Shown: positions 1 to 64,000, numbered from the stretch's first letter. The stretch is 64,000 nt of DNA from Blepharisma stoltei ATCC 30299 (GCA_965603825.1 CBFDEM010000040.1:434001-498000), one strand, 5' to 3'. Notes: generated by a model not told the origin, from the letters alone. Program-made: numbers and translations.

Positions 1-2
1 AA

Positions 3-1550
3 GTCCTGAAGCAATGTGTCAGCACTGAAGGCGTCTCCGCAAACTATGTCAGAGATCACATTTTGCAAGACTTTTTCAGATCTTTCTGGCTTAGAAGAAT
101 GGCGCTTGACAAAAAAAACTCAAAACCGCTCATAGAAACGACAGTAGAGCTAGCAAATAAGGTAGGAGGCGGAGAAATAATTGGGAGAATTGTAGACCAC
201 TTGAAAGACGAGAACGAGCCTTTTAGAAAAATGGTATTGGAAACTATAGAAAAAATTGTTATAAATCTAGGCGTCGCAGATATCAACTCCAAGCTTGAAG
301 AAAAAGTGATGGACGGGATGCTTTTTGCCTTTCAAGAACAAGCTACTGATGATTCCGCAGCCGTCATCAACGCATTTGGAACAGTAGTCAGTGCTTTAGG
401 GATCAGATGCAAGCCTTCAATACCATACATTTGTGGTACCATTCAATGAAGACTCAATAATAGATCTCCAAGGGTAAGAATGCAAGCAGCCGATTTAGTT
501 GCAAAAATTGCAATAGTGATGAAAGCCTGTGGTGAAGATAATTTAATGGGCAGAATGGGGGTGGTCCTCTATGAGTGCCTAGGAGAAGAATACCCTGAAG
601 TGCTTGGGTCTTGTCTGTGCGCCTTAAAAGCTATCGTAAATGTGATAGGGATGACCAAGATGACGCCTCCAATAAAAGATTTGCTGCCAAGACTTACCCC
701 TATTCTTAAAAACAGGCATGAAAAAGTCCAGGAAAACGTCATTGATTTAATAGGAAGAATTGCAGACAGAGGTGCTGAGTATGTCTCTGCTAAAGAATGG
801 ATGAGAATCTGCTTTGATTTATTGGACCTGCTAAGAGCCCACAAAAAAGGGATCAGAAGAGCTACTGTGAATACATTTGGGTACATTGCGAAGGCTATTG
901 GCCCTCATGATGTGCTAGGAACTCTTCTTAATAACCTGAAAGTCCAGGAAAGGCAAAACAGAATCTGTACCACAGTTGCCATTGCGATTGTAGCTGAAAC
1001 TTGTGGGCCTTTTACCGTCATTCCAGCCTTAATGAATGAGTATAGAGTTCCCGAGCTCAACGTCCAGAATGGAGTCCTTAAATCTTTCGCGTTTATGTTT
1101 GAGTATATTGGAGAAATGACAAAAGATTATATCTATGCAGTTACTCCTTTATTAGAAGATGCATTGGTTGATAGAGATTTAGTTCATAGACAAATTGCGT
1201 GTGCAGCTATAAAACATCTTGCAATTGGAGTGGAAGGGCTTGGCTGCGAAGACGCACTTACACATTTGCTTAATTTTATATGACCAAATGTTTTTGAAAA
1301 CTCTCCACATGTCATTAATGCTGTTATTGATGCGTTGGATGGACTTAGACTTGGCTTAGGTGTCGGAAGGCTGCTATCATATGTAACCCAAGGCCTTTTC
1401 CATCCTGCAAGAAAAGTTAGGGATGTATACTGGAGAATTTATAATTTATTGTACCTTGGAAATCAGGATGGCTTAGTCATGTCATTCCCAACACTGATTG
1501 ATGATGAAATGAACACGTATAGAAGAACTGAGCTAGAGCTATTCCTTTAA
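3..1550 (+). CDS. SF3B1: Splicing factor 3B subunit 1, C-terminal HEAT repeats (5' truncated by window)
   Basis: Matches known SF3B1 motifs ([56 protein letters not shown]). Three track ORFs join through TGA at 447-449 and 1281-1283, both conserved Trp. Confidence 0.97.
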
Positions 1551-1827
1551 TCTAAATCTCTCGTTTATTTTAAATTATGTTGTATTTTGCAAATATAAAT
1601 TATTGATATTTTCAGACTCTTGAGTTGATAGTTAATAAAAATATAAATGCTTATATAAACAATTAATGTTTATAACATTCATGGTGACCTATATTTCAGA
1701 TATATTTAAGTAAGTTTTGAATTAATTTATAGTCTATTTGCTTTATATCATTTTTATTTAAACGAAAAAGATCGTTTTTACTAAGATACATGGTCTTAAG
1801 AGTCTAACTGACAAGATTGTAATTTAA

Positions 1828-2715
1828 ATGGAAAAAGGTAAACTTCATAATCGCAAGACCAGCCTACCACATGGTATAGATACACTTCCCTCAAACTTCG
1901 CAGAAACTCTGCTTGAGCTAGAAATGGAAGCAGAGCTTCACTGCAACATAGATACCATCAAAGCCTTAGTAGAGCAATATTCTGTAAATTTTATTTAGAA
2001 AGCCGTTGAATATTATGAAGCTATAAAGGACCCGAAATATCTTTACTACAACCACAGACTTCAACTATTTTTAATCAGCGACGATGTGCTTAAAACTGTG
2101 AAGAATGTTTCTCAGTCTGGAACTGAAAGCAATACTTTAAAACCTTTGCAACAGAATAAGATATCATCAATCAACCAATCCTTTGAAGACGCTAGCGATA
2201 AAGTGAAAGCAAAAGTCAGGAAAAAGGCACGCAGATTATCAATGCAATATTCTTCTAGCTTGCCTTCACTTAGAAATACAGAAAAAATTATCAAATCTAA
2301 TGAAAATGTGCTCCATAAAACAAGTACCATGCTCCATGATAATTTGCATTCCCAAGAAACAAGCTTAGAATTGAAAATTATAGCAAGAAAAGAGTCAAGG
2401 ACTCCAAGGAGCAGCACTAAAGTGATAGTTTGGGATAATGATGAGAACCAAGATTCAAACACAGAAGTTTTTGAAAAAGATTTAGAAAATGTCATAGAAA
2501 AATATGTTACAGAAAAATATAAAAAAGTTCAAGAAATAAAGCTGAAGTATCAAGACCAAATTCAAGAAATCAAAGACATGAAGAGCAATGACATCACAAA
2601 GCAGCTACTAAAAGAAATGAATAAACAAATGGAAGCTGAAATTGCAATAGCCAAAGAAGAAGCAGACAATCAGAGATCAACAGCCATTCGGCATCTTAGA
2701 GAGGTTAATAGATAG
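1828..2715 (+). CDS. Hypothetical coiled-coil protein, one intron
   Basis: ATG 1828 is open to a 15-nt intron (1984-1998) and then in frame with ORF 2086-2715 (EQYS|KAVEYYE). Confidence 0.8.
1984..1998 (+). other. 15-nt spliceosomal intron
   Basis: GTAAATTTTATTTAG, A10, phase 0. Removal deletes an in-frame TAG. Confidence 0.85.
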
Positions 2716-2734
2716 TGTAATATATTGGTGAGGG

Positions 2735-3172
2735 CTAATTTTCATGTTTTATTTTACTTACTAGATGAATATTTTCAATTCTCATTGATTTGTCAAAGTT
2801 TTTACACATATCATAAACTGCTAAGCATGATACGCTAACTGCTGTTAAAGCTTCCATTTCTACTCCAGTCTTGGCATGGGCTGCAGCAAATGCTTGAACA
2901 TCAACAGATTTGGTTTCGTGATTGGGCTTTACTTCAACATGGACAGAGTCTAGTGGAAGAGGATGGCACATTGGAAGCAGATTTGGGGTATATTTTGCAC
3001 CTAAAATTCCTGCGATTTCAGCATGTGGAACTATGTCTCCTTTTTTGCTGCCTTTTGTTATTAACTCGTTAAATCCTGCTTCAGAAAATATTACTTTGCC
3101 AGCTGCCAAAGCTTCTCTGCGGCAGGGAATTTTATTTCCGACATCAATCATCTTGAAGAAGGATTTAAGCAT
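2735..3172 (-). CDS. moaC: Cyclic pyranopterin monophosphate synthase (molybdenum cofactor biosynthesis protein C)
   Basis: MIDVGNK, KKGD, LLPMCHPL, TGVEMEAL and YDMCK motifs. Confidence 0.93.
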   Translation of the reverse strand: MLKSFFKMIDVGNKIPCRREALAAGKVIFSEAGFNELITKGSKKGDIVPHAEIAGILGAKYTPNLLPMCHPLPLDSVHVEVKPNHETKSVDVQAFAAAHAKTGVEMEALTAVSVSCLAVYDMCKNFDKSMRIENIHLVSKIKHEN

Positions 3173-3396
3173 TTCTTTATAATTCCATTAAATAAATATT
3201 GTTGAAAATCAGGAATTTAGCTCAGCTTAGCTAAATCGTTAAAATATCTAAATTTATTACAGATACTCCAAGTGGAGACCAATTAAGTACTGTATCTTCT
3301 TTAAGTAAACTTTTTTATCATTTTAAAAAACATAACTTTTTCCCTATATGGCTCTTATTTTTACTACCTATATAAGTTGATTTTAATATTTATTAA

Positions 3397-4398
3397 ATGG
3401 GATGCGAAAATAACCCAACAATAAGCTTTTATTTTTCTGGTCTTGCTGTTGTTTGGTTATCTTTTACAATATGATGAATCTTTAATACATGGTACAGAAA
3501 CAAGCGCTTCACAAAGCCTTTACAAAGAATTATGCTTCTGCTATTAATATTCAAAACTCTATGCAATTTTTTCTTCTCGCTTTACTATATCTCTTGTGAA
3601 GATTCAGCTGAAAGCTCATATTTTGCTTTAGCAGGAATTTCTGCTTATACTCTTTATAACACATTTATATTTGTGATACTTATTTTGATCAGTAAAGGGT
3701 TCGGAATAACTCGAGATGTACTTGACCGTCAAGAAGTTACTTTAATAGCTATGACTATGGGAGCTGTATATTTAGCCTTCAGCGCTTATGTCATTAATCC
3801 TGAACTTGTTATAGTGCTAATTGCTATGTTTGCAACTTTATTTTATTTGACAATAAAATATTCATATTCCAATATTAAAACTTTACAAACCAAGCTTGGA
3901 TATTTGATTAGTGAAAATATTGTTCAAATAATACCAGCAGTGAGACAAAAAATCTCCATGCTAAAGGCATTTGTAGTTTTAGTTTACTTTTATTTTGCTC
4001 AAAATATTTTTACAATACTCTTTCTAATAATGGGAGTCCAAATTTTTATGAGCCCTGACCGATCTTACAGAAATGGGATTGATATTTTTACTGAGACATG
4101 TGACTCTATTTCTTTATTGTGAATTATGTATCTTTTCAGGTCCAAAGATAGAGGAGTTTATTTCAATATTTCCGTCATAGGGAATGAAGCCCCTGCTCAA
4201 GCTTTACCTCCTTTCCTTAAAGCTGGAATTCCCAAAGGAATTGATGAAGAAGACAGGGATAATGTCTCATTAGTAGTATTTTGCCCTCAAGAATTCGACA
4301 AAAGTAAGAGTTATTTAGATCACCCATATAGGAGACTTATGATAGCTACACCGATCCCAAGAGCGCCAATTGAAAGATTTGAAGAAGAAAGACCTTAA
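3397..4398 (+). CDS. Multi-pass (about 7 TM) membrane protein, possibly GPR107/GOST-like
   Basis: ATG 3397. TGA-TGA at 3472-3477 and TGA at 4120-4122 read as Trp. Several hydrophobic helices, with SKGFGITR resembling the family GW-x-I-x-R segment. Confidence 0.7.
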
Positions 4399-4500
4399 AT
4401 GACTGTTTAATTAATCTTGTAAAAGTGGTAAACGCTGTTTATTTTTTATTTAAAAATTACAAAAATCTCCATTTTAAAAGATCGTTAAAATTAAATAGAA

Positions 4501-4983
4501 ATGAAGATCATTATTTTATTCATTTGCTCATTAGCAGCATTTAGCATGAAATCATGTGAGCTTTGCATCAAGCTTTCTCAGTATAATTTTGATTATGCCC
4601 CTTTACTTGATCAAAATTATTGCCAGGATGATTATAATTGCCAGCAAGCAGTCAGAGAAATTTCTTATCGTTATATGTCAGGGACATCTGGTACTAACCC
4701 TTGCACAAGAGATCCTTATAATTTTGACTGTTCGAGCTTTGGAATTAAAGTTTGCTCCCAAATGCTTGATAGCTCTTGTGGGGGGTTCAGTTTTAGAGGA
4801 TCATCTCAATCAAGTGTTGAGCCTGGGAATATTTCTCAAATTATGACCTTAAAGGAGCAACTGAATAGGCTAGAAAACGAAGCAAATGAGGTCGAAAAAC
4901 AAATGCAAGGCGAAATTTCAAGGCAGAAGCAAAAATATATGAACATCTTGGAGAGGCTAAATGAGCTGCAATCAGGTATTTAA
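4501..4983 (+). CDS. Small secreted Cys-rich protein with C-terminal coiled coil
   Basis: Signal-peptide-like N-terminus, 8 Cys in the mature N-half starting with CELC, heptad-rich tail. Confidence 0.75.
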   Translation: MKIIILFICSLAAFSMKSCELCIKLSQYNFDYAPLLDQNYCQDDYNCQQAVREISYRYMSGTSGTNPCTRDPYNFDCSSFGIKVCSQMLDSSCGGFSFRGSSQSSVEPGNISQIMTLKEQLNRLENEANEVEKQMQGEISRQKQKYMNILERLNELQSGI

Positions 4984-5101
4984 AATGTTAATAATAGTAT
5001 TAGAAGTAGAATCATATTAAACTATAAGCTGTTTTTATTTTAAAAACAACACACTCATTTTTCAAAAATTTAAAGCTAAACCCTTAATTGTGAACTAATA
5101 A

Positions 5102-6367
5102 ATGGAAACAGACTCTGACTCGATCTTTAAGAGAATTAAGACGGTTTACCAGGCAACTGACTTAGTAGAAGAGAATCACACACTTTGGGTATTTAAAAAT
5201 GTTCAAAAAGTCCAAGGTCTGGAAGAAATCGGCAGAGAAGAACTATTCCGCCATCAAATCAAAAGCTCATGTCAAAAAATGTCTCATAACGGGATAATTG
5301 TGCGGCCAAACAAAAATGCTACAGTGATGATTATAGGCAATCATTCAGCTGGCAAGAGTTCATTTATAAATTGGTACGTAGGTGAAAATCTACAAAGCAC
5401 AGGGATCGCTCTTGAGACATCTCATTTTACTATGGTCACTCATGGAGCAAAGTCTCAGGAAATAAAAAGTGAAGGAACTTTACGCTTGTACCCCTTCTTG
5501 CACGAACTTTTGCAGCACGGCGATAAAAAGATCTATGGTACCTTTTTTGCTAATTTGAACACAAAGGTTTGCAACAGCACTGAAAGATCCTTTGAATGTG
5601 TTGATTTTATTGATACCCCTGGACTAACTGATGGGAATGTGAAATACCACTGTGACATATTAGAAGTAATGAAATGACTTTCAAAATACGTTGATTTAGT
5701 TCTCGTATTCATGGATCCTGTTGGGCAAGGACTTTGCAACAAAACAATTGACATGGTCGAATTTCTCTGTAAAAATTACCCAGAAAAGCTAAAAATTTAT
5801 CTATCAAAAGCTGATCAAATAGAAAATGAAGAAGACCTTAATAAGCTCTATTTTCAAATTTCAGCTTCATTAACAGATAGACTTAATTTTCAGCACGGGC
5901 TGCATATATACCCATTCAGTATCTTAAAAAATGAATTGCCGTTTCCTAATCGACGAGATATCATATGTAAAGACATAGACTCCTGCATAAGCTTCAAAAC
6001 AGAGAGAAATATAAGCAGTTTATCAACAGACTGCATATTTGTCAAAGAGCATTGCAGGTTTTTATTAGAGGGAGATGATTATCTCAGGAACCAAAAAAAC
6101 CGAGTCTATATGCTACGAATCCTAGCTTTAACTATATTTGTCTTGATTATTTTAAATTGTTTGAAGCTTATTCCTTTGCCTATAAATGATTTATTGCTTG
6201 CTGGAGTCGGAATTTTATCTACTGTTTTAATTGCGGTCTCATTTATGATAGACAAAAAGCCATTCAATTCGCAACAAAGAGCAAGGCTGATTAAGTGGCA
6301 AAAATACTCAGAGGAATCATTGGCAGAATTAGAAAGAATTAAAGAACAATATTATGATAATATCTAA
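5102..6367 (+). CDS. Dynamin-superfamily (EHD/sarcalumenin-like) P-loop NTPase with two C-terminal TM helices
   Basis: GNHSAGKS (G1), DTPG (G3), SKAD (G4). ORFs joined by TGA at 5675-5677. Confidence 0.82.
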
Positions 6368-6388
6368 TCAATAATCGTTTTAGACTAA

Positions 6389-7795
6389 TTAATTGCGTCT
6401 AAGCATCATTTCAGTGAACTCTCTGAAGTCAATCACTCCATCTCCATTTTGATCTACTTCATTAATAATTCCTTGCCACACTGAATCGCTATAATTTTTA
6501 TGCCTCCCTAGCATTGTTTTTAATTCTTCAGCTGAGATGCTTCCACTTCCATCCAAATCAAAAGCTCTAAAAGCGGCCTCCAGTCTATCTCTTGATAACA
6601 ATCTATTAGTCTGAATAGTGGCTGCTATAAATTCTGTATAATCGATCTCTCCAGACTGATCTGTGTCAACCTGCCTCATAATTCGGTCAACCTCACTATC
6701 AACATCCTCAACTGCATATCCATATAATCGTTGATAACCTTCAACAAGTTCTGCTCTCGATAATGTTCCACTATTATCGCGATCTAGCGATTTAAAAACT
6801 TCAAGCATTTCTTCTCTTTCTTCTTTAGTCGAAAGCTGAGAAGCAATAAATGCAAAAGTGGCTTTTTGAAGTGATCTTTCAGTCCTGAAACTTTGGAGGT
6901 TTGTAAATATTGATCTCGTTGCTTCTGGGTTAATTGGAACTCTGCTTGCATTGTGCATCCAAGGATGCTCAAGTGCTTGTCTGGCCGAAACACGCTGCTC
7001 AATATCAAATGTAAGCATTTTGGTAATCAAATCTTTGGCTTCAAAACTAATAGAGTCCCACTCTGGAGATGGGAAGCTGAATTTCCCAACAGCTATTTTT
7101 CTCATTATAGCCTCATCAGTATTGCCTCCAAATGGAGGGTATCCAGCTAAAAAGATATAAAGGTTAACTCCAGCACTCCAGACGTCACATTTCTCGTTGT
7201 ATCTTTTTCTTAAGACTTCTGGAGCAATGTAATAAGGAGTCCCAATTTTCTCAGTCAAGACAGATCCATGAGTGAAAAATTGTGCTGTGCCGAAATCAAT
7301 GACTTTTAAGTTTGCATCTGGTGCAGCAGTGTCTAAAAGCAAATTTTCTGGCTTAAGATCTCTATGAACTACTCCTCTTTCATGGCAATAAGCAATAACA
7401 GACAAAACTTGCCTTATATATTCGGCAGCGACAGCTTCTGATAAGGAACCACTGTTGATGATTCTATCAAAAAGCTCTCCACCTGTGCAAAGTTCAGTAA
7501 TTAAATAGTAATTCTTATCGTCTTGATAAAATTCGTAAATTTTCAGCACATTTGGATGGTCAAGTGATCTTAAGATTGAGACTTCATTGAAAAAGGCGTC
7601 TCTTTCTTCGTCGTTTTTCAGTGTTTTTTTATGGATCACTTTTACTGCTCTTTCCTCTCCAGTTACTCTATGGGTGATTTTTCTTACGCTTCCATAAGCC
7701 CCATCCCCTAGTTTTGACCCAATCCTATAGGTGTCTCTAAGCTTCCCACTTCGTTCGACAACGAAATCTCCTTGTGTGATTCTCAGCCCTTGCAT
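6389..7795 (-). CDS. CDPK: Calcium-dependent protein kinase
   Basis: Kinase domain (HRDLKPEN, DFG, GTPYYIAPE) followed by four EF-hands. Confidence 0.96.
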   Translation of the reverse strand: MQGLRITQGDFVVERSGKLRDTYRIGSKLGDGAYGSVRKITHRVTGEERAVKVIHKKTLKNDEERDAFFNEVSILRSLDHPNVLKIYEFYQDDKNYYLITELCTGGELFDRIINSGSLSEAVAAEYIRQVLSVIAYCHERGVVHRDLKPENLLLDTAAPDANLKVIDFGTAQFFTHGSVLTEKIGTPYYIAPEVLRKRYNEKCDVWSAGVNLYIFLAGYPPFGGNTDEAIMRKIAVGKFSFPSPEWDSISFEAKDLITKMLTFDIEQRVSARQALEHPWMHNASRVPINPEATRSIFTNLQSFRTERSLQKATFAFIASQLSTKEEREEMLEVFKSLDRDNSGTLSRAELVEGYQRLYGYAVEDVDSEVDRIMRQVDTDQSGEIDYTEFIAATIQTNRLLSRDRLEAAFRAFDLDGSGSISAEELKTMLGRHKNYSDSVWQGIINEVDQNGDGVIDFREFTEMMLRRN

Positions 7796-7903
7796 ATTGG
7801 ATCGTTATTAATACAAGTTAATTATTTGATCATTGAATTTTATCAGCATTATTTTTTATGACCATTTTAAGGCTAAATTATTAAAAAGAATTGATTAATG
7901 ATT

Positions 7904-10015
7904 TTAGTCTACTTCATCCATATTGGAAGCTGGCCCTTCTAGTGGAGGCAAATCTTCTTCAACGGCAGCACTTTCTTCCTCTTCATCTTCAATGCTTAGC
8001 CCAAGCTTAATCATTCTGTGAATTCTGTTAGAAAATACATTTGGTTCTTCAAGGCTGAACCCAGACGTCAAAAGAGAAGTCTCATAAAGTAACCATATGA
8101 GATCCTTTACAGTCTTATCTGATTTGTCTTCGTCGCTCTTTGCTTTGAGTTTGATGACAATTGGGTGCTTTGGATTGATTTCCATGGTCTTCTTTGATTG
8201 CATATAAGCACTTGTGGAAGAGTCTCTAAGTGCTTGGGCTTTCATAATTCTTTCCATGTTAGCAGTCCATCCATACTCTCCAGTGACTAAGACGCATGGG
8301 GAATCAGAAATTCTGCTTCCAACCATAACTTTTTCAACTTTGTCACCTAAGACATCTTTAATTAATTTGCAGAGGCCTTCGAATTGAGCTTTTGATTCTT
8401 CAAAAGCTTTCTTCTCTTCCTCAGACTGGTCTAATTCAAGGCCTTCCTTTGTAATGCTTTTCAGTTTCTTTCCGTCGAACTCTTTAAGCTGCTGAACTGC
8501 GTATTCATCAATAGGGTCAACCATATAGATGACTTCGTAGTTTTTCTTCTTCAAAGCTTCAATGAATGGGGAATTTGCAACTGATTGCCTTGATTCACCT
8601 GTGATATAGTAAATATCTTTTTGTCCTTCTTTCATTCTGGATACGTATTCTTTCAATGAAATCATATCGTCTCCAGACTTGCTTGTATGATATCTCAACA
8701 ATTCAGCGATTTTGGTTCTATTGGTAGTATCTTCGTGAATTCCAAGTTTCAAGTTCTTTGAGAACTGTTCATAGAACTTCTTGTAATCCTCTTCATTAGC
8801 TGCAATTTCGTTGAAAAGCTCAAGACATTTTTTGACTAGAGTCTTCTTGATGACTGACAGAATTTTATTTTGTTGGAGAGTTTCTCTGGAAATGTTAAGA
8901 GGCAAGTCTTCGGAATCCACAACACCTTTGATGAAGGATAAGAACTCTGGGATCAACTCGTCACAATCGTCCATGATGAAAACTCTTCTGACGTAAAGCT
9001 TGATGTTGTTGCGTTTCTTTCTGGTTTCAAATTGGTCGAAAGGAGCTCTTTTTGGAACAAAAAGAATGGCTTTAAACTCGAGCTGGCCTTCAACTGTGAA
9101 GTGTTTCACAGCGAGGTGATCTTCCCAGTCGTTAGTGAGGGATTTGTAAAAAGCGCCGTATTCTTCTTTTGTGATGGATTCTGGAGCTCTCATCCAGAGT
9201 GGCTTGGTTTTGTTGACTTGTTCGTATTCGTGAGAAACTTCTTTTATTTTCTTGGTTTTTTTCTTTTTCTTTTCCTTTTCTTCTTCCTCAGTGACTTCTT
9301 CAATCTTAGGTTTTTCTCCTTCTTCTTTTTTCTCTTCTTCTTCATCTTCACTTTCACTGACTTCTTTTTCCTTAGTCTTTTCTACATAAAGTTCAATAGG
9401 GAATCCAATGAATTGTGAGTGCTTCTTAATAAGCTCTTTAAGCTTCTTTTCTTCTAAGAACTCCAATTGGTCCTCTTTAAGTGTCAAAATAACCTTTGTA
9501 CCTCTAGTAAGTCTTTCAGAGTTTGGATTTTCATCTAAAGATATATTGAAAGTACCGCCAGCTGTGGATTCCCAAACATATTGCTGATCATCGTTATTTT
9601 TACTAATCACAGTGACCTTATCAGCTACAAGGAATGCTGAGTAAAAACCGACACCGAACTGTCCAATCATGCTGATATCAGCACCTGAGCTTAAAGCTTC
9701 CATAAAAGCCTTGGTGCCTGACTTGGCAATAGTTCCTAAGTTCTTGACCATTTCTTCCTTTGTCATCCCAATCCCAGTGTCAATGATCGTAAGTGTGTTG
9801 TTGGTCTTGTCTGGGACAACTTTGATAGCAAGGCTACCTTCAGTGGAAAGGACTTCATGGTTTGTAAGAGATATGAACCTTATCTTGTCTAAGGCGTCTG
9901 AGCTGTTAGAAATGAGCTCTCTCAAGAACACTTCTTTGTTGGAGTAAAAAGTGTTGATGATCAAGGACATCAACTGTTGAATATCTGCATTGAAAGCGTA
10001 GGTCTCGGTCGACAT
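7904..10015 (-). CDS. HSP90: Cytosolic heat shock protein 90
   Basis: [25 protein letters not shown]-terminal MDEVD. Confidence 0.99.
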
Positions 10016-10058
10016 TTTTATATAGAATATGGTTAGTCTTTAGCCTATATGTAGAAAA

Positions 10059-10071
10059 GAAGGTTCTAGAA
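10059..10071. promoter_or_regulatory. Heat shock element upstream of HSP90
   Basis: GAAggTTCtaGAA, three inverted nGAAn units about 44 bp upstream of the HSP90 ATG. Confidence 0.7.
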
Positions 10072-10625
10072 ATGGAGGACTGGTGATGGAGAGGCATTTT
10101 TATTTGAAGGGAAGCCTTGGGAATAATAAGTAGGAGCCTGCGATGGAAGCCAAAGAGAAAGGATTCTTCAAAATTTGAAGAAGCAAAATTTAGAGAAGAA
10201 AATAGTGAAAATAGAGGGCTGATTATAAAATTTGGCAAAGGCGGGAACCATCAAGAGTGCTTTGGACTCTGTATTTTTATTTAAGAAGATTCTAAAATGA
10301 TAAAGATGCTTTGAAAAAGAATATATAAGCCGTTGGCTCAGCAATATCAACTCTTGGCTCAATGCAAATTCAAGATCTAATCTTTAGCTGACCTATATTC
10401 AAACTAAAAACTGTTTAATGAGATTCGAGAGCTCAATTATAAAGCATAGTGATAGCCCAATTGCTATTATGTTTATTTTCATAAAACAATTAATCAAACT
10501 GTCACCTATTTTTGTATTTTTAAAAAATTAAATTTAATTTTAGAAATAAGTATCATAACTTTTAGAAAATTAAGACTATTAATTGCACTTTAAATCACTT
10601 AAGTAGAAAACTTTATCTTAGATAA

Positions 10626-11822
10626 ATGGGGAGCATCATTTGTTCTGTAGGAACATCCTGCTGCTCTTGCTTGTGCAATGCTTGCTCAAGTTCATTGGAT
10701 GCACCTGCACGTCTAGATAGAAAATTAGAACACCTAAGCATTCTTATCGTCGCAATTTGTATTGGCTTATTACTTTACTATTTTGGAGATGACGCTCTAT
10801 CATTTCTAGAATTTCTTGGATTAACTCCTATCACAGGTCAGCAAGCAATTTACCACGAGAGCTTTAGCTTAGCAATTATTTTCTTGTTCATACTGATTTT
10901 CACACTTATTGATGAGTCTATCATTAACCGTAAAATCCATATAGGAGGATGCTGGACTGTAAAATTTCTTTGTTTTTTGTGTGTGTGTTTATTATCTTTT
11001 GCAATGGGTGACTCATTCTTTGTATTATTTATTTAGGAATATTATTACACCTTCGCTATCTATGCTTCTGTTATATTTCTTATCGCTCAAGTTTTAGTTG
11101 TTATTGATATAGCATATACATGGAATAGTAATTGATTTGAAAAGTATGAAGAAGGAAATAACTATTCATATTATTTAATAATTTCAACCGGAATTGCTTG
11201 AATAGGAAGTATAGCTTGCACAATTTTCAGCTTTTACTGATTTACAGGTACAGATTGTGGTGAAAACTTGTGACTGATAATTTCATCAATCATTTTAGGG
11301 GTTGCGTTAACTATTTTTTCAATTTCTGGGTATGTGGATGATGGCTGTAATTATTATTTAGCCCTGTTTACGAGCTCAATCATCAATCTGTATCTTATTT
11401 ATTCATGCTGGGATGCTCTTGCAGGCGAATATTCTCATTGCAATTCGATATCAGGTCCACTCACAAAAATCATCAGCTTAGCTCTAAGTCTTCTTTTGAT
11501 GATAGTTATTGCTGCATATATCAGTTTAAATCAAGGTGCAAGCAATGAAATTCTGTCTGAGGATGTAGAAAAACCCTTATTAAACAGAAAAACAACCCAA
11601 GATCCAGACTTACACATTCCAGTAGATACAAAATCCATGATCTATTTTCACTTATTAATGGTTTTTTCTTCAATCTATATTGCAGTCCTACTCACTGATT
11701 GGGATTCTCAAAAGTAATTATCATATAGCTCAAACATCGGCAAATGGATTAAATTTTCTTCTTTATGGCTTACTGCTGCACTGTATCTATGGACTATGTT
11801 ATCTTCCTTTGAACGCCATTAA
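10626..11822 (+). CDS. SERINC: Serine incorporator (SERINC/TMS1) family membrane protein, three introns
   Basis: Cys-rich N-terminus, WTVKF, FHLLM..LTDW, and WIK..SLW...LYLWT C-terminus. Introns at 11022-11036, 11347-11361 and 11714-11728. Four TGA-Trp codons. Confidence 0.88.
11022..11036 (+). other. 15-nt intron
   Basis: GTATTATTTATTTAG, A10, removes in-frame TAG. Confidence 0.88.
11347..11361 (+). other. 15-nt intron (no in-frame stop)
   Basis: GTAATTATTATTTAG, A10. Removal gives SERINC-like GSLFTSS. Confidence 0.7.
11714..11728 (+). other. 15-nt intron
   Basis: GTAATTATCATATAG, A10. Removes TAA and restores the last SERINC helix. Confidence 0.88.
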
Positions 11823-11850
11823 TCTCATTACTTTTAATAAAAATAATTAA

Positions 11851-12477
11851 ATGGGTTGTGGTAGTATCCAAAATAATTTCAACGACCAGGCCAAAGAAAG
11901 CCCCGAAGCTCACCGTCCTTATCCAGCCGATGAAAGAAATAAATTACCTAAAGTCGTTTTAAGTTCATTTGACTCTATACTTCAAAAAGGAACTGGAAAT
12001 AAGAAGCCAAAGCCAGCTATTAAGACACAAAAAAGCACTAAAACCGAAGATCTATCTTTTGATCAAACTACTTTAAACCAGTTAAACAAAGAAGACCAAA
12101 AAATTGAGAGCCTCGAAAAAGAAACGATTAATGAAATCCCCGAGCCTAAAATAGGAGCTTTTATTGAAGAAAAAAATGAACAAGACGAGGGTAAAAAGAT
12201 TGAAATTGTTGACACTAGCAAAGTTACAGACGATGGAAGGATTAGCCCTGGTGCGCCAAAAATTGAAGACATGTATGAAGAAAGTGAAGAGGTAGAAAAT
12301 GTCGATGTTGAGAGGCTCAAAAGTGAGAGAGCACAGAAGGAGCTTGCTGCTCAAGAAGAAGCAAAGGCAGCAGTAGAAAGATTAAAAGAACAAGAAAATG
12401 CAGATATAGCAGAAAAGAAAGAAAAAATCGATGCAATGGAAGGAGAAGCTTTTACAATTTTATCCAAGTATACATAG
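11851..12477 (+). CDS. Hypothetical acidic protein, probable N-myristoylation/palmitoylation (MGCG)
   Basis: 208-aa ORF, MGCGS start, charged low-complexity body. Confidence 0.75.
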   Translation: MGCGSIQNNFNDQAKESPEAHRPYPADERNKLPKVVLSSFDSILQKGTGNKKPKPAIKTQKSTKTEDLSFDQTTLNQLNKEDQKIESLEKETINEIPEPKIGAFIEEKNEQDEGKKIEIVDTSKVTDDGRISPGAPKIEDMYEESEEVENVDVERLKSERAQKELAAQEEAKAAVERLKEQENADIAEKKEKIDAMEGEAFTILSKYT

Positions 12478-12870
12478 ACTTCTTGAACCTTCGTAATAAT
12501 GAAAATTATAAATATTTCGTTGAAATTCATATTTATGTGAGTAGTTGGGAGTTATATTTTTTGAGCCATTATAAAAACTAACTGATTTCAGGTAAGATGA
12601 TGCTAAAGTGAATTATTGAATATTATCAATATAATAAGACAAGAATCATCTATCATTTTGAATTCAATTATACAAATTAGTATAGATTCATCATTCGTAA
12701 TCATGCACTAATTAAGCTAATAATTTTTGAAGCAAACAAATTATTATATCCTATATCTAGAAATGATTGTATTTAGTTATCTATAGCCTGCTAATTTGAT
12801 TTTAGAGGTTAGAAATACGCAATAAATCAAATTTTTATATTTCCATTAATAAAATTTTCTCTTAATAAAT

Positions 12871-13413
12871 ATGAGTGCAGAGCAACCAGAATCATATCCT
12901 CCTAACCAGCAGCCTCCTCAAAATCAAGGCCAGCCAGCTTATTTTCCAATGGGCCAAGCTCCTTATCAACCTCAGGGAGCTGGAATGCCTCCTCAATATC
13001 AAAATTACCCACCTCAAGCTTATTCACAACATCCTCCTTATCAGCCTTATCCAGGCAATCAACCATATGGGCCTGGCCAACCTTATCCTTATCAGCCTAA
13101 TCAGGCTTATCCAGGTCAGCCAATATATAATGCTCAGCCTGCCGCTCCATCTGCTGTTATAATTGAATCCACAGTAATCACTACTCGTGTGTATGGATTT
13201 GAGCCAATTCAAGTAACTTGTCCATACTGTCATCACACAGCATTAACAAGAATTGAAAGGACTCCTGGAATGATGGTTTGAATGATGTGCCTTATTTTAC
13301 TTTGCCTATTTCCATTCTGTTCATGCTTGCCTTTTTGTATTCCGAGCTTATTTGATGTAAATCACTACTGTGGGCATTGTTCCAAGAGATTAGGAATCAG
13401 AAGAGCTTTATAA
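12871..13413 (+). CDS. LITAF: LITAF-domain protein
   Basis: P/Q/Y-rich N-terminus, CPYC, hydrophobic stretch, CLPFC, HYCGHC. Read through TGA 13279-13281 to TAA 13411-13413. Confidence 0.9.
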
Positions 13414-13689
13414 AGCTTTGATTATAAATAAATTAGATAGATTTTTTTGTAACGCTTTAAGACTGCATTTGGAGAAAATTAAAATGGACTGGTTTTTTAA
13501 TAAATAACTAACCGATTATTTATAACTTTTGTATAATTAAACATAATTACCTCATCAAAAATGTCTAAGATTCATTCCAAGCTTAGCAAGGTGCATCATC
13601 TTTTGAGCAATTAATAATTAGCATTCCATAATTAAAGATATTTTGTTAAAAGAAATTTTATTAATTCGAGCCAGCTATCTATAAAATTT

Positions 13690-16057
13690 TTAAACAATAA
13701 ATTTACTTGTCTTAATCTTTGCTGCGTAATTTTGCGCCTTTTGTAGTTGCGCATCTGCAATTTTAAGAATTCTTTTCATATGCTCGTCTTCTTCTTTTTT
13801 CGCAGCTTCAAGCAGCTCATCGCCTCTCCTAAGTGTTTTTTCAGAAATTTGATTCGTGCTAGCTGATTTATTCATTCGTTTCCGATCTGCACTGCTTTTA
13901 TTTGATAAATTGGTATTTGCGTTTTTTACAGTAGCCTCAGGGCTTTTCAGGTAAGCCTGTGAAGCTGCTAGAGGATATTTTTTATCCAAATATTCATCTT
14001 CGCTGCCATCTTCTTCAGCTATTAGCTCATTAATATCAAAGTTTTCTTCATCTTTTAACTGTTCAGCAGTCATTTCTCCAAGCCCTTGCCATGTAAATGG
14101 ATTTCTGGCTTTCATTGCGACATTTCGCTTGGCATAAGAAACATTTTGTGTTGTTGCCTTGGATGTTAGAGATACAATTGCATCAGATGGAGCTCTATGC
14201 GTTGCCGTTTGCGTCAAAAATATATTTGGCTCTCTAAATGTTTTTTCAGGCCTTTCAATAGTCCTGATAGATGTTGAAGCAAGCCTACTATCAGGTGATC
14301 TTCTTGGCTTTGGCTTATACTTTTTAGCAATGTCATTTTCTGGTATCCTTGTATTTGGCCCACTTCCAAAAGGAACTAAAAAGCCTTTTAGTTTCTTTGA
14401 ATATACATTTGCATCACTGCATCCTATATACTCATAAAATTTGGTTAATTTTCCCCCTTTTGCCATTGCTTTTGAGTCAGTTTCATTGATTTTGTCATAC
14501 TCTTCATCATAATAAAGTGCTGATATTTCTCTTATTGCATTCAAGAAATGAGTCTCTGTCATTTCCTTTTGCAGCACTGAATTTTTTAAAAAGATTTTCT
14601 GAACTTGCTCTTTTGTCAGAACTTTTTTGTCAGGCAGACTATGTGCATCCATAAATTCAAAATCCCTACAAAACCTTAAAAATTTGCCAAGTGTTAAGGT
14701 TTCTAAATTTTTTTGTATATCATCAAAAGTCGGCGTTTTCCCAAGCATGGACTGCTGCTTAGCATAGTATAAAAAAATTTCATGAAGCCCTATTTTGCAT
14801 AATTCTTCGAACGATTTTTCTTTTTTGATTTTATTCAAATAAGGCTTTTGTAATGATTTTAATTGCTCTCTTAACGTAATAATTAAGTTATCAATGACTG
14901 AAGTATCTTCTCCATTAGAAATCTTTTCGTTTCGCAATATTTGATATTCTTTAATTGTTTCTATTAGTTTTGTCTGCAGATCTGGTGCAGGTGGTTTTGG
15001 AGAATCTGGAGGTAGGAATGGGGGTCTGTGCTTTTGGTACCAAGAAAAAATTAAGGACAAAAACTCTTCGTAAGTTATTGTTTGGCATTGAAAAGCAGGA
15101 GCGTCTACTATAGGAGAGCCTAATGGCAATGGCGACATATTAAACTTTTGCGCTAAGTTCGATTGTTCAAAATAAATACTCTGCGAATTATGATTTGCAA
15201 ATGTTTCCATAGGATCTTGGATTGACAATTGAGGATCATTGTTTGCTCTTTCTGTAATTTTTATTTCTGGTATATTAGTAGCAGAAATGGATGAATGATG
15301 AGATTTTCGACCTGTGCTACTTCCTTTGATATTTGAAATTTCCTGATCATTTTCGATCAGAATGCTTTCACTTTTCTTCAACAATTCTCCAAGAATTTTA
15401 GAGAAATCATCAAACTCATAATCATTGACTTTGAGCTTGCATTTTTCCATCAATTCGCAAAAGGCCATGAAATAGTCTTCATTTCTAAGCTTTTGCCTTA
15501 TTCATACTTCCCATAGCTCAACTCTTCTCTGAAACTCTTTAAAATCTTCATTCAGTTCATTTTTCCTAGATTCACTTATTGTTGATATTGACCCATTTCT
15601 GGATTCAATAAATTGCTCTTTATAAATATTTGATATTGACCCTTTGCTTGGCTCCGCATTTTTTGCTTTTCCAATGATAGAAAATGATTCTTTGTTCGAA
15701 CCAATTTCAATTTCTCTATCAAATAAGCTATCATTTTGCTCTCCTTCATTTTCAATGAAAATTTCTTCATTCGTTTTATTTTTGACTGAGGACTTTATTA
15801 AATCCAAAATTTCCTCATAAGGAATATTTCTATAATAAAAATTACTTGTTTGGGTCGTGCATTTCTACTTTTTCTATGATACTATTTAAATCATAATGAA
15901 TATAGGTCATAAACTCATTTAAAATGTACTTCCAATCAGAAACAGTGGCTATTTCTTTTTCCGACAAAATTAAATCGTACATTTCTTTCATGATTTTTGC
16001 ATTTTTTTCAATTTGATTAAGAATTCTTTGATCTTCACTTGAAGGGCTTTTATACAT
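13690..16057 (-). CDS. Hypothetical protein (possible degenerate EF-hand/p25-alpha-like region), one intron
   Basis: Three track ORFs joined by a 16-nt intron (15830-15845) and TGA at 15502-15504. Confidence 0.75.
15830..15845 (-). other. 16-nt intron
   Basis: GTAATTTTTATTATAG, A10. A 16-nt excision exactly restores frame between the ORFs. Confidence 0.82.
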
Positions 16058-16097
16058 CTTATTTTATTATTGTAACTTATAGTGTGATTTGGTAAAA

Positions 16098-17504
16098 ATG
16101 GGAAGTCTCTGTAATAAAAGTTATATTGAGCGTCCTAACCCAAGAAGATCAACGAAACGCCAAACATATACTGTTAGCATTAAGTCGTTGTATAAAATTG
16201 GTAAAATATTAGGGACAGGGACGTTTGGCATAGTTAGAATAGGCAGACCGAAATCAAATCCAAACCATAAGGTTGCGATAAAAACAATAGATAAAAGCTT
16301 GGTAAAAAATCTTGACAAAATGAGAGTCGAGGTTGAAATTTTGGTAGGTCTAGATCACCCTAATATAGTAAGACTTTATGAGAGCTTTGAAGATGATCGA
16401 TATTTTCATATAGTTATGGAGCTATGTGAAGGAGGCGAATTGTGAGATAGCATATTATCTAAAGGACATTACGAAGAGAAAGATGCTGCTGAAATAATGA
16501 AGAAAATCCTAAGAGTTGTAAATCATTTGCATAAAACCAATATATGCCATAGAGACTTAAAACCTGAAAACTTCATGTTTGATAGCAAAGAGCCTGACGC
16601 AGAATTAAAATTGATTGACTTTGGCTTATCACAAAAATTTGGAAATAAAGGCAAAAACATGAAAACAATTGTTGGAACACCATATTATGTAGCTCCAGAA
16701 GTCCTTAAAGGATCATATGGATTTTTATGTGATATGTGAAGTGTAGGAGTGCTAATGTTTATACTCCTTTGTGGTGAACACCCATTTTTAGGGAAAAATC
16801 AAGGAGAACTCTATTCAAAGATTCTAAAGGGAAAATATGAATTTAGTTCAAGTCAGTGATCAAAAGTAAGTACGCAAGCAAAAGATTTGATTAGTAAAAT
16901 GCTTGCATTGGAACCAAAACATAGAGTAACTGCAGAAGAAGCATTAAAACATCCTTGGTTTGGCTTTACAGAAGCTAATAAAATTCATCTAAATCCTACT
17001 ATCGTTGATTCACTGAGGAATTTTAAGATTTCCAGCAATTTCCAAAAAGAAATTTTAGCATATGTTGTGAATGAGTTAACCCATGAGCAAATCAAAGATT
17101 TAAAAGAAGCTTTCAATAGCCTAGATGCCCAAAAAAACGGATTTATTACTTTATCAGATTTCATTACAGTGCTAATTACCTCAGATGATAGTCCGAAAAT
17201 AAAAGAAATTGAAGCCACATTTCACAATTTAGACTTTAATCAGGACGGAAAAATTAATTATTCAGAATTTTTGACTGGGACTTTAGCCACAAAAAATATT
17301 ATAAATGAAGAAAAGTTATGGTCAGCATTCCGACACTTTGACCCAAATGGGACTGGAAAAATAACAGCAGCTTCATTAAGAAGTGCTTTAAAACGAGCTG
17401 GAAAAATAAACGTTGATGCTTCTCAACTTATAAGCGAAGTCGATTATGATCAAGATGGGGAAATTAGTTTTGATGAGTTTAGGAGAATTGTTCAAGGCAG
17501 GTAA
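16098..17504 (+). CDS. CDPK: Calcium-dependent protein kinase, N-acylation motif MGSLC
   Basis: Kinase plus EF-hands. Three TGA-Trp codons, including CDM[W]SVG. Confidence 0.93.
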
Positions 17505-17588
17505 ATATAATAAATTATTAAAAGATACTATAATTTTTTCAGAATACTTCTGAATTTTATATACATTAAACCATAACTTCTTATTAGC

Positions 17589-18828
17589 CTACTTAAATGT
17601 ATGAGGCCCAACTGAGCTAATTCCTGTGAATCCATCGTCATCATCAATTCCTGGACCAACATTTACTACTAGCTGTATTTTTGCAAAAACTAGGGGTAGT
17701 AGCCCTGAGTAAGTGTATGAAATAATAAAGTAAGGAACTGCATAATGAAATGTAAAATCAGTTGTTGTGTCATTCAAATTAAGCAGAGCTGAGATAGAAA
17801 TTACCAAATAAATAATAAACACCTAAAGAAAAGCCAAAAGAGATCGCAAATCTCACCCATCTTCTCCAATAATCAGTAAGCCACCAAAACATTGTGAGTT
17901 TTTTAGAAAGGTGCATTGATCCTGCCACCAAGCCAAAATTATAAAATATTCAAGCAGATCTATAAAAGGATGAAGAGCCTCCAACATCATATTTTAAGTT
18001 GCAATCTTTAGAAGCATTAGCGATCCATCTAATATCTATATTAGTCGTTAATGTAATTTCATCATAAATTGCTATTGCGCCAAGCAAGAGGAATAAAGTG
18101 CCAATATACCAATAAACTGAATATTTTTTGTTTGCCTTGTACCTAAAGCAACTTTTCATAGTTAAATTCATGATTTTCTTATCAAAAGCAAAACAAATAA
18201 TAATAAATACATAGCCATAGCAATAAGAAATAAAAACTTGATGAGGATAATGCTCTCCCATGTATATTCCTCCATATCCTAGAGTTCCCAGAATTATATA
18301 TGTGCAAGAATAAACGATTGTTTTGATTCATTTATCTTTTTTTTGAAAAAATTCCACACTGAGTGACCCATAAACGACTGTTCCAAGCATGCATTCTGGG
18401 GAAGGCAAACCAAAGCCATTGTCACAGGATATTCCTTTTATATCGTTATCACTCCAATAAGGTCTTGGCTCTCCATAGATTAAAGATATTAAACTGCTCA
18501 AGTACATTGAAAAACATCATATCAAAATAAGCCTTATTGCTCTTCTCGGGTCATAAATATGATAAAGTGCTGGAGCAACTGCAAGTAAAAAGACGTTGTC
18601 AGCTATATAGGATAAATATCGAAAGAAATTATCAGAAGATTCAGTTCTTGATTTTTGTATATGAAGAACAATTCTTTCTCCTACATCCTCTATTGTTCCT
18701 CTTAATATTAATTCTAGTGGAACTACTAAGACCAAGACTAGGAGAGCAAGACCTTTCACAAGAAGAGGTACAGTAATTAGCTGATCCTCTGTAATTGGCT
18801 TCTTTTCTTTTCGATATCGAGAAAGCAT
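17589..18828 (-). CDS. PAP2-superfamily membrane protein with degenerate catalytic motifs, one intron
   Basis: YGEPRPYW, GFGLPSPE, GGIYMGEHYPHQV. Three TGA-Trp codons and a 16-nt intron at 17789-17804. Confidence 0.8.
17789..17804 (-). other. 16-nt intron
   Basis: GTAATTTCTATCTCAG, A10, restores frame. Confidence 0.8.
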
Positions 18829-20151
18829 TTATCTTAGCGTCACCAATTTAATATTAGTAATTTAACGAGGGAAAGAATGCTGGTGAAAGATATGAGTAAA
18901 TAGTAATTTTATGAACATTTGTGCATTTTTACAGAGTTTTATATACTTTAAATTAAGCTATGAATTTTAAAATTTGGATACTCTAGACTAGTTTTATATT
19001 TCTACCGAATCAAGGGCATGTTAATATATTTTAATAAAAATTTATTTATTAAGTTATATTTATAATATAATCTATATTGAAAATTATTAGCTACTTTAAA
19101 AATTAATAAAAATAGTTAAGTAAAATTATAATATCTAACATACTTCAGCACAAGAAATATATAATTCAGTTTTAAAACAAATCCCTTTTAAATTTAGATA
19201 AAAGATATAGTGGTTAATTTAAAATAAGAATAATAATGATTTTAACTACCATAAAATTCATATTTTGTATTATAATCACTTACAAGCAGCTAAATTTCTT
19301 AATTATTTCCTAAAATTTTCCTTCGAATAGCTCTTATAAAATTCTTTGAATTTCAACAATCCTTGATATTGCTTATAGTTATCTTTCATTGTCAAATACT
19401 CTATATTTGTTCGCTTACTCAAATGAGCCACAACTTGGATTAAACCGCAGCACACTAAAACTGAAATAAATGAAAGAATTCCTACTACCGCTAATTTATT
19501 TCTATGGAATAAATTATCGTTATTGACCTCAGAAGTTCTGCTACTCAACTGAATAAAATCTAATATAAATAATACTTGGTGGATCATCTGAAAATATTTC
19601 TTCATCAGCTATGGGACGAAAGACAGGATTTTTTTTAAGCTCTATTGCGCTTTGGAAAACTGTTTTTGAAGCTGAAGCAATTAGAATCAGGTGCAAGAGT
19701 AGGATTGCTTGAGTTTTCATATTGTAAAACGGATATGCAGTTCAGCGGGAAAGATTTACTAAAATGTTTAATTTCACTTATATATATGAAGGGTGGATGG
19801 ATAATATTACTATGGCTTTATTATGTGTAAAAGAAATGATGAGTAAAAAAAATTTTAAAGACAAATTTAAATAATTATAAAAATCATCGAACTATACGCT
19901 GAAAATGATTTATTAAATCTCTAGCTTAACTCTTTAGGTCTTTCATATTGCAATCTAGTACGCAAACATAATTTAGTGGCATCTTTTAATAATCAAGTTC
20001 TTAAAATTCTTATTATGTTTTAAATTGAATTGTCTTTGCTTAGTTTTATCATTTACATATCTTGATTTAGACATAATTATTATTTGCTTAATAGAGCTGT
20101 TTATAATAAATTGTTAATCTCTTATCTCATATCAAATGTTTTGCTATAAAT

Positions 20152-21975
20152 ATGAGTAAAAAAGAAGCTCGAGAAATCCCCTGGAATCAAGTAAAAATTC
20201 CTATTTTAATCCTTTTATCAACAAGTATAAATACTGCTGTAAATCATAATTAGTTTACAATACCAATTTCAGGGTTTTTTGTACTTGAAACAAAGAGTGT
20301 AGATAGTTTACAGGACATCGGCTACTATTCAGGACTGCTAACTTTTGCATTTTGCTTAGGCAAATTTATTTCATGAAGATTTATAAGCTGGGCCTCTCTA
20401 CAATGCGGGCACCGCTTCTTGGCATCATTACTACTATTTTTTTCAGTATTTTTAACAATGCTCTTTGGATTATGCACTTCCCTGATATCAGGAATAGCTA
20501 TTAGATTTTTTGCTGGAATCTGCTCAGTCCCTCAACTAATAAGCAAAATCTTATTGAGACAACTTTCCCAGCCTTGTATGGAAAAGTTTTATCAAGTTAC
20601 TTATGTTGCAGTTATTGTACAGACCATAGGGTTCGGGATTGGAATTATTATTGGTGGCACAACTTCTTATATAAAAATCAACGAAGGCGCACAAATAGGA
20701 GATTTTATTAACACACATCCTTTTCTAATCCCATCATTTATTATTGGGCTTGTTCAGTTTTTTACATTTATATGGGTTTTATCTCAAATTGCAGACAATC
20801 CTGCACCCATTTCTCAGCCCAAAAGTAAACCAAAGCCTACTACGAAGCCCATAAAAGATCAAGTAAAACCTGGAAAATATATAGAGCTTGAAGAGACGAA
20901 AAAGAATGAAGAAGGAAAAGATGAAGGCCCAATAACAGAGAGAAAAGAAAACCAAAGTGAAGAAGATGAAGAAGAACTCCCAAGCTATCTCCAAGCATCA
21001 GGGATGGATTTAATACTTGCTGATTCTGAAGAGCCTAAAACGTCAAGTAGAAATGAAATCCAGTATTTTTCTCCAAGGTATCCAGTAAAAAATATTGATT
21101 ATAAAAAATGACCAATGAGTGCGAGAGGAGAAGTCGGGAAAGTTTTCCATATTGATAATGAAGGTGAAGAAGAACTGGCTAGAGAAAGTGATGAGCCAGA
21201 AAATAGCGAGCCAGAGCGTGCAGGAAATATTCAAAATGTTAAACATACTCACATTTCTTTTGTGGAAGAAGATTTTGATGAGCCTACTGAAGGAGATTTG
21301 CAGCCTCCAGCACAGAATTTTATCCTTGAAGACCCATTCAAGAGAAACTATAAGCATTTTTATGAAGAAAAAGCAGTGATTTATGCTTTGGTGCATTTGG
21401 CTATCTTTTCACTTTGCTTTGCAAGTATAGAAGAGTTTTTTATAGCATGATTTATGATACAATTTGATATGAAAAACATTGAGATAGCAGTGATTCTAAG
21501 CGTTTCATATTTATTTGGATATGCCCTTCATATTTATATAATGCCAAAGCTGCTAGACTCAGTACCTTTATGGAAGACGATAAGAATAGTTTCTTATATG
21601 CTGATAGGTCTTTCAATGTTTTTCGTCCCTATAAATTATTTTACTGAGCCTATCTTGATTTTTATGATGCTAGTAGCCGTCATAACGCTATTTAAGTTTT
21701 CGTCCTGCATCCTGCTTACATCCTCAAGGCTATTTATTAGTGATTCTGTAAATATTCATGACAGAGAATCTCTAGAAGTTTATGCTGATGAGCTTGAACT
21801 TGCTTTTAAAATATTCGGAAGCTTTGTTGGACCTTTATTGCTCTCAGCATTTGCTGGCATGCCAATTCCTCTCACTATAGTCCTTTGTGCATTTTTGATC
21901 TTAATTTCTTGGCTATTGACGCTTTTAAGCTTCAACCATTTCCCAAGATTCAATGTATACCCTTATAGGGTATAA
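20152..21975 (+). CDS. MFS transporter (ZIFL/TCR-like) with large acidic central loop, one intron
   Basis: IGYYSGLL, AIRFFAG, HPFLIP, two TM bundles. Intron 20239-20253 and three TGA-Trp codons. Confidence 0.82.
20239..20253 (+). other. 15-nt intron
   Basis: GTAAATCATAATTAG, A10, removes in-frame TAG. Confidence 0.85.
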
Positions 21976-22008
21976 TTATAATACCTAATTACCACTATAA
22001 ATAATTAA

Positions 22009-23496
22009 TTAAGATTTGCTAATATACACCCTGCACAGCGGATAATGCAACTTCATCAACTCTTTGATTCCGTCAATATACCATTCGCAGTTCACTTTTA
22101 GCCTTAGCTCTGTCAAACTTTTGAGAAAAACCCTATCTGCTTGTTTTAAAGTTTCCAAAAGGTCGTGGCCATCTGTGTACAAGCACAGCTTTTCTACACT
22201 TTCAGGCAAAGCAATAAGTTCGCAAGTTGTAAGCTCTGTCAACTCAGACCAATGGCGTAGATACATTGAAAGATGGTGAGGTGATAAATTTGTTGAGAGT
22301 GACTGCAATGGGCATTTTGTAAAGGCATCAAAAAGATGAAACGGATGGTCACACACTCCTGAGAATTGAACAGGAAAAATAATCACTTTTTTAAGGATTT
22401 TGGATCTGCAGCTGAAACCTGCAGTTAGCATCTCTGAGTTTGAATAATAAATAATGAGTTTAACAAGATTCTGAAGCCTTAAAATAGATGCACAAAAATC
22501 TGACGTCAAATTTGCACCAAATACCTCAACTTTGCTTATTAATGGGAATTTTTTCACTAAATGTCTAACTCCAAATACAGTGATGTTCCCACTAAAAGCA
22601 ATCTCTGATAAATGTTTTAAATGGACACTCGGGTTTAAATCCTTGAAAATTGCATCGTCAACGCCATCACATCCTTTGATATTTAATGATTTTAAGCCAG
22701 AAGCACTGATTAATATTGTAAATAAAGACTGAGAAGACAAACGATTGCAGCCTTCGAGATTCAAAGTATGGACACGCTTAATAGGCAGTGTCATTGCTTT
22801 CTTAATGTGTGTAACTTGAAGGTTTTTGCAATCAAGCAGAGATAAGTCTTGAATATATTGGTTTTTCTTGATTATTCTGATAACAACTTCCCCAGGAACC
22901 TCGCGGCCATTTAGAACTTTTACTTTTGTAATAAGATACGGAAGCGCTTGGAGCCATTTTCTGGACACCAAACGAAATTTTGCTAAATTCCCACCAACAT
23001 AGCTGAAAATAATTCTCATGACATCCAAATTCAAATTATCCCAAACAGAGTGGTTTGGTTTTTTTCGTTTTGCTTCTGTTTCTTCAATAGCTTCAACTGC
23101 AGATTTCTTTGAAGGGCCAGCTTTTATAGTGTCTAAGAGAAGCCGAAGAGTGTCAGGCTCCGCATTGCTTATATAAACTACTGTAAGAACTGGAGGGTTT
23201 TCATATCCTCTAAAGCCATTGCATGAAGCATTATAATTCATCAATGTAATCCCTAATCTTCCATCAGCAATGCACTGCGTACTGATTTTCTGGATATTTT
23301 CATTTGTAAATCGCTTGGGGATATATTGGCTGTTTGGGATAGTAACACCTTTAGTTTTAGCTGTAATTGAAAACTGAAGTAATCCAGAGTCATGCACTGA
23401 AAAGGTGTAAAGAACATTTTGCAGTCCTGGCCCTAGGAGTTTAGCGCCATTCCTTTCTATATTTAGCTTGCATGAAAATCTTGTCACTAGTCTCAT
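22009..23496 (-). CDS. F-box/leucine-rich repeat protein with extra N-terminal domain
   Basis: F-box WDNLNLDVMRIIFSYV...LVSRKW followed by Cys-containing LRRs (LNLEGCNRLS, LNIKGCDGVDD). Confidence 0.82.
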   Translation of the reverse strand: MRLVTRFSCKLNIERNGAKLLGPGLQNVLYTFSVHDSGLLQFSITAKTKGVTIPNSQYIPKRFTNENIQKISTQCIADGRLGITLMNYNASCNGFRGYENPPVLTVVYISNAEPDTLRLLLDTIKAGPSKKSAVEAIEETEAKRKKPNHSVWDNLNLDVMRIIFSYVGGNLAKFRLVSRKWLQALPYLITKVKVLNGREVPGEVVIRIIKKNQYIQDLSLLDCKNLQVTHIKKAMTLPIKRVHTLNLEGCNRLSSQSLFTILISASGLKSLNIKGCDGVDDAIFKDLNPSVHLKHLSEIAFSGNITVFGVRHLVKKFPLISKVEVFGANLTSDFCASILRLQNLVKLIIYYSNSEMLTAGFSCRSKILKKVIIFPVQFSGVCDHPFHLFDAFTKCPLQSLSTNLSPHHLSMYLRHWSELTELTTCELIALPESVEKLCLYTDGHDLLETLKQADRVFLKSLTELRLKVNCEWYIDGIKELMKLHYPLCRVYISKS

Positions 23497-23571
23497 ATTA
23501 AAATCTTGGTTTATGGATTAATAATTATTATGAAGAATGGTTTTGGAATTCAATGGCATTTATTATAATTT

Positions 23572-24816
23572 TTAAATATTTTCATCTCTTATTGAAAAAA
23601 GTATCTTACTTTTCCTATCAATTTCTGAAGCTACCTCTACAAGCTCTTTTCTTAAAGAGGTCAAATCATAAGTGTCATCTTGAGATAAATGAAGTAAAAT
23701 TCTATATCTCCCGTTGAGCTCTGAAATTTCGTTTTCAATGTCTTGCATTTGACTGCTTTTATCATTAGCATTTTTACTCTTTTTTAAATAAGACGGAACT
23801 CTGACATGCCCATGCCTTCTTGGTGTGCTTCCAGAGCTTCTTTCTGAAGTTGTTGTAGATTCTTTTTCACTTCTTTTTAGCTTTTCTATAGTTACTACTG
23901 GAATTTTGATACTTTTTGTGCTTCTTTTAGAAGAGTTAGATCTCTTAGCTGATACTGATCTTTCTTTCTGTGATTTTTTCAATGATTTATCTGTGCAACT
24001 TGGCCTTGATTTATCTCTTTTGGTTGTTTTTGATGATTTATGAGTTTTCATGCATTTTTTTGACTCTAATAATTTATTTTTTAGAAATTTATTTTCCTCT
24101 TCGAGTCTGCTTATTTTTTCATCTTGCTCAGCCTTAATATTATCTAAGTCTCCTTCAATTTTTTCTATTTTTAGCTGATACTTTTCTATTGCATCTTTAT
24201 AATTATTTAAGGCTCCATTAAGCTCCTCATTTTCTTTTTCCTTCGTTTTTATAATCTCATATAAACTTTTATTAGAATTTTCACCAAAATTTTCTTTATT
24301 TTTACATTCCATTTGCTTTTTAAAGTGTTCAACCTGAATATTTCAGCTTTCCTTATCAATTTCATACTGCTCAGAAAGGCGCTTATTTTCAGATTCCATA
24401 AAATCACATCTTGACTTCAAAAAGTTCACTTTATCTTGCAGCTGCTTAATGACTAGATTACTGCTAGCACTGTTTCCTTCTTTTTCAGGGCAATTTTTCT
24501 TTTTTAGTTCATCATTTTCTTCAAGCAGTTTATCCTTCTCATATTCTGCGGCGATTAATTTTTCTTTCAAAATTTGTATTTCTTCTTCACGGTACACCAA
24601 ATCTGGAGACTCATTCAATATTGTTGAGTAATTTATTGAAGACTGTGAGTTCTGCAAGGAATGATGCAGATTTGAAGGCGCTTTATTAACACTTTTTCGG
24701 TTATCTATTTCAATAGGAGTAGTCTGATTAAAAGAATAATTGGAAAATGAGTCTTCATCCAGCCTGTATTTGTGAACAATTGCTTCGATTTCGCTTGAAA
24801 TTTTAAAAGGCTCCAT
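23572..24816 (-). CDS. Hypothetical coiled-coil protein
   Basis: Two ORFs in frame across TGA at 24343-24345. Confidence 0.75.
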
Positions 24817-24861
24817 TTAAATTTTGATTTCATAGCGTCATTAATAAATCCTCATTTGGTT

Positions 24862-25938
24862 ATGGAAGACCCAAAAATCCCCTTAGATGAGCAGAAGAAA
24901 AACCTTGCAATCCTGAAAAAGGCTTTATTAATAGAAAGAGATGAGCGAGCTAATGCTAAACATAGAGTAGATTTTTTGAATACTGATGTAACTAAAATCG
25001 AGCTTTTATTAACGCAGAAAGTAATCTTTATATAGATTGCAGAAGTACAGAGGATTAGCTTTGTAAATGATGATTTGAGGCATGAGATCCAAACTCTTCA
25101 ATCTGAAGCTGTAAACGAAGGAGAAGCTTCTCCTTCTCTAAATGAGTCATTTTCTAGAGGATTTATGACATTAGAACAACAAAATAAACAGCTCGAGAAA
25201 AATATTGAAAGTATTAAACAGGAAATTGCAGTTATGCACATAAATATTGACACAAGAAATAAGTAATTTTTATTAAGCGACAAAAAGAGATTATCAGAAA
25301 GTATCAAAAGCTTTACTGAAGAAAATCTGCAAAAAATCTCTGCGGAAATTCAGCAGGATTTGCAGTTATCGAAAGAAAGGAACATCTTCTTGCAATCTGC
25401 ATACAAAACTTTAAGCAGAGAAAATGCATCATTGATAGATCGAATTTCTGCAATAGAAGAAGAAGTCTATGAGATGGAAGAAAAAGTTTCAAGAATTAAT
25501 GAAGAAAAAAACAAATTAAAGAAGGTCACTGAGTCCAGTTTAGAATATGAAAAAGTTTTAGTTGAAAGCTTAGCTCGGCACATCACAATAGAAAATGAAA
25601 TGGCTGCAAGGCTACTTGCGCTTAAAATAAAAATTAGTGAAGCTCAGTCATTTTATCAAGCTTTTGATGTTTTAAATACTACTTCGCTTATTAGTTCTGA
25701 GGCAAAATTAATATTAAAAAAAGAAAATAATGGGATCATGACATTAGAAATAATCCAAGGAAAAAACAAAAAGACATATGATGTTGACCAGATTAGCTCG
25801 ATTTACCATCATCCAGATAAAATTAACAGATTTTGTCTCAGAATTGGTGAAGAAGGGGAAAAAGAGTTTGAAAGCGAGGACACTGATAGAATTATATCTA
25901 CCATAAGAGAAGTCCTGATAAGAGTCTTACAAAATTAA
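24862..25938 (+). CDS. Coiled-coil protein with possible C-terminal PH-like domain, two introns
   Basis: ATG 24862. Introns 25021-25035 and 25263-25277 join all segments in frame. Confidence 0.78.
25021..25035 (+). other. 15-nt intron
   Basis: GTAATCTTTATATAG, A10, removes TAG. Confidence 0.85.
25263..25277 (+). other. 15-nt intron
   Basis: GTAATTTTTATTAAG, A10, removes TAA. Confidence 0.82.
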
Positions 25939-25984
25939 GCATTTTTATTATGAAACTAAGTAATTTTCTAATTAGATCTGATAA

Positions 25985-28900
25985 ATGTCTGATACTGAAT
26001 TCGGAAACACAGAGTCTAAGCTTCAAGATAGTGAATATAAAATCTCACACAGAGGAAATAGAAATAAGCGCACTGATGAAATTGAAGAAATGGAAAGAGA
26101 AATCATAGGCTCAAGACAATTTCGAGGAAGAGGAAATAGAGGAAGATGGCGAAATCAAAACAATAGACAACATGGAAGAAGAGACCAAGACTTCTCTTAT
26201 AGAGAAAATGAGAGCCAGAATCCTAAAAAATGAGTCGTAAAATCAAATCCAAATCAAAATGATCATGGCAATCAAGTAAAGCCAGCACAAAAAATAAACA
26301 CAGACATACCAATTGATATTCCAAAACCACAAGAACAATCTATGCACCCGCCTCCTGCTCCAGCACAAGAAGAAATCAAAGAGGATTTTAATCTAACTCT
26401 TCCCAATATAAGATCCCGAAAAACGAAAAACGTCGGCTTTGCAATAGAAGACGATATAAACGTTGAGGAATTCACTAAACGAGTCCCAGTCCTAATGATC
26501 ACCTATCCTTTTGAACTTGACATCTTTCAAAAGCGAGCAATCATGAGACTTGAAGAGCATGAAAACGTATTTGTTGCAGCCCATACATCTGCAGGAAAAA
26601 CAGTCGTAGCTGAATACGCCATAGCTCTGGCGAGGCAGCAAAGAGCCCGAGTTATTTATACAAGTCCTATTAAGGCCCTTTCTAATCAAAAGTACAGAGA
26701 ATTTAAAGACTCATTTGAAGAAGTCGGAATTTTAACTGGCGACGTTAGCGTTGATCCTGATTCTTTTTGCGTCATCATGACAACTGAAATCCTAAGAAGC
26801 ATGCTTTATAAGGGATCAAGCAAACTAAGGGACCTTGAATGGGTAATTTTAGACGAAGTTCACTACATTAATGATGCAGAGCGAGGAGTTGTATGAGAAG
26901 AAGTGCTAATTCTTTTGCCTCCTCATGTAAGAATTGTTATGCTTTCTGCTACAGCTCCAAACTATATGGAATTTTCTGATTGGGTAGGACGTGTAAGGCA
27001 GCAAAAAGTTTACGTCCAAGTGACTTTTCAAAGACCTGTACCATTAGAACACTGGATTTATGCCCAAGGAGAGCTTTATCAGTTTGTGGATATGCAAGGG
27101 GTCATAAATGATGGAGTTTATGGAACTGTTATGTCTAAATTAAACACCAAAGATAAGCAAAAAGGCAAAAACAAAAATAAAAATAAAAATAAAGGAAGAG
27201 GGTACTATAAATCAGAAGACCAGCAATATAAAGAGCTAGTTCTTAGACTGCAGAACGAAGAACTGCTTCCATGTGTGATTTTTGCGTTTTCGAGAGACAA
27301 AGTAGACCATAGAGGAGAAAAGCTGTCTAGTGTAGATCTGATTGATGACGATGAAAGGAAGATCGTCATGACATTTGCTAATCATGCACTTGATAGACTT
27401 AACCCTATTGACAGGCATCTCCCACAGATTGAATTCGTGCTGAAATTGCTTGAAAGAGGAATAGGAGTTCATCATAGTGGAATCTTGCCTATTCTCAAAG
27501 AAATTGTTGAAATTTTATTCAGTAGAGGACTCATCAAAGTGTTGGTGGCAACTGAAACATTTTCAATGGGGCTAAATATGCCAACTAAAACTGTCGTATT
27601 TTGTGAACTCAGAAAATTTGATGGGAATTCCAATAGATATCTGCTATCTGGGGAATATACTCAAATGTCAGGAAGAGCTGGAAGAAGAGGAAAAGACTCT
27701 AAAGGCTATATCATTAATTTCTTTAGGGACAAAAGAAAAGTACCACCATTGGCTGAGCTGAAGACCATTGTAAAATCTGAAGCAAGAACTTTAGAAAGTC
27801 AATTCAGGATTAGATATAATCAAGTCTGCAATGTTCTTAATACTGAAGGAATGTCAATGAATGAACTTATTTCCAAAAGCTTTTTGGAAAACTCAATGTT
27901 TAATAACTCGCAAGCTCAAGTTCGAAATCAGATCATGAGAGAAAAGGTCATGAAATCTTTAGAGAAAACACTAGAAGGAGACGATGCTGAACAATTTATT
28001 GAATTTATTGGAATGATGAGGAAAGTCAACGAATTATCAACAACTTTCCAAATGATGAATAAAGCTCCAGCTGAGGGAAATTTTATAGAAATAAAACTAC
28101 CCAGAACTGCAAATTTGCCAGGAATTTTGATCAATAAAGGATCAAAAATAAAATGCCTGATTTTTGATATTGATAAAAGGGTAGAAAGCTTTAAAAATAG
28201 CTTCTCAGGTGGAAACTATTCTATTGAAGATATCAATGTTTTTGATGTTATTACAGTTTATAGCACACAATTGCCGAAAACCATGATAAGTGTTTTGAAA
28301 AGAATGGAATATGACGATGAATACTTGGAAATTGCTTTGAGAGAGCTATTGAAAGGGAGAAATTCTATTTTACCCAGCAAAAAAATTTTTAATCATCAAT
28401 CAGCAGAATTTTCCACACGTGATGATTTGGTAAAGAAAATTATAAACCATCCTTGCTTTACCAAAAAGAATAGGCATGATCTTTGGCTGAATGCTTTAAA
28501 TCTAATCAAATACAAAAGTGATCTTAATCAGCCTAAATCTGAAACAGGCTCAGATCCTCAAGATATTAATCGACGCATTGATTTGTTAAAAAATTACCAC
28601 TATCTCTCTGACCTTCTTACACTTGAGCTAAAAGGAAGAGTTTTAGCTCTTATAGACAATCCTTACAACCTCGTCATTTCTGAGTGTATCTTTGAAGGCC
28701 TGTTTACAAAATTATCAACAGAAGAGCTGGCAGCCACCGTTAGTGTTTTTGTAACTGAAGATCGTTCGAAAATGGAAGACAAAGATTGATCACAAGTTTC
28801 TGCAGGCTTAGATTTCCCATTAAAACGAATCCAAGCTGTGGTTTCTGAAATCTGTGAAAATGAAGAGAAGCTAGGCATTAAGTCTGAGATGAATGAAGAC

Positions 28901-29155
28901 GGCATCAAGCTCTCTATGGTAGAAGTCGTTTATTTGTGGGCACAAGGAAAGCCATTTATTGAAATCTGCGGAATCACCTCAATCAAAGAAGGAAACATTG
29001 TAAGAGGGATTTTACGTGTTCACGATCTATTAACGACATTTATTGAAGTTGCTGAAGTGATAGGTGACCAAGACTTAAAAGAGAAATCAAGGCTAGCTTG
29101 TGTAAGCGTACAAAGAGACATTGCTTTTGCTGCGAGTCTTTATATTTCTGATTAA
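25985..29155 (+). CDS. SKI2: Ski2-like DEVH RNA helicase (cytoplasmic exosome cofactor)
   Basis: [21 protein letters not shown][W][22 protein letters not shown]. Three TGA-Trp codons. Confidence 0.92.
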
Positions 29156-29201
29156 ATTAAGCTATGCTGATTTATTATATTGTAAATATTAAAAAAAATA
29201 G

Positions 29202-30839
29202 ATGGGAGATCATCGTTTTTCTGCAGCAAATTTTCGTCAATTCGACAATGAAGATAGGCCAAACGTCATGAAGGATTATTTGAATTTTTTAATTAAATCT
29301 AAAAGCAGGTCAAGGATCGTCAGCCCTACTACAACACCAAAACGAAGCCTTATAGCAAGCAATTCTCCTAAATCCAGGATCTCTAAAGAGCCAAATATTT
29401 TTAATAGAGAATACACAAATAGATTTACAAGATTTATTAGAAATGCTTTGAATAATGTTTCATCAAGAAAGGATCAATCGTGTGAAAATAAATTTAAATC
29501 AAAATCACCTGATTTAAAAAATAAGCCAGGACATAAAAGAAATAAATCAGATATTCCAAAAGCAGATTCTAATAATATATTTGCAAGCCCTTACTCAAAT
29601 AAGTTAAACGACAAATCGACACCTAAAAATATTTCACAAGACTATAGGATTAGTAGGTTTTTGAATGATTCTCAAGAAAAAACAATAAAAAATGGGTACT
29701 CGAAAAATGACCCACGCAGTCCGAATGCAAGCCTAGGCTCAAGTTTTGAAAAGATAGAAATCTCAAAGCTAGAGGCTGAAGAAAAAGAGCGGGAATATTT
29801 AATTCAGACTATTTTTGCAAATTTCCGCAAAAAAGGGCTTCCTCCAGTAACTTCTGTTGATTTTTATCAGCTTGGCACTCAAATAGGAAAAGGGGCATTT
29901 GGCAAAGTGTATTTAGGAACTCATAAACTTACTGGATATAAAGTAGCCATTAAGATGTTTAGTACCTCTTATATCAAAGATGAAAGAATAAGAAGAAAAG
30001 TATTTCAAGAGGTTTTTGTGATGAAAAAAATTAAGCATAGAAATGTGATTAGGCTATTAGAAGTTTTCGAATCAAAGCGGCATTTGATGATAGTCATGGA
30101 ATACTCCGGTGGAGGAGATCTATTGCAATTTGTCAAATCAAAAGGAAGATTAAGCGAATCAGAAGCTAAAAAAATTTTTAGTCAGGTAATTGATGCTGTA
30201 AAAGCTTGCCACTTAAAAAATGTTATTCATAGAGATGTAAAGCTAGACAATATATTGTTATCAGCTGACCTAACATTGGTAAAACTATGCGATTTTGGTG
30301 TCAGCAGAATTGCAAGAGATGGAGAAATGATAAGTGAGCAGTGTGGGACGCCAGCATATTTGCCCCCAGAAATTATTGCTGACACTGAATATGATCCATT
30401 TTATGTTGACCTCTGAAGTATGGGAGTATTGCTGTATGCCATGCTTTGTGGAACGGTACCTTTTAAAGCCAAAACTATGCCTGATTTACAAAAATTAATT
30501 CTAAGGTGCAAATATAGTATACCTGTGCATTTATCAAAGGAAGCTCAGGATTTGATAGGCAAAATGCTAAATCCTATACCTCACCTAAGAATTTCTCTGG
30601 AAGAAATGAAAGCTCATGCCTGGTTTGGAACTCAAGATCCTGAAGACTGATATGAAGATACGTCATTACCTAAATTTACTGGATCTTCTCTGCAGCCTCA
30701 ACGGATTGATGAGAATAGGATATATACAAAATTATTGGATTTCGGATTTCCGCAAGAATATGTAATTCAAAGCTTGAAATTTAATGACATCAACCATGCT
30801 ACAGCTTCATATCAAATCCTTGAGCTTAATCAAATGTAA
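29202..30839 (+). CDS. CAMK-group Ser/Thr kinase (AMPK/MARK-like) with C-terminal UBA-like domain
   Basis: GKGAFG, HRDVKLDN, DFG, CGTPAY, VDL[W]SMG, tail NHATASYQIL, TAA at 30837-30839. Confidence 0.9.
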
Positions 30840-30937
30840 TATAAACAATTTTTGGACTTTCATCAAATACAGTTTCTTATGAGCTATTATTTTTTATGAA
30901 TAATATTTAAAGGTAATTTCTTTAATTTTATAAAATT

Positions 30938-32356
30938 TTAAATCAATCTTAATATCCTTAATACTTCGTTGAAAATTCCATGCTCAGCATTGACGCCTAA
31001 TTTTAAAATTGCTTGTGCAACTTCTGAAACTTGCATATTTTGTACCAATTCTTTGAATTCTAGCAGCTGCTCCACATTCTTCATTTCCCAAGGCAGGAAA
31101 TACATATTCCTTCCTGCTCCAGAAGCAGCCACCCATTGGATCAAAAATTTTAATTGTTCATTTCCATAAAACGCTCCACATCCCCATCTCCCAGTTACAA
31201 TATCTCTTCATTTCATATCACCAGGATCTCCCATAAACCCAATAAATGCTTTATTTAACTCCCTCTCTACAAATTTCGGAAAATACTGCTGATAAACATT
31301 TCCTGCAAAATTGCAAGCGTCAATGCAAACAATGTAAGAATCAATTCTCTCATTATTGTCATAAGAGAGATCTTCATTGAAATTTCTTATTCATTCAAAT
31401 GACTGTTTATAACCTAAAGTTTCATTGTATCTTTGAGCTCCTACTATAATCAAAGCTTCTTTGTCTTCTAATTTTTCAGTAAAAAGCATTGCCACGATGG
31501 GCTCTATATGTTTGGCAAACATAATTTCTTCTTGAACACAGCCAGTAGATAATATTCCGCCACCAATATAAGCATTAGCAAAGTCTATCATAAGCTTGTC
31601 TCGATAATCTTCCATTGAGTTTTGTTCTTCAATAATGATTAGATTGCTCATTTGAGATCGGCTTTCATTTCAATCAGGCGTAAATTCTAGACATCGTCTT
31701 AAAAATGACAATTTTACCCTTTCAGATGCAGTTTTAGATCTGCGGAAGTAATTGAATAAGCATTTTAGTTTAGCGATTTGACTGTCATTTCGATCTTGAG
31801 TGGCTCCAAAAACTTTGAAAAATGTGTATTCTTTAGGAAGGTCTAAATAATTTTCTTGTTTTGGCAAACAGCACCAGAATTGAAGAGCAAGAAGGCATCT
31901 AATTTGTTTTTGTGATAAATCGATTGTCACTGTTTGATATTTTCTGAGTATCCTCACAGGTTGATTAAATAGAAATTCGACTTCTAACGCGTACTCAGCA
32001 ATTTTCGCTAATAAATCTAGCATTTCCGCTTCATTTTCACTAAATATTCGTACAAGTAGCTCAATGTTAATAGTATTTCGATAGGCTAGCCTTGTTTCTA
32101 CAATAAAATCGCATATGTATTCGAGCATGTCTTCTACTGTGTTTTTTTGCTTAGTGGCAATTAATAAAAGTCTCGGTTTTACCATTCTCCATAAACCCGC
32201 AGTATGATGCGGTAATCTTAAATTTGCATCATTTTGATGATAATTTTGTCTAGGATTTGTATACCGATTTGGGGGGTCGCTATTTTGTTGTCTGTTTTGG
32301 TTAGGGTTCGCTGCTCTGCCTTTCAGTCCAAAAAATTCATCAATGTTTCTTTGCAT
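30938..32356 (-). CDS. PARG: Poly(ADP-ribose) glycohydrolase
   Basis: DFANAYIGGG-x6-QEEI signature, RELNKAFIGF, TGRWGCGAF. Three TGA-Trp codons. Alternative start at 32395. Confidence 0.92.
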
Positions 32357-32494
32357 TTCTGATAAATTTACTATTTTAAGTATAAAATATTTCATTTTGA
32401 GAATTTATTTAAAAATTAAGTATTAAAATTTGGCTTAGTAGAGTCGCTTCTTTTACAAATTATTATTAAATATTATTTACTCTCTCATACATTC

Positions 32495-33292
32495 TTATCT
32501 AGCTAATGTAAGTTTACTAGGACTTCCTTCGACAGCTTTTGTCGGAATTTTTAATACAATATTAGAAGTTCCAGTCGAAACTGACCTTTCTCTTTTTAAT
32601 TCAGGATCAATTTCTTTTCTCCCTACATAATTGCTAGTCGATCTCGTTGCCCTTCCCCCAACTTCTGCCATATAAACAGAGAATTCACTTTGTAAAGAGC
32701 TTGATCTTGACCTAGCTTCTTTAATCTCAGTCTCTGCTTTCCTAATATTTTCCGAAATAACAGGATTCATAAAATGCTTTTCCTCATGCGAAATCTTGAA
32801 AAACCGACTCAATGCATACAATGCAAAAGCGAATTGGTATGTTATGAATACGTCAAAAATAATTGGGATGTCATCAGCTTTGTAAAGCAAAATCGGAGAA
32901 ATGACGATAGCAAGAAGATGAGCGATGTTTGATAAGCTCATTGTTATCACAGAAAATAAGCCAACATAATCGCTGCATCTCCCAGGAGATCCTTTTAATA
33001 CAGTGCAAGCCCAGCAAAAGCTCAATGCAGACATTGATATTAACGCAGATACTCCTTCTGCACACATATAAAACAAAGTAAACATGCATACGTCAGGGTT
33101 GATTTCATAAATATCTGGGTACTCTGCTAAACATACACATCCTAAAATAAAAGAAATTAAAATCCCACTGCATCACATAATACTTGCGTAACTTACAGAA
33201 ACTGAATCGTCTATTTCACTTGTTTCTTCAACCTCGAGCACTACCTCTGGGACGCCTTCTTCGTTAAAGTTTGCAAATCGATTCCTGTTCAT
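32495..33292 (-). CDS. Hypothetical 4-TM membrane protein
   Basis: ORF extends upstream across one TGA to ATG 33292. Four hydrophobic segments. Confidence 0.7.
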
Positions 33293-33763
33293 TTATACCA
33301 TAAAAATGAGCAAGGAAGGTGCAAATAGCTCTAACAACAAGATCTTTGTAACACTGTTCTTCAAGTAGAAGCATTAAAATGGGCACAGATAATACTGGAC
33401 AAATTAAAATTTGGCTATTTAGAGAATTGGAGTTTTGAATATGCTCAAAACATCTGCATATGAGTATTAATTACTTTTAAAAGAAATACGGAACTTAGGA
33501 AATATTTATTCTGCTTGATTTGTTAAAACAAGAGACACTAAAAAGGATCTGATAAATTTACATCTGTTAATAAGACAATGCATGAGCTATCGTTAATCAT
33601 AAAGTAGAAAGTAAACGCTTTAGTGCCACTAGACCAGTTATATATAAGTCTGCAGGTTTATGACTTTCAGATTCATCTAATGCTGAAGCTAAAGTTTAAA
33701 TAGCACAATACTTAAATTGATTTCATAATTCGATCAGCTATTCTAAGGTTAATATTTTAAAAA

Positions 33764-36700
33764 ATGGATGTCATTGCAGAAAGAAAATTTCAGAGTAATT
33801 TCTATTTAGCTCTCAAAAAGAAACTCGACCAATTCCATTATTGCGAGCCTCTTGGTCTTGAGTCCGCTGCTTTGGTTGAACGACTTCTCGAAGACGTGAT
33901 AAAGCAGACTATAGGCTTTCAACAGCTTAAAAAAATCAACAATGAGCTTTCCATAAAGTTAAAAAGCTCCAACGAATCTCTAGCTCCTCTGCAAAGCGAA
34001 ATTTCAAGACTCCAGAAGCAAAACAATGAATTGCACTTAAACATGATGACAATTAAAGAAGACTCTGACTTAAAAAGCAACCAATGGCGGGCTTCAGCCA
34101 AGAAGATTGAAGCTGAAAAAACTGACTTGCTGTTCCTCGTTGACAAGCTAAAAGACGACCTTCGACATATGGAGCAGCAAAATGTAAAATTAAAGACCAG
34201 GCTAGACACAGTCATGTCGAAAACTTATGCAGGAAAAGGAATTACTAGCCAAAACAATCCAGAATCAAACATTATGGGGAGAGTCCAAGGATTTGAAGTG
34301 TCTAAGCCACTAAATGGCAGTGCAAAAGTCGAAGATTTCAGGAGACCTGACCAAACCTGGGCCAACGAATTGCGCGCAGCTGATGAAAGAGCTCATAGAT
34401 TCCAAGAAGAATTGGAAAATTTAAGCCGAAATAAATCACTATTAGAAGACGAAAACTCAAGACTGAAGCAGCAAATTGAAATAAGGAACCAAGAAATCGC
34501 AAGACTAAGCTCAGTTACTGATGTTAAAGTCGACCAATTGGCAGCAAAGCACCAACAAATGGTGGTTTCTGGGCAAATGCAAAATTTGAACGAAAGAATT
34601 GACTATTTGAACCAAGAAAACATCAGACTTGAAGAGGAGCTTGACAGCGCGAAGCAATCATTAGCGAAGTTCTTCACAATGGAAAAAGAAAATAAGCATA
34701 TAGCAGAGTCATTAAGCCAGATGAGAAACCAAAATCAAGCTTTAAGACAAAGATTAGCAGAGCTGGAAAAGCTGGGAGCTGATTTAGAGTCTCCTAATTT
34801 GAACCAACAGAGTGAAATGGCACTAGAAATTCAAAATTTATCGAATAAAGTAAAGACGATGGAGCTTGAAAATCAAAGGCTTAAGGAGGAGAACAGCAGA
34901 AGCGACTCATTAAGAGCGGCTTATAACTCTGATAAAAAAGCTTATACAGAAGCCATCGAAAAAATCGATATTGAAAGAAATAGACTGAAAGAACAATTGA
35001 AAGAATTAGAAGGCTCTTATAACGAATGCTTAAGAGATCTAAAAAATTATAAAGATCAGCTTATGATGTACCAAGTTCAAAATCAGAATTTAAGGAGAGA
35101 GATCGAGACTAATCAGCAATCGTTTTCCAAAATAAATAAAGACCATATTTCAACTACTGAAGAATCCTACGCACTTCGCCAAAAATTGTCAGCTCTAGAA
35201 GGCCAAAAAAATATTTTGCAATCAGAGCTTGACTCTTTGAATTATGAGCTGGAAAGAGCCAATAAGATGAGAAGAGCTGCAGAAGAACAATTAGAGGAAT
35301 TGCGCAGAGAAACACTCAAAAGCAAAACCGAAGTTGACTCTCATTCAGCTCAAAAACAGAAATTGCAAGTTTTATATGAAGGAACCCAAAAAGAATTAAA
35401 TAATCTAAAAGACGAAAACCAGCATTTAATAAAATTGAGAGAAAAGGATAGACAAGCGATATTAGAGGTTGAAGACAGAAATAGAGACTTAAACAATCAG
35501 CTTGCGGCTTCAATGAATAATGTAAGAGCTGAGCAAAGAGAACGCCAAAATATTTCAGATGAACTAGCTGAGAAGCTCGAAGAAATTCGAAGATTAACAA
35601 GTTTCAAAACTTCAATTGAGCAGGAGTTGGCAGAGCTAAGACCCTTAAAAGCAAAATATTTGCAAGTTGTAGATGAAAACCAAGGCTTAAAGCAGCAAAC
35701 TTTATCTCGTGACTCACTATCTTCGAGACTCCAAAAGCAAATAGAGCAGCTTGAATTAGAAATCAGATCAAAAGATAGAGATCTCAATGATTCTCACATT
35801 TTCGTAGAAAATCTTCAGAGTCAAAAACAGTTCTTACAAGATGCTTTAGAAAAAGCTGAACTTGAACTCCAAATGCTGAGCGCCAACATTAAGCAAGCTG
35901 AGTATGCTCAATCTGAAGCAGGTGCACTAAAGCAGCAAATTAATGACAGCCGAGAGCGCGAAAGAGAGTGCTTAAGACAAATTGAACAACTGAAATCTGA
36001 GCTCAAGAAATCAAGCGAAGCCATAAAAGGAATTCAAAAAATCAGCCAAAGAGCAGTAGACCAAAAAGAATTAGCAGAAAAAGAAGTCGAAAGCTTAAAA
36101 GTAAGGATCAACTCTATTCAAAGCAATGACTCCTTCTCACAAAATGAAAAATTAAAACTAGAAGAAAGAGCTATACAGAGCGAATTAGAAGCTGAAGAAC
36201 TTAGAAGACAGCTTAGCTATGAACAAGCCAACAAATTTAGAACTGAAGACAACTTAAAGCATACCCAAAATACTTTAGAAGCAGAAAAAAATCACAATCT
36301 TAAACTAGCTGAACAAAATGCACAGCTTAAAAGCCTGATTGCAAATTTAGAAAGAGCACGAGATGATTTAGTTAAAAAGATACAGAATGTCAATCAAGCA
36401 AGAACTTCTGATGAAGACCAAAGAGTACAATTAATAGCTGAGGTTGCTGATCTGAAAAAAGAGTTAGGGAAAAAAACAGACGATATTGAAGGGCTTCAGG
36501 AAGCCTTGAAAAATATTGACCAAGAGAGAGATTACATTCAGTCTCTTTTAGACCAAAAGACAGAAGAAATCGCAGTTGTTGAGCACTCAATTGCAAATTA
36601 TCAAAAAGAAATAACCCAGCTTAAAGACACATTAAGCCAGTATCAGCTTAAGGATACAAATACAGCAAAAAGAATTGATGAAAGAGAAAACCAATTGAGA

Positions 36701-37717
36701 AAATTAACTGAAAAATGTCAATATCTCGAAGCAGAGCTTGAAGAAGCCAAAGCAGGGTATTCACAAAGCGTGAGACAGGTCCAAGAACTGCAGGAGCACG
36801 TAATGGCCATTACTAAAGAAAACCAATACGTAAATGAGCAGTTAATGAAGCTAAGCCAAGAAAAAGAAAATGTTAGGCAATCTTATGAAGAAAGAGCTAA
36901 GAGCGAAAGACTGGCGATGCAGATGATGAGGACTGGAGAAAGGGAAAAAGAAGACGTCCTGTTAGCGTATAAAAAAGCTTGTGAAGAAAATGAAAGGCTA
37001 AAACAAGGATTTAGCGTCGCAACCATTGAACAAAGAGACACCTATGCGAAGCTACAAGCTTGTGAGCAAGAGCTAGTAAATGCTCACCAGCACATTTCCC
37101 AACAAGAGCATGCACTATTCCAGTATCAGCAAGAAATCAACACTTTGGAAAGGCAAATTTCACACTTAACTTACCAGCTAGAGCAAGCTGAAAAAAGATG
37201 CCAAGAAGCTATTGAAGGAAAAGAAATAATCGCAAGAGAAATAAATAACGCAAGACATATGGCAGCCAGCATAGAAAACTCAAAAGACGACATGCAGAGG
37301 CAACTTGTCGCTTTGGAAAACGAAAAGCTGATTGCTGAAAGCAAGCTAAGATCAGTCCAAAGCGAACTCAGCGCAGTCAAAAGCAACGCAGAGTTCCAAA
37401 TACAAAAATATAAAGAACTAGAAGAAGTCCTGAAAAACGAAAGAAACATGCATTTCCAAGTCATCAGGGAAATGGAGATGAGGCAAGAAATCACACCGAA
37501 AGGCCATTTTGAAGATGAAGAGCTACACAGTCAACTTAAAGACACGCTAAAAGAAAAAGGCAGCCTAGAAATAGAAAACCAAAAGCTCCGAGAAGACATG
37601 AGCAATACTAAACATCTCCTCTATAAAGCAGAAAACAAACTAAAAGACCTAGAAAAAGGTGTGACCACAAGAACTCCAGGTGGCTATAGATACAATGAGG
37701 ATTGGGGTGATGCTTAA
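33764..37717 (+). CDS. CEP135: Basal body/centriole protein CEP135 (Bld10)
   Basis: N-terminal LKKKLDQFHYCEPLGLESAALVERLLED resembles the CEP135 N-terminus, followed by about 1300 aa of coiled coil. Confidence 0.85.
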   Translation: MDVIAERKFQSNFYLALKKKLDQFHYCEPLGLESAALVERLLEDVIKQTIGFQQLKKINNELSIKLKSSNESLAPLQSEISRLQKQNNELHLNMMTIKEDSDLKSNQWRASAKKIEAEKTDLLFLVDKLKDDLRHMEQQNVKLKTRLDTVMSKTYAGKGITSQNNPESNIMGRVQGFEVSKPLNGSAKVEDFRRPDQTWANELRAADERAHRFQEELENLSRNKSLLEDENSRLKQQIEIRNQEIARLSSVTDVKVDQLAAKHQQMVVSGQMQNLNERIDYLNQENIRLEEELDSAKQSLAKFFTMEKENKHIAESLSQMRNQNQALRQRLAELEKLGADLESPNLNQQSEMALEIQNLSNKVKTMELENQRLKEENSRSDSLRAAYNSDKKAYTEAIEKIDIERNRLKEQLKELEGSYNECLRDLKNYKDQLMMYQVQNQNLRREIETNQQSFSKINKDHISTTEESYALRQKLSALEGQKNILQSELDSLNYELERANKMRRAAEEQLEELRRETLKSKTEVDSHSAQKQKLQVLYEGTQKELNNLKDENQHLIKLREKDRQAILEVEDRNRDLNNQLAASMNNVRAEQRERQNISDELAEKLEEIRRLTSFKTSIEQELAELRPLKAKYLQVVDENQGLKQQTLSRDSLSSRLQKQIEQLELEIRSKDRDLNDSHIFVENLQSQKQFLQDALEKAELELQMLSANIKQAEYAQSEAGALKQQINDSRERERECLRQIEQLKSELKKSSEAIKGIQKISQRAVDQKELAEKEVESLKVRINSIQSNDSFSQNEKLKLEERAIQSELEAEELRRQLSYEQANKFRTEDNLKHTQNTLEAEKNHNLKLAEQNAQLKSLIANLERARDDLVKKIQNVNQARTSDEDQRVQLIAEVADLKKELGKKTDDIEGLQEALKNIDQERDYIQSLLDQKTEEIAVVEHSIANYQKEITQLKDTLSQYQLKDTNTAKRIDERENQLRKLTEKCQYLEAELEEAKAGYSQSVRQVQELQEHVMAITKENQYVNEQLMKLSQEKENVRQSYEERAKSERLAMQMMRTGEREKEDVLLAYKKACEENERLKQGFSVATIEQRDTYAKLQACEQELVNAHQHISQQEHALFQYQQEINTLERQISHLTYQLEQAEKRCQEAIEGKEIIAREINNARHMAASIENSKDDMQRQLVALENEKLIAESKLRSVQSELSAVKSNAEFQIQKYKELEEVLKNERNMHFQVIREMEMRQEITPKGHFEDEELHSQLKDTLKEKGSLEIENQKLREDMSNTKHLLYKAENKLKDLEKGVTTRTPGGYRYNEDWGDA

Positions 37718-37741
37718 ATAAACTTTAATAATTTATAAAAA

Positions 37742-38623
37742 ATGTATTTGTCTCTATCGCTATTTCAAGCTGTCCTCTGGGCTATTTTTACACCGCTAGT
37801 TTTCATAGGATGCATCACATTTTTCAAGACGTCCAAGCTTAGCCGTGATGATCCTAAAGAAATTTTACGACGCATCAAAATTATTGGGGTAGTTACTGTT
37901 CTATGGCCTGCTTTATTATATAGCCTATTCAGCAGTGAGGTTGAAACAGCAGAAGGTCCAAGTGTGTGGCATTGGATAGGCATAGGTATCACTATCAAAA
38001 ATTATGCTGCGATTTTATCTTCAAGTGCAGTCACTTTGGTGCTGTTTATAGGACCATTGTACCAAATGGCGTTCGATGAGGCAGAATCTACAACAGAATT
38101 TGACTTAAAAGCACTTCGTGCCTATGTGTTTGCGCCAATTTATGAAGAAGTGATATTTAGGTCAACTTTAATTACAGCTTTAATCGCAGGTGGAGCTGGG
38201 TTTTATGGCGCAGTAATGCTGTCATCATTGATTTTCGGTGTGAGCCATTTATATCACCTAGTTGAAGCTTTTGAGTGCACCGGGAGAATGAGACAACAGA
38301 AAGTGATGCAAGCTGCGATGCAAGCTGCTTATACAACAGTTTTCGGATTCTATGTCGGCTATATTTTTGTAGCTACTGGATCTTTGTATGCTGTCATTTT
38401 GGTTCATGCCTTCTGCAACTTTATGGGCTTGCCAGATGTAGGCTTTATGAATGAAGGCCATTATGGCTACGCATACAAAAGGTCTATCTCAGCTGCTTAC
38501 ATAATTGGAATTGTCTTATTTATAGTCCTGCTTTCACTCTCATTGAACCCAGATCTACATCAGTCATGGCATTACACTCTTATCAACCAACTATCAGGGA
38601 ATGAAATTAGTAAGCTTAATTAA
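37742..38623 (+). CDS. RCE1: CAAX prenyl protease 2
   Basis: APIYEEVIFR, FGVSHLYH, HAFCNFMGLP. Confidence 0.92.
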   Translation: MYLSLSLFQAVLWAIFTPLVFIGCITFFKTSKLSRDDPKEILRRIKIIGVVTVLWPALLYSLFSSEVETAEGPSVWHWIGIGITIKNYAAILSSSAVTLVLFIGPLYQMAFDEAESTTEFDLKALRAYVFAPIYEEVIFRSTLITALIAGGAGFYGAVMLSSLIFGVSHLYHLVEAFECTGRMRQQKVMQAAMQAAYTTVFGFYVGYIFVATGSLYAVILVHAFCNFMGLPDVGFMNEGHYGYAYKRSISAAYIIGIVLFIVLLSLSLNPDLHQSWHYTLINQLSGNEISKLN

Positions 38624-38653
38624 GCAAAATTATAACTATATTTAGATAAATAA

Positions 38654-39991
38654 ATGGGATTGACTTGGCTTCTTTCATTGCCAGCTCTTTTAGTAGCAGC
38701 TTCTTATTTTGATAGCCCATATGTTGAAGTTTTAAGCAGAAATAACTTTGATGAAGAAGTTTTGAAGTCTACTGATATTTGGTTTATCAATTTCATATCA
38801 GCAAATGACCAAAAAAGCCAAAGATTAGCGCCTAAATGAAATAAGGCAGCAGAAGAATATAAGGGGAAAGTCAGGTTTGGAATAGTTGACATGACAGATG
38901 ATCAATCAATTGGCTCCCGCTATGGAGTAACTTATTATCCTACTATTAAGTTTTTTGGAATTGATAAATCTCAGCCTCCAAATAATTATTATCCTGGTAA
39001 AAAATTTGAAGATAACATGAAAGAGGCTTATAGGTTCGCAATCAGTCAAATTGAGAAACTTAGCATTGAAAATAAGCCGCAGCCTCCAAGTGAGCCTCCA
39101 AAAATCCAGGAAAAAGCGAATTTACAAAATTCAAATCAAAAACCTGAGCAGATAATTAAAAAAAATGTAGAAGTGCCTAAAGATGATAATACTTTCAATA
39201 ATGCAAAGCCTGGCCAAATAGAAAATAATATGTGAATTTATAATGACAAACAGATTGAGGAAGTACTACAAAGTGAACAAATGTGACTCATTTGCTTCTA
39301 TAAATCTTACGGAGAGGTTTCTCAGAAATTAAATGCCCAGTTACCTAGAATAGCTGCGTTTTTCAAAGACCAGGTTAATGTAGCAAAGGTTGATGCAGAA
39401 TTGAATCCTCAATATGTCTTAAAAAATAAAATTACACAATTTCCTTCACTAAAACTGCTTAAGAAAAATTTTGAGTTTGAGATAAACTCAATTATCCCTG
39501 GAGAAATAATCACGATTGTTCAAGACAAATATGATGAATCAAAATACCAACCAAAGATACCTCAGATAGTGAGTCAATCTCAATTTGAAACCTCTTGCAG
39601 GGAATCTATTTGTATGATAGCTTTTATTCCAAATTTGCGCAATAGTGATTTAGAAGATAGGTTTGACTTTATTGATATATTATATGACTTGTCAACTAGG
39701 GAACGAGCACACAGCATGAATTTCTTATGAGCAGAGCAAGATCAATTTTCTGAACTTGAAGCAGTTTTAGGGATATCTTCATTTCCTACTTTAGTATCAA
39801 TAGGACTGAAAAAATCAAAATTCGCAGTAATGAAATCACCATTAAATAAAATAGATGCTATCGATTTTTATAGTAAAGTCTTAAGAGGTGGAGTGCCGCT
39901 AAAAAAATACATATCATTACCTCTAATTCCTACAACTGATGTATGACATATTAGTTTTGAAAGTAAGAGAAATGAGAAAAATCATGATTAA
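38654..39991 (+). CDS. Protein disulfide isomerase A6-like protein lacking CxxC motifs
   Basis: Signal peptide, two thioredoxin-like a domains (YGVTYYPTIKFFG, ITQFPSLKL) and a b domain. Five TGA-Trp codons, TAA at 39989-39991. Confidence 0.82.
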
Positions 39992-40115
39992 TATCACTAA
40001 ACATTATTCAATAAAGCATACTTATTAAGTAGAAATTGTGGTTAATATCTTTAACTCTCTAATTTTTTACCCATTTTTTAATTGAGATCTTTATTTTGAT
40101 TATTATCTTTCTTAT

Positions 40116-41870
40116 TTAAATCCTCTCTAAAGGCTTAATTCCAAGAAGTGTGAAAGATTCAAGTAGCATGAATTTTGTAGCCAAGCACAACTGCAGTCTT
40201 GAAGCTTGCTCTGGGCTCCCAATAACTTTGCAATTAGAATAAAACTCTGAGAACTTAGTAGTGACTTCATAAATTAGATCACAGAGCTTATTCAATGACA
40301 GTTCTTCAATGACTGTTTCAAGTGTATCTGGGAACCTGCAAATCCATAAAGCTAATGCCCTCTCTTGTGACGCTGTAAGTATGCAAGGACTTCCTAATGC
40401 TGCAGATACGGCTTCTTGCCCTGCCTTATCCAAGATTGAGCAGATTCTTGCATATGCGTAAATCAAGTAAACTGCTGTGTTTCCTCTAGGATCAAGCATC
40501 CTATCAAATGAAAACTCATAAGTTGAGATCCTGTTTTGCTTTAAATCGTAATATTTTATTGCTGAAACTCCAATCGCTTCTGCTGCATTTTCAAAGTCGC
40601 TTGGGTTTAAGTGGGTTTGCTGGCCGATTTCTGGCTCATTTGACCTTTTAAGTAACTGCTCTTTCGCTCTGCTGTGGGCTTCATCTAGTAAGGTGATTAG
40701 CTTTACGGACTCTCCTGATCTGGTTTTGAATTTTTTGCCGTCTTCACCTAAAACCACCCCGAACCCAGCATGATCCATACGAGTTTCTGGTGGCCTGTGC
40801 CAGCCTATAAGTTTTGCCGCTTCAAAAATGGTCAAGAAGTGAGGATTTTGGCCCATATCAGTAACATAGATTGCTCTTTTCACGCCTAGATCTAATAGTC
40901 TATATTTGGCAGCTGCTAAATCTGTAGAATCATATCCATAACCTCCATCGGACTTTTGAACCATTAAAGGCAATTCAAAGCCAGGCACATGGAAGCACAG
41001 CGCGCCTTCAGACTGAACTGCAAACCCTTTTTCTACTAACTCTTGAGTAATTCCTGGGAGCATTGGATTATAGAAGCTCTCTCCACAATCCTCGATTTTG
41101 ATATCAAGGCGGTCATAAATGATTTGCAAGTAATCCCTTGATACTTTGTAGATGTACTTCCAAGCTTTTATTGCGTTTTCCTCGCCTCCTTGAAGATCGA
41201 CGACCTTTAACCTTGATCTTTCTTTGAATTCTGGCTCTTGGTCAAACCTTCCTTTTGCTGCTTTGTAAAAGGTCTCTAAGTCTGAGATATCAGGAGCATT
41301 GGTTTCCCAGTCTGGATAAGTGTCATTAAGGTAGGTTAAAAGCATCCCAAACTGAGTTCCCCAATCTCCAAGATGATTAGTTCTTAGCACTTCATGGCCT
41401 AAAAACTCTAAACATCTGCATATAGCGTCTCCAATAATAGTTGACCTTAAATGGCCCACGTGCATTTCTTTGGCTATATTTGGGCTTGAAAAATCAACTA
41501 GGACTTTTTGTCTTTCAACGTTTAAATTTACTTGCAGTTTCCCTGAAGCTGAGATACTGTGGATAAGACTAGCTAAATACTCTGGCTGAATGTGGATATT
41601 TAAGAAGCCATTTCCAGCAACTTCAATTGATTGAATTACTTCATTTTGGGTGATATGCGAGCTTATAGCTTGAGCTAATTCCTGAGGATTTTTAAAGCCA
41701 AAGCAGCCTTCTTTTTTGTGTTTGTTGAAGATAGCCAATGCAATTGGGGAGATGAAGTCTGTTTTGAACTTTGCAGCTGCTGGTGTTACGATGATAGGCT
41801 CAGTAACTGGGACTGCAGCTTGAATGGCTTGAAGCAGATTGTGCTTGATAACTCCAATGATTGATTGCAT
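40116..41870 (-). CDS. RARS: Arginyl-tRNA synthetase (cytosolic type)
   Basis: VDFSSPNIAKEMHVGHLRSTIIG, GDWGTQFGML, KFKTRSG, YAYARICSI. Confidence 0.97.
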   Translation of the reverse strand: MQSIIGVIKHNLLQAIQAAVPVTEPIIVTPAAAKFKTDFISPIALAIFNKHKKEGCFGFKNPQELAQAISSHITQNEVIQSIEVAGNGFLNIHIQPEYLASLIHSISASGKLQVNLNVERQKVLVDFSSPNIAKEMHVGHLRSTIIGDAICRCLEFLGHEVLRTNHLGDWGTQFGMLLTYLNDTYPDWETNAPDISDLETFYKAAKGRFDQEPEFKERSRLKVVDLQGGEENAIKAWKYIYKVSRDYLQIIYDRLDIKIEDCGESFYNPMLPGITQELVEKGFAVQSEGALCFHVPGFELPLMVQKSDGGYGYDSTDLAAAKYRLLDLGVKRAIYVTDMGQNPHFLTIFEAAKLIGWHRPPETRMDHAGFGVVLGEDGKKFKTRSGESVKLITLLDEAHSRAKEQLLKRSNEPEIGQQTHLNPSDFENAAEAIGVSAIKYYDLKQNRISTYEFSFDRMLDPRGNTAVYLIYAYARICSILDKAGQEAVSAALGSPCILTASQERALALWICRFPDTLETVIEELSLNKLCDLIYEVTTKFSEFYSNCKVIGSPEQASRLQLCLATKFMLLESFTLLGIKPLERI

Positions 41871-42095
41871 TATTTATTAAATAGTTTCAGCCAGAAATTA
41901 AGATGGAGATGAAAAGAGACTTAATAGAAATATGGAAAGATTAAGCAATGCTATTTCTTGTGGAATAGAGCAAATAATATTATTAATATTAATATTCAAT
42001 CAGAAAGCTAAAACTTATTAGTGTGGATATGCGATTTTACTTCTTAATGCAAAATAAGTCAAATAAATGAATTCCATTAATTTGATAATTTATAA

Positions 42096-42959
42096 TTAGT
42101 TACGGAATAGCTGCCCTACTTTAAAAACCTGTGTGTTTTTTCTTTTCACTTCGTTTTGTATCGTATTCATACACCCGAAGCATTGGCAGCTGGGCCCACA
42201 CAAAATGCCACTCTGATAGCATTCGCAATATTTCTTCAAGCATGCAGACTTGCTGCAATGGCACCCAGTATTGTGCATTTCTTTTTGCTCCCCTTTCACA
42301 GATACAGTTTTAATCTTCGGCTTAAAAGCAGTCGGGTTTTTTTCTAAAATCGCGTTAATTACGCTAACCCTGATATTTTCGTGCTCTTGTATATTATAAC
42401 AGTCTACGCAGCTGCAGCCTTCACAATAAGTCCCTGCTTTAAAGCAGTCACAATACAATTTCAGACATCTAGATTTTGAGCAGTTGCAGCAAATTTTTTT
42501 ATCAGTTTTACCTGGGTTTCTTGGCCTTTTTTTGGGCTTGCAGTTAGATAGAGAAGCCAATAGACTTCCTTCATCGTTAGCGTCATCATGAACTTTGATT
42601 TCAACTGCAATAGAGTTTGCTTTGAAACGTGCAGATCCTTCCAGTACCTTTGAAAAATCCAATTTTTGAATAAACCGGGTCGTAGTAGCTAGAAGATCTG
42701 GACGAGCCACTTCTTGGCATATTGGAGACAAGTTTCCCAATGAAGCCCAAAGGGTTTTAGGGGTGAAAGTTCTATTTGAAATTTACAATTGGTTGAAGTT
42801 GGACTGAGGCGATGCAAATGCCCTAATTGGAGACAATTTAAGAATTGATTGAGTAAACGGAGATGTTAGAGGAGTCATTACTCGTTGTGGAATTGGTGTC
42901 AGAATATGCAATTCTTCATCTGAATTATACAGCTGCGTCTTTATTGGAGTAGAATTCAT
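42096..42959 (-). CDS. Tesmin/TSO1/LIN54-like CRC-domain transcription factor, one intron
   Basis: Two CXC domains (CNCSKSRCLKLYCDCF, GCHCSKSACLKKYCECY) with KNPTAFKPK hinge. ATG 42959, intron 42772-42786. Confidence 0.9.
42772..42786 (-). other. 15-nt intron
   Basis: GTAAATTTCAAATAG, A10, removes TAA. Confidence 0.82.
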
Positions 42960-42970
42960 TCAATTTGTAA

Positions 42971-43582
42971 ATGGCGGAAAGGGTTAGCGATACCATAAGA
43001 AAAGAGATTAACAAGTTTTATGAATTACCTGAGACTATATCAAAACTAAGTGCAGCAGGCATTATTGATGATCTTGAAGAGGTGTACGCAAATATATATG
43101 AATTAGGAAAAAGTAAGAATTTTAAGGAAAATTTTAAGGTCATCTTGGAAGTGATGATCAGAGAAATATGAGAGAGAAAGGAAAAAGAAAACTATGGTAA
43201 GCATTTATCCACTGCTTATTTATTAGAAAATTCTATTAAATCTCCTAGAAGAAATATTGAGAGTGGAAAAACGGAAGAAAAGAAAACTGTTAAAAATAAT
43301 AAGTCAAGAAGAAGTCAGAGCCATCAAGGGGATGAAATTTATGTAAAAGATATATAGAGCGAATTCAATAAAGGAAATGGGTATTCTTTTGGAACCGCTC
43401 CAAGAAAAGCAGAGGACAAAAATAAAGCCCCAGGGCCAGGAGCATATACACCGAACACAGAATCTGTAAGAGATAGAAGTCCGAGAGCAGTAATGCCAAA
43501 CACTGAAAGGCAAAGTCAAATGATCAAAAACTCTTCTCCTGGGCCTGCTTATGCACCTTATTATCATTTCGTATCAAAATAA
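42971..43582 (+). CDS. SHIPPO/ODF3-like PGP-repeat ciliary protein, one intron
   Basis: TGA at 43169-43171, intron 43343-43357, then GYSFG..APGPGAY and SPGPAY repeats. Confidence 0.72.
43343..43357 (+). other. 15-nt intron
   Basis: GTAAAAGATATATAG, A10, removes TAG. Confidence 0.8.
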
Positions 43583-43685
43583 TTAAAATAAAATATAGTT
43601 TGAAGTAGTCGAGCAAATAATCATCTGTAGTAAATGTTAAATTTTCTCAAAATAATACCAATTTTAAATAGTTGGAATAAAAGAA

Positions 43686-43758
43686 TGCGGCTTGTGAGGA
43701 TTGAACTCACGACCTCGAGATTATGAGACTCGCGCTCTACCGACTGAGCCAAAGCCGC
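43686..43758 (-). tRNA. tRNA-Met(CAT), elongator type
   Basis: GCGGCTT/AAGCCGC acceptor stem, GCTC-AGTCGGTA-GAGC D-arm, CTCATAA anticodon loop with U31:U39, GTGAG-TTCAATC-CTCAC T-arm. Confidence 0.95.
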
Positions 43759-43985
43759 TATTCTGATTTTATAAAATCTAAATTTATTAAGAGCATGAGA
43801 AACTTAATCTGATATAAAACTGCCTTTCATTTTGGTGAAATATAGAATTTTAACTTTTAACCAATTGAAATAGATTATTTTACAATGATGAAATAATCTT
43901 TGTGAAAAAACTTCTTAATATATATAGTTTAGATCAGAGAATTTTTTATCATATTTGAAATAAGTTCTCAATAAGCTCCAATAAT

Positions 43986-44927
43986 ATGTCTCAACCGTCA
44001 AAATTTGAAGCAGCTCGCACAAAGCAATTCGAAGAAGCACGTTTTGATCCTTATAAGCAACGGCATGGACTCTTTTCAATTCCTGGAAATTTAGCTATAG
44101 GTGATGATGTTTACGCTAGAGAGCCAGCATCAAAGAAAGGCCCAGATGGAAAGATAATAACTGCTCCAAGAAATTTTTTGACAATCATGCCAAAGACAGG
44201 CCAAGTCAAAGAAGGCTATTTTTCAACTCCTGAGTATGTTTGCGGCACTTATCAAGATCCTCCTCCAAAGTACCTGAAGGAAAGAGAAAATGCCGAAAAA
44301 ATGATGAGTTTTCACGGAAAACCATGAAAATCTAATGGAGCATTTAAAGAGCCGCTTGCTATGTTTGAATATTCTTCAGTTCAAGCAGATCAAAGACCAA
44401 ACCGAAGAGGTCCAGATGGAAAAATTACTCTAGGGCCAAAAGGCTTTTTCACATGCCCAGCAAAGAGAGGGTCAGGATCTGCAACACCTGGAGTAACAAT
44501 TGGAAAATATCCTGAATATATGTCAAGCCCTTACGATAGCCAAGAAGAATGGCTTAGAGAGCAAAGAAGAAAAGAAAAATCTTTGAGATTAGACGCACCA
44601 TTTAGGCCTACATCTTGCAATGGAAGGAACTTTACAAATAGTAAGACACTTTACGATTATTCTCATACTTTAGCATCAGCTGGAAAGAAAACTACATATG
44701 ATGGGGTCAAACATGATAAACCGTTTATGCCATTTAGTTCAACTCTACCTGGAAATACTATTGGGAAATTCCCTGAACATGAGGCTGATCCTTATCCTGA
44801 GAAGGAAAAAATAGCTGGGAAAAATGACAATCTGATATGGAAATCAAATAATTACAAACTCAAGACCTGGGTATCACCACCTTTGAGTTCTTTTGCAAGA
44901 AATGTGAAGACAGCATTAGCAATTTAA
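43986..44927 (+). CDS. CFAP96: Cilia-associated protein, C4orf47/DUF4586-like
   Basis: GLFS....IGD.Y and FFTCPAKRGSG..PGVTIG motifs. Joined by TGA at 44325-44327. Confidence 0.72.
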
Positions 44928-45095
44928 ATAACTATTAGTTAAATTTTAAGAGAGAAAATACATAACTTTTATTTTCCAATAAATGTATTCAGTTTTCGAT
45001 TTTACAATTTTGCTCAAAATTTATGTGAATTTTCTTCAAATAAATAGTATATCTATTTTTCACCAAATCCACTATTTATATTAAAATAAAGAAAA

Positions 45096-46157
45096 ATGGC
45101 AAAACATCTTTTATCAAACATTGAATATTTATTTAAATATAAGCAGCCAACTCAACAGCGGTCTCAAATTCCATCTCTCTCTTTAAATTGCAGTAATCCA
45201 AAATCCTCTAATCAAAAACTCTCTGAATCCAAGCTTCTCCGAAAGCCTACTCTCAACCCTCTACCCCCAGAACTAAGAATCCTCTGTAAAAATTGTGAAG
45301 ATCTCATACCGATTGACTTAATTGAATCCCATTCTCGCACCTGTCTCTGCATCTCTGAAAGTCTTCTAATACTAGAATCTTTTACATCCTTAGACCAAAT
45401 CAATTTTCGACTAAAAAAGTTAGAAAAATGTCTGATGGAAATGACAGAAAAAATAATTCTGAAGCCTGGGGATAAAAGTTATGTATCTATTTTATTGAGA
45501 CTTTGCCAAAAGATTTCAGAGTTAAATTATGGAGAAGATAGAAAAAATGAAGAAACTCTCAGGTCTTTGAGCTCATTATTAATCACTTTTAGAGGGTCTT
45601 TAACTTTAAAAATATATGCTGATCGGCTAAAAAGTTTAGCCCATGACCAGAAATTAGCATTAAAAGAAGCAAAAAACGCAAACTTAGAAGAGCTGAGAAA
45701 TAAAGCATTGGATTTCCAAAAAGCTTTAAATAACGCAGTAAGTTTAGGGCTCAAATCTCAAGAATTAAATAAAAAAATAGATGAAATCACAAGTGAGCTG
45801 GAAAGTCTTACAAGTGAAAATACAGTTATAAGCTCAACAACGACACAAGAAATGGAAGATTCTTTAATGCAGATAGAGAATTTTGAAAATATTAACATAA
45901 ATTCCCAGCAGCGGTTTTTTTATTCGCTTTGCATTGCTGAAAAAATGAAATCTCCTTCCAAAAGCAAGCTTCACAATATTTCTATTCAGAAGCTATATAA
46001 TAAAGCAATTGCTTTAAAAATTCGGATAGAAAATTGGCAAAAGTGAATTGAGGAGTCATTTAAATCTCCAGATTTTTTTATTGAAAAAGTCCCAAGACCT
46101 AAAGCTCGTAAATCTACTCGTAAACATCATTATTTTGAAACAATAATTGAAGAGTAA
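45096..46157 (+). CDS. Hypothetical protein with C2HC zinc finger and coiled coil
   Basis: CKNC-x11-H-x3-C. Read through TGA 46044-46046 to TAA 46155-46157. Confidence 0.72.
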
Positions 46158-46382
46158 GTAATGTAATATTATAAGCATACGAAATTTATTTATAATAAGG
46201 CATGCATTGATAAGTTAATTAATAATTTTTTATTAAGAATAGAATAGCATGGCTAAAAGACGGTAGCTTTAAATTTTCAATAAATTCTTTAATTCAATAT
46301 ATTTTTTGATAGCTAATAACTTATCTTTATATAATAGTAAACTAATTCACTCTCATTTAAAATTAATCAAATATAAATTTAA

Positions 46383-47249
46383 TTAAGCTAAAAAGAACTG
46401 TGAAAGTCCTGGGAATCTAATTTTGAGTTCTCCCACCAATCTTCCTGCACCAACAAGCACATGCACTTCTCCAATTCCATGGTCAGCCATTGGCTTAATT
46501 ATAGGTGTTGCTTGCTTTGGAATCTGAGCTTTAAGATCTTCAGGAACCACAAATCTAGCAACAGCTCCCAGCTGTGACTTCACATCTTCATTTAATTCTT
46601 CAAAGCTTCCAAATCTCAATGACATATTGAATCCTCTATAAGCATTAAAAAGTCTCAAGTAGAACTTGCATTGCTCATTGCAAATGCAGGCTTCTGAATA
46701 ATTCACCACTTCATTAAATAAATTAGGATGGCTTTCAAGAGACAAAGTAAATGAAAAAGCATTGAACAAGTCTACCAAAATATTAGGGCTCGCCAGGAGG
46801 GTATTAATTTGATTTCCAATATCAAATTCAACATGTGCGTGCTGCTCGTGGCCAAATGTTTCCCCTGCTACATTGTGAGCGATTTCAAGCATTTCTCTTG
46901 CTTTTTGGAGATATTCGTCATTAATTGTTCCTGTGATTATGGTGTAAATACCATTTGCAGAGAATTTTGGTGTAACTGGGCCTAGTTTACTTGCAAGAGC
47001 ACCTTTTGCCATTGACCAGATAGCAGTTAGGACATTTTTGAGTTTTACTGCACTATCTTCAGATGCACAAGTTATAGCTATGATTGGAGTAAAGTCATTT
47101 AGCTCATGACCGAGAATTTGGGCTGCTCTACTTTTGGCATTTGCGGTATTGGTATCACCAGTTACAAGATCAAGATAAGCTTGGATTCCAGGAGTGCTTT
47201 CTATATCTCCAGTATCGAAGTGAATCTCAGTCCTCACAGTCCCTGACAT
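46383..47249 (-). CDS. Hypothetical globular protein, 288 aa
   Basis: Uninterrupted ORF with coding-like composition and no recognised motif. Confidence 0.75.
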   Translation of the reverse strand: MSGTVRTEIHFDTGDIESTPGIQAYLDLVTGDTNTANAKSRAAQILGHELNDFTPIIAITCASEDSAVKLKNVLTAIWSMAKGALASKLGPVTPKFSANGIYTIITGTINDEYLQKAREMLEIAHNVAGETFGHEQHAHVEFDIGNQINTLLASPNILVDLFNAFSFTLSLESHPNLFNEVVNYSEACICNEQCKFYLRLFNAYRGFNMSLRFGSFEELNEDVKSQLGAVARFVVPEDLKAQIPKQATPIIKPMADHGIGEVHVLVGAGRLVGELKIRFPGLSQFFLA

Positions 47250-47358
47250 TTATAAGCCAATATTAGATTTCGGAGATTAAGGCATGGATTCCATATTTCT
47301 AGGTGTTCTAATATTTCACCAATTAAATTCTATTATAAATTTTTACTGTTTAAATAGA

Positions 47359-48594
47359 TTAAGGAGAATTCATTTTCGGCGCATTCAATCCAAGCCCTAG
47401 CAAGTTTCCCCCTACTGCTGCCCCACTTTTAGGGCCTTGACTTTGTCTTCCAGCTATCATTCTTGCAGCTTTAGGGTTTTCTGCTGTATAAATTGTCCCA
47501 TTTTCATCTTTCTGCTCCTCCAAATTGCTCAAAATATTTTCTGTTTTTTCAAGCTTGCTGTAGTTATCAGTAACTTTGATATGCGCATCTGCCAGATTAG
47601 TGCTCCAATTGCTCTTAGACTCATGCTCTCTTACCCAGTCTTCATCATGCACTTCTTCGCCTTGAAATTTCCTCGCTTCTTTTCTGGCCCAATCTACAAG
47701 TCTTGGAATTGACTGTGTTCCGGTAGGTGCGAACTTTGCGTTCATCGTCAAGGTATCTTGCCAATCAATAGTGATGGATGAAGTCAAATTCATCCCTCCA
47801 TCCACTTTTAGGATTTGTCCTGTGATGTTCGCAGCCCTTTTTGAGCATAAAAAGATAACAGCTTTGACAATGTCATCTGGGTTCGCTATTTTTTTCATCG
47901 GGTTTGCCTTCATCATTCTGTTTCTTAAGACGTCTATTTCATGAGGAGTTAGGCCAGCGTATTTAAATAAATTGGTTTTGGTCATCCCAGGAGCCACGGC
48001 ATTTACTCGAACAGGAGCTAGCTCAAGTGCTAAACATTTCGTAAGCATTTCAAGACCGGCTTTGGCCATACAATTGGAGATCATTCCTTGCTGGGGACGA
48101 TTTCCCCATTCGCATGACAAATTCACTATGCAGCCTCTGCTTTTTTCTAAAAAGCTTTGGCACATATGAATTATATGGTAGACTGCTCTTAGGTTTATAT
48201 CAATAATGTAGTCGTGATCTTGGGGATATGTGGATTCTAAGTCATTTTCAAAAATAATTCCGGCTGCGTTAATAAGAATGTCTAGCCCACCAAAGGTTTC
48301 CACAGCACTTAGGACCATATCATATTGCTGGCGATCGATTGCAAGATCACACTGGATTGCAACAGCTTGATTGGGGAATTGGTGACCGATTTTCTCGAGT
48401 TCTTCTAAGTCTCGACCTATTAAAGCTACACGAGCTCCTTGATTTAAAAGCCAAACGGCGCAAGCTTTACCTATTCCTGAGGAAGCACCAGTAATCAGAA
48501 CTCTTTTAAGAGCGAAATAGCGCTTAGCAATTGCGTTTTGAGCTACTTGGATGCCTAAAGATTGAAATCCAGACCACAGTGGTGGGTTACTCAT
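47359..48594 (-). CDS. Short-chain dehydrogenase/reductase, atypical active site, C-terminal extension
   Basis: TGASSGIG, LDILINAAG, VRVNAVAPG, ITGQILKVDGG. Confidence 0.9.
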   Translation of the reverse strand: MSNPPLWSGFQSLGIQVAQNAIAKRYFALKRVLITGASSGIGKACAVWLLNQGARVALIGRDLEELEKIGHQFPNQAVAIQCDLAIDRQQYDMVLSAVETFGGLDILINAAGIIFENDLESTYPQDHDYIIDINLRAVYHIIHMCQSFLEKSRGCIVNLSCEWGNRPQQGMISNCMAKAGLEMLTKCLALELAPVRVNAVAPGMTKTNLFKYAGLTPHEIDVLRNRMMKANPMKKIANPDDIVKAVIFLCSKRAANITGQILKVDGGMNLTSSITIDWQDTLTMNAKFAPTGTQSIPRLVDWARKEARKFQGEEVHDEDWVREHESKSNWSTNLADAHIKVTDNYSKLEKTENILSNLEEQKDENGTIYTAENPKAARMIAGRQSQGPKSGAAVGGNLLGLGLNAPKMNSP

Positions 48595-49012
48595 CTTAAA
48601 TATTTATTTACTTGAATAATTCAAACTTTAGGATAGCTAATATAAAGTAAACTAGCCAAAGCCTTATTTAAATACAAACTTCAGTTAAATTTACAAGAAA
48701 AATCTTAATTAGCTTTTGGTTTAATAAGTAAATATTTTCCATTCAATAGCTGTTTAACATTTCTATATGATCATCCTTCAAATATAAGTTTCTACTTCTT
48801 TGTTTCCTTATTTTCTTATATTTTATCTCTTTTCAATACTTCATTCTCTCCAATTAATATTTTTCTAATCAATTTCGTAAGTCCTTCAATGATTCATAGC
48901 TTTCCTATATGACCTTTCCTTTAGAATCCTTTCTTGCCTCTCTCTTTTAGCCTTATCCTAGTTTCCATACATTGTGCTTTTATTGAGTGAAATAGAGTGG
49001 CTGATAATAAAG

Positions 49013-49444
49013 ATGGGTTCAGGAGAGCCGAAAGGTATTCTTGCAGGCCGCAAGCTGAAAGTCCGTCGTATCAAGCAAAGATGGGCCGATAAGAGCTATA
49101 AAAAATCTCACTTTAACTCAAAATATAAGAAGCCATTCGCAGGTACTTCTCACGCTAAAGGAATTGTGGTAGAGAAGCTTGGTATTGAATCCAAACAGCC
49201 AAACTCTGCCGTTAGAAAGTGCGTGAGAGTTCTCCTAAAGAAGAACGGAAAAAAGATCGCTGCTTTTGTTCCTAATGATGGTTGTCTTAACTTTATTGAT
49301 GAAAACGATGAAGTTCTCGTGGCAGGATTCGGTAGAAGTGGACATGCAGTCGGTGATATTCCTGGTGTAAGATTCAAGGTTGTCAAAGTCAAAGGAGTCT
49401 CTTTATTGGCTTTATACTTACACAAGAAGGAAAAGCCTCGGTAA
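49013..49444 (+). CDS. RPS23: 40S ribosomal protein S23 (uS12)
   Basis: [32 protein letters not shown]. True start is MGSG at 49013. Confidence 0.98.
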
Positions 49445-49465
49445 CGCTAAAGATTTTATTTAGAA

Positions 49466-49747
49466 TTAATTAGCTTTCTTAAGTGATGCTGAAAGGAATA
49501 GATTTGAAATATCCATGTCGATCGATTTCAGCTGAGATTGTAATTCAGAGATTTTTGAAGAGTTTTGAGATTTTTTGGCCCATTCAAGATCATGCAGAAT
49601 TTCTCGACGAGATTTTTGTAAGGATGCAAAAGTTGATGTGAGGTCTTCGGAAAGAGTTTCGGGTTTCTTTAGTCTTGAGAAGATTAAATAGATGATCGGA
49701 ATAAGGATGAGAACTAAAGTTACCCAGAAAGTAAGAGAGTCAATCAT
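49466..49747 (-). CDS. Small single-pass membrane protein
   Basis: 93 aa, N-terminal TM helix and coiled coil. Confidence 0.6.
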   Translation of the reverse strand: MIDSLTFWVTLVLILIPIIYLIFSRLKKPETLSEDLTSTFASLQKSRREILHDLEWAKKSQNSSKISELQSQLKSIDMDISNLFLSASLKKAN

Positions 49748-49827
49748 TAAATTATTACTTAAGAAAATTTCTTCAATTTATAAAATTTAAACAAAAGTTT
49801 AGAAAAAAGTAATAGATTGATAACTAA

Positions 49828-49863
49828 TAGATTTGATTCTAAATTTAGATTCTATCAAATCTA
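49828..49863. repeat. Nested palindrome/hairpin in divergent intergenic region
   Basis: TAGATTTGAT + TCTAAATTTAGA + TTCT + ATCAAATCTA. Confidence 0.6.
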
Positions 49864-50023
49864 GGAACCAATTAAATGATTTCGATCATCAATCAACATA
49901 TATATTTAAAAATTACTATAGACCAATAAGAAAGTGCTTAGCTCTAAATTAGCAAGACACTCTCACCTTTAAATATAATAATTCAATGTCTTCATCTTAA
50001 ATGACTTTTAACACAAATTAAAA

Positions 50024-52960
50024 ATGGACGGCTTTAGTGATGATCTTTTCCAAGTTTTTCAGGATGGCATCAAACCTATAGTTCAACTTCCCAAAAAGCG
50101 AGTTCGTGTTGAATCTGAAAGTGATGAAGAAGTGGAAGATGAATATAAGGTAAAAAAAGAAGAATTCAATGGCTGCACTCACGAATGTGCATATCCCGTT
50201 GATTATCATCAAGTCGAAGTCCCTAATCAGCCACCAGCAAAAATTTATCCCTTTACGCTAGATTCATTCCAGCAATGCTCAATCAAATGCATTGAAAAAA
50301 ACGAAAGTGTTCTAGTAGCAGCCCACACATCAGCAGGAAAAACAGCCATAGCAGAATATGCTATAGCTTTAGCTCTTAAAAACCATCAAAGAGTGATATA
50401 TACTTCACCAATAAAAGCTTTAAGCAACCAGAAATACAGAGAATTTAACGATGAATTTAAAGATGTTGGGTTGATGACTGGAGATGTCACTATTAATGAA
50501 AGTGCAAGCTGCTTGGTGATGACCACAGAGATTCTGAGGTCTATGCTTTATAAAGGAAGTGAGGTTGTAAGAGAAATGGCTTGGGTAATTTTTGATGAAA
50601 TCCATTATATGAGAGATAAAGAAAGAGGAGTGGTGTGGGAAGAAACAATTATTATGTTACCTGAAGCCGTGAAATTGGTGTTTTTGTCTGCAACAATACC
50701 TAATGCAATAGAATTTGCAGAATGGATTTGCAAGCTGAAAAAGCAGCCTTGCCATGTGGTCTATACAGAATACAGACCTACACCTCTTCAGCATTATATT
50801 TTCCCTGCTGGTGGTGAAGGGCTATATTTAGTTGTAGATGAAACTGGAAAGTTTAATGACAAAAACTTCAAAAAAGCTATCGCAACTCTGACTGACACCC
50901 AAGAAAATTACAAAATTAATAAAAAAGTTGGGACAAGCGGAAGCTCAGAAGTGGTAAAAATTGTTCAAGTGATTATGGAGCGAGATATGCAGCCTGCAAT
51001 CGTCTTTAGTTTTAGCAAAAAGGACTGCGAAGCTCATGCTAAATCATTGAATAAGTTTGATTTTACATCAGAAGATGAAAAGAATCTAATCCAGCAGATT
51101 TTTGATAACGCAATTGATACTCTTGCAGAGGAAGATAAAGAGCTTTCCATGATAGGGAATATTTTACCTTTGCTCAAAAAAGGTATAGGGATTCACCACG
51201 GAGGGCTATTGCCTATAATAAAAGAAGTGACTGAAATTTTATTCCAAGAAGGATTAGTCAAGTGCTTATTTTCTACAGAAACTTTTAGCATGGGGCTCAA
51301 TATGCCTGCAAGAACTGTCGTGTTCACTAATGTCAGGAAATTTGATGGGGATAATTTTAGATGGATTTCTGGAGGAGAATACATACAAATGTCAGGAAGA
51401 GCTGGCCGTCGTGGAATTGATGATAAAGGTATCTGCATTTTAATGCTAGATCAAAAAATGGAGCCAGATATCGCAAAGGGCATGGTTAAAGGTCATATGG
51501 ATCCTTTAAATTCTTCATTTCATTTAAGCTACAACATGCTTTTAAACTTGATCCGCATAGAAGATTCTCAGCCTGAATATATGATAAGAAAATCATTCCA
51601 TCAATTTCAAAATGACAGAGCTTCTCCAACTATTCGGAAAAAGAGAAAAGAGCTTCAAGAGAAGTTAGAGTCAATTTATATAGAAAATGAGCATGAGTTA
51701 GATGAATACAGCAATATAGAAACAGCAAAACAGGCAATAAAACAAAAAATGAAAACCTATATGCAACAGCCAGAAAAATTGTTGAGATTTATAACTCCAG
51801 GAAGATTAGTTTATGTGGTTGATCCAAGTGGAATCCATTGGGGATGGGGAGTTGTCGTGAATTTTACTAAGAAAAAAGTTGATAAAAGGAAGCTAAAAGA
51901 CGTTAACGAAGATGTTCCAGTTAAAATTGTTGTTGACGTTGTGCTTTACGTAAACATGATGGATAAACCAATACCATTAAATGATGTAAATGCTGAAGGA
52001 GGCGAAGCACATGTAATTCCAATGTATCTAGAATGTATTGAAGATGCCAGTACAATAAGACTATATTTACCTTCAGACATTAAAAGCAAAGATGGGCTGA
52101 GAAATGTATTTGCATCAATAAGAGAAGTTTTCAGAAGATTCAATGGAGAAATCCCTATGTTAAATCCTGTTGAAGATATGGAAATAAATGACCCTGAATT
52201 TATTTCCTGCTTAGACAAAATAAAAGAATTAAATAGCTTGGAAAAAGGCTTAGCTGTCGTTAACTCACCACAATTTACAGAGCTAAAGTCTAAATATGAG
52301 GAGAAAAAAAAACTAAAGCAAGCAATTTCGCTACTAAATAAGCAGTTGAAAGCTAGCAAAACAATGATACTGAAAGATGATTGAAAGGCTATGAGAAGAG
52401 TCTTGAGAAGGCTAGGATTTATTAGTGAAAATCATGTGGAGCTAAAAGGAAGGGTTGCTTGTGAAATTTCTACAAGTGATGAATTATTGACAACAGAACT
52501 TATGCTTAGTGGTGTATTTAGAGATTTACCTGTTGATGTGATGGTTGCTTTGCTAAGCTGTTTAGTTCATGAAGAAAATTCACCAGAAACCAAAATTCCA
52601 GCAATTCCAGAACTTGCATCAGCTTATCAATTATTAACTTCAACAGCTAAACGGTTTGCTGATGTATTCGTTCAGAGTAAGCTGAATATCGATCAAGAAG
52701 CTTATGTAAACTCTTATAAACCTTCATTAATGGAAGCAGTCTATGCCTGGGCTCATGGGTCAAAGTTTTCTGAAATTTGCACTTTAACTGATACATATGA
52801 AGGGACCATTATAAGATGCATCAGAAGACTTCACGAGCTATTAAGACAACTAGAAGATGCTGCAAAATCAATACAAAGTCATGATCTCGCGCAAAAGTTT
52901 ACTGAAGGCACTCGGCTTATAACAAGAGGTATAGTCTTTGCAGCATCACTATATCTTTAA
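50024..52960 (+). CDS. MTR4: Nuclear exosome RNA helicase MTR4
   Basis: FDEIHYMRDKERGVVWEE, KOW/arch WGWGVVVNF, RRVLRRLG, RGIVFAASLYL. One TGA at 52382-52384. Confidence 0.95.
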
Positions 52961-53465
52961 CACAAAATAATTAATTTTCATAATCTTCAATTAATTGCTA
53001 ATTTATAGTTAATTGGCTTTATGATTAAATGAAGTGAATTGAGACAGCCCACATTTAGGGTTAAATTTTAGAGGCATGCTATTTACATATAAAATAGACG
53101 CTTCTTCATATATGATTTTGCATGCGATGGGGTGCCAAGTCATAGTCTATTGATCCGGAGCACATTATTCTTTATCTTTTGTTAATTTCAAAACTTTTCT
53201 TTTTTAAAAATATGAAAAAGCTTAATGTTTCTTTATAATAATAATTTCGTAAGATTCTCTTACAATAGTGCTAGCTCGAGCTAAAACAGTTTAATTTTAA
53301 ATAGCTTTAATATATAAATATTTCTGGAATCTGCAACTGCAAACTTTGTAGATTAATTTTTACAATCATAGTGCTACAATGCAAGGCATCACCTGTTTAA
53401 ATGCCATAATTTTATAATAGAAAGGGGGTATAAGATATTAAGCAAATTAAAATAATAATTTATTA

Positions 53466-55040
53466 TTAAAATCCTATTTGTTTAATTCTATCTTTTGAGT
53501 TCATTTGAAATCTGTAAAATGAGCTTTTACAACAAAAATATAGGACTTTGCCTTTTCTTACTTTGTATGATGATGGTATTAGATTTGGAAATCCTGAGAC
53601 TTTACAAAACATTCAATCTTTTCCTGAATAAGAACTGTAAAAATTTTCTTCAGAATCAAATGCCATCGTGCTGTATTTCAAGCAAATAATAATTCTTGGA
53701 ACTCCGATCTTAAACTTAACTGCTACGTCACTGTATCTTTCGCTTTCTAAATTAAAAGAGTAGATTCTATCGTGATTAATACCGGAAATGTAAAAATCAT
53801 TATTGAACAAAACAACTGAGCATCCATGAGAAGGGACTAGCATATCAGGCAATTTCTGCCAGCTGTTTGAGGAAATTGAATACTTTGCAGCAATATTTAA
53901 ATCTTGGCATTCATTTTTTCCTCCAAAAATAAAGACATGTCCATCAAAATAAGCACAGCTAGAATGAGTGCAAGGGGTATATGACTCAATAATTTTAATT
54001 TCAAAGTTTTTATCTATAATAAAAGCTAATCCTGAATATTGCTTATTTTCTATAACGTTTCCATAGCAAAAGATTCTATCATCAGGGATTTGACAGCATG
54101 ATATAGAATCACTTAAATTCTCAGGGAGATTTAAATTGATTTTTTCTTTGTCTAAAGTGATAAGATTTAGTATATTTATGGTTTTTGAATTATTTGTAAA
54201 TGAAACAATGCAGTTTGATTCCAATATGCTGTTGTTTGGGGTTCTTCTTTTTGAGATTTTTGCTTTCTTTTGAGGAGCACCAATGGTTTCGCATTCAGAG
54301 ATATTTTCCTGGGATTTTAATTTCATCTTAAGCGATTTATTCTCTACGTCTAGCTTTTTATTTTGGAATTTTAACTCATCATTAAAATTTTGTATGATTG
54401 TGAGCTGATTTGATAATAAGCTAATTTTGTTTTCAATCATTAAGAAAAGATCTTGATTATTGGGATTACTGTCATCTATAAAATGTCTTTTTAAAACTTC
54501 ATCACACTGCTCTAATATTTTTTTAAGGTGATTTTGCATTTGATTTTGATGATTTTCTAACTGGGCCTCAAAGAACTGCTTAGGCTCAAAGTTTATAGTT
54601 AAGTCTAAAATATTTCCTTTTAAGTCATCTAACTGATCAACCATTAATATTTCAATCTGATTCATGATATCGATTGGCGATGCTATTGGACCACTTTCAT
54701 GAATTTCATTATTATAGAAATGGGAATAATTCTTTTCAACTCTTTCGAATTTATTTAAAACAACTTTAAGCTTTTCAAATAAGAATTGATTATAAGATGA
54801 AAGCTTTGCAATTACTTCATTTCTTCTATACCTTATATCTTTGATTTTCATATTTAAGGATTTTCTCAATTCTTCAGATTTAAGATTTATTGGAATTAAT
54901 GATAGCTGATGTGATGAGCCTCCTAAGCAGTGAATTCTCATGTGATCATTGCAGATAAATGTCCTTGTACTTCCACAATTACATAAAAAATCAGGAAATT
55001 TTGTGCAGTCTTTTATAAAACATTGTATATTGTTTTCCAT
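53466..55040 (-). CDS. Kelch-like beta-propeller protein with N-terminal Cys/His zinc-binding motif and coiled coil
   Basis: C-x4-C..CNC..C-x2-H..H N-terminus, IFCYGN, VFIFGG..W blades. Extends past TGA 53613 to TAA 53466-53468. Confidence 0.8.
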
Positions 55041-55162
55041 TTTACTATTATTTATGGCTAACTAAAAAAATATGAATCAACTATAATTAATATAAATTCT
55101 TTAGAAATTATAAAATTTAATTATTAGCCAAATTATTGGATTAATATTTTATAAATTACGTT

Positions 55163-56719
55163 CTAAATAATCGAATAAATTTGCTGGATCTTTTTCTTGG
55201 AATTCATTTTAAACTTGAAGAATTGTTTTCCACAAGAAAAATACATCTCGTTTCCTTTCAAAACTTTATAGCTTGATGGCGCTATATTTGGAAGTCCTTC
55301 AACCTGTCCAACAGTTCATTCTTTACCTGTCACAGAGCTAAAAAAATTTCCAATCGAATCTACAATTATAATGCTATTTCTCAATGCTAAAATAATTTTT
55401 GATACTCCTGAAGTAAATTGCAGAAAATTATTTGAGTATAAATCTTTTGATGGATCATAAATGTATAATTTTTCTAGATTAAAGCCAGTGATATAGATAT
55501 TTTCTTTGTAAGGAGCACAAGAGCACCCATGAGATGGAAAAGGCAAAGGCTGACATTGAATTCATTCCCTATCAAACAATGAGAATTTTTCTGCTAAATC
55601 TAAATCACCATGCCTATTTTGTCCTCCAAATGCAAAAATAAAGTCTTTATAATAAGTTAAACTCGAATTTGTGCAAGGGATTCCAGAACTGCATATTTCT
55701 ATGTTTCAAGAGTTATCGATGATAAAGGTGATGCCTGAATAATTGTGCTGGGTATGATTTCCATAGCAAAAGATTTTATTATTAGAAATAGGGCAATATG
55801 ATATGTTACAAAATGCAGTTTCCGAAATATTTATGTCAATATTCTTATGAGTAAGATTGTCTAGATCTAAGAGTTGTATCGTTTTTGAGTTCATTTTGAA
55901 AGAAACAATATAATTCCTCTCAAAAATGCTTTGGTCAATACTAGATGATGTTTTTTGTCTTTTATAAGGTTTACTCTTTATTTTCAATTTGAATTGGTCT
56001 TGCAGGTGCTTAGCTTTTTGTGATAGACTTGATTTTTCTTTTCTTACTGTGTCCAGCATATCTTTTAGTTCTCTGTTGAATTTTTGTATGCTAGAGTAGC
56101 TATTTGCAAATCAATTAATTTTTGCCTTCAAATCAATAAAAATGTTCCCAGTCGATCTTAGTTCTTTAAAATCAACATAATTTTCTTGCATTTTTGCATC
56201 AAGAAACTGAATTACTCCTTCTATATTTTCTTCGCTTATTTCTTGATTTTCATTTTTACTGTAGTTTTCTTGCATCAAGCCAGCAATATGGCTATTAACG
56301 TCATTTATCCGATATTTTAATTCTTTTTCCACTTTATATAAGGTTCCTTTATCTCATATTTCATTACTATCGCCATTATTTTCTTGTATTAAGTTCATTT
56401 GATTATGCAATTCTTTATATGAGTTTTCTATCGCAAAAAGTCTTTCATTTATAAGTTTAAAATCAGCTTTTTGAATTTTTCAGTTCACTGATGGCATATT
56501 AGCTATATTTGATCTAACATTTTCTAATTCATATAGTCTATAGTTTAAAGAATTTATACAATTTCTATCTTCAAAATTAAGTGAGTCAGAAGTAAGGGCT
56601 ATGCATTCATCTGATATTTTTATATTTTTTCTTGGATCTTGGCTCAAATTTGGCTGAAAGGAATAATCATATTCAAATTGATTTTCGTTTTCAACTTTGA
56701 AGGATTGATATTTAGACAT
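55163..56719 (-). CDS. Kelch-like beta-propeller protein, tandem paralog of the previous gene
   Basis: Track fragments join through six TGA-Trp codons. Propeller aligns with the neighbour (IFCYGN, PCT, FGG, PSHGCS, PSSYKV). Confidence 0.8.
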
Positions 56720-56789
56720 TTTGATTAATAATTTGACCCCCCAACAAAATTATATAATATCGAAATTTTTTTATCTAATCATTATTTCT

Positions 56790-57848
56790 TTATAGTCTCG
56801 GTAATGGCAACTTCGGACCTTCCTCATTTTCAAAAAGCGGCATCATTGCATCATTTCCAACCTCTTCAAGCGAATTTGGAATCCAGTTAACTCTTCCTGA
56901 TTCTTTCTTTACTAGTTTATGTTTGACAGCTTCTTTGAAATTTTCGGCTCTAAAATGAGTCATTTGAACTGCTAAATTGTACTCCATCTTTAAGCAATCT
57001 CTGTAGTTTAAATGTTTTCCTCTATTAAAAGCTTCATGAGCTACTCTAAGTGATAATGGACACAGTTCTTGAATTTTAGATAAAGCTCTCAAGCTCCATT
57101 TAGAACCTAGTTCCCTGAGCCTATACATTATTGTTTCTATGCCTACATAAATATTAAAGCAATATCTCAATTCCTTTAAAACTGGAATTATTCTTGATTG
57201 CTTTAAATCTGGTTCAACATGGTACTTTTTCAAAACATCTATAAAACTTTCAGTGTCTTGCATTTCTTGTAAAACTTTTTGAATATCCTCTTCAATGTAA
57301 TATTGGGAAAACCCATATAAATAGCAGTCTGTTCCGTTTAATCTATCCCCAGTCAGCATTAAATAAAGTCCTAATTCAGGATAGTTCATCCTGCTTAAAT
57401 GGTAAGAAGCTCCAGCATCTGGAGAAAATCCAATTGAAGTTTCTGGCATAGCCCAAATTGTGTTTGGGGTAGAAACTCTAATATTGCATGACCAAGCCAA
57501 TCCTGATCCTCCGCCCATAGTAATCCCATCCATTAAGGCAATTCTCATGGTAGGCAAAAGGGAGACATAGTAAACAGCTGCGAGCTCTCCTATAAAAATT
57601 TCTTCAGAGCTTATTTTTCCCGATGATATGGAAATTATGTCTCCGCCTGCACTGAAAGCTCTACCTTGTCCATAAAATACAAAATTTTTATTTTCTTCTC
57701 GGGCCTGAGAAATAAGCCTATGCAGTAAATGAATCATTTCTAGATTCCAGGAATTTAAAGCATATGGACGGTTAATTTTGACAAAATATGTGTTTCCTTT
57801 AGCAACGCTTACAAGAGGTGACTCGATTCTGGATGAAGATTTTCGCAT
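56790..57848 (-). CDS. HIBCH: 3-hydroxyisobutyryl-CoA hydrolase-like (crotonase fold), PTS1-like PRL end
   Basis: GRAFSAGGDI, MDGITMGGG, AMPETSIGFSPDAG, CPLSLRV. Confidence 0.9.
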   Translation of the reverse strand: MRKSSSRIESPLVSVAKGNTYFVKINRPYALNSWNLEMIHLLHRLISQAREENKNFVFYGQGRAFSAGGDIISISSGKISSEEIFIGELAAVYYVSLLPTMRIALMDGITMGGGSGLAWSCNIRVSTPNTIWAMPETSIGFSPDAGASYHLSRMNYPELGLYLMLTGDRLNGTDCYLYGFSQYYIEEDIQKVLQEMQDTESFIDVLKKYHVEPDLKQSRIIPVLKELRYCFNIYVGIETIMYRLRELGSKWSLRALSKIQELCPLSLRVAHEAFNRGKHLNYRDCLKMEYNLAVQMTHFRAENFKEAVKHKLVKKESGRVNWIPNSLEEVGNDAMMPLFENEEGPKLPLPRL

Positions 57849-57879
57849 TTTTTTTTATATTCAAATATTTTGATCAAGC

Positions 57880-57902
57880 CATATCCGTTTCACACAAAAT
57901 GG
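57880..57902 (-). promoter_or_regulatory. 23-bp conserved upstream element, copy 1
   Basis: CATATCCGTTTCACACAAAATGG, exact reverse complement of 58549-58571. Confidence 0.65.
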
Positions 57903-58548
57903 GAGTTTAAATTATCTTATAATTAGGGTAAATTATTTAGTCGCCCTGGATTAGAAGGTCTAAAATAGTATATAGTTGATAATTTATAATAAATTGAAAA
58001 GAACAATCTTATTATAAGTGTTTTAATGATATTAAAAATTTGCTATACTCTTATTTCAAAAACAGCTTTATTAAAAATTTTGTTAGCTACTTATAGGCAA
58101 AAACTGGGTATTATTGGCTTTCTAAGTGAAATTTATAAATTGATTTGGTCTATTACTTAAAATTAAATAATAAGCTTAAATTTACTAAAAAAATAATAGT
58201 TCCTATTCTCATCATTTGAGTGAAAATTCGGAATAGTGAATAGAAGCACGTCTAAGAGTCTATCATAATGCTAGTCCTGCAGCTTCTAAGCCATTAACCT
58301 ACTCCTAAATATATATAGCTGCTATTTTAAATTTCCTTTTTAATAATATACATCTCTTGAAAAAATATAAAGGAATACAAGGGCAAATTGATTCGAAGCT
58401 GTTATTTGCCTCTCTTATAATATTTTTATATAAATCAGTTTAAATTTAGGCTATGGATTTATATTCAATAGTGCTTAAGCAAATTTATATTGTTTTAAGG
58501 TAAATTAATTTAAATTATCTAGTTAAATTCATTTAATAAAACTTACCT

Positions 58549-58571
58549 CCATTTTGTGTGAAACGGATATG
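58549..58571 (+). promoter_or_regulatory. 23-bp conserved upstream element, copy 2
   Basis: CCATTTTGTGTGAAACGGATATG. Confidence 0.65.
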
Positions 58572-58738
58572 TTTCATTCTCAAAATGGACTTAAGCACAA
58601 TTAATTCATTATCTGCAATTAGGAGTCATGTAAGTAATCATTTAAGACAAAATTGCTAGTTTTCAGCCTTAAATCCTAAAGAAAAAGTCATCTAAGTCCA
58701 AAAATTTACAAAAAAAAATCTATGATATAAACTTAAAA

Positions 58739-59794
58739 ATGGATTCTAAATCTAGCAATAGCGATGCTGCGGCTATCATGATTGAGCAAAACAACACCTT
58801 CTTTCTGAAGTTTAATCGACCAAACCAAATGAATGCTTGCAATCTCGAGCTATCGCATGCCATCCAAAGCACTGTTCTCAGAGCTCTTGCTGAAAAGAAA
58901 AACATAGTATTCTATGGGGAAGGCCGAGCATTCTGTGCAGGAGGGGATATTTTAGGAATATTGCAAGGGGAGATAACGCCACAAGAGATTTTTGGGGCTG
59001 AAGTCAAGACATTTTATATGCTATCCACAATTCAAACACATACTGTAGCCATGATGGATGGGATCACGATGGGAGCTGGAGCTGGTCTTGCTTGGGCCTG
59101 TTCAATCAGAGTTACAACTCCAAAAACAACGTGGGCTATGCCAGAATGCTCAATAGGTTTCTGTCCTGACGCCGGAGCCTCATATTTATTAAACAGAATC
59201 CGCTTTCCTGAGCTTGGTTTATACTTACAGTTAACAGGAGAAAGAATTAATGGTACTGATTGTTATCTCTTTGGGTTTTCACATTATTACATTGAAGCTG
59301 ATATGGAGACTGTCCGCAAAGAGATATTTGAAGGCGGAGACATTATAGCAGTATTAGAAAAATATCACACTCAGCCAAACACAAATAAATCAACTATTTT
59401 ACCGGTATTAAGAGAGTTGCGAGAGTGCTTTAATACCAGTTATAGTCTTGAATTCATCATGCATAAACTCAGAGAAAAAGGAACTGCGTGGAGCTTAAGG
59501 ATCTTGGAAAAACTTAACTCCCTGTGCCCATTGTCGCTTAGAGTAGCCCATGAAAGTTTCAGAAGAGGAAGACACATTTCATATGCCCAAAGCCTGATCA
59601 TGGAATATAACCTAGCTATACAAATGCTTGGGTACCGGCCAGAGAACTTTAAGGTAGCTGTGGAGCATAAAATGGTCAACAAGGGCAAGGGAAGAGCAAA
59701 TTGGGTTCCATCCTCACTTGCTGAAATTGGAGAGTCTACTATTATTCCTTATTTTGCGAATGAAGAAGGAAGACTAGAAGTACCAAAACTTTAG
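58739..59794 (+). CDS. HIBCH: 3-hydroxyisobutyryl-CoA hydrolase-like paralog, PTS1-like PKL end
   Basis: GRAFCAGGDI, MDGITMGAG, AMPECSIGFCPDAG. Colinear with the divergent paralog. Confidence 0.9.
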   Translation: MDSKSSNSDAAAIMIEQNNTFFLKFNRPNQMNACNLELSHAIQSTVLRALAEKKNIVFYGEGRAFCAGGDILGILQGEITPQEIFGAEVKTFYMLSTIQTHTVAMMDGITMGAGAGLAWACSIRVTTPKTTWAMPECSIGFCPDAGASYLLNRIRFPELGLYLQLTGERINGTDCYLFGFSHYYIEADMETVRKEIFEGGDIIAVLEKYHTQPNTNKSTILPVLRELRECFNTSYSLEFIMHKLREKGTAWSLRILEKLNSLCPLSLRVAHESFRRGRHISYAQSLIMEYNLAIQMLGYRPENFKVAVEHKMVNKGKGRANWVPSSLAEIGESTIIPYFANEEGRLEVPKL

Positions 59795-60074
59795 AATTCA
59801 TACATTAATAAGTACTTTATTTAAATTTTGTGCTAAAAACCGCGATATCATGTTTTCGTCACGATTAAGCCGTTATTCCTTAAACATAAATAAATCTAGA
59901 AAAAAAATCATCCTGATTGTTAAGCACTTTTCCCTGATTGTTTCTTGTTAACAAATAGGAGCAATTCTCAAAGATAACTAAATAAATTTTTTAACCGGTA
60001 TGAATTAAAAACGGAAACATAAAATTTAATATCTAAAAGGGCTATCCGTTAAAAATTCACACAAATTAATAAAT

Positions 60075-61751
60075 ATGAATCCTAAAAGACTCAGCTATGT
60101 TTCAGGGATAGGAAAAAAGCTCCTTGGAAATACTATTGGCGATATGCTGAGAGAAACTACAAGGAAATTTCCTAACAATGACGCTCTTCTAAGTTTGCAC
60201 GAAAACACAAGATGAAATTATAGTGAATTTTTGCAACGCTCAGAACACATTGCTGAAGGCCTGCTAGCTCTAGGGCTCCCTCGCCAAAGTAGAGTTGGGA
60301 TTTTCTCTCCAACTTGTAAAGAGTGGGCTTTAGCTCAGTTTGGGACCGCTTTAGCTGATTTAATCCTCGTTAATATAAACCCAGGATCTCAGGTCTCTGA
60401 ACTCGAATACATGCTTAACAAAGTCCAAGTTTCTGCCCTTATCATGCCTCCTGGGTTCAGGAACGCAAATTACATTAAAATGATTGAAAATTTAGCTCCA
60501 GAAATAAATTCTTCGAAAATCGGTGAGCTTTCTTCAGTTAAACTGCCCCATTTGAAGCATTTAATTTTGATCGGAAATGAAAGCCATAAAGGAATGATGA
60601 GTTTTGATGAGCTATACCATCAAAAAACCAAAGATTACAATAAAATTACGCATGATATCTCCTTTGATGATCCATGCGATATAATCTTTACTTCAGGTAC
60701 TACTGGAAAACCAAAAGGGGTCGCACTTTCACATCATGGAATCGTAAACTGCACATGAAACACCACTGAAACTGGAATGCTAGGATGGAATGAGACGGAT
60801 AAAGTTATTATTGGGGTTCCTTTATACCACGTTTTTGGAACATTAGCAAATGTTTGCTGTGTTTTAAGAGGATCTGCTATGGTCTATCCAGATTACAGTT
60901 TTAAGCCAGGGCTTATTATGGATATTGTTGAGAACGAAAAGATCACCGCATTATTAGGAGTCCCGACTATGTTCCAGCTGTATCTTCATGAACAAGAAAA
61001 GCAAAAAAGGAATGTAGAGTCGCTTAGAACTGCATTTATGGCTGGATCTGCAATTGACAGGGAAACTTTAAATAGGATCATAAATGAGCTCCATATAAAA
61101 TCTGTCACAAACTCCTATGCCATGACTGAATGCTCTGGACCAATTTTTCAGATGTTGGAGAGCTCAAGTTTTGAAAAAAGAGTGAACACAGCAGGAGCTA
61201 TTCATCCAAATATTGAAGCAAAGCTTATCAATAAAAAAGGCAAAATTGTTGAAAGAGGAGAAGTAGGAGAAATTTGCATCAGAGGATATTCAGTATTTAA
61301 ACATTACTGGGGTGATGAAAAAGCAACTAAAGAAACCATTGATCATAATGGATGGATGCATTCAGGAGATTTAGGAACTTTAGATGAAGATGGGTACATT
61401 AGGATTGTTGGGAGGAATAAGGATCTCATTATAAGAGGAGGTGAAAACATTTATCCAGCTGAAATTGAAGAACTCTTAATGAAGCATCCTAATATTGAAG
61501 TGGCTTCAATATTTGGGATCCCAGATCACATAGGAGGAGAGCAAGTGTGTGCCTGGATCAAAATGAAGCCAGGAAAACCAGAAATTAGTTATGCAAGCGT
61601 AGTGGAGTACCTCAAAGGTAAACTCTCTGACTACAAAATTCCAAAATCCATGAAAGTAGTCAATTCTTTTCCAATAACAAGTTCTGGAAAAATAATGAAA
61701 TATGTCATGAAGGACATGCACATACAAGAATTGAAGAATAAGAATGAATAA
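60075..61751 (+). CDS. ACSF2: Acyl-CoA synthetase (AMP-forming), ACSF2-like
   Basis: LSYVSG..TIG start, LVNINP, FTSGTTGKPKG, YAMTE, GWMHSGDLG, IIRGGENIYP. Two TGA-Trp codons. Confidence 0.88.
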
Positions 61752-61982
61752 AAAATTAGGATTAAATTATTATAATGGACATAAAAATATATTTAAAAGC
61801 GATAAGAAAGATTCAAAAACTAATAAATTTATAAACGAAATCTTTCTAGCCTTATGATATCGACTCACTTTCCTCTTGAAGCTCAAAATCGTTTGCTTAA
61901 TATCTGCCCATAAAACGCATAAGTTCTATTCAATACTAATTATTCATATCTTTTCTTATTATTTTAGCCGATAAAAATGGTT

Positions 61983-62018
61983 ATATCCGTTTCCCAATAT
62001 GGTTCACTCAAAACGGAT
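61983..62018. promoter_or_regulatory. Paired copies of the cluster motif upstream of acyl-CoA oxidase
   Basis: ATATCCGTTTCCCAATATGG (61983-62002) and inverted AAACGGAT (62011-62018). Confidence 0.5.
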
Positions 62019-62046
62019 TCAATATCGTTCTAATAAAAATTAATTC

Positions 62047-64000
62047 ATGGCAGAGCTAAAACGTCTCAATCTCATCAGCTCACACATCCTAGGGAACTTC
62101 AAATTCGAAACTAAAAGCAATTCCTTAGACCAGTATCGAGCTAGAGGGAAAAATTTCAACCATGACCTTCTCCGCCGCAAAACTTTTGAGCCATTCTACG
62201 ATATGTACACCTTAATCTGGGACTTGATGAAAGAAAAGCCAGACTTGTACGATCACAGCGTGGCTGCTGATTTTGACAGAGAAAAATTAAAAGAGCGCTG
62301 CCATAGACAAATCATGCATTTGTTCCCAAAATGTGGACTGAACCACGAGCTAAACCTTAAGAACCCAATTAAGAAAATTTCTATGTGTTTGGGATTCTGC
62401 ACAAATGATATCGTGCTTGGAACACGTACAGTTGTTCATATAGTGCTATATACAGAAGCTCTTACAAATTTAGGCACCGATAAGCATCTGAATTTGATTA
62501 ACAGAGCTTATACTCTTAAAGACTATGGCTGCCTTGGCATGACTGAGATTGGCCATGGTTCAAATGTGGCTAGTATTGAAATTACAGCTACTTATGATAT
62601 GGCAACCAGGGAATTCGTGATTAATTCACCTACCCCTACTGCTGTTAAGTGGTGGATTGGAGCTGTAGGGAAAACATCCAATATGGCTGTTATTTTTGCA
62701 CAGTTGATTTTGAAAGGAATCAACTATGGAGTGCATGCTTTTGCAATACCAATAAGGGACTATGAAACACATAAAATCTTAGATGGAATCATTATAGGCG
62801 ACTGTGGCCACAAATTAGGAGTCCAAGGCATTGACAATGGCTTCATGATTTTCAGAAATTACAGAGTCCCATATGACTGCTTTTTGGATAGATTTTCACA
62901 GGTTACACCTGAAGGACAATTTGCGAGCTCAATTAGAAATAACAAAAAAAGATTTGGAACTATGATAAGCTGTTTAATCAGAGGAAGAGTTGTGTGCATT
63001 GGAGGAATGGAAAGCTATGCTAGAAACGCTCTTACCATTGCGATTAGATATGGAGCTATAAGAAAACAGTTTGGACCTGATGGAGAAAGATCAATTTTAG
63101 ACTATCAACTTCACAGATATAGACTAATGCCATATCTAGCTAGGCTTTTTGCTTCAAATGCTGCTACAAAGTTCGTGTCGAGGTTATACAATTCCAGAAT
63201 TCCACTTATGAGGACTGATCCTGAATCACCATTGGTGACAGAATATCATTGGCTGATCACAGTATTCAAATCTCTTAGTACCTGGAATGCTTTTAAAACC
63301 ATTCAAGAGTGCAGAGAAGCATGCGGTGGACATGGATATTCCACATATGCTGGCTTCAATAAGCTCAAGCAAGATGCTGATGTAGTTTGCACCTTTGAAG
63401 GCGATAACAATGTTATTATCCAGCAAGCTGAAAGATACATTCTTCAAGCAGCTCAAGTAAGAGCAGCTAATAAGCCAATTGCATCCCAATACTTGCAATT
63501 CATTAATCTCCAGCCAGCAAAGCCAAAAATTGAATGTGCCGAGCACTTAAAGCACCCTGAAGTTTTAATATCTCTTCTTGAATACCGTTGCAACTACTAC
63601 CTTGTCAATGCCGTTAACAAGCTCCAAGAAAACATGGGGAGATTTTCTGATATGGACTCTACATGGAACAATACCCAGGTTAGGTACTTGTTTGTTCTTC
63701 CTCAAGTATTTGGAGAACTGTTGATGCTGAAGGAATTAAACAATTTCGTGAAAGAACTCCAGACTTCCTGTCCAGCCACTGCTCAAATAGTGCAAAGTAT
63801 CATGCTCCTATATGGAGTCCATGTCCTTGAAAACGAATCAGGGATGATTAAGACTCAATTTACTGAGAACGAAGTTAGGTGGATCAATGACACTGTAATT
63901 GAGCTTTGCAATGAGGTAGGGGAAAATGCAGTAAACATTATGGATGCTGTAGCGTTCCCTGATCATGTAGTTGCATCAGTTCTAGGACATAGTGATGGGC
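62047..64000 (+). CDS. ACOX: Peroxisomal acyl-CoA oxidase (3' truncated; missing from ORF track because it has no stop in the window)
   Basis: MAELKRLNLISSHI start, GCLGMTEIGHGSNV, KWWIG, GIDNG, ECREACGGHGY, TFEGDNNV. Confidence 0.93.
   Translation, partial: MAELKRLNLISSHILGNFKFETKSNSLDQYRARGKNFNHDLLRRKTFEPFYDMYTLIWDLMKEKPDLYDHSVAADFDREKLKERCHRQIMHLFPKCGLNHELNLKNPIKKISMCLGFCTNDIVLGTRTVVHIVLYTEALTNLGTDKHLNLINRAYTLKDYGCLGMTEIGHGSNVASIEITATYDMATREFVINSPTPTAVKWWIGAVGKTSNMAVIFAQLILKGINYGVHAFAIPIRDYETHKILDGIIIGDCGHKLGVQGIDNGFMIFRNYRVPYDCFLDRFSQVTPEGQFASSIRNNKKRFGTMISCLIRGRVVCIGGMESYARNALTIAIRYGAIRKQFGPDGERSILDYQLHRYRLMPYLARLFASNAATKFVSRLYNSRIPLMRTDPESPLVTEYHWLITVFKSLSTWNAFKTIQECREACGGHGYSTYAGFNKLKQDADVVCTFEGDNNVIIQQAERYILQAAQVRAANKPIASQYLQFINLQPAKPKIECAEHLKHPEVLISLLEYRCNYYLVNAVNKLQENMGRFSDMDSTWNNTQVRYLFVLPQVFGELLMLKELNNFVKELQTSCPATAQIVQSIMLLYGVHVLENESGMIKTQFTENEVRWINDTVIELCNEVGENAVNIMDAVAFPDHVVASVLGHSDG

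Follow-up and report, generated by a model that had tools for sequence, protein, structure and literature searches.

Four consecutive genes at positions 56790–64000 of a 64,000-nucleotide stretch of Blepharisma stoltei contig 40 (the window) raise the question of whether they form a metabolic gene cluster or stand side by side by chance. Four ORFs fill this interval when TGA is read as Trp, which is the organism's own code; this read-through was applied for the trees and the listings of end motifs, and for database searches proteins with in-frame TGA were divided into the separate pieces between TGA codons. The preliminary description had assigned the genes to two HIBCH-like hydrolases, an ACSF2-like ligase, and an acyl-CoA oxidase; the row itself was confirmed (ORFs, Pfam domains, and transcript contigs), and the assignments are supported by Pfam, 3bpt, ACOX1, and ESM Atlas matches, with the ACSF2 subfamily of the ligase tentative.

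H1 (56790–57848, minus strand, 352 aa) and H2 (58739–59794, plus strand, 351 aa) are predicted to be HIBCH-like 3-hydroxyacyl-CoA hydrolases, which is supported by full-length ECH_2 domains (PF16113) scoring 246 bits (E = 8e-73) and 242 bits (E = 2e-71), respectively, against a cut-off of 27.2 and over profile positions 3–335. The top structural-database match of H1 is human HIBCH (PDB: 3bpt; E = 1e-40, full length), to which H1 and H2 are only ~30% identical. In the alignment, AMPETSIGFSPDAG of H1 pairs with AMPETAIGLFPDVG of 3bpt, with AMPET..PD opposite AMPET..PD and the acidic pair kept, and H1 also keeps the AGGD and GITMGGG segments; the H2 equivalent of the MPET..PD segment is AMPECSIGFCPDAG. 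We take the Glu and Asp of MPET..PD to be catalytic and the glycines to form the oxyanion hole, the residue roles of HIBCH and the ECH_2 family. Human HIBCH, which H1 resembles in its GGD, GITMGGG, and AMPET..PD segments, is mitochondrial, whereas H1 and H2 have no presequence and end in PRL (..LPLPRL) and PKL (..LEVPKL); four further paralogs in B. stoltei are of mitochondrial type.

The ligase (60075–61751, plus strand, 558 aa, in-frame UGA at 60213 and 60756) matches AMP-binding and AMP-binding_C in the pieces flanking the second in-frame TGA (60756–60758), which were searched separately. Among named ESM Atlas clusters its best match is ACSF2-like with a score of 0.99, a score that bacterial AMP-binding clusters equal, and its best PDB matches are fatty-acyl/feruloyl-CoA synthetases in a database that contains no ACSF2. 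The acyl-CoA oxidase (62047–64000, plus strand, continuing 104 nt beyond the window; 685 aa) has an ACAD-like middle domain (Acyl-CoA_dh_M), ACOX_C_alpha1, and the ACOX C-terminal domain, all exceeding the Pfam cut-off, together with a CREACGGHGY segment and a match to rat ACOX1 at E = 4e-87. Three non-homologous enzyme families, ECH_2, AMP-ligase, and ACOX, are adjacent here with no other gene in between.

All four genes are intron-less and transcribed as separate mRNAs, as seen in gene-shaped transcript contigs from four runs of one study, whose contig depths cannot order the genes by expression. In these runs the transcript contigs show no joints, the spacer between H1 and H2 is free of transcript contigs at 57985–58575, and the ligase contigs cross both in-frame TGA codons. 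A search for non-coding RNA at 56000–64000 gave no Rfam match at E ≤ 0.1. Annotation on both sides bore out the earlier remark that the row stands among genes of unrelated function: the upstream side has ArgRS, tesmin-CXC, CFAP96, an SDR (8 kb off), ribosomal S23, an MTR4 helicase, and two Kelch proteins, and the downstream side L22e, a Rieske/FAD oxidoreductase, a kinase-LRR protein, PUF, Myb, a Ras GTPase, and HSP70. A Myb gene is found 10 kb from the cluster. The possibility that the cluster extends past 64000 was rejected, since the next 20 kb holds these unrelated genes (L22e through HSP70). No hydratase/MFE, thiolase, or PEX gene is present there or upstream within the window, and because no hydratase, thiolase, or peroxin gene is linked, the acyl-CoA pathway is incomplete at the locus.

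The protein termini had also been read as signs of peroxisomal import. Ciliates are reported to have both Pex5 and Pex7; the latter is in the core peroxin set of alveolates and has been found in Tetrahymena (PMC5755239). The oxidase begins with MAELKRLNLISSHI and ends in ..KIFN, without a PTS1; its RLNLISSHI segment is PTS2-type (RLx5HI), with Ile in the last position, where the quoted N-terminal consensus, (R/K)-(L/V/I)-x5-(H/Q)-(L/A), has L or A (PMC5755239). Canonical RLx5HL occurs in 12 oxidase paralogs and HI in three, in the same place, and Stentor oxidase homologs likewise have R[LV]x5H[LF]. Across the 21 oxidases of the B. stoltei genome, an N-terminal PTS2 is carried by 15 and a C-terminal PKL, PKI, or SKL by six, and none carries both. 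The 15 have RLx5H[LI] at residues 6–8 (in one contig 12 tandem copy, at residue 44 counting from the first in-frame Met) and no PTS1; the remaining six end in PKL (four), PKI, or SKL, and none has a PTS2. PTS1 and PTS2 oxidases form two clades with support of 100/100. The ECH_2 proteins group into four of mitochondrial type, nine ending in PRL/PKL, four with an N-terminal MERLx5H[LI], and four without a signal, with 13 PTS-bearing HIBCH-like hydrolases in the genome; the nine with PRL/PKL are one clade (99/95).

PRL in H1 and PKL in H2 depart from the strict PTS1 tripeptide, quoted as (S/A/C)-(K/R/H)-(L/M), in having Pro at position −3 (PMC5755239). Such P-[KR]-[LI] endings are found in 9/9 members of the ECH_2 clade of H1 and H2 and in five of the six PTS2-less oxidases (the sixth has SKL), which argues for a PTS1 flavour specific to the lineage; P-[KR]-L would then be the PTS1 preferred in Blepharisma. 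Plants accept both PRL and PKL as PTS1. The ligase has no PTS1 or PTS2 at either terminus, as the preliminary description had observed, and the same holds for its three close paralogs. The peroxisomal reading is backed in the other two families by PTS1 and PTS2 signals that are clade-wide and mutually exclusive. H1, H2, and the oxidase are predicted to be peroxisomal, and a peroxisomal repertoire of 21 acyl-CoA oxidases and 13 PTS-bearing hydrolases would be unusually large; no literature on Blepharisma peroxisomes or acyl-CoA genes was found. The clean switching between PTS1 and PTS2 among subfamilies should help to predict which ciliate proteins are peroxisomal and to study targeting-signal swaps during gene-family expansion.

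Families of this size (21 oxidase genes, at least 22 ECH_2 loci, and ~23 AMP-binding loci) make expansion itself a candidate cause of the row. Tandem-collapsed loci of the three families were placed at random in 200,000 trials, and all three families fell within 8 kb in 0.09% of trials (P ~9e-4), so expansion as the sole cause was not borne out. In 12% of simulations an oxidase and an ECH_2 gene came to lie within 8 kb of each other at least once, which speaks for a chance neighbourhood later fixed by segmental duplication, with the long promoter motif of the hydrolases inherited and the short core elsewhere coincidental. We regard this explanation as unlikely, given the placement of the full trio and the promoters described below.

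A 16-nt element, TTGTGTGAAACGGATA, lies in sense orientation ~35–50 nt upstream of the H1 ATG (57882–57897, minus strand) and ~170–185 nt upstream of the H2 ATG (58554–58569, plus strand). Elements of this type are the sole conserved block across the upstream regions of four clustered hydrolases on contigs 40 and 30, and the surrounding intergenic DNA is unalignable. TGTGTGAAACGGAT has four copies in the ~41.5 Mb genome, one upstream of each of these hydrolases, and an exact 14-mer of the hydrolase promoter element has four genomic copies only. The ligase has the motif as a 7-mer only, AAACGGA at 60009–60015 (plus strand) and AACGGAT at 60044–60050 (minus strand), 25–66 nt upstream of its ATG; the oxidase has GAAACGGATA at 61984–61993 (minus strand) and AACGGAT at 62012–62018 (plus strand), 30–62 nt upstream of its ATG. 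Extended alignments of the oxidase and ligase promoters were informative for the core motif only. The closest ligase paralog, on contig 47 (82% identical), has AAAACGGAT ~30 nt upstream. By contrast, the promoter motif is missing from the 55% paralogs, which lie on contigs 44 and 36 without related neighbours. The sister oxidase on contig 30 has GGAAAACGGAT at −58, in antisense orientation as on contig 40, and the 10-mer GAAACGGATA has 39 copies genome-wide, three of which lie within the cluster's 4.1 kb and two at the contig 30 locus.

Within 300 nt upstream, ACGGAT is present at both clustered oxidases (contigs 40 and 30), and AACGGAT precedes the ligase, the 82% paralog of the ligase, and a ketosynthase pair on contig 30, against 1/36 ACGGAT carriers among the other ECH_2 and oxidase promoters (the unlinked ECH_2 gene C4:486k). 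Over 220 kb of the B. stoltei genome, AACGGAT has a background rate of 0.059 per kb. With paralog pairs counted once, the hypergeometric P for core enrichment is ~4e-4. Coincidence is hard to reconcile with a core shared by three non-homologous promoter sets (oxidase, ligase, and ketosynthase), and passive inheritance with a long motif that survives in unalignable intergenic DNA while the proteins share ~60% identity; the chance explanation does draw on the shared descent of the hydrolase promoters, because the four clustered hydrolases form one clade (87/84). We infer that the cluster genes are co-regulated, and the TTGTGTGAAACGGATA element is presumably the site of one transcription factor.

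The trees pair H1 with C30:314k (95/96), H2 with C30:311k (99/99), and the oxidase with C30:305k (100/100), and the gene order Ha-Hb-x-oxidase is retained on contig 30; the oxidase and both hydrolases were, by these trees, duplicated together as a block. Kelch genes flank both loci and were duplicated along with it, so the similarity between contigs 40 and 30 is that of an ordinary segmental duplication, and the retention of linkage could be passive, as a chance neighbourhood would have it. Conserved linkage outside B. stoltei, raised in the preliminary description, is absent in the one other heterotrich contig examined (L046): its oxidase, a pre-duplication ortholog that branches just below the contig 40/30 pair and keeps PTS2 in the RLx5HL form, lies beside neither an ECH_2 nor a ligase gene and lacks the motif. 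Among foreign ECH_2 proteins, the closest (P0007, from a metagenome contig; 37% identity, ending in YKL) has no acyl-CoA neighbours either, and synteny was thus not found at the closest foreign oxidase or ECH_2 contigs. Within B. stoltei, the shared rare motif, the block duplication, and the placement simulation agree with the earlier view of the genes as a unit rather than a chance row. Because the rare promoter motif is shared and a duplicated sister cluster exists, the four-gene acyl-CoA row looks like a real metabolic gene cluster, of a kind that we did not find described for ciliates in the literature searched.

We favour, and consider probable, the reading that the row is a co-regulated metabolic gene cluster, specific to the B. 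stoltei lineage, with a role in a peroxisomal side branch of beta-oxidation. A carboxylic acid would be activated by the ligase, either at the membrane of the organelle or outside it. The oxidase would produce 2-enoyl-CoA together with H2O2, water would be added by an unlinked hydratase or multifunctional enzyme, and H1 and H2 would free the 3-hydroxy acid, recycling CoA. The order of reactions and the substrates are inferred, and the placing of the genes in one pathway is deduced solely from the chemistry of the enzyme families. Each of the four promoters carries the AACGGAT core, extended to the 16-nt element in the hydrolases, and the block of oxidase and hydrolases was later copied to contig 30 with the motif retained and a motif-bearing ketosynthase pair alongside.

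Such a logic would be that by which plants handle isobutyryl- and propionyl-CoA in the CHY1 route. Arabidopsis CHY1 is a peroxisomal 3-hydroxyisobutyryl-CoA hydrolase that acts in valine, isobutyrate, and propionate catabolism; the B. stoltei set would be similar in placing an HIBCH-family hydrolase with PTS1 beside peroxisomal acyl-CoA oxidases and in a sequence of oxidation, hydration, and hydrolysis of 3-hydroxyacyl-CoA that would release CoA and keep toxic enoyl-CoA from building up. In plants the genes are dispersed, whereas B. stoltei has 13 PTS-bearing paralogs, two of which neighbour an oxidase and a ligase and have a promoter motif in common with them. Fungi and plants offer well-known metabolic gene clusters (PMC4347624, for example), and the locus resembles these in its three non-homologous families of one presumed pathway that are adjacent, separately transcribed, and alike in a shared regulatory sequence. 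It is also like them in being lineage-specific and in having a duplicated variant with extra genes, but is small (four genes) and has no linked transporter. If confirmed, it would be a compact, testable cluster of four expressed genes, with a 16-nt element of four genomic copies and a sister cluster as internal replicate.

The motif might instead mark a general peroxisome or lipid-response regulon in which adjacency is incidental, a view that we consider quite improbable. The yeast oleate response element and the animal PPAR response element are short cis-elements of peroxisomal acyl-CoA oxidase and related genes, and the B. stoltei element is likewise short and common to an acyl-CoA oxidase and related enzyme genes; every motif-bearing enzyme acts on acyl thioesters, and both C4:486k and the contig 47 ligase paralog carry the core while being unlinked. 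The element differs from these, however, in sequence and in being limited to one oxidase/hydrolase subclade and its neighbours: within 300 nt the core is absent from the other 19 oxidases and from 16/17 other ECH_2 genes, PTS bearers included, and the 10-mer has only 39 genomic copies.

The contig 30 locus carries as extra genes a PTS2 HSDL2-like reductase and the pair of FabF-like ketosynthases, whose shared motif could point to biosynthesis. Blepharismins, described as hypericin-type compounds, bear ethyl and isopropyl side chains (PMC7356801), which would suggest propionyl-/isobutyryl-type starter units, acyl groups handled by HIBCH-type pathways. That the motif genes provide or modify short branched starter units for specialised metabolites like these is very doubtful, and we see just as slim a chance that the AACGGAT regulon (two oxidase/hydrolase clusters, two ligases, and the ketosynthase pair) is part of blepharismin biosynthesis. 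ACP, cyclase, and aromatase genes are absent at both loci, the ketosynthases have no PTS, unlike the oxidase and hydrolases, an oxidase and a hydrolase break down such acyl groups rather than build them, and nothing links these genes to the pigment; a literature search for blepharismin biosynthesis genes found none. Were it true, an aromatic polyketide would be made in a ciliate by ketosynthases that are type-II-like and dissociated, together with an editing branch in the peroxisome. In keeping with that idea, the ketosynthases of the genome number only eight, all stand-alone, with no type I KS or type III PKS match, and one partner of the contig 30 pair has its first catalytic His replaced by Asp.

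The window corresponds to positions 434001–498000 of contig 40 in an assembly of 41.46 Mb and 64 contigs. The published macronuclear genome of B. stoltei comprises 25,711 genes with tiny introns and UGA encoding Trp (PMC9942806), and in the window long ORFs form from merged fragments once TGA is taken as sense. Reading the ORFs in this way, together with domain matches, recovered the four acyl-CoA genes that the preliminary description had placed across 56790–64000. These are two HIBCH-like hydrolases, both with a full-length ECH_2 domain, named H1 (56790–57848, minus strand, C-terminal PRL) and H2 (58739–59794, plus strand, C-terminal PKL); a ligase (60075–61751, plus strand) with AMP-binding and AMP-binding_C domains and two in-frame TGA codons; and an acyl-CoA oxidase on the plus strand that runs from 62047 to 104 nt beyond the window end, starting with MAELKRLNLISSHI and ending in KIFN. 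Human HIBCH aligns with H1 over the full length (E = 1e-40) with the AMPET..PD acidic pair retained, and rat ACOX1 matches the oxidase at E = 4e-87. The best PDB matches of the ligase are fatty-acyl and feruloyl-CoA synthetases; its naming as ACSF2-like follows the best named ESM Atlas cluster and should be read as a lead, not as proof.

Transcript contigs from four runs of one study coincide almost exactly with all four gene bodies, none of them contains a joint, and the spacer at 57985–58575 has no transcript contigs in these runs; each of the four cluster genes therefore gives its own mRNA, intron-less and with a very short leader. The TGA codons of the ligase are read through in the transcript contigs. 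Contig depths of H1, H2, and the oxidase vary in step over the four runs, which are too few to establish co-expression. The divergent H1–H2 spacer (57849–58738) is 890 nt long, about three times the length of the other cluster spacers, and gave no Rfam match.

Upstream of the cluster are genes for ArgRS, a tesmin-CXC protein, CFAP96, an SDR, ribosomal S23, an MTR4 helicase, and two Kelch proteins, and downstream are L22e, a Rieske/FAD oxidoreductase, a kinase-LRR protein, PUF, Myb, a Ras GTPase, and HSP70. A continuation of the cluster past 64000, which had been considered possible, was not found: by the downstream gene annotation the oxidase is the last cluster gene, and across both annotated flanks there is no linked hydratase, thiolase, or peroxin gene. 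The two Kelch-type genes directly upstream of H1 (55163–56749, with six in-frame TGA codons, and 53469–55061, both minus strand) have as paralogs an array of five beside a sister cluster on contig 30 (C30), the best pair sharing 50% identity. The upstream SDR, 8 kb from the cluster, is FabG-like (47362–48603, minus strand, 414 aa) and has a long tail rich in Gly and Ala; it shares 28% identity with the HSDL2-like SDR of C30, lacks a peroxisomal targeting signal, and has no copy of the promoter motif described below nearby.

Placement was simulated with tandem arrays collapsed, leaving 19 oxidase, 18 ECH_2, and 23 ligase loci. At least one oxidase/ECH_2 pair within 8 kb arose in 12% of random placements and a triple including the ligase in only 0.09%, so family expansion, which might have made such a row expected, is not its explanation. 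A chance neighborhood that was passively retained is, set beside these two frequencies, a rather unlikely account of the cluster.

The terminal signals PRL/PKL (PTS1-like) and RLx5HI (PTS2-like) are each one residue off the textbook consensus, and targeting signals were surveyed in all full-length paralogs in the genome. Fifteen of the 21 acyl-CoA oxidases carry RLx5H[LI] at residues 6–8 and no PTS1, the exception in position being a tandem copy on contig 12 that has the motif at residue 44, counted from its first in-frame Met; the six PTS2-less oxidases end in PKL (four), PKI, or SKL, and the two classes form two clades (support 100/100). The ECH_2 family includes a nine-member clade ending in PRL (seven) or PKL (two) (support 99/95), four mitochondrial-type members with basic N-termini, four that start with MERLx5H[LI], and four without a signal. 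Being mutually exclusive and clade-following, the signals offer strong indirect evidence that they are functional, and the same pattern suggests that P-[KR]-L is the usual PTS1 in B. stoltei. The N-terminal motif is also present in Stentor oxidase homologs, and Pex7 is one of the core peroxins of alveolates and occurs in Tetrahymena (PMC5755239). Genome-wide, the ECH_2 family has at least 21 full-length genes, among them a signal-less tandem triple on contig 39; contigs 51 and 12 hold tandem arrays of oxidase genes, and subfamilies switch between PTS1, PTS2, a presequence of mitochondrial type, and the lack of any signal (loci L011–L044).

The sister cluster C30 contains, in order, two divergent FabF-like ketosynthases, an oxidase, a P-type ATPase, an ECH_2 hydrolase (PKL), the HSDL2-like SDR, and a second ECH_2 hydrolase (PRL). 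The SDR between the hydrolases (312613–313518; L008:4613–5518) matches PDB 3kvo at E = 1e-90 and starts with MRRLELLDKHL, a PTS2. Phylogenetic analysis paired H1 with the C30 hydrolase at 314k (95/96), H2 with that at 311k (99/99), and the two oxidases with each other (100/100), which places the tandem hydrolase pair, as judged from the trees, before a block duplication of the oxidase and both hydrolases. The order Ha-Hb-x-oxidase is kept between the clusters; one inversion separates them, and the genes inserted in each differ. Since Kelch paralogs flank both loci, the event was an ordinary segmental duplication.

A 16-mer, TTGTGTGAAACGGATA, is found upstream of H1, H2, and both C30 hydrolases, in the H1–H2 spacer at its two ends only, and the remainder of the four upstream regions is unalignable. 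Of the 14-mer TGTGTGAAACGGAT the genome has exactly four copies, one in each clustered hydrolase promoter, and the 10-mer GAAACGGATA has 39 copies genome-wide, three within 4.1 kb at the contig 40 cluster and two at C30. The core AACGGAT (background 0.059 per kb, measured over 220 kb of this genome) is present in the contig 40 oxidase promoter at −34 and, in antisense, at −62, in that of its C30 sister at −58, likewise in antisense, in the ligase promoter at −31, where AAACGGA is also found at −66, and at about −30 of a ligase paralog on contig 47; neither the SDR nor the ATPase of C30 has it in its promoter, and it is missing from more distant ligase paralogs. The contig 47 paralog (779975–781648, minus strand; L047:4975–6648), which is 82% identical to the cluster ligase, adjoins a tubulin-like gene, has AAAACGGAT about 30 nt upstream, and may serve C30 as its unlinked ligase. 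Among the remaining ECH_2 and oxidase promoters, 36 in number, only one has the 6-mer ACGGAT, against three of three heterologous promoter sets (hypergeometric P ~4e-4, paralog pairs counted once, our own arithmetic); this one control promoter belongs to a signal-less ECH_2 paralog on contig 4 at ~486 kb (L024), with GAAAACGGATAA 31 nt upstream. Conservation of the 16-mer in otherwise randomized spacers and reuse of the motif by non-homologous genes argue for selection. Given these control counts, a general lipid-response regulon appears quite improbable. The AACGG core resembles Myb-type sites; an R2R3 Myb gene is located 10 kb downstream of the cluster (contig 40, 507196–507999; L007:9196–9999), and as a candidate factor it is only a lead.

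AACGGAT also occurs at two sites in the 215-nt promoter of the divergent, stand-alone ketosynthase pair of C30 (302080–304832; L006:4080–6832), which brings the motif-bearing genes to ten: four hydrolases, two oxidases, two ligases, and two ketosynthases. KS1 has a Cys-Asp-His instead of a Cys-His-His triad, with Asp for the first catalytic His, and KS2 is canonical. This substitution, and a genome in which eight stand-alone ketosynthases were found but neither a type I KS domain nor a type III PKS match, speak for a biosynthetic role tied to the pair and to the blepharismins, which bear ethyl and isopropyl groups (PMC7356801); we regard such a role as very improbable.

In a protein search the PTS1 hydrolase clade had no close relatives except a metagenomic ECH_2 protein (37%, ending YKL), which is not clustered. 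A Logan contig of another UGA=Trp heterotrich carries an oxidase with a canonical PTS2 that is sister to the contig 40/C30 pair (SH-aLRT 87); neither an ECH_2 nor a ligase gene lies within 10 kb of it, and the motif is absent. The linkage that might have been conserved in other heterotrichs was thus not seen in the one Logan contig examined, so the cluster seems either to have formed inside the Blepharisma lineage or to have disappeared from this relative.

The cluster is probably a co-regulated peroxisomal oxidase–hydrolase module fed by an extra-peroxisomal ligase, whose localization, co-regulation, and substrates we infer, and which would resemble the plant CHY1 route. The ligase would supply the module from outside the peroxisome, and the hydration step would come from enzymes unlinked to the cluster. 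One candidate is a ~1100-aa ORF on contig 58 that matches ECH_2 in part and that we take to be a multifunctional enzyme; two MaoC hydratases in the genome are further candidates.
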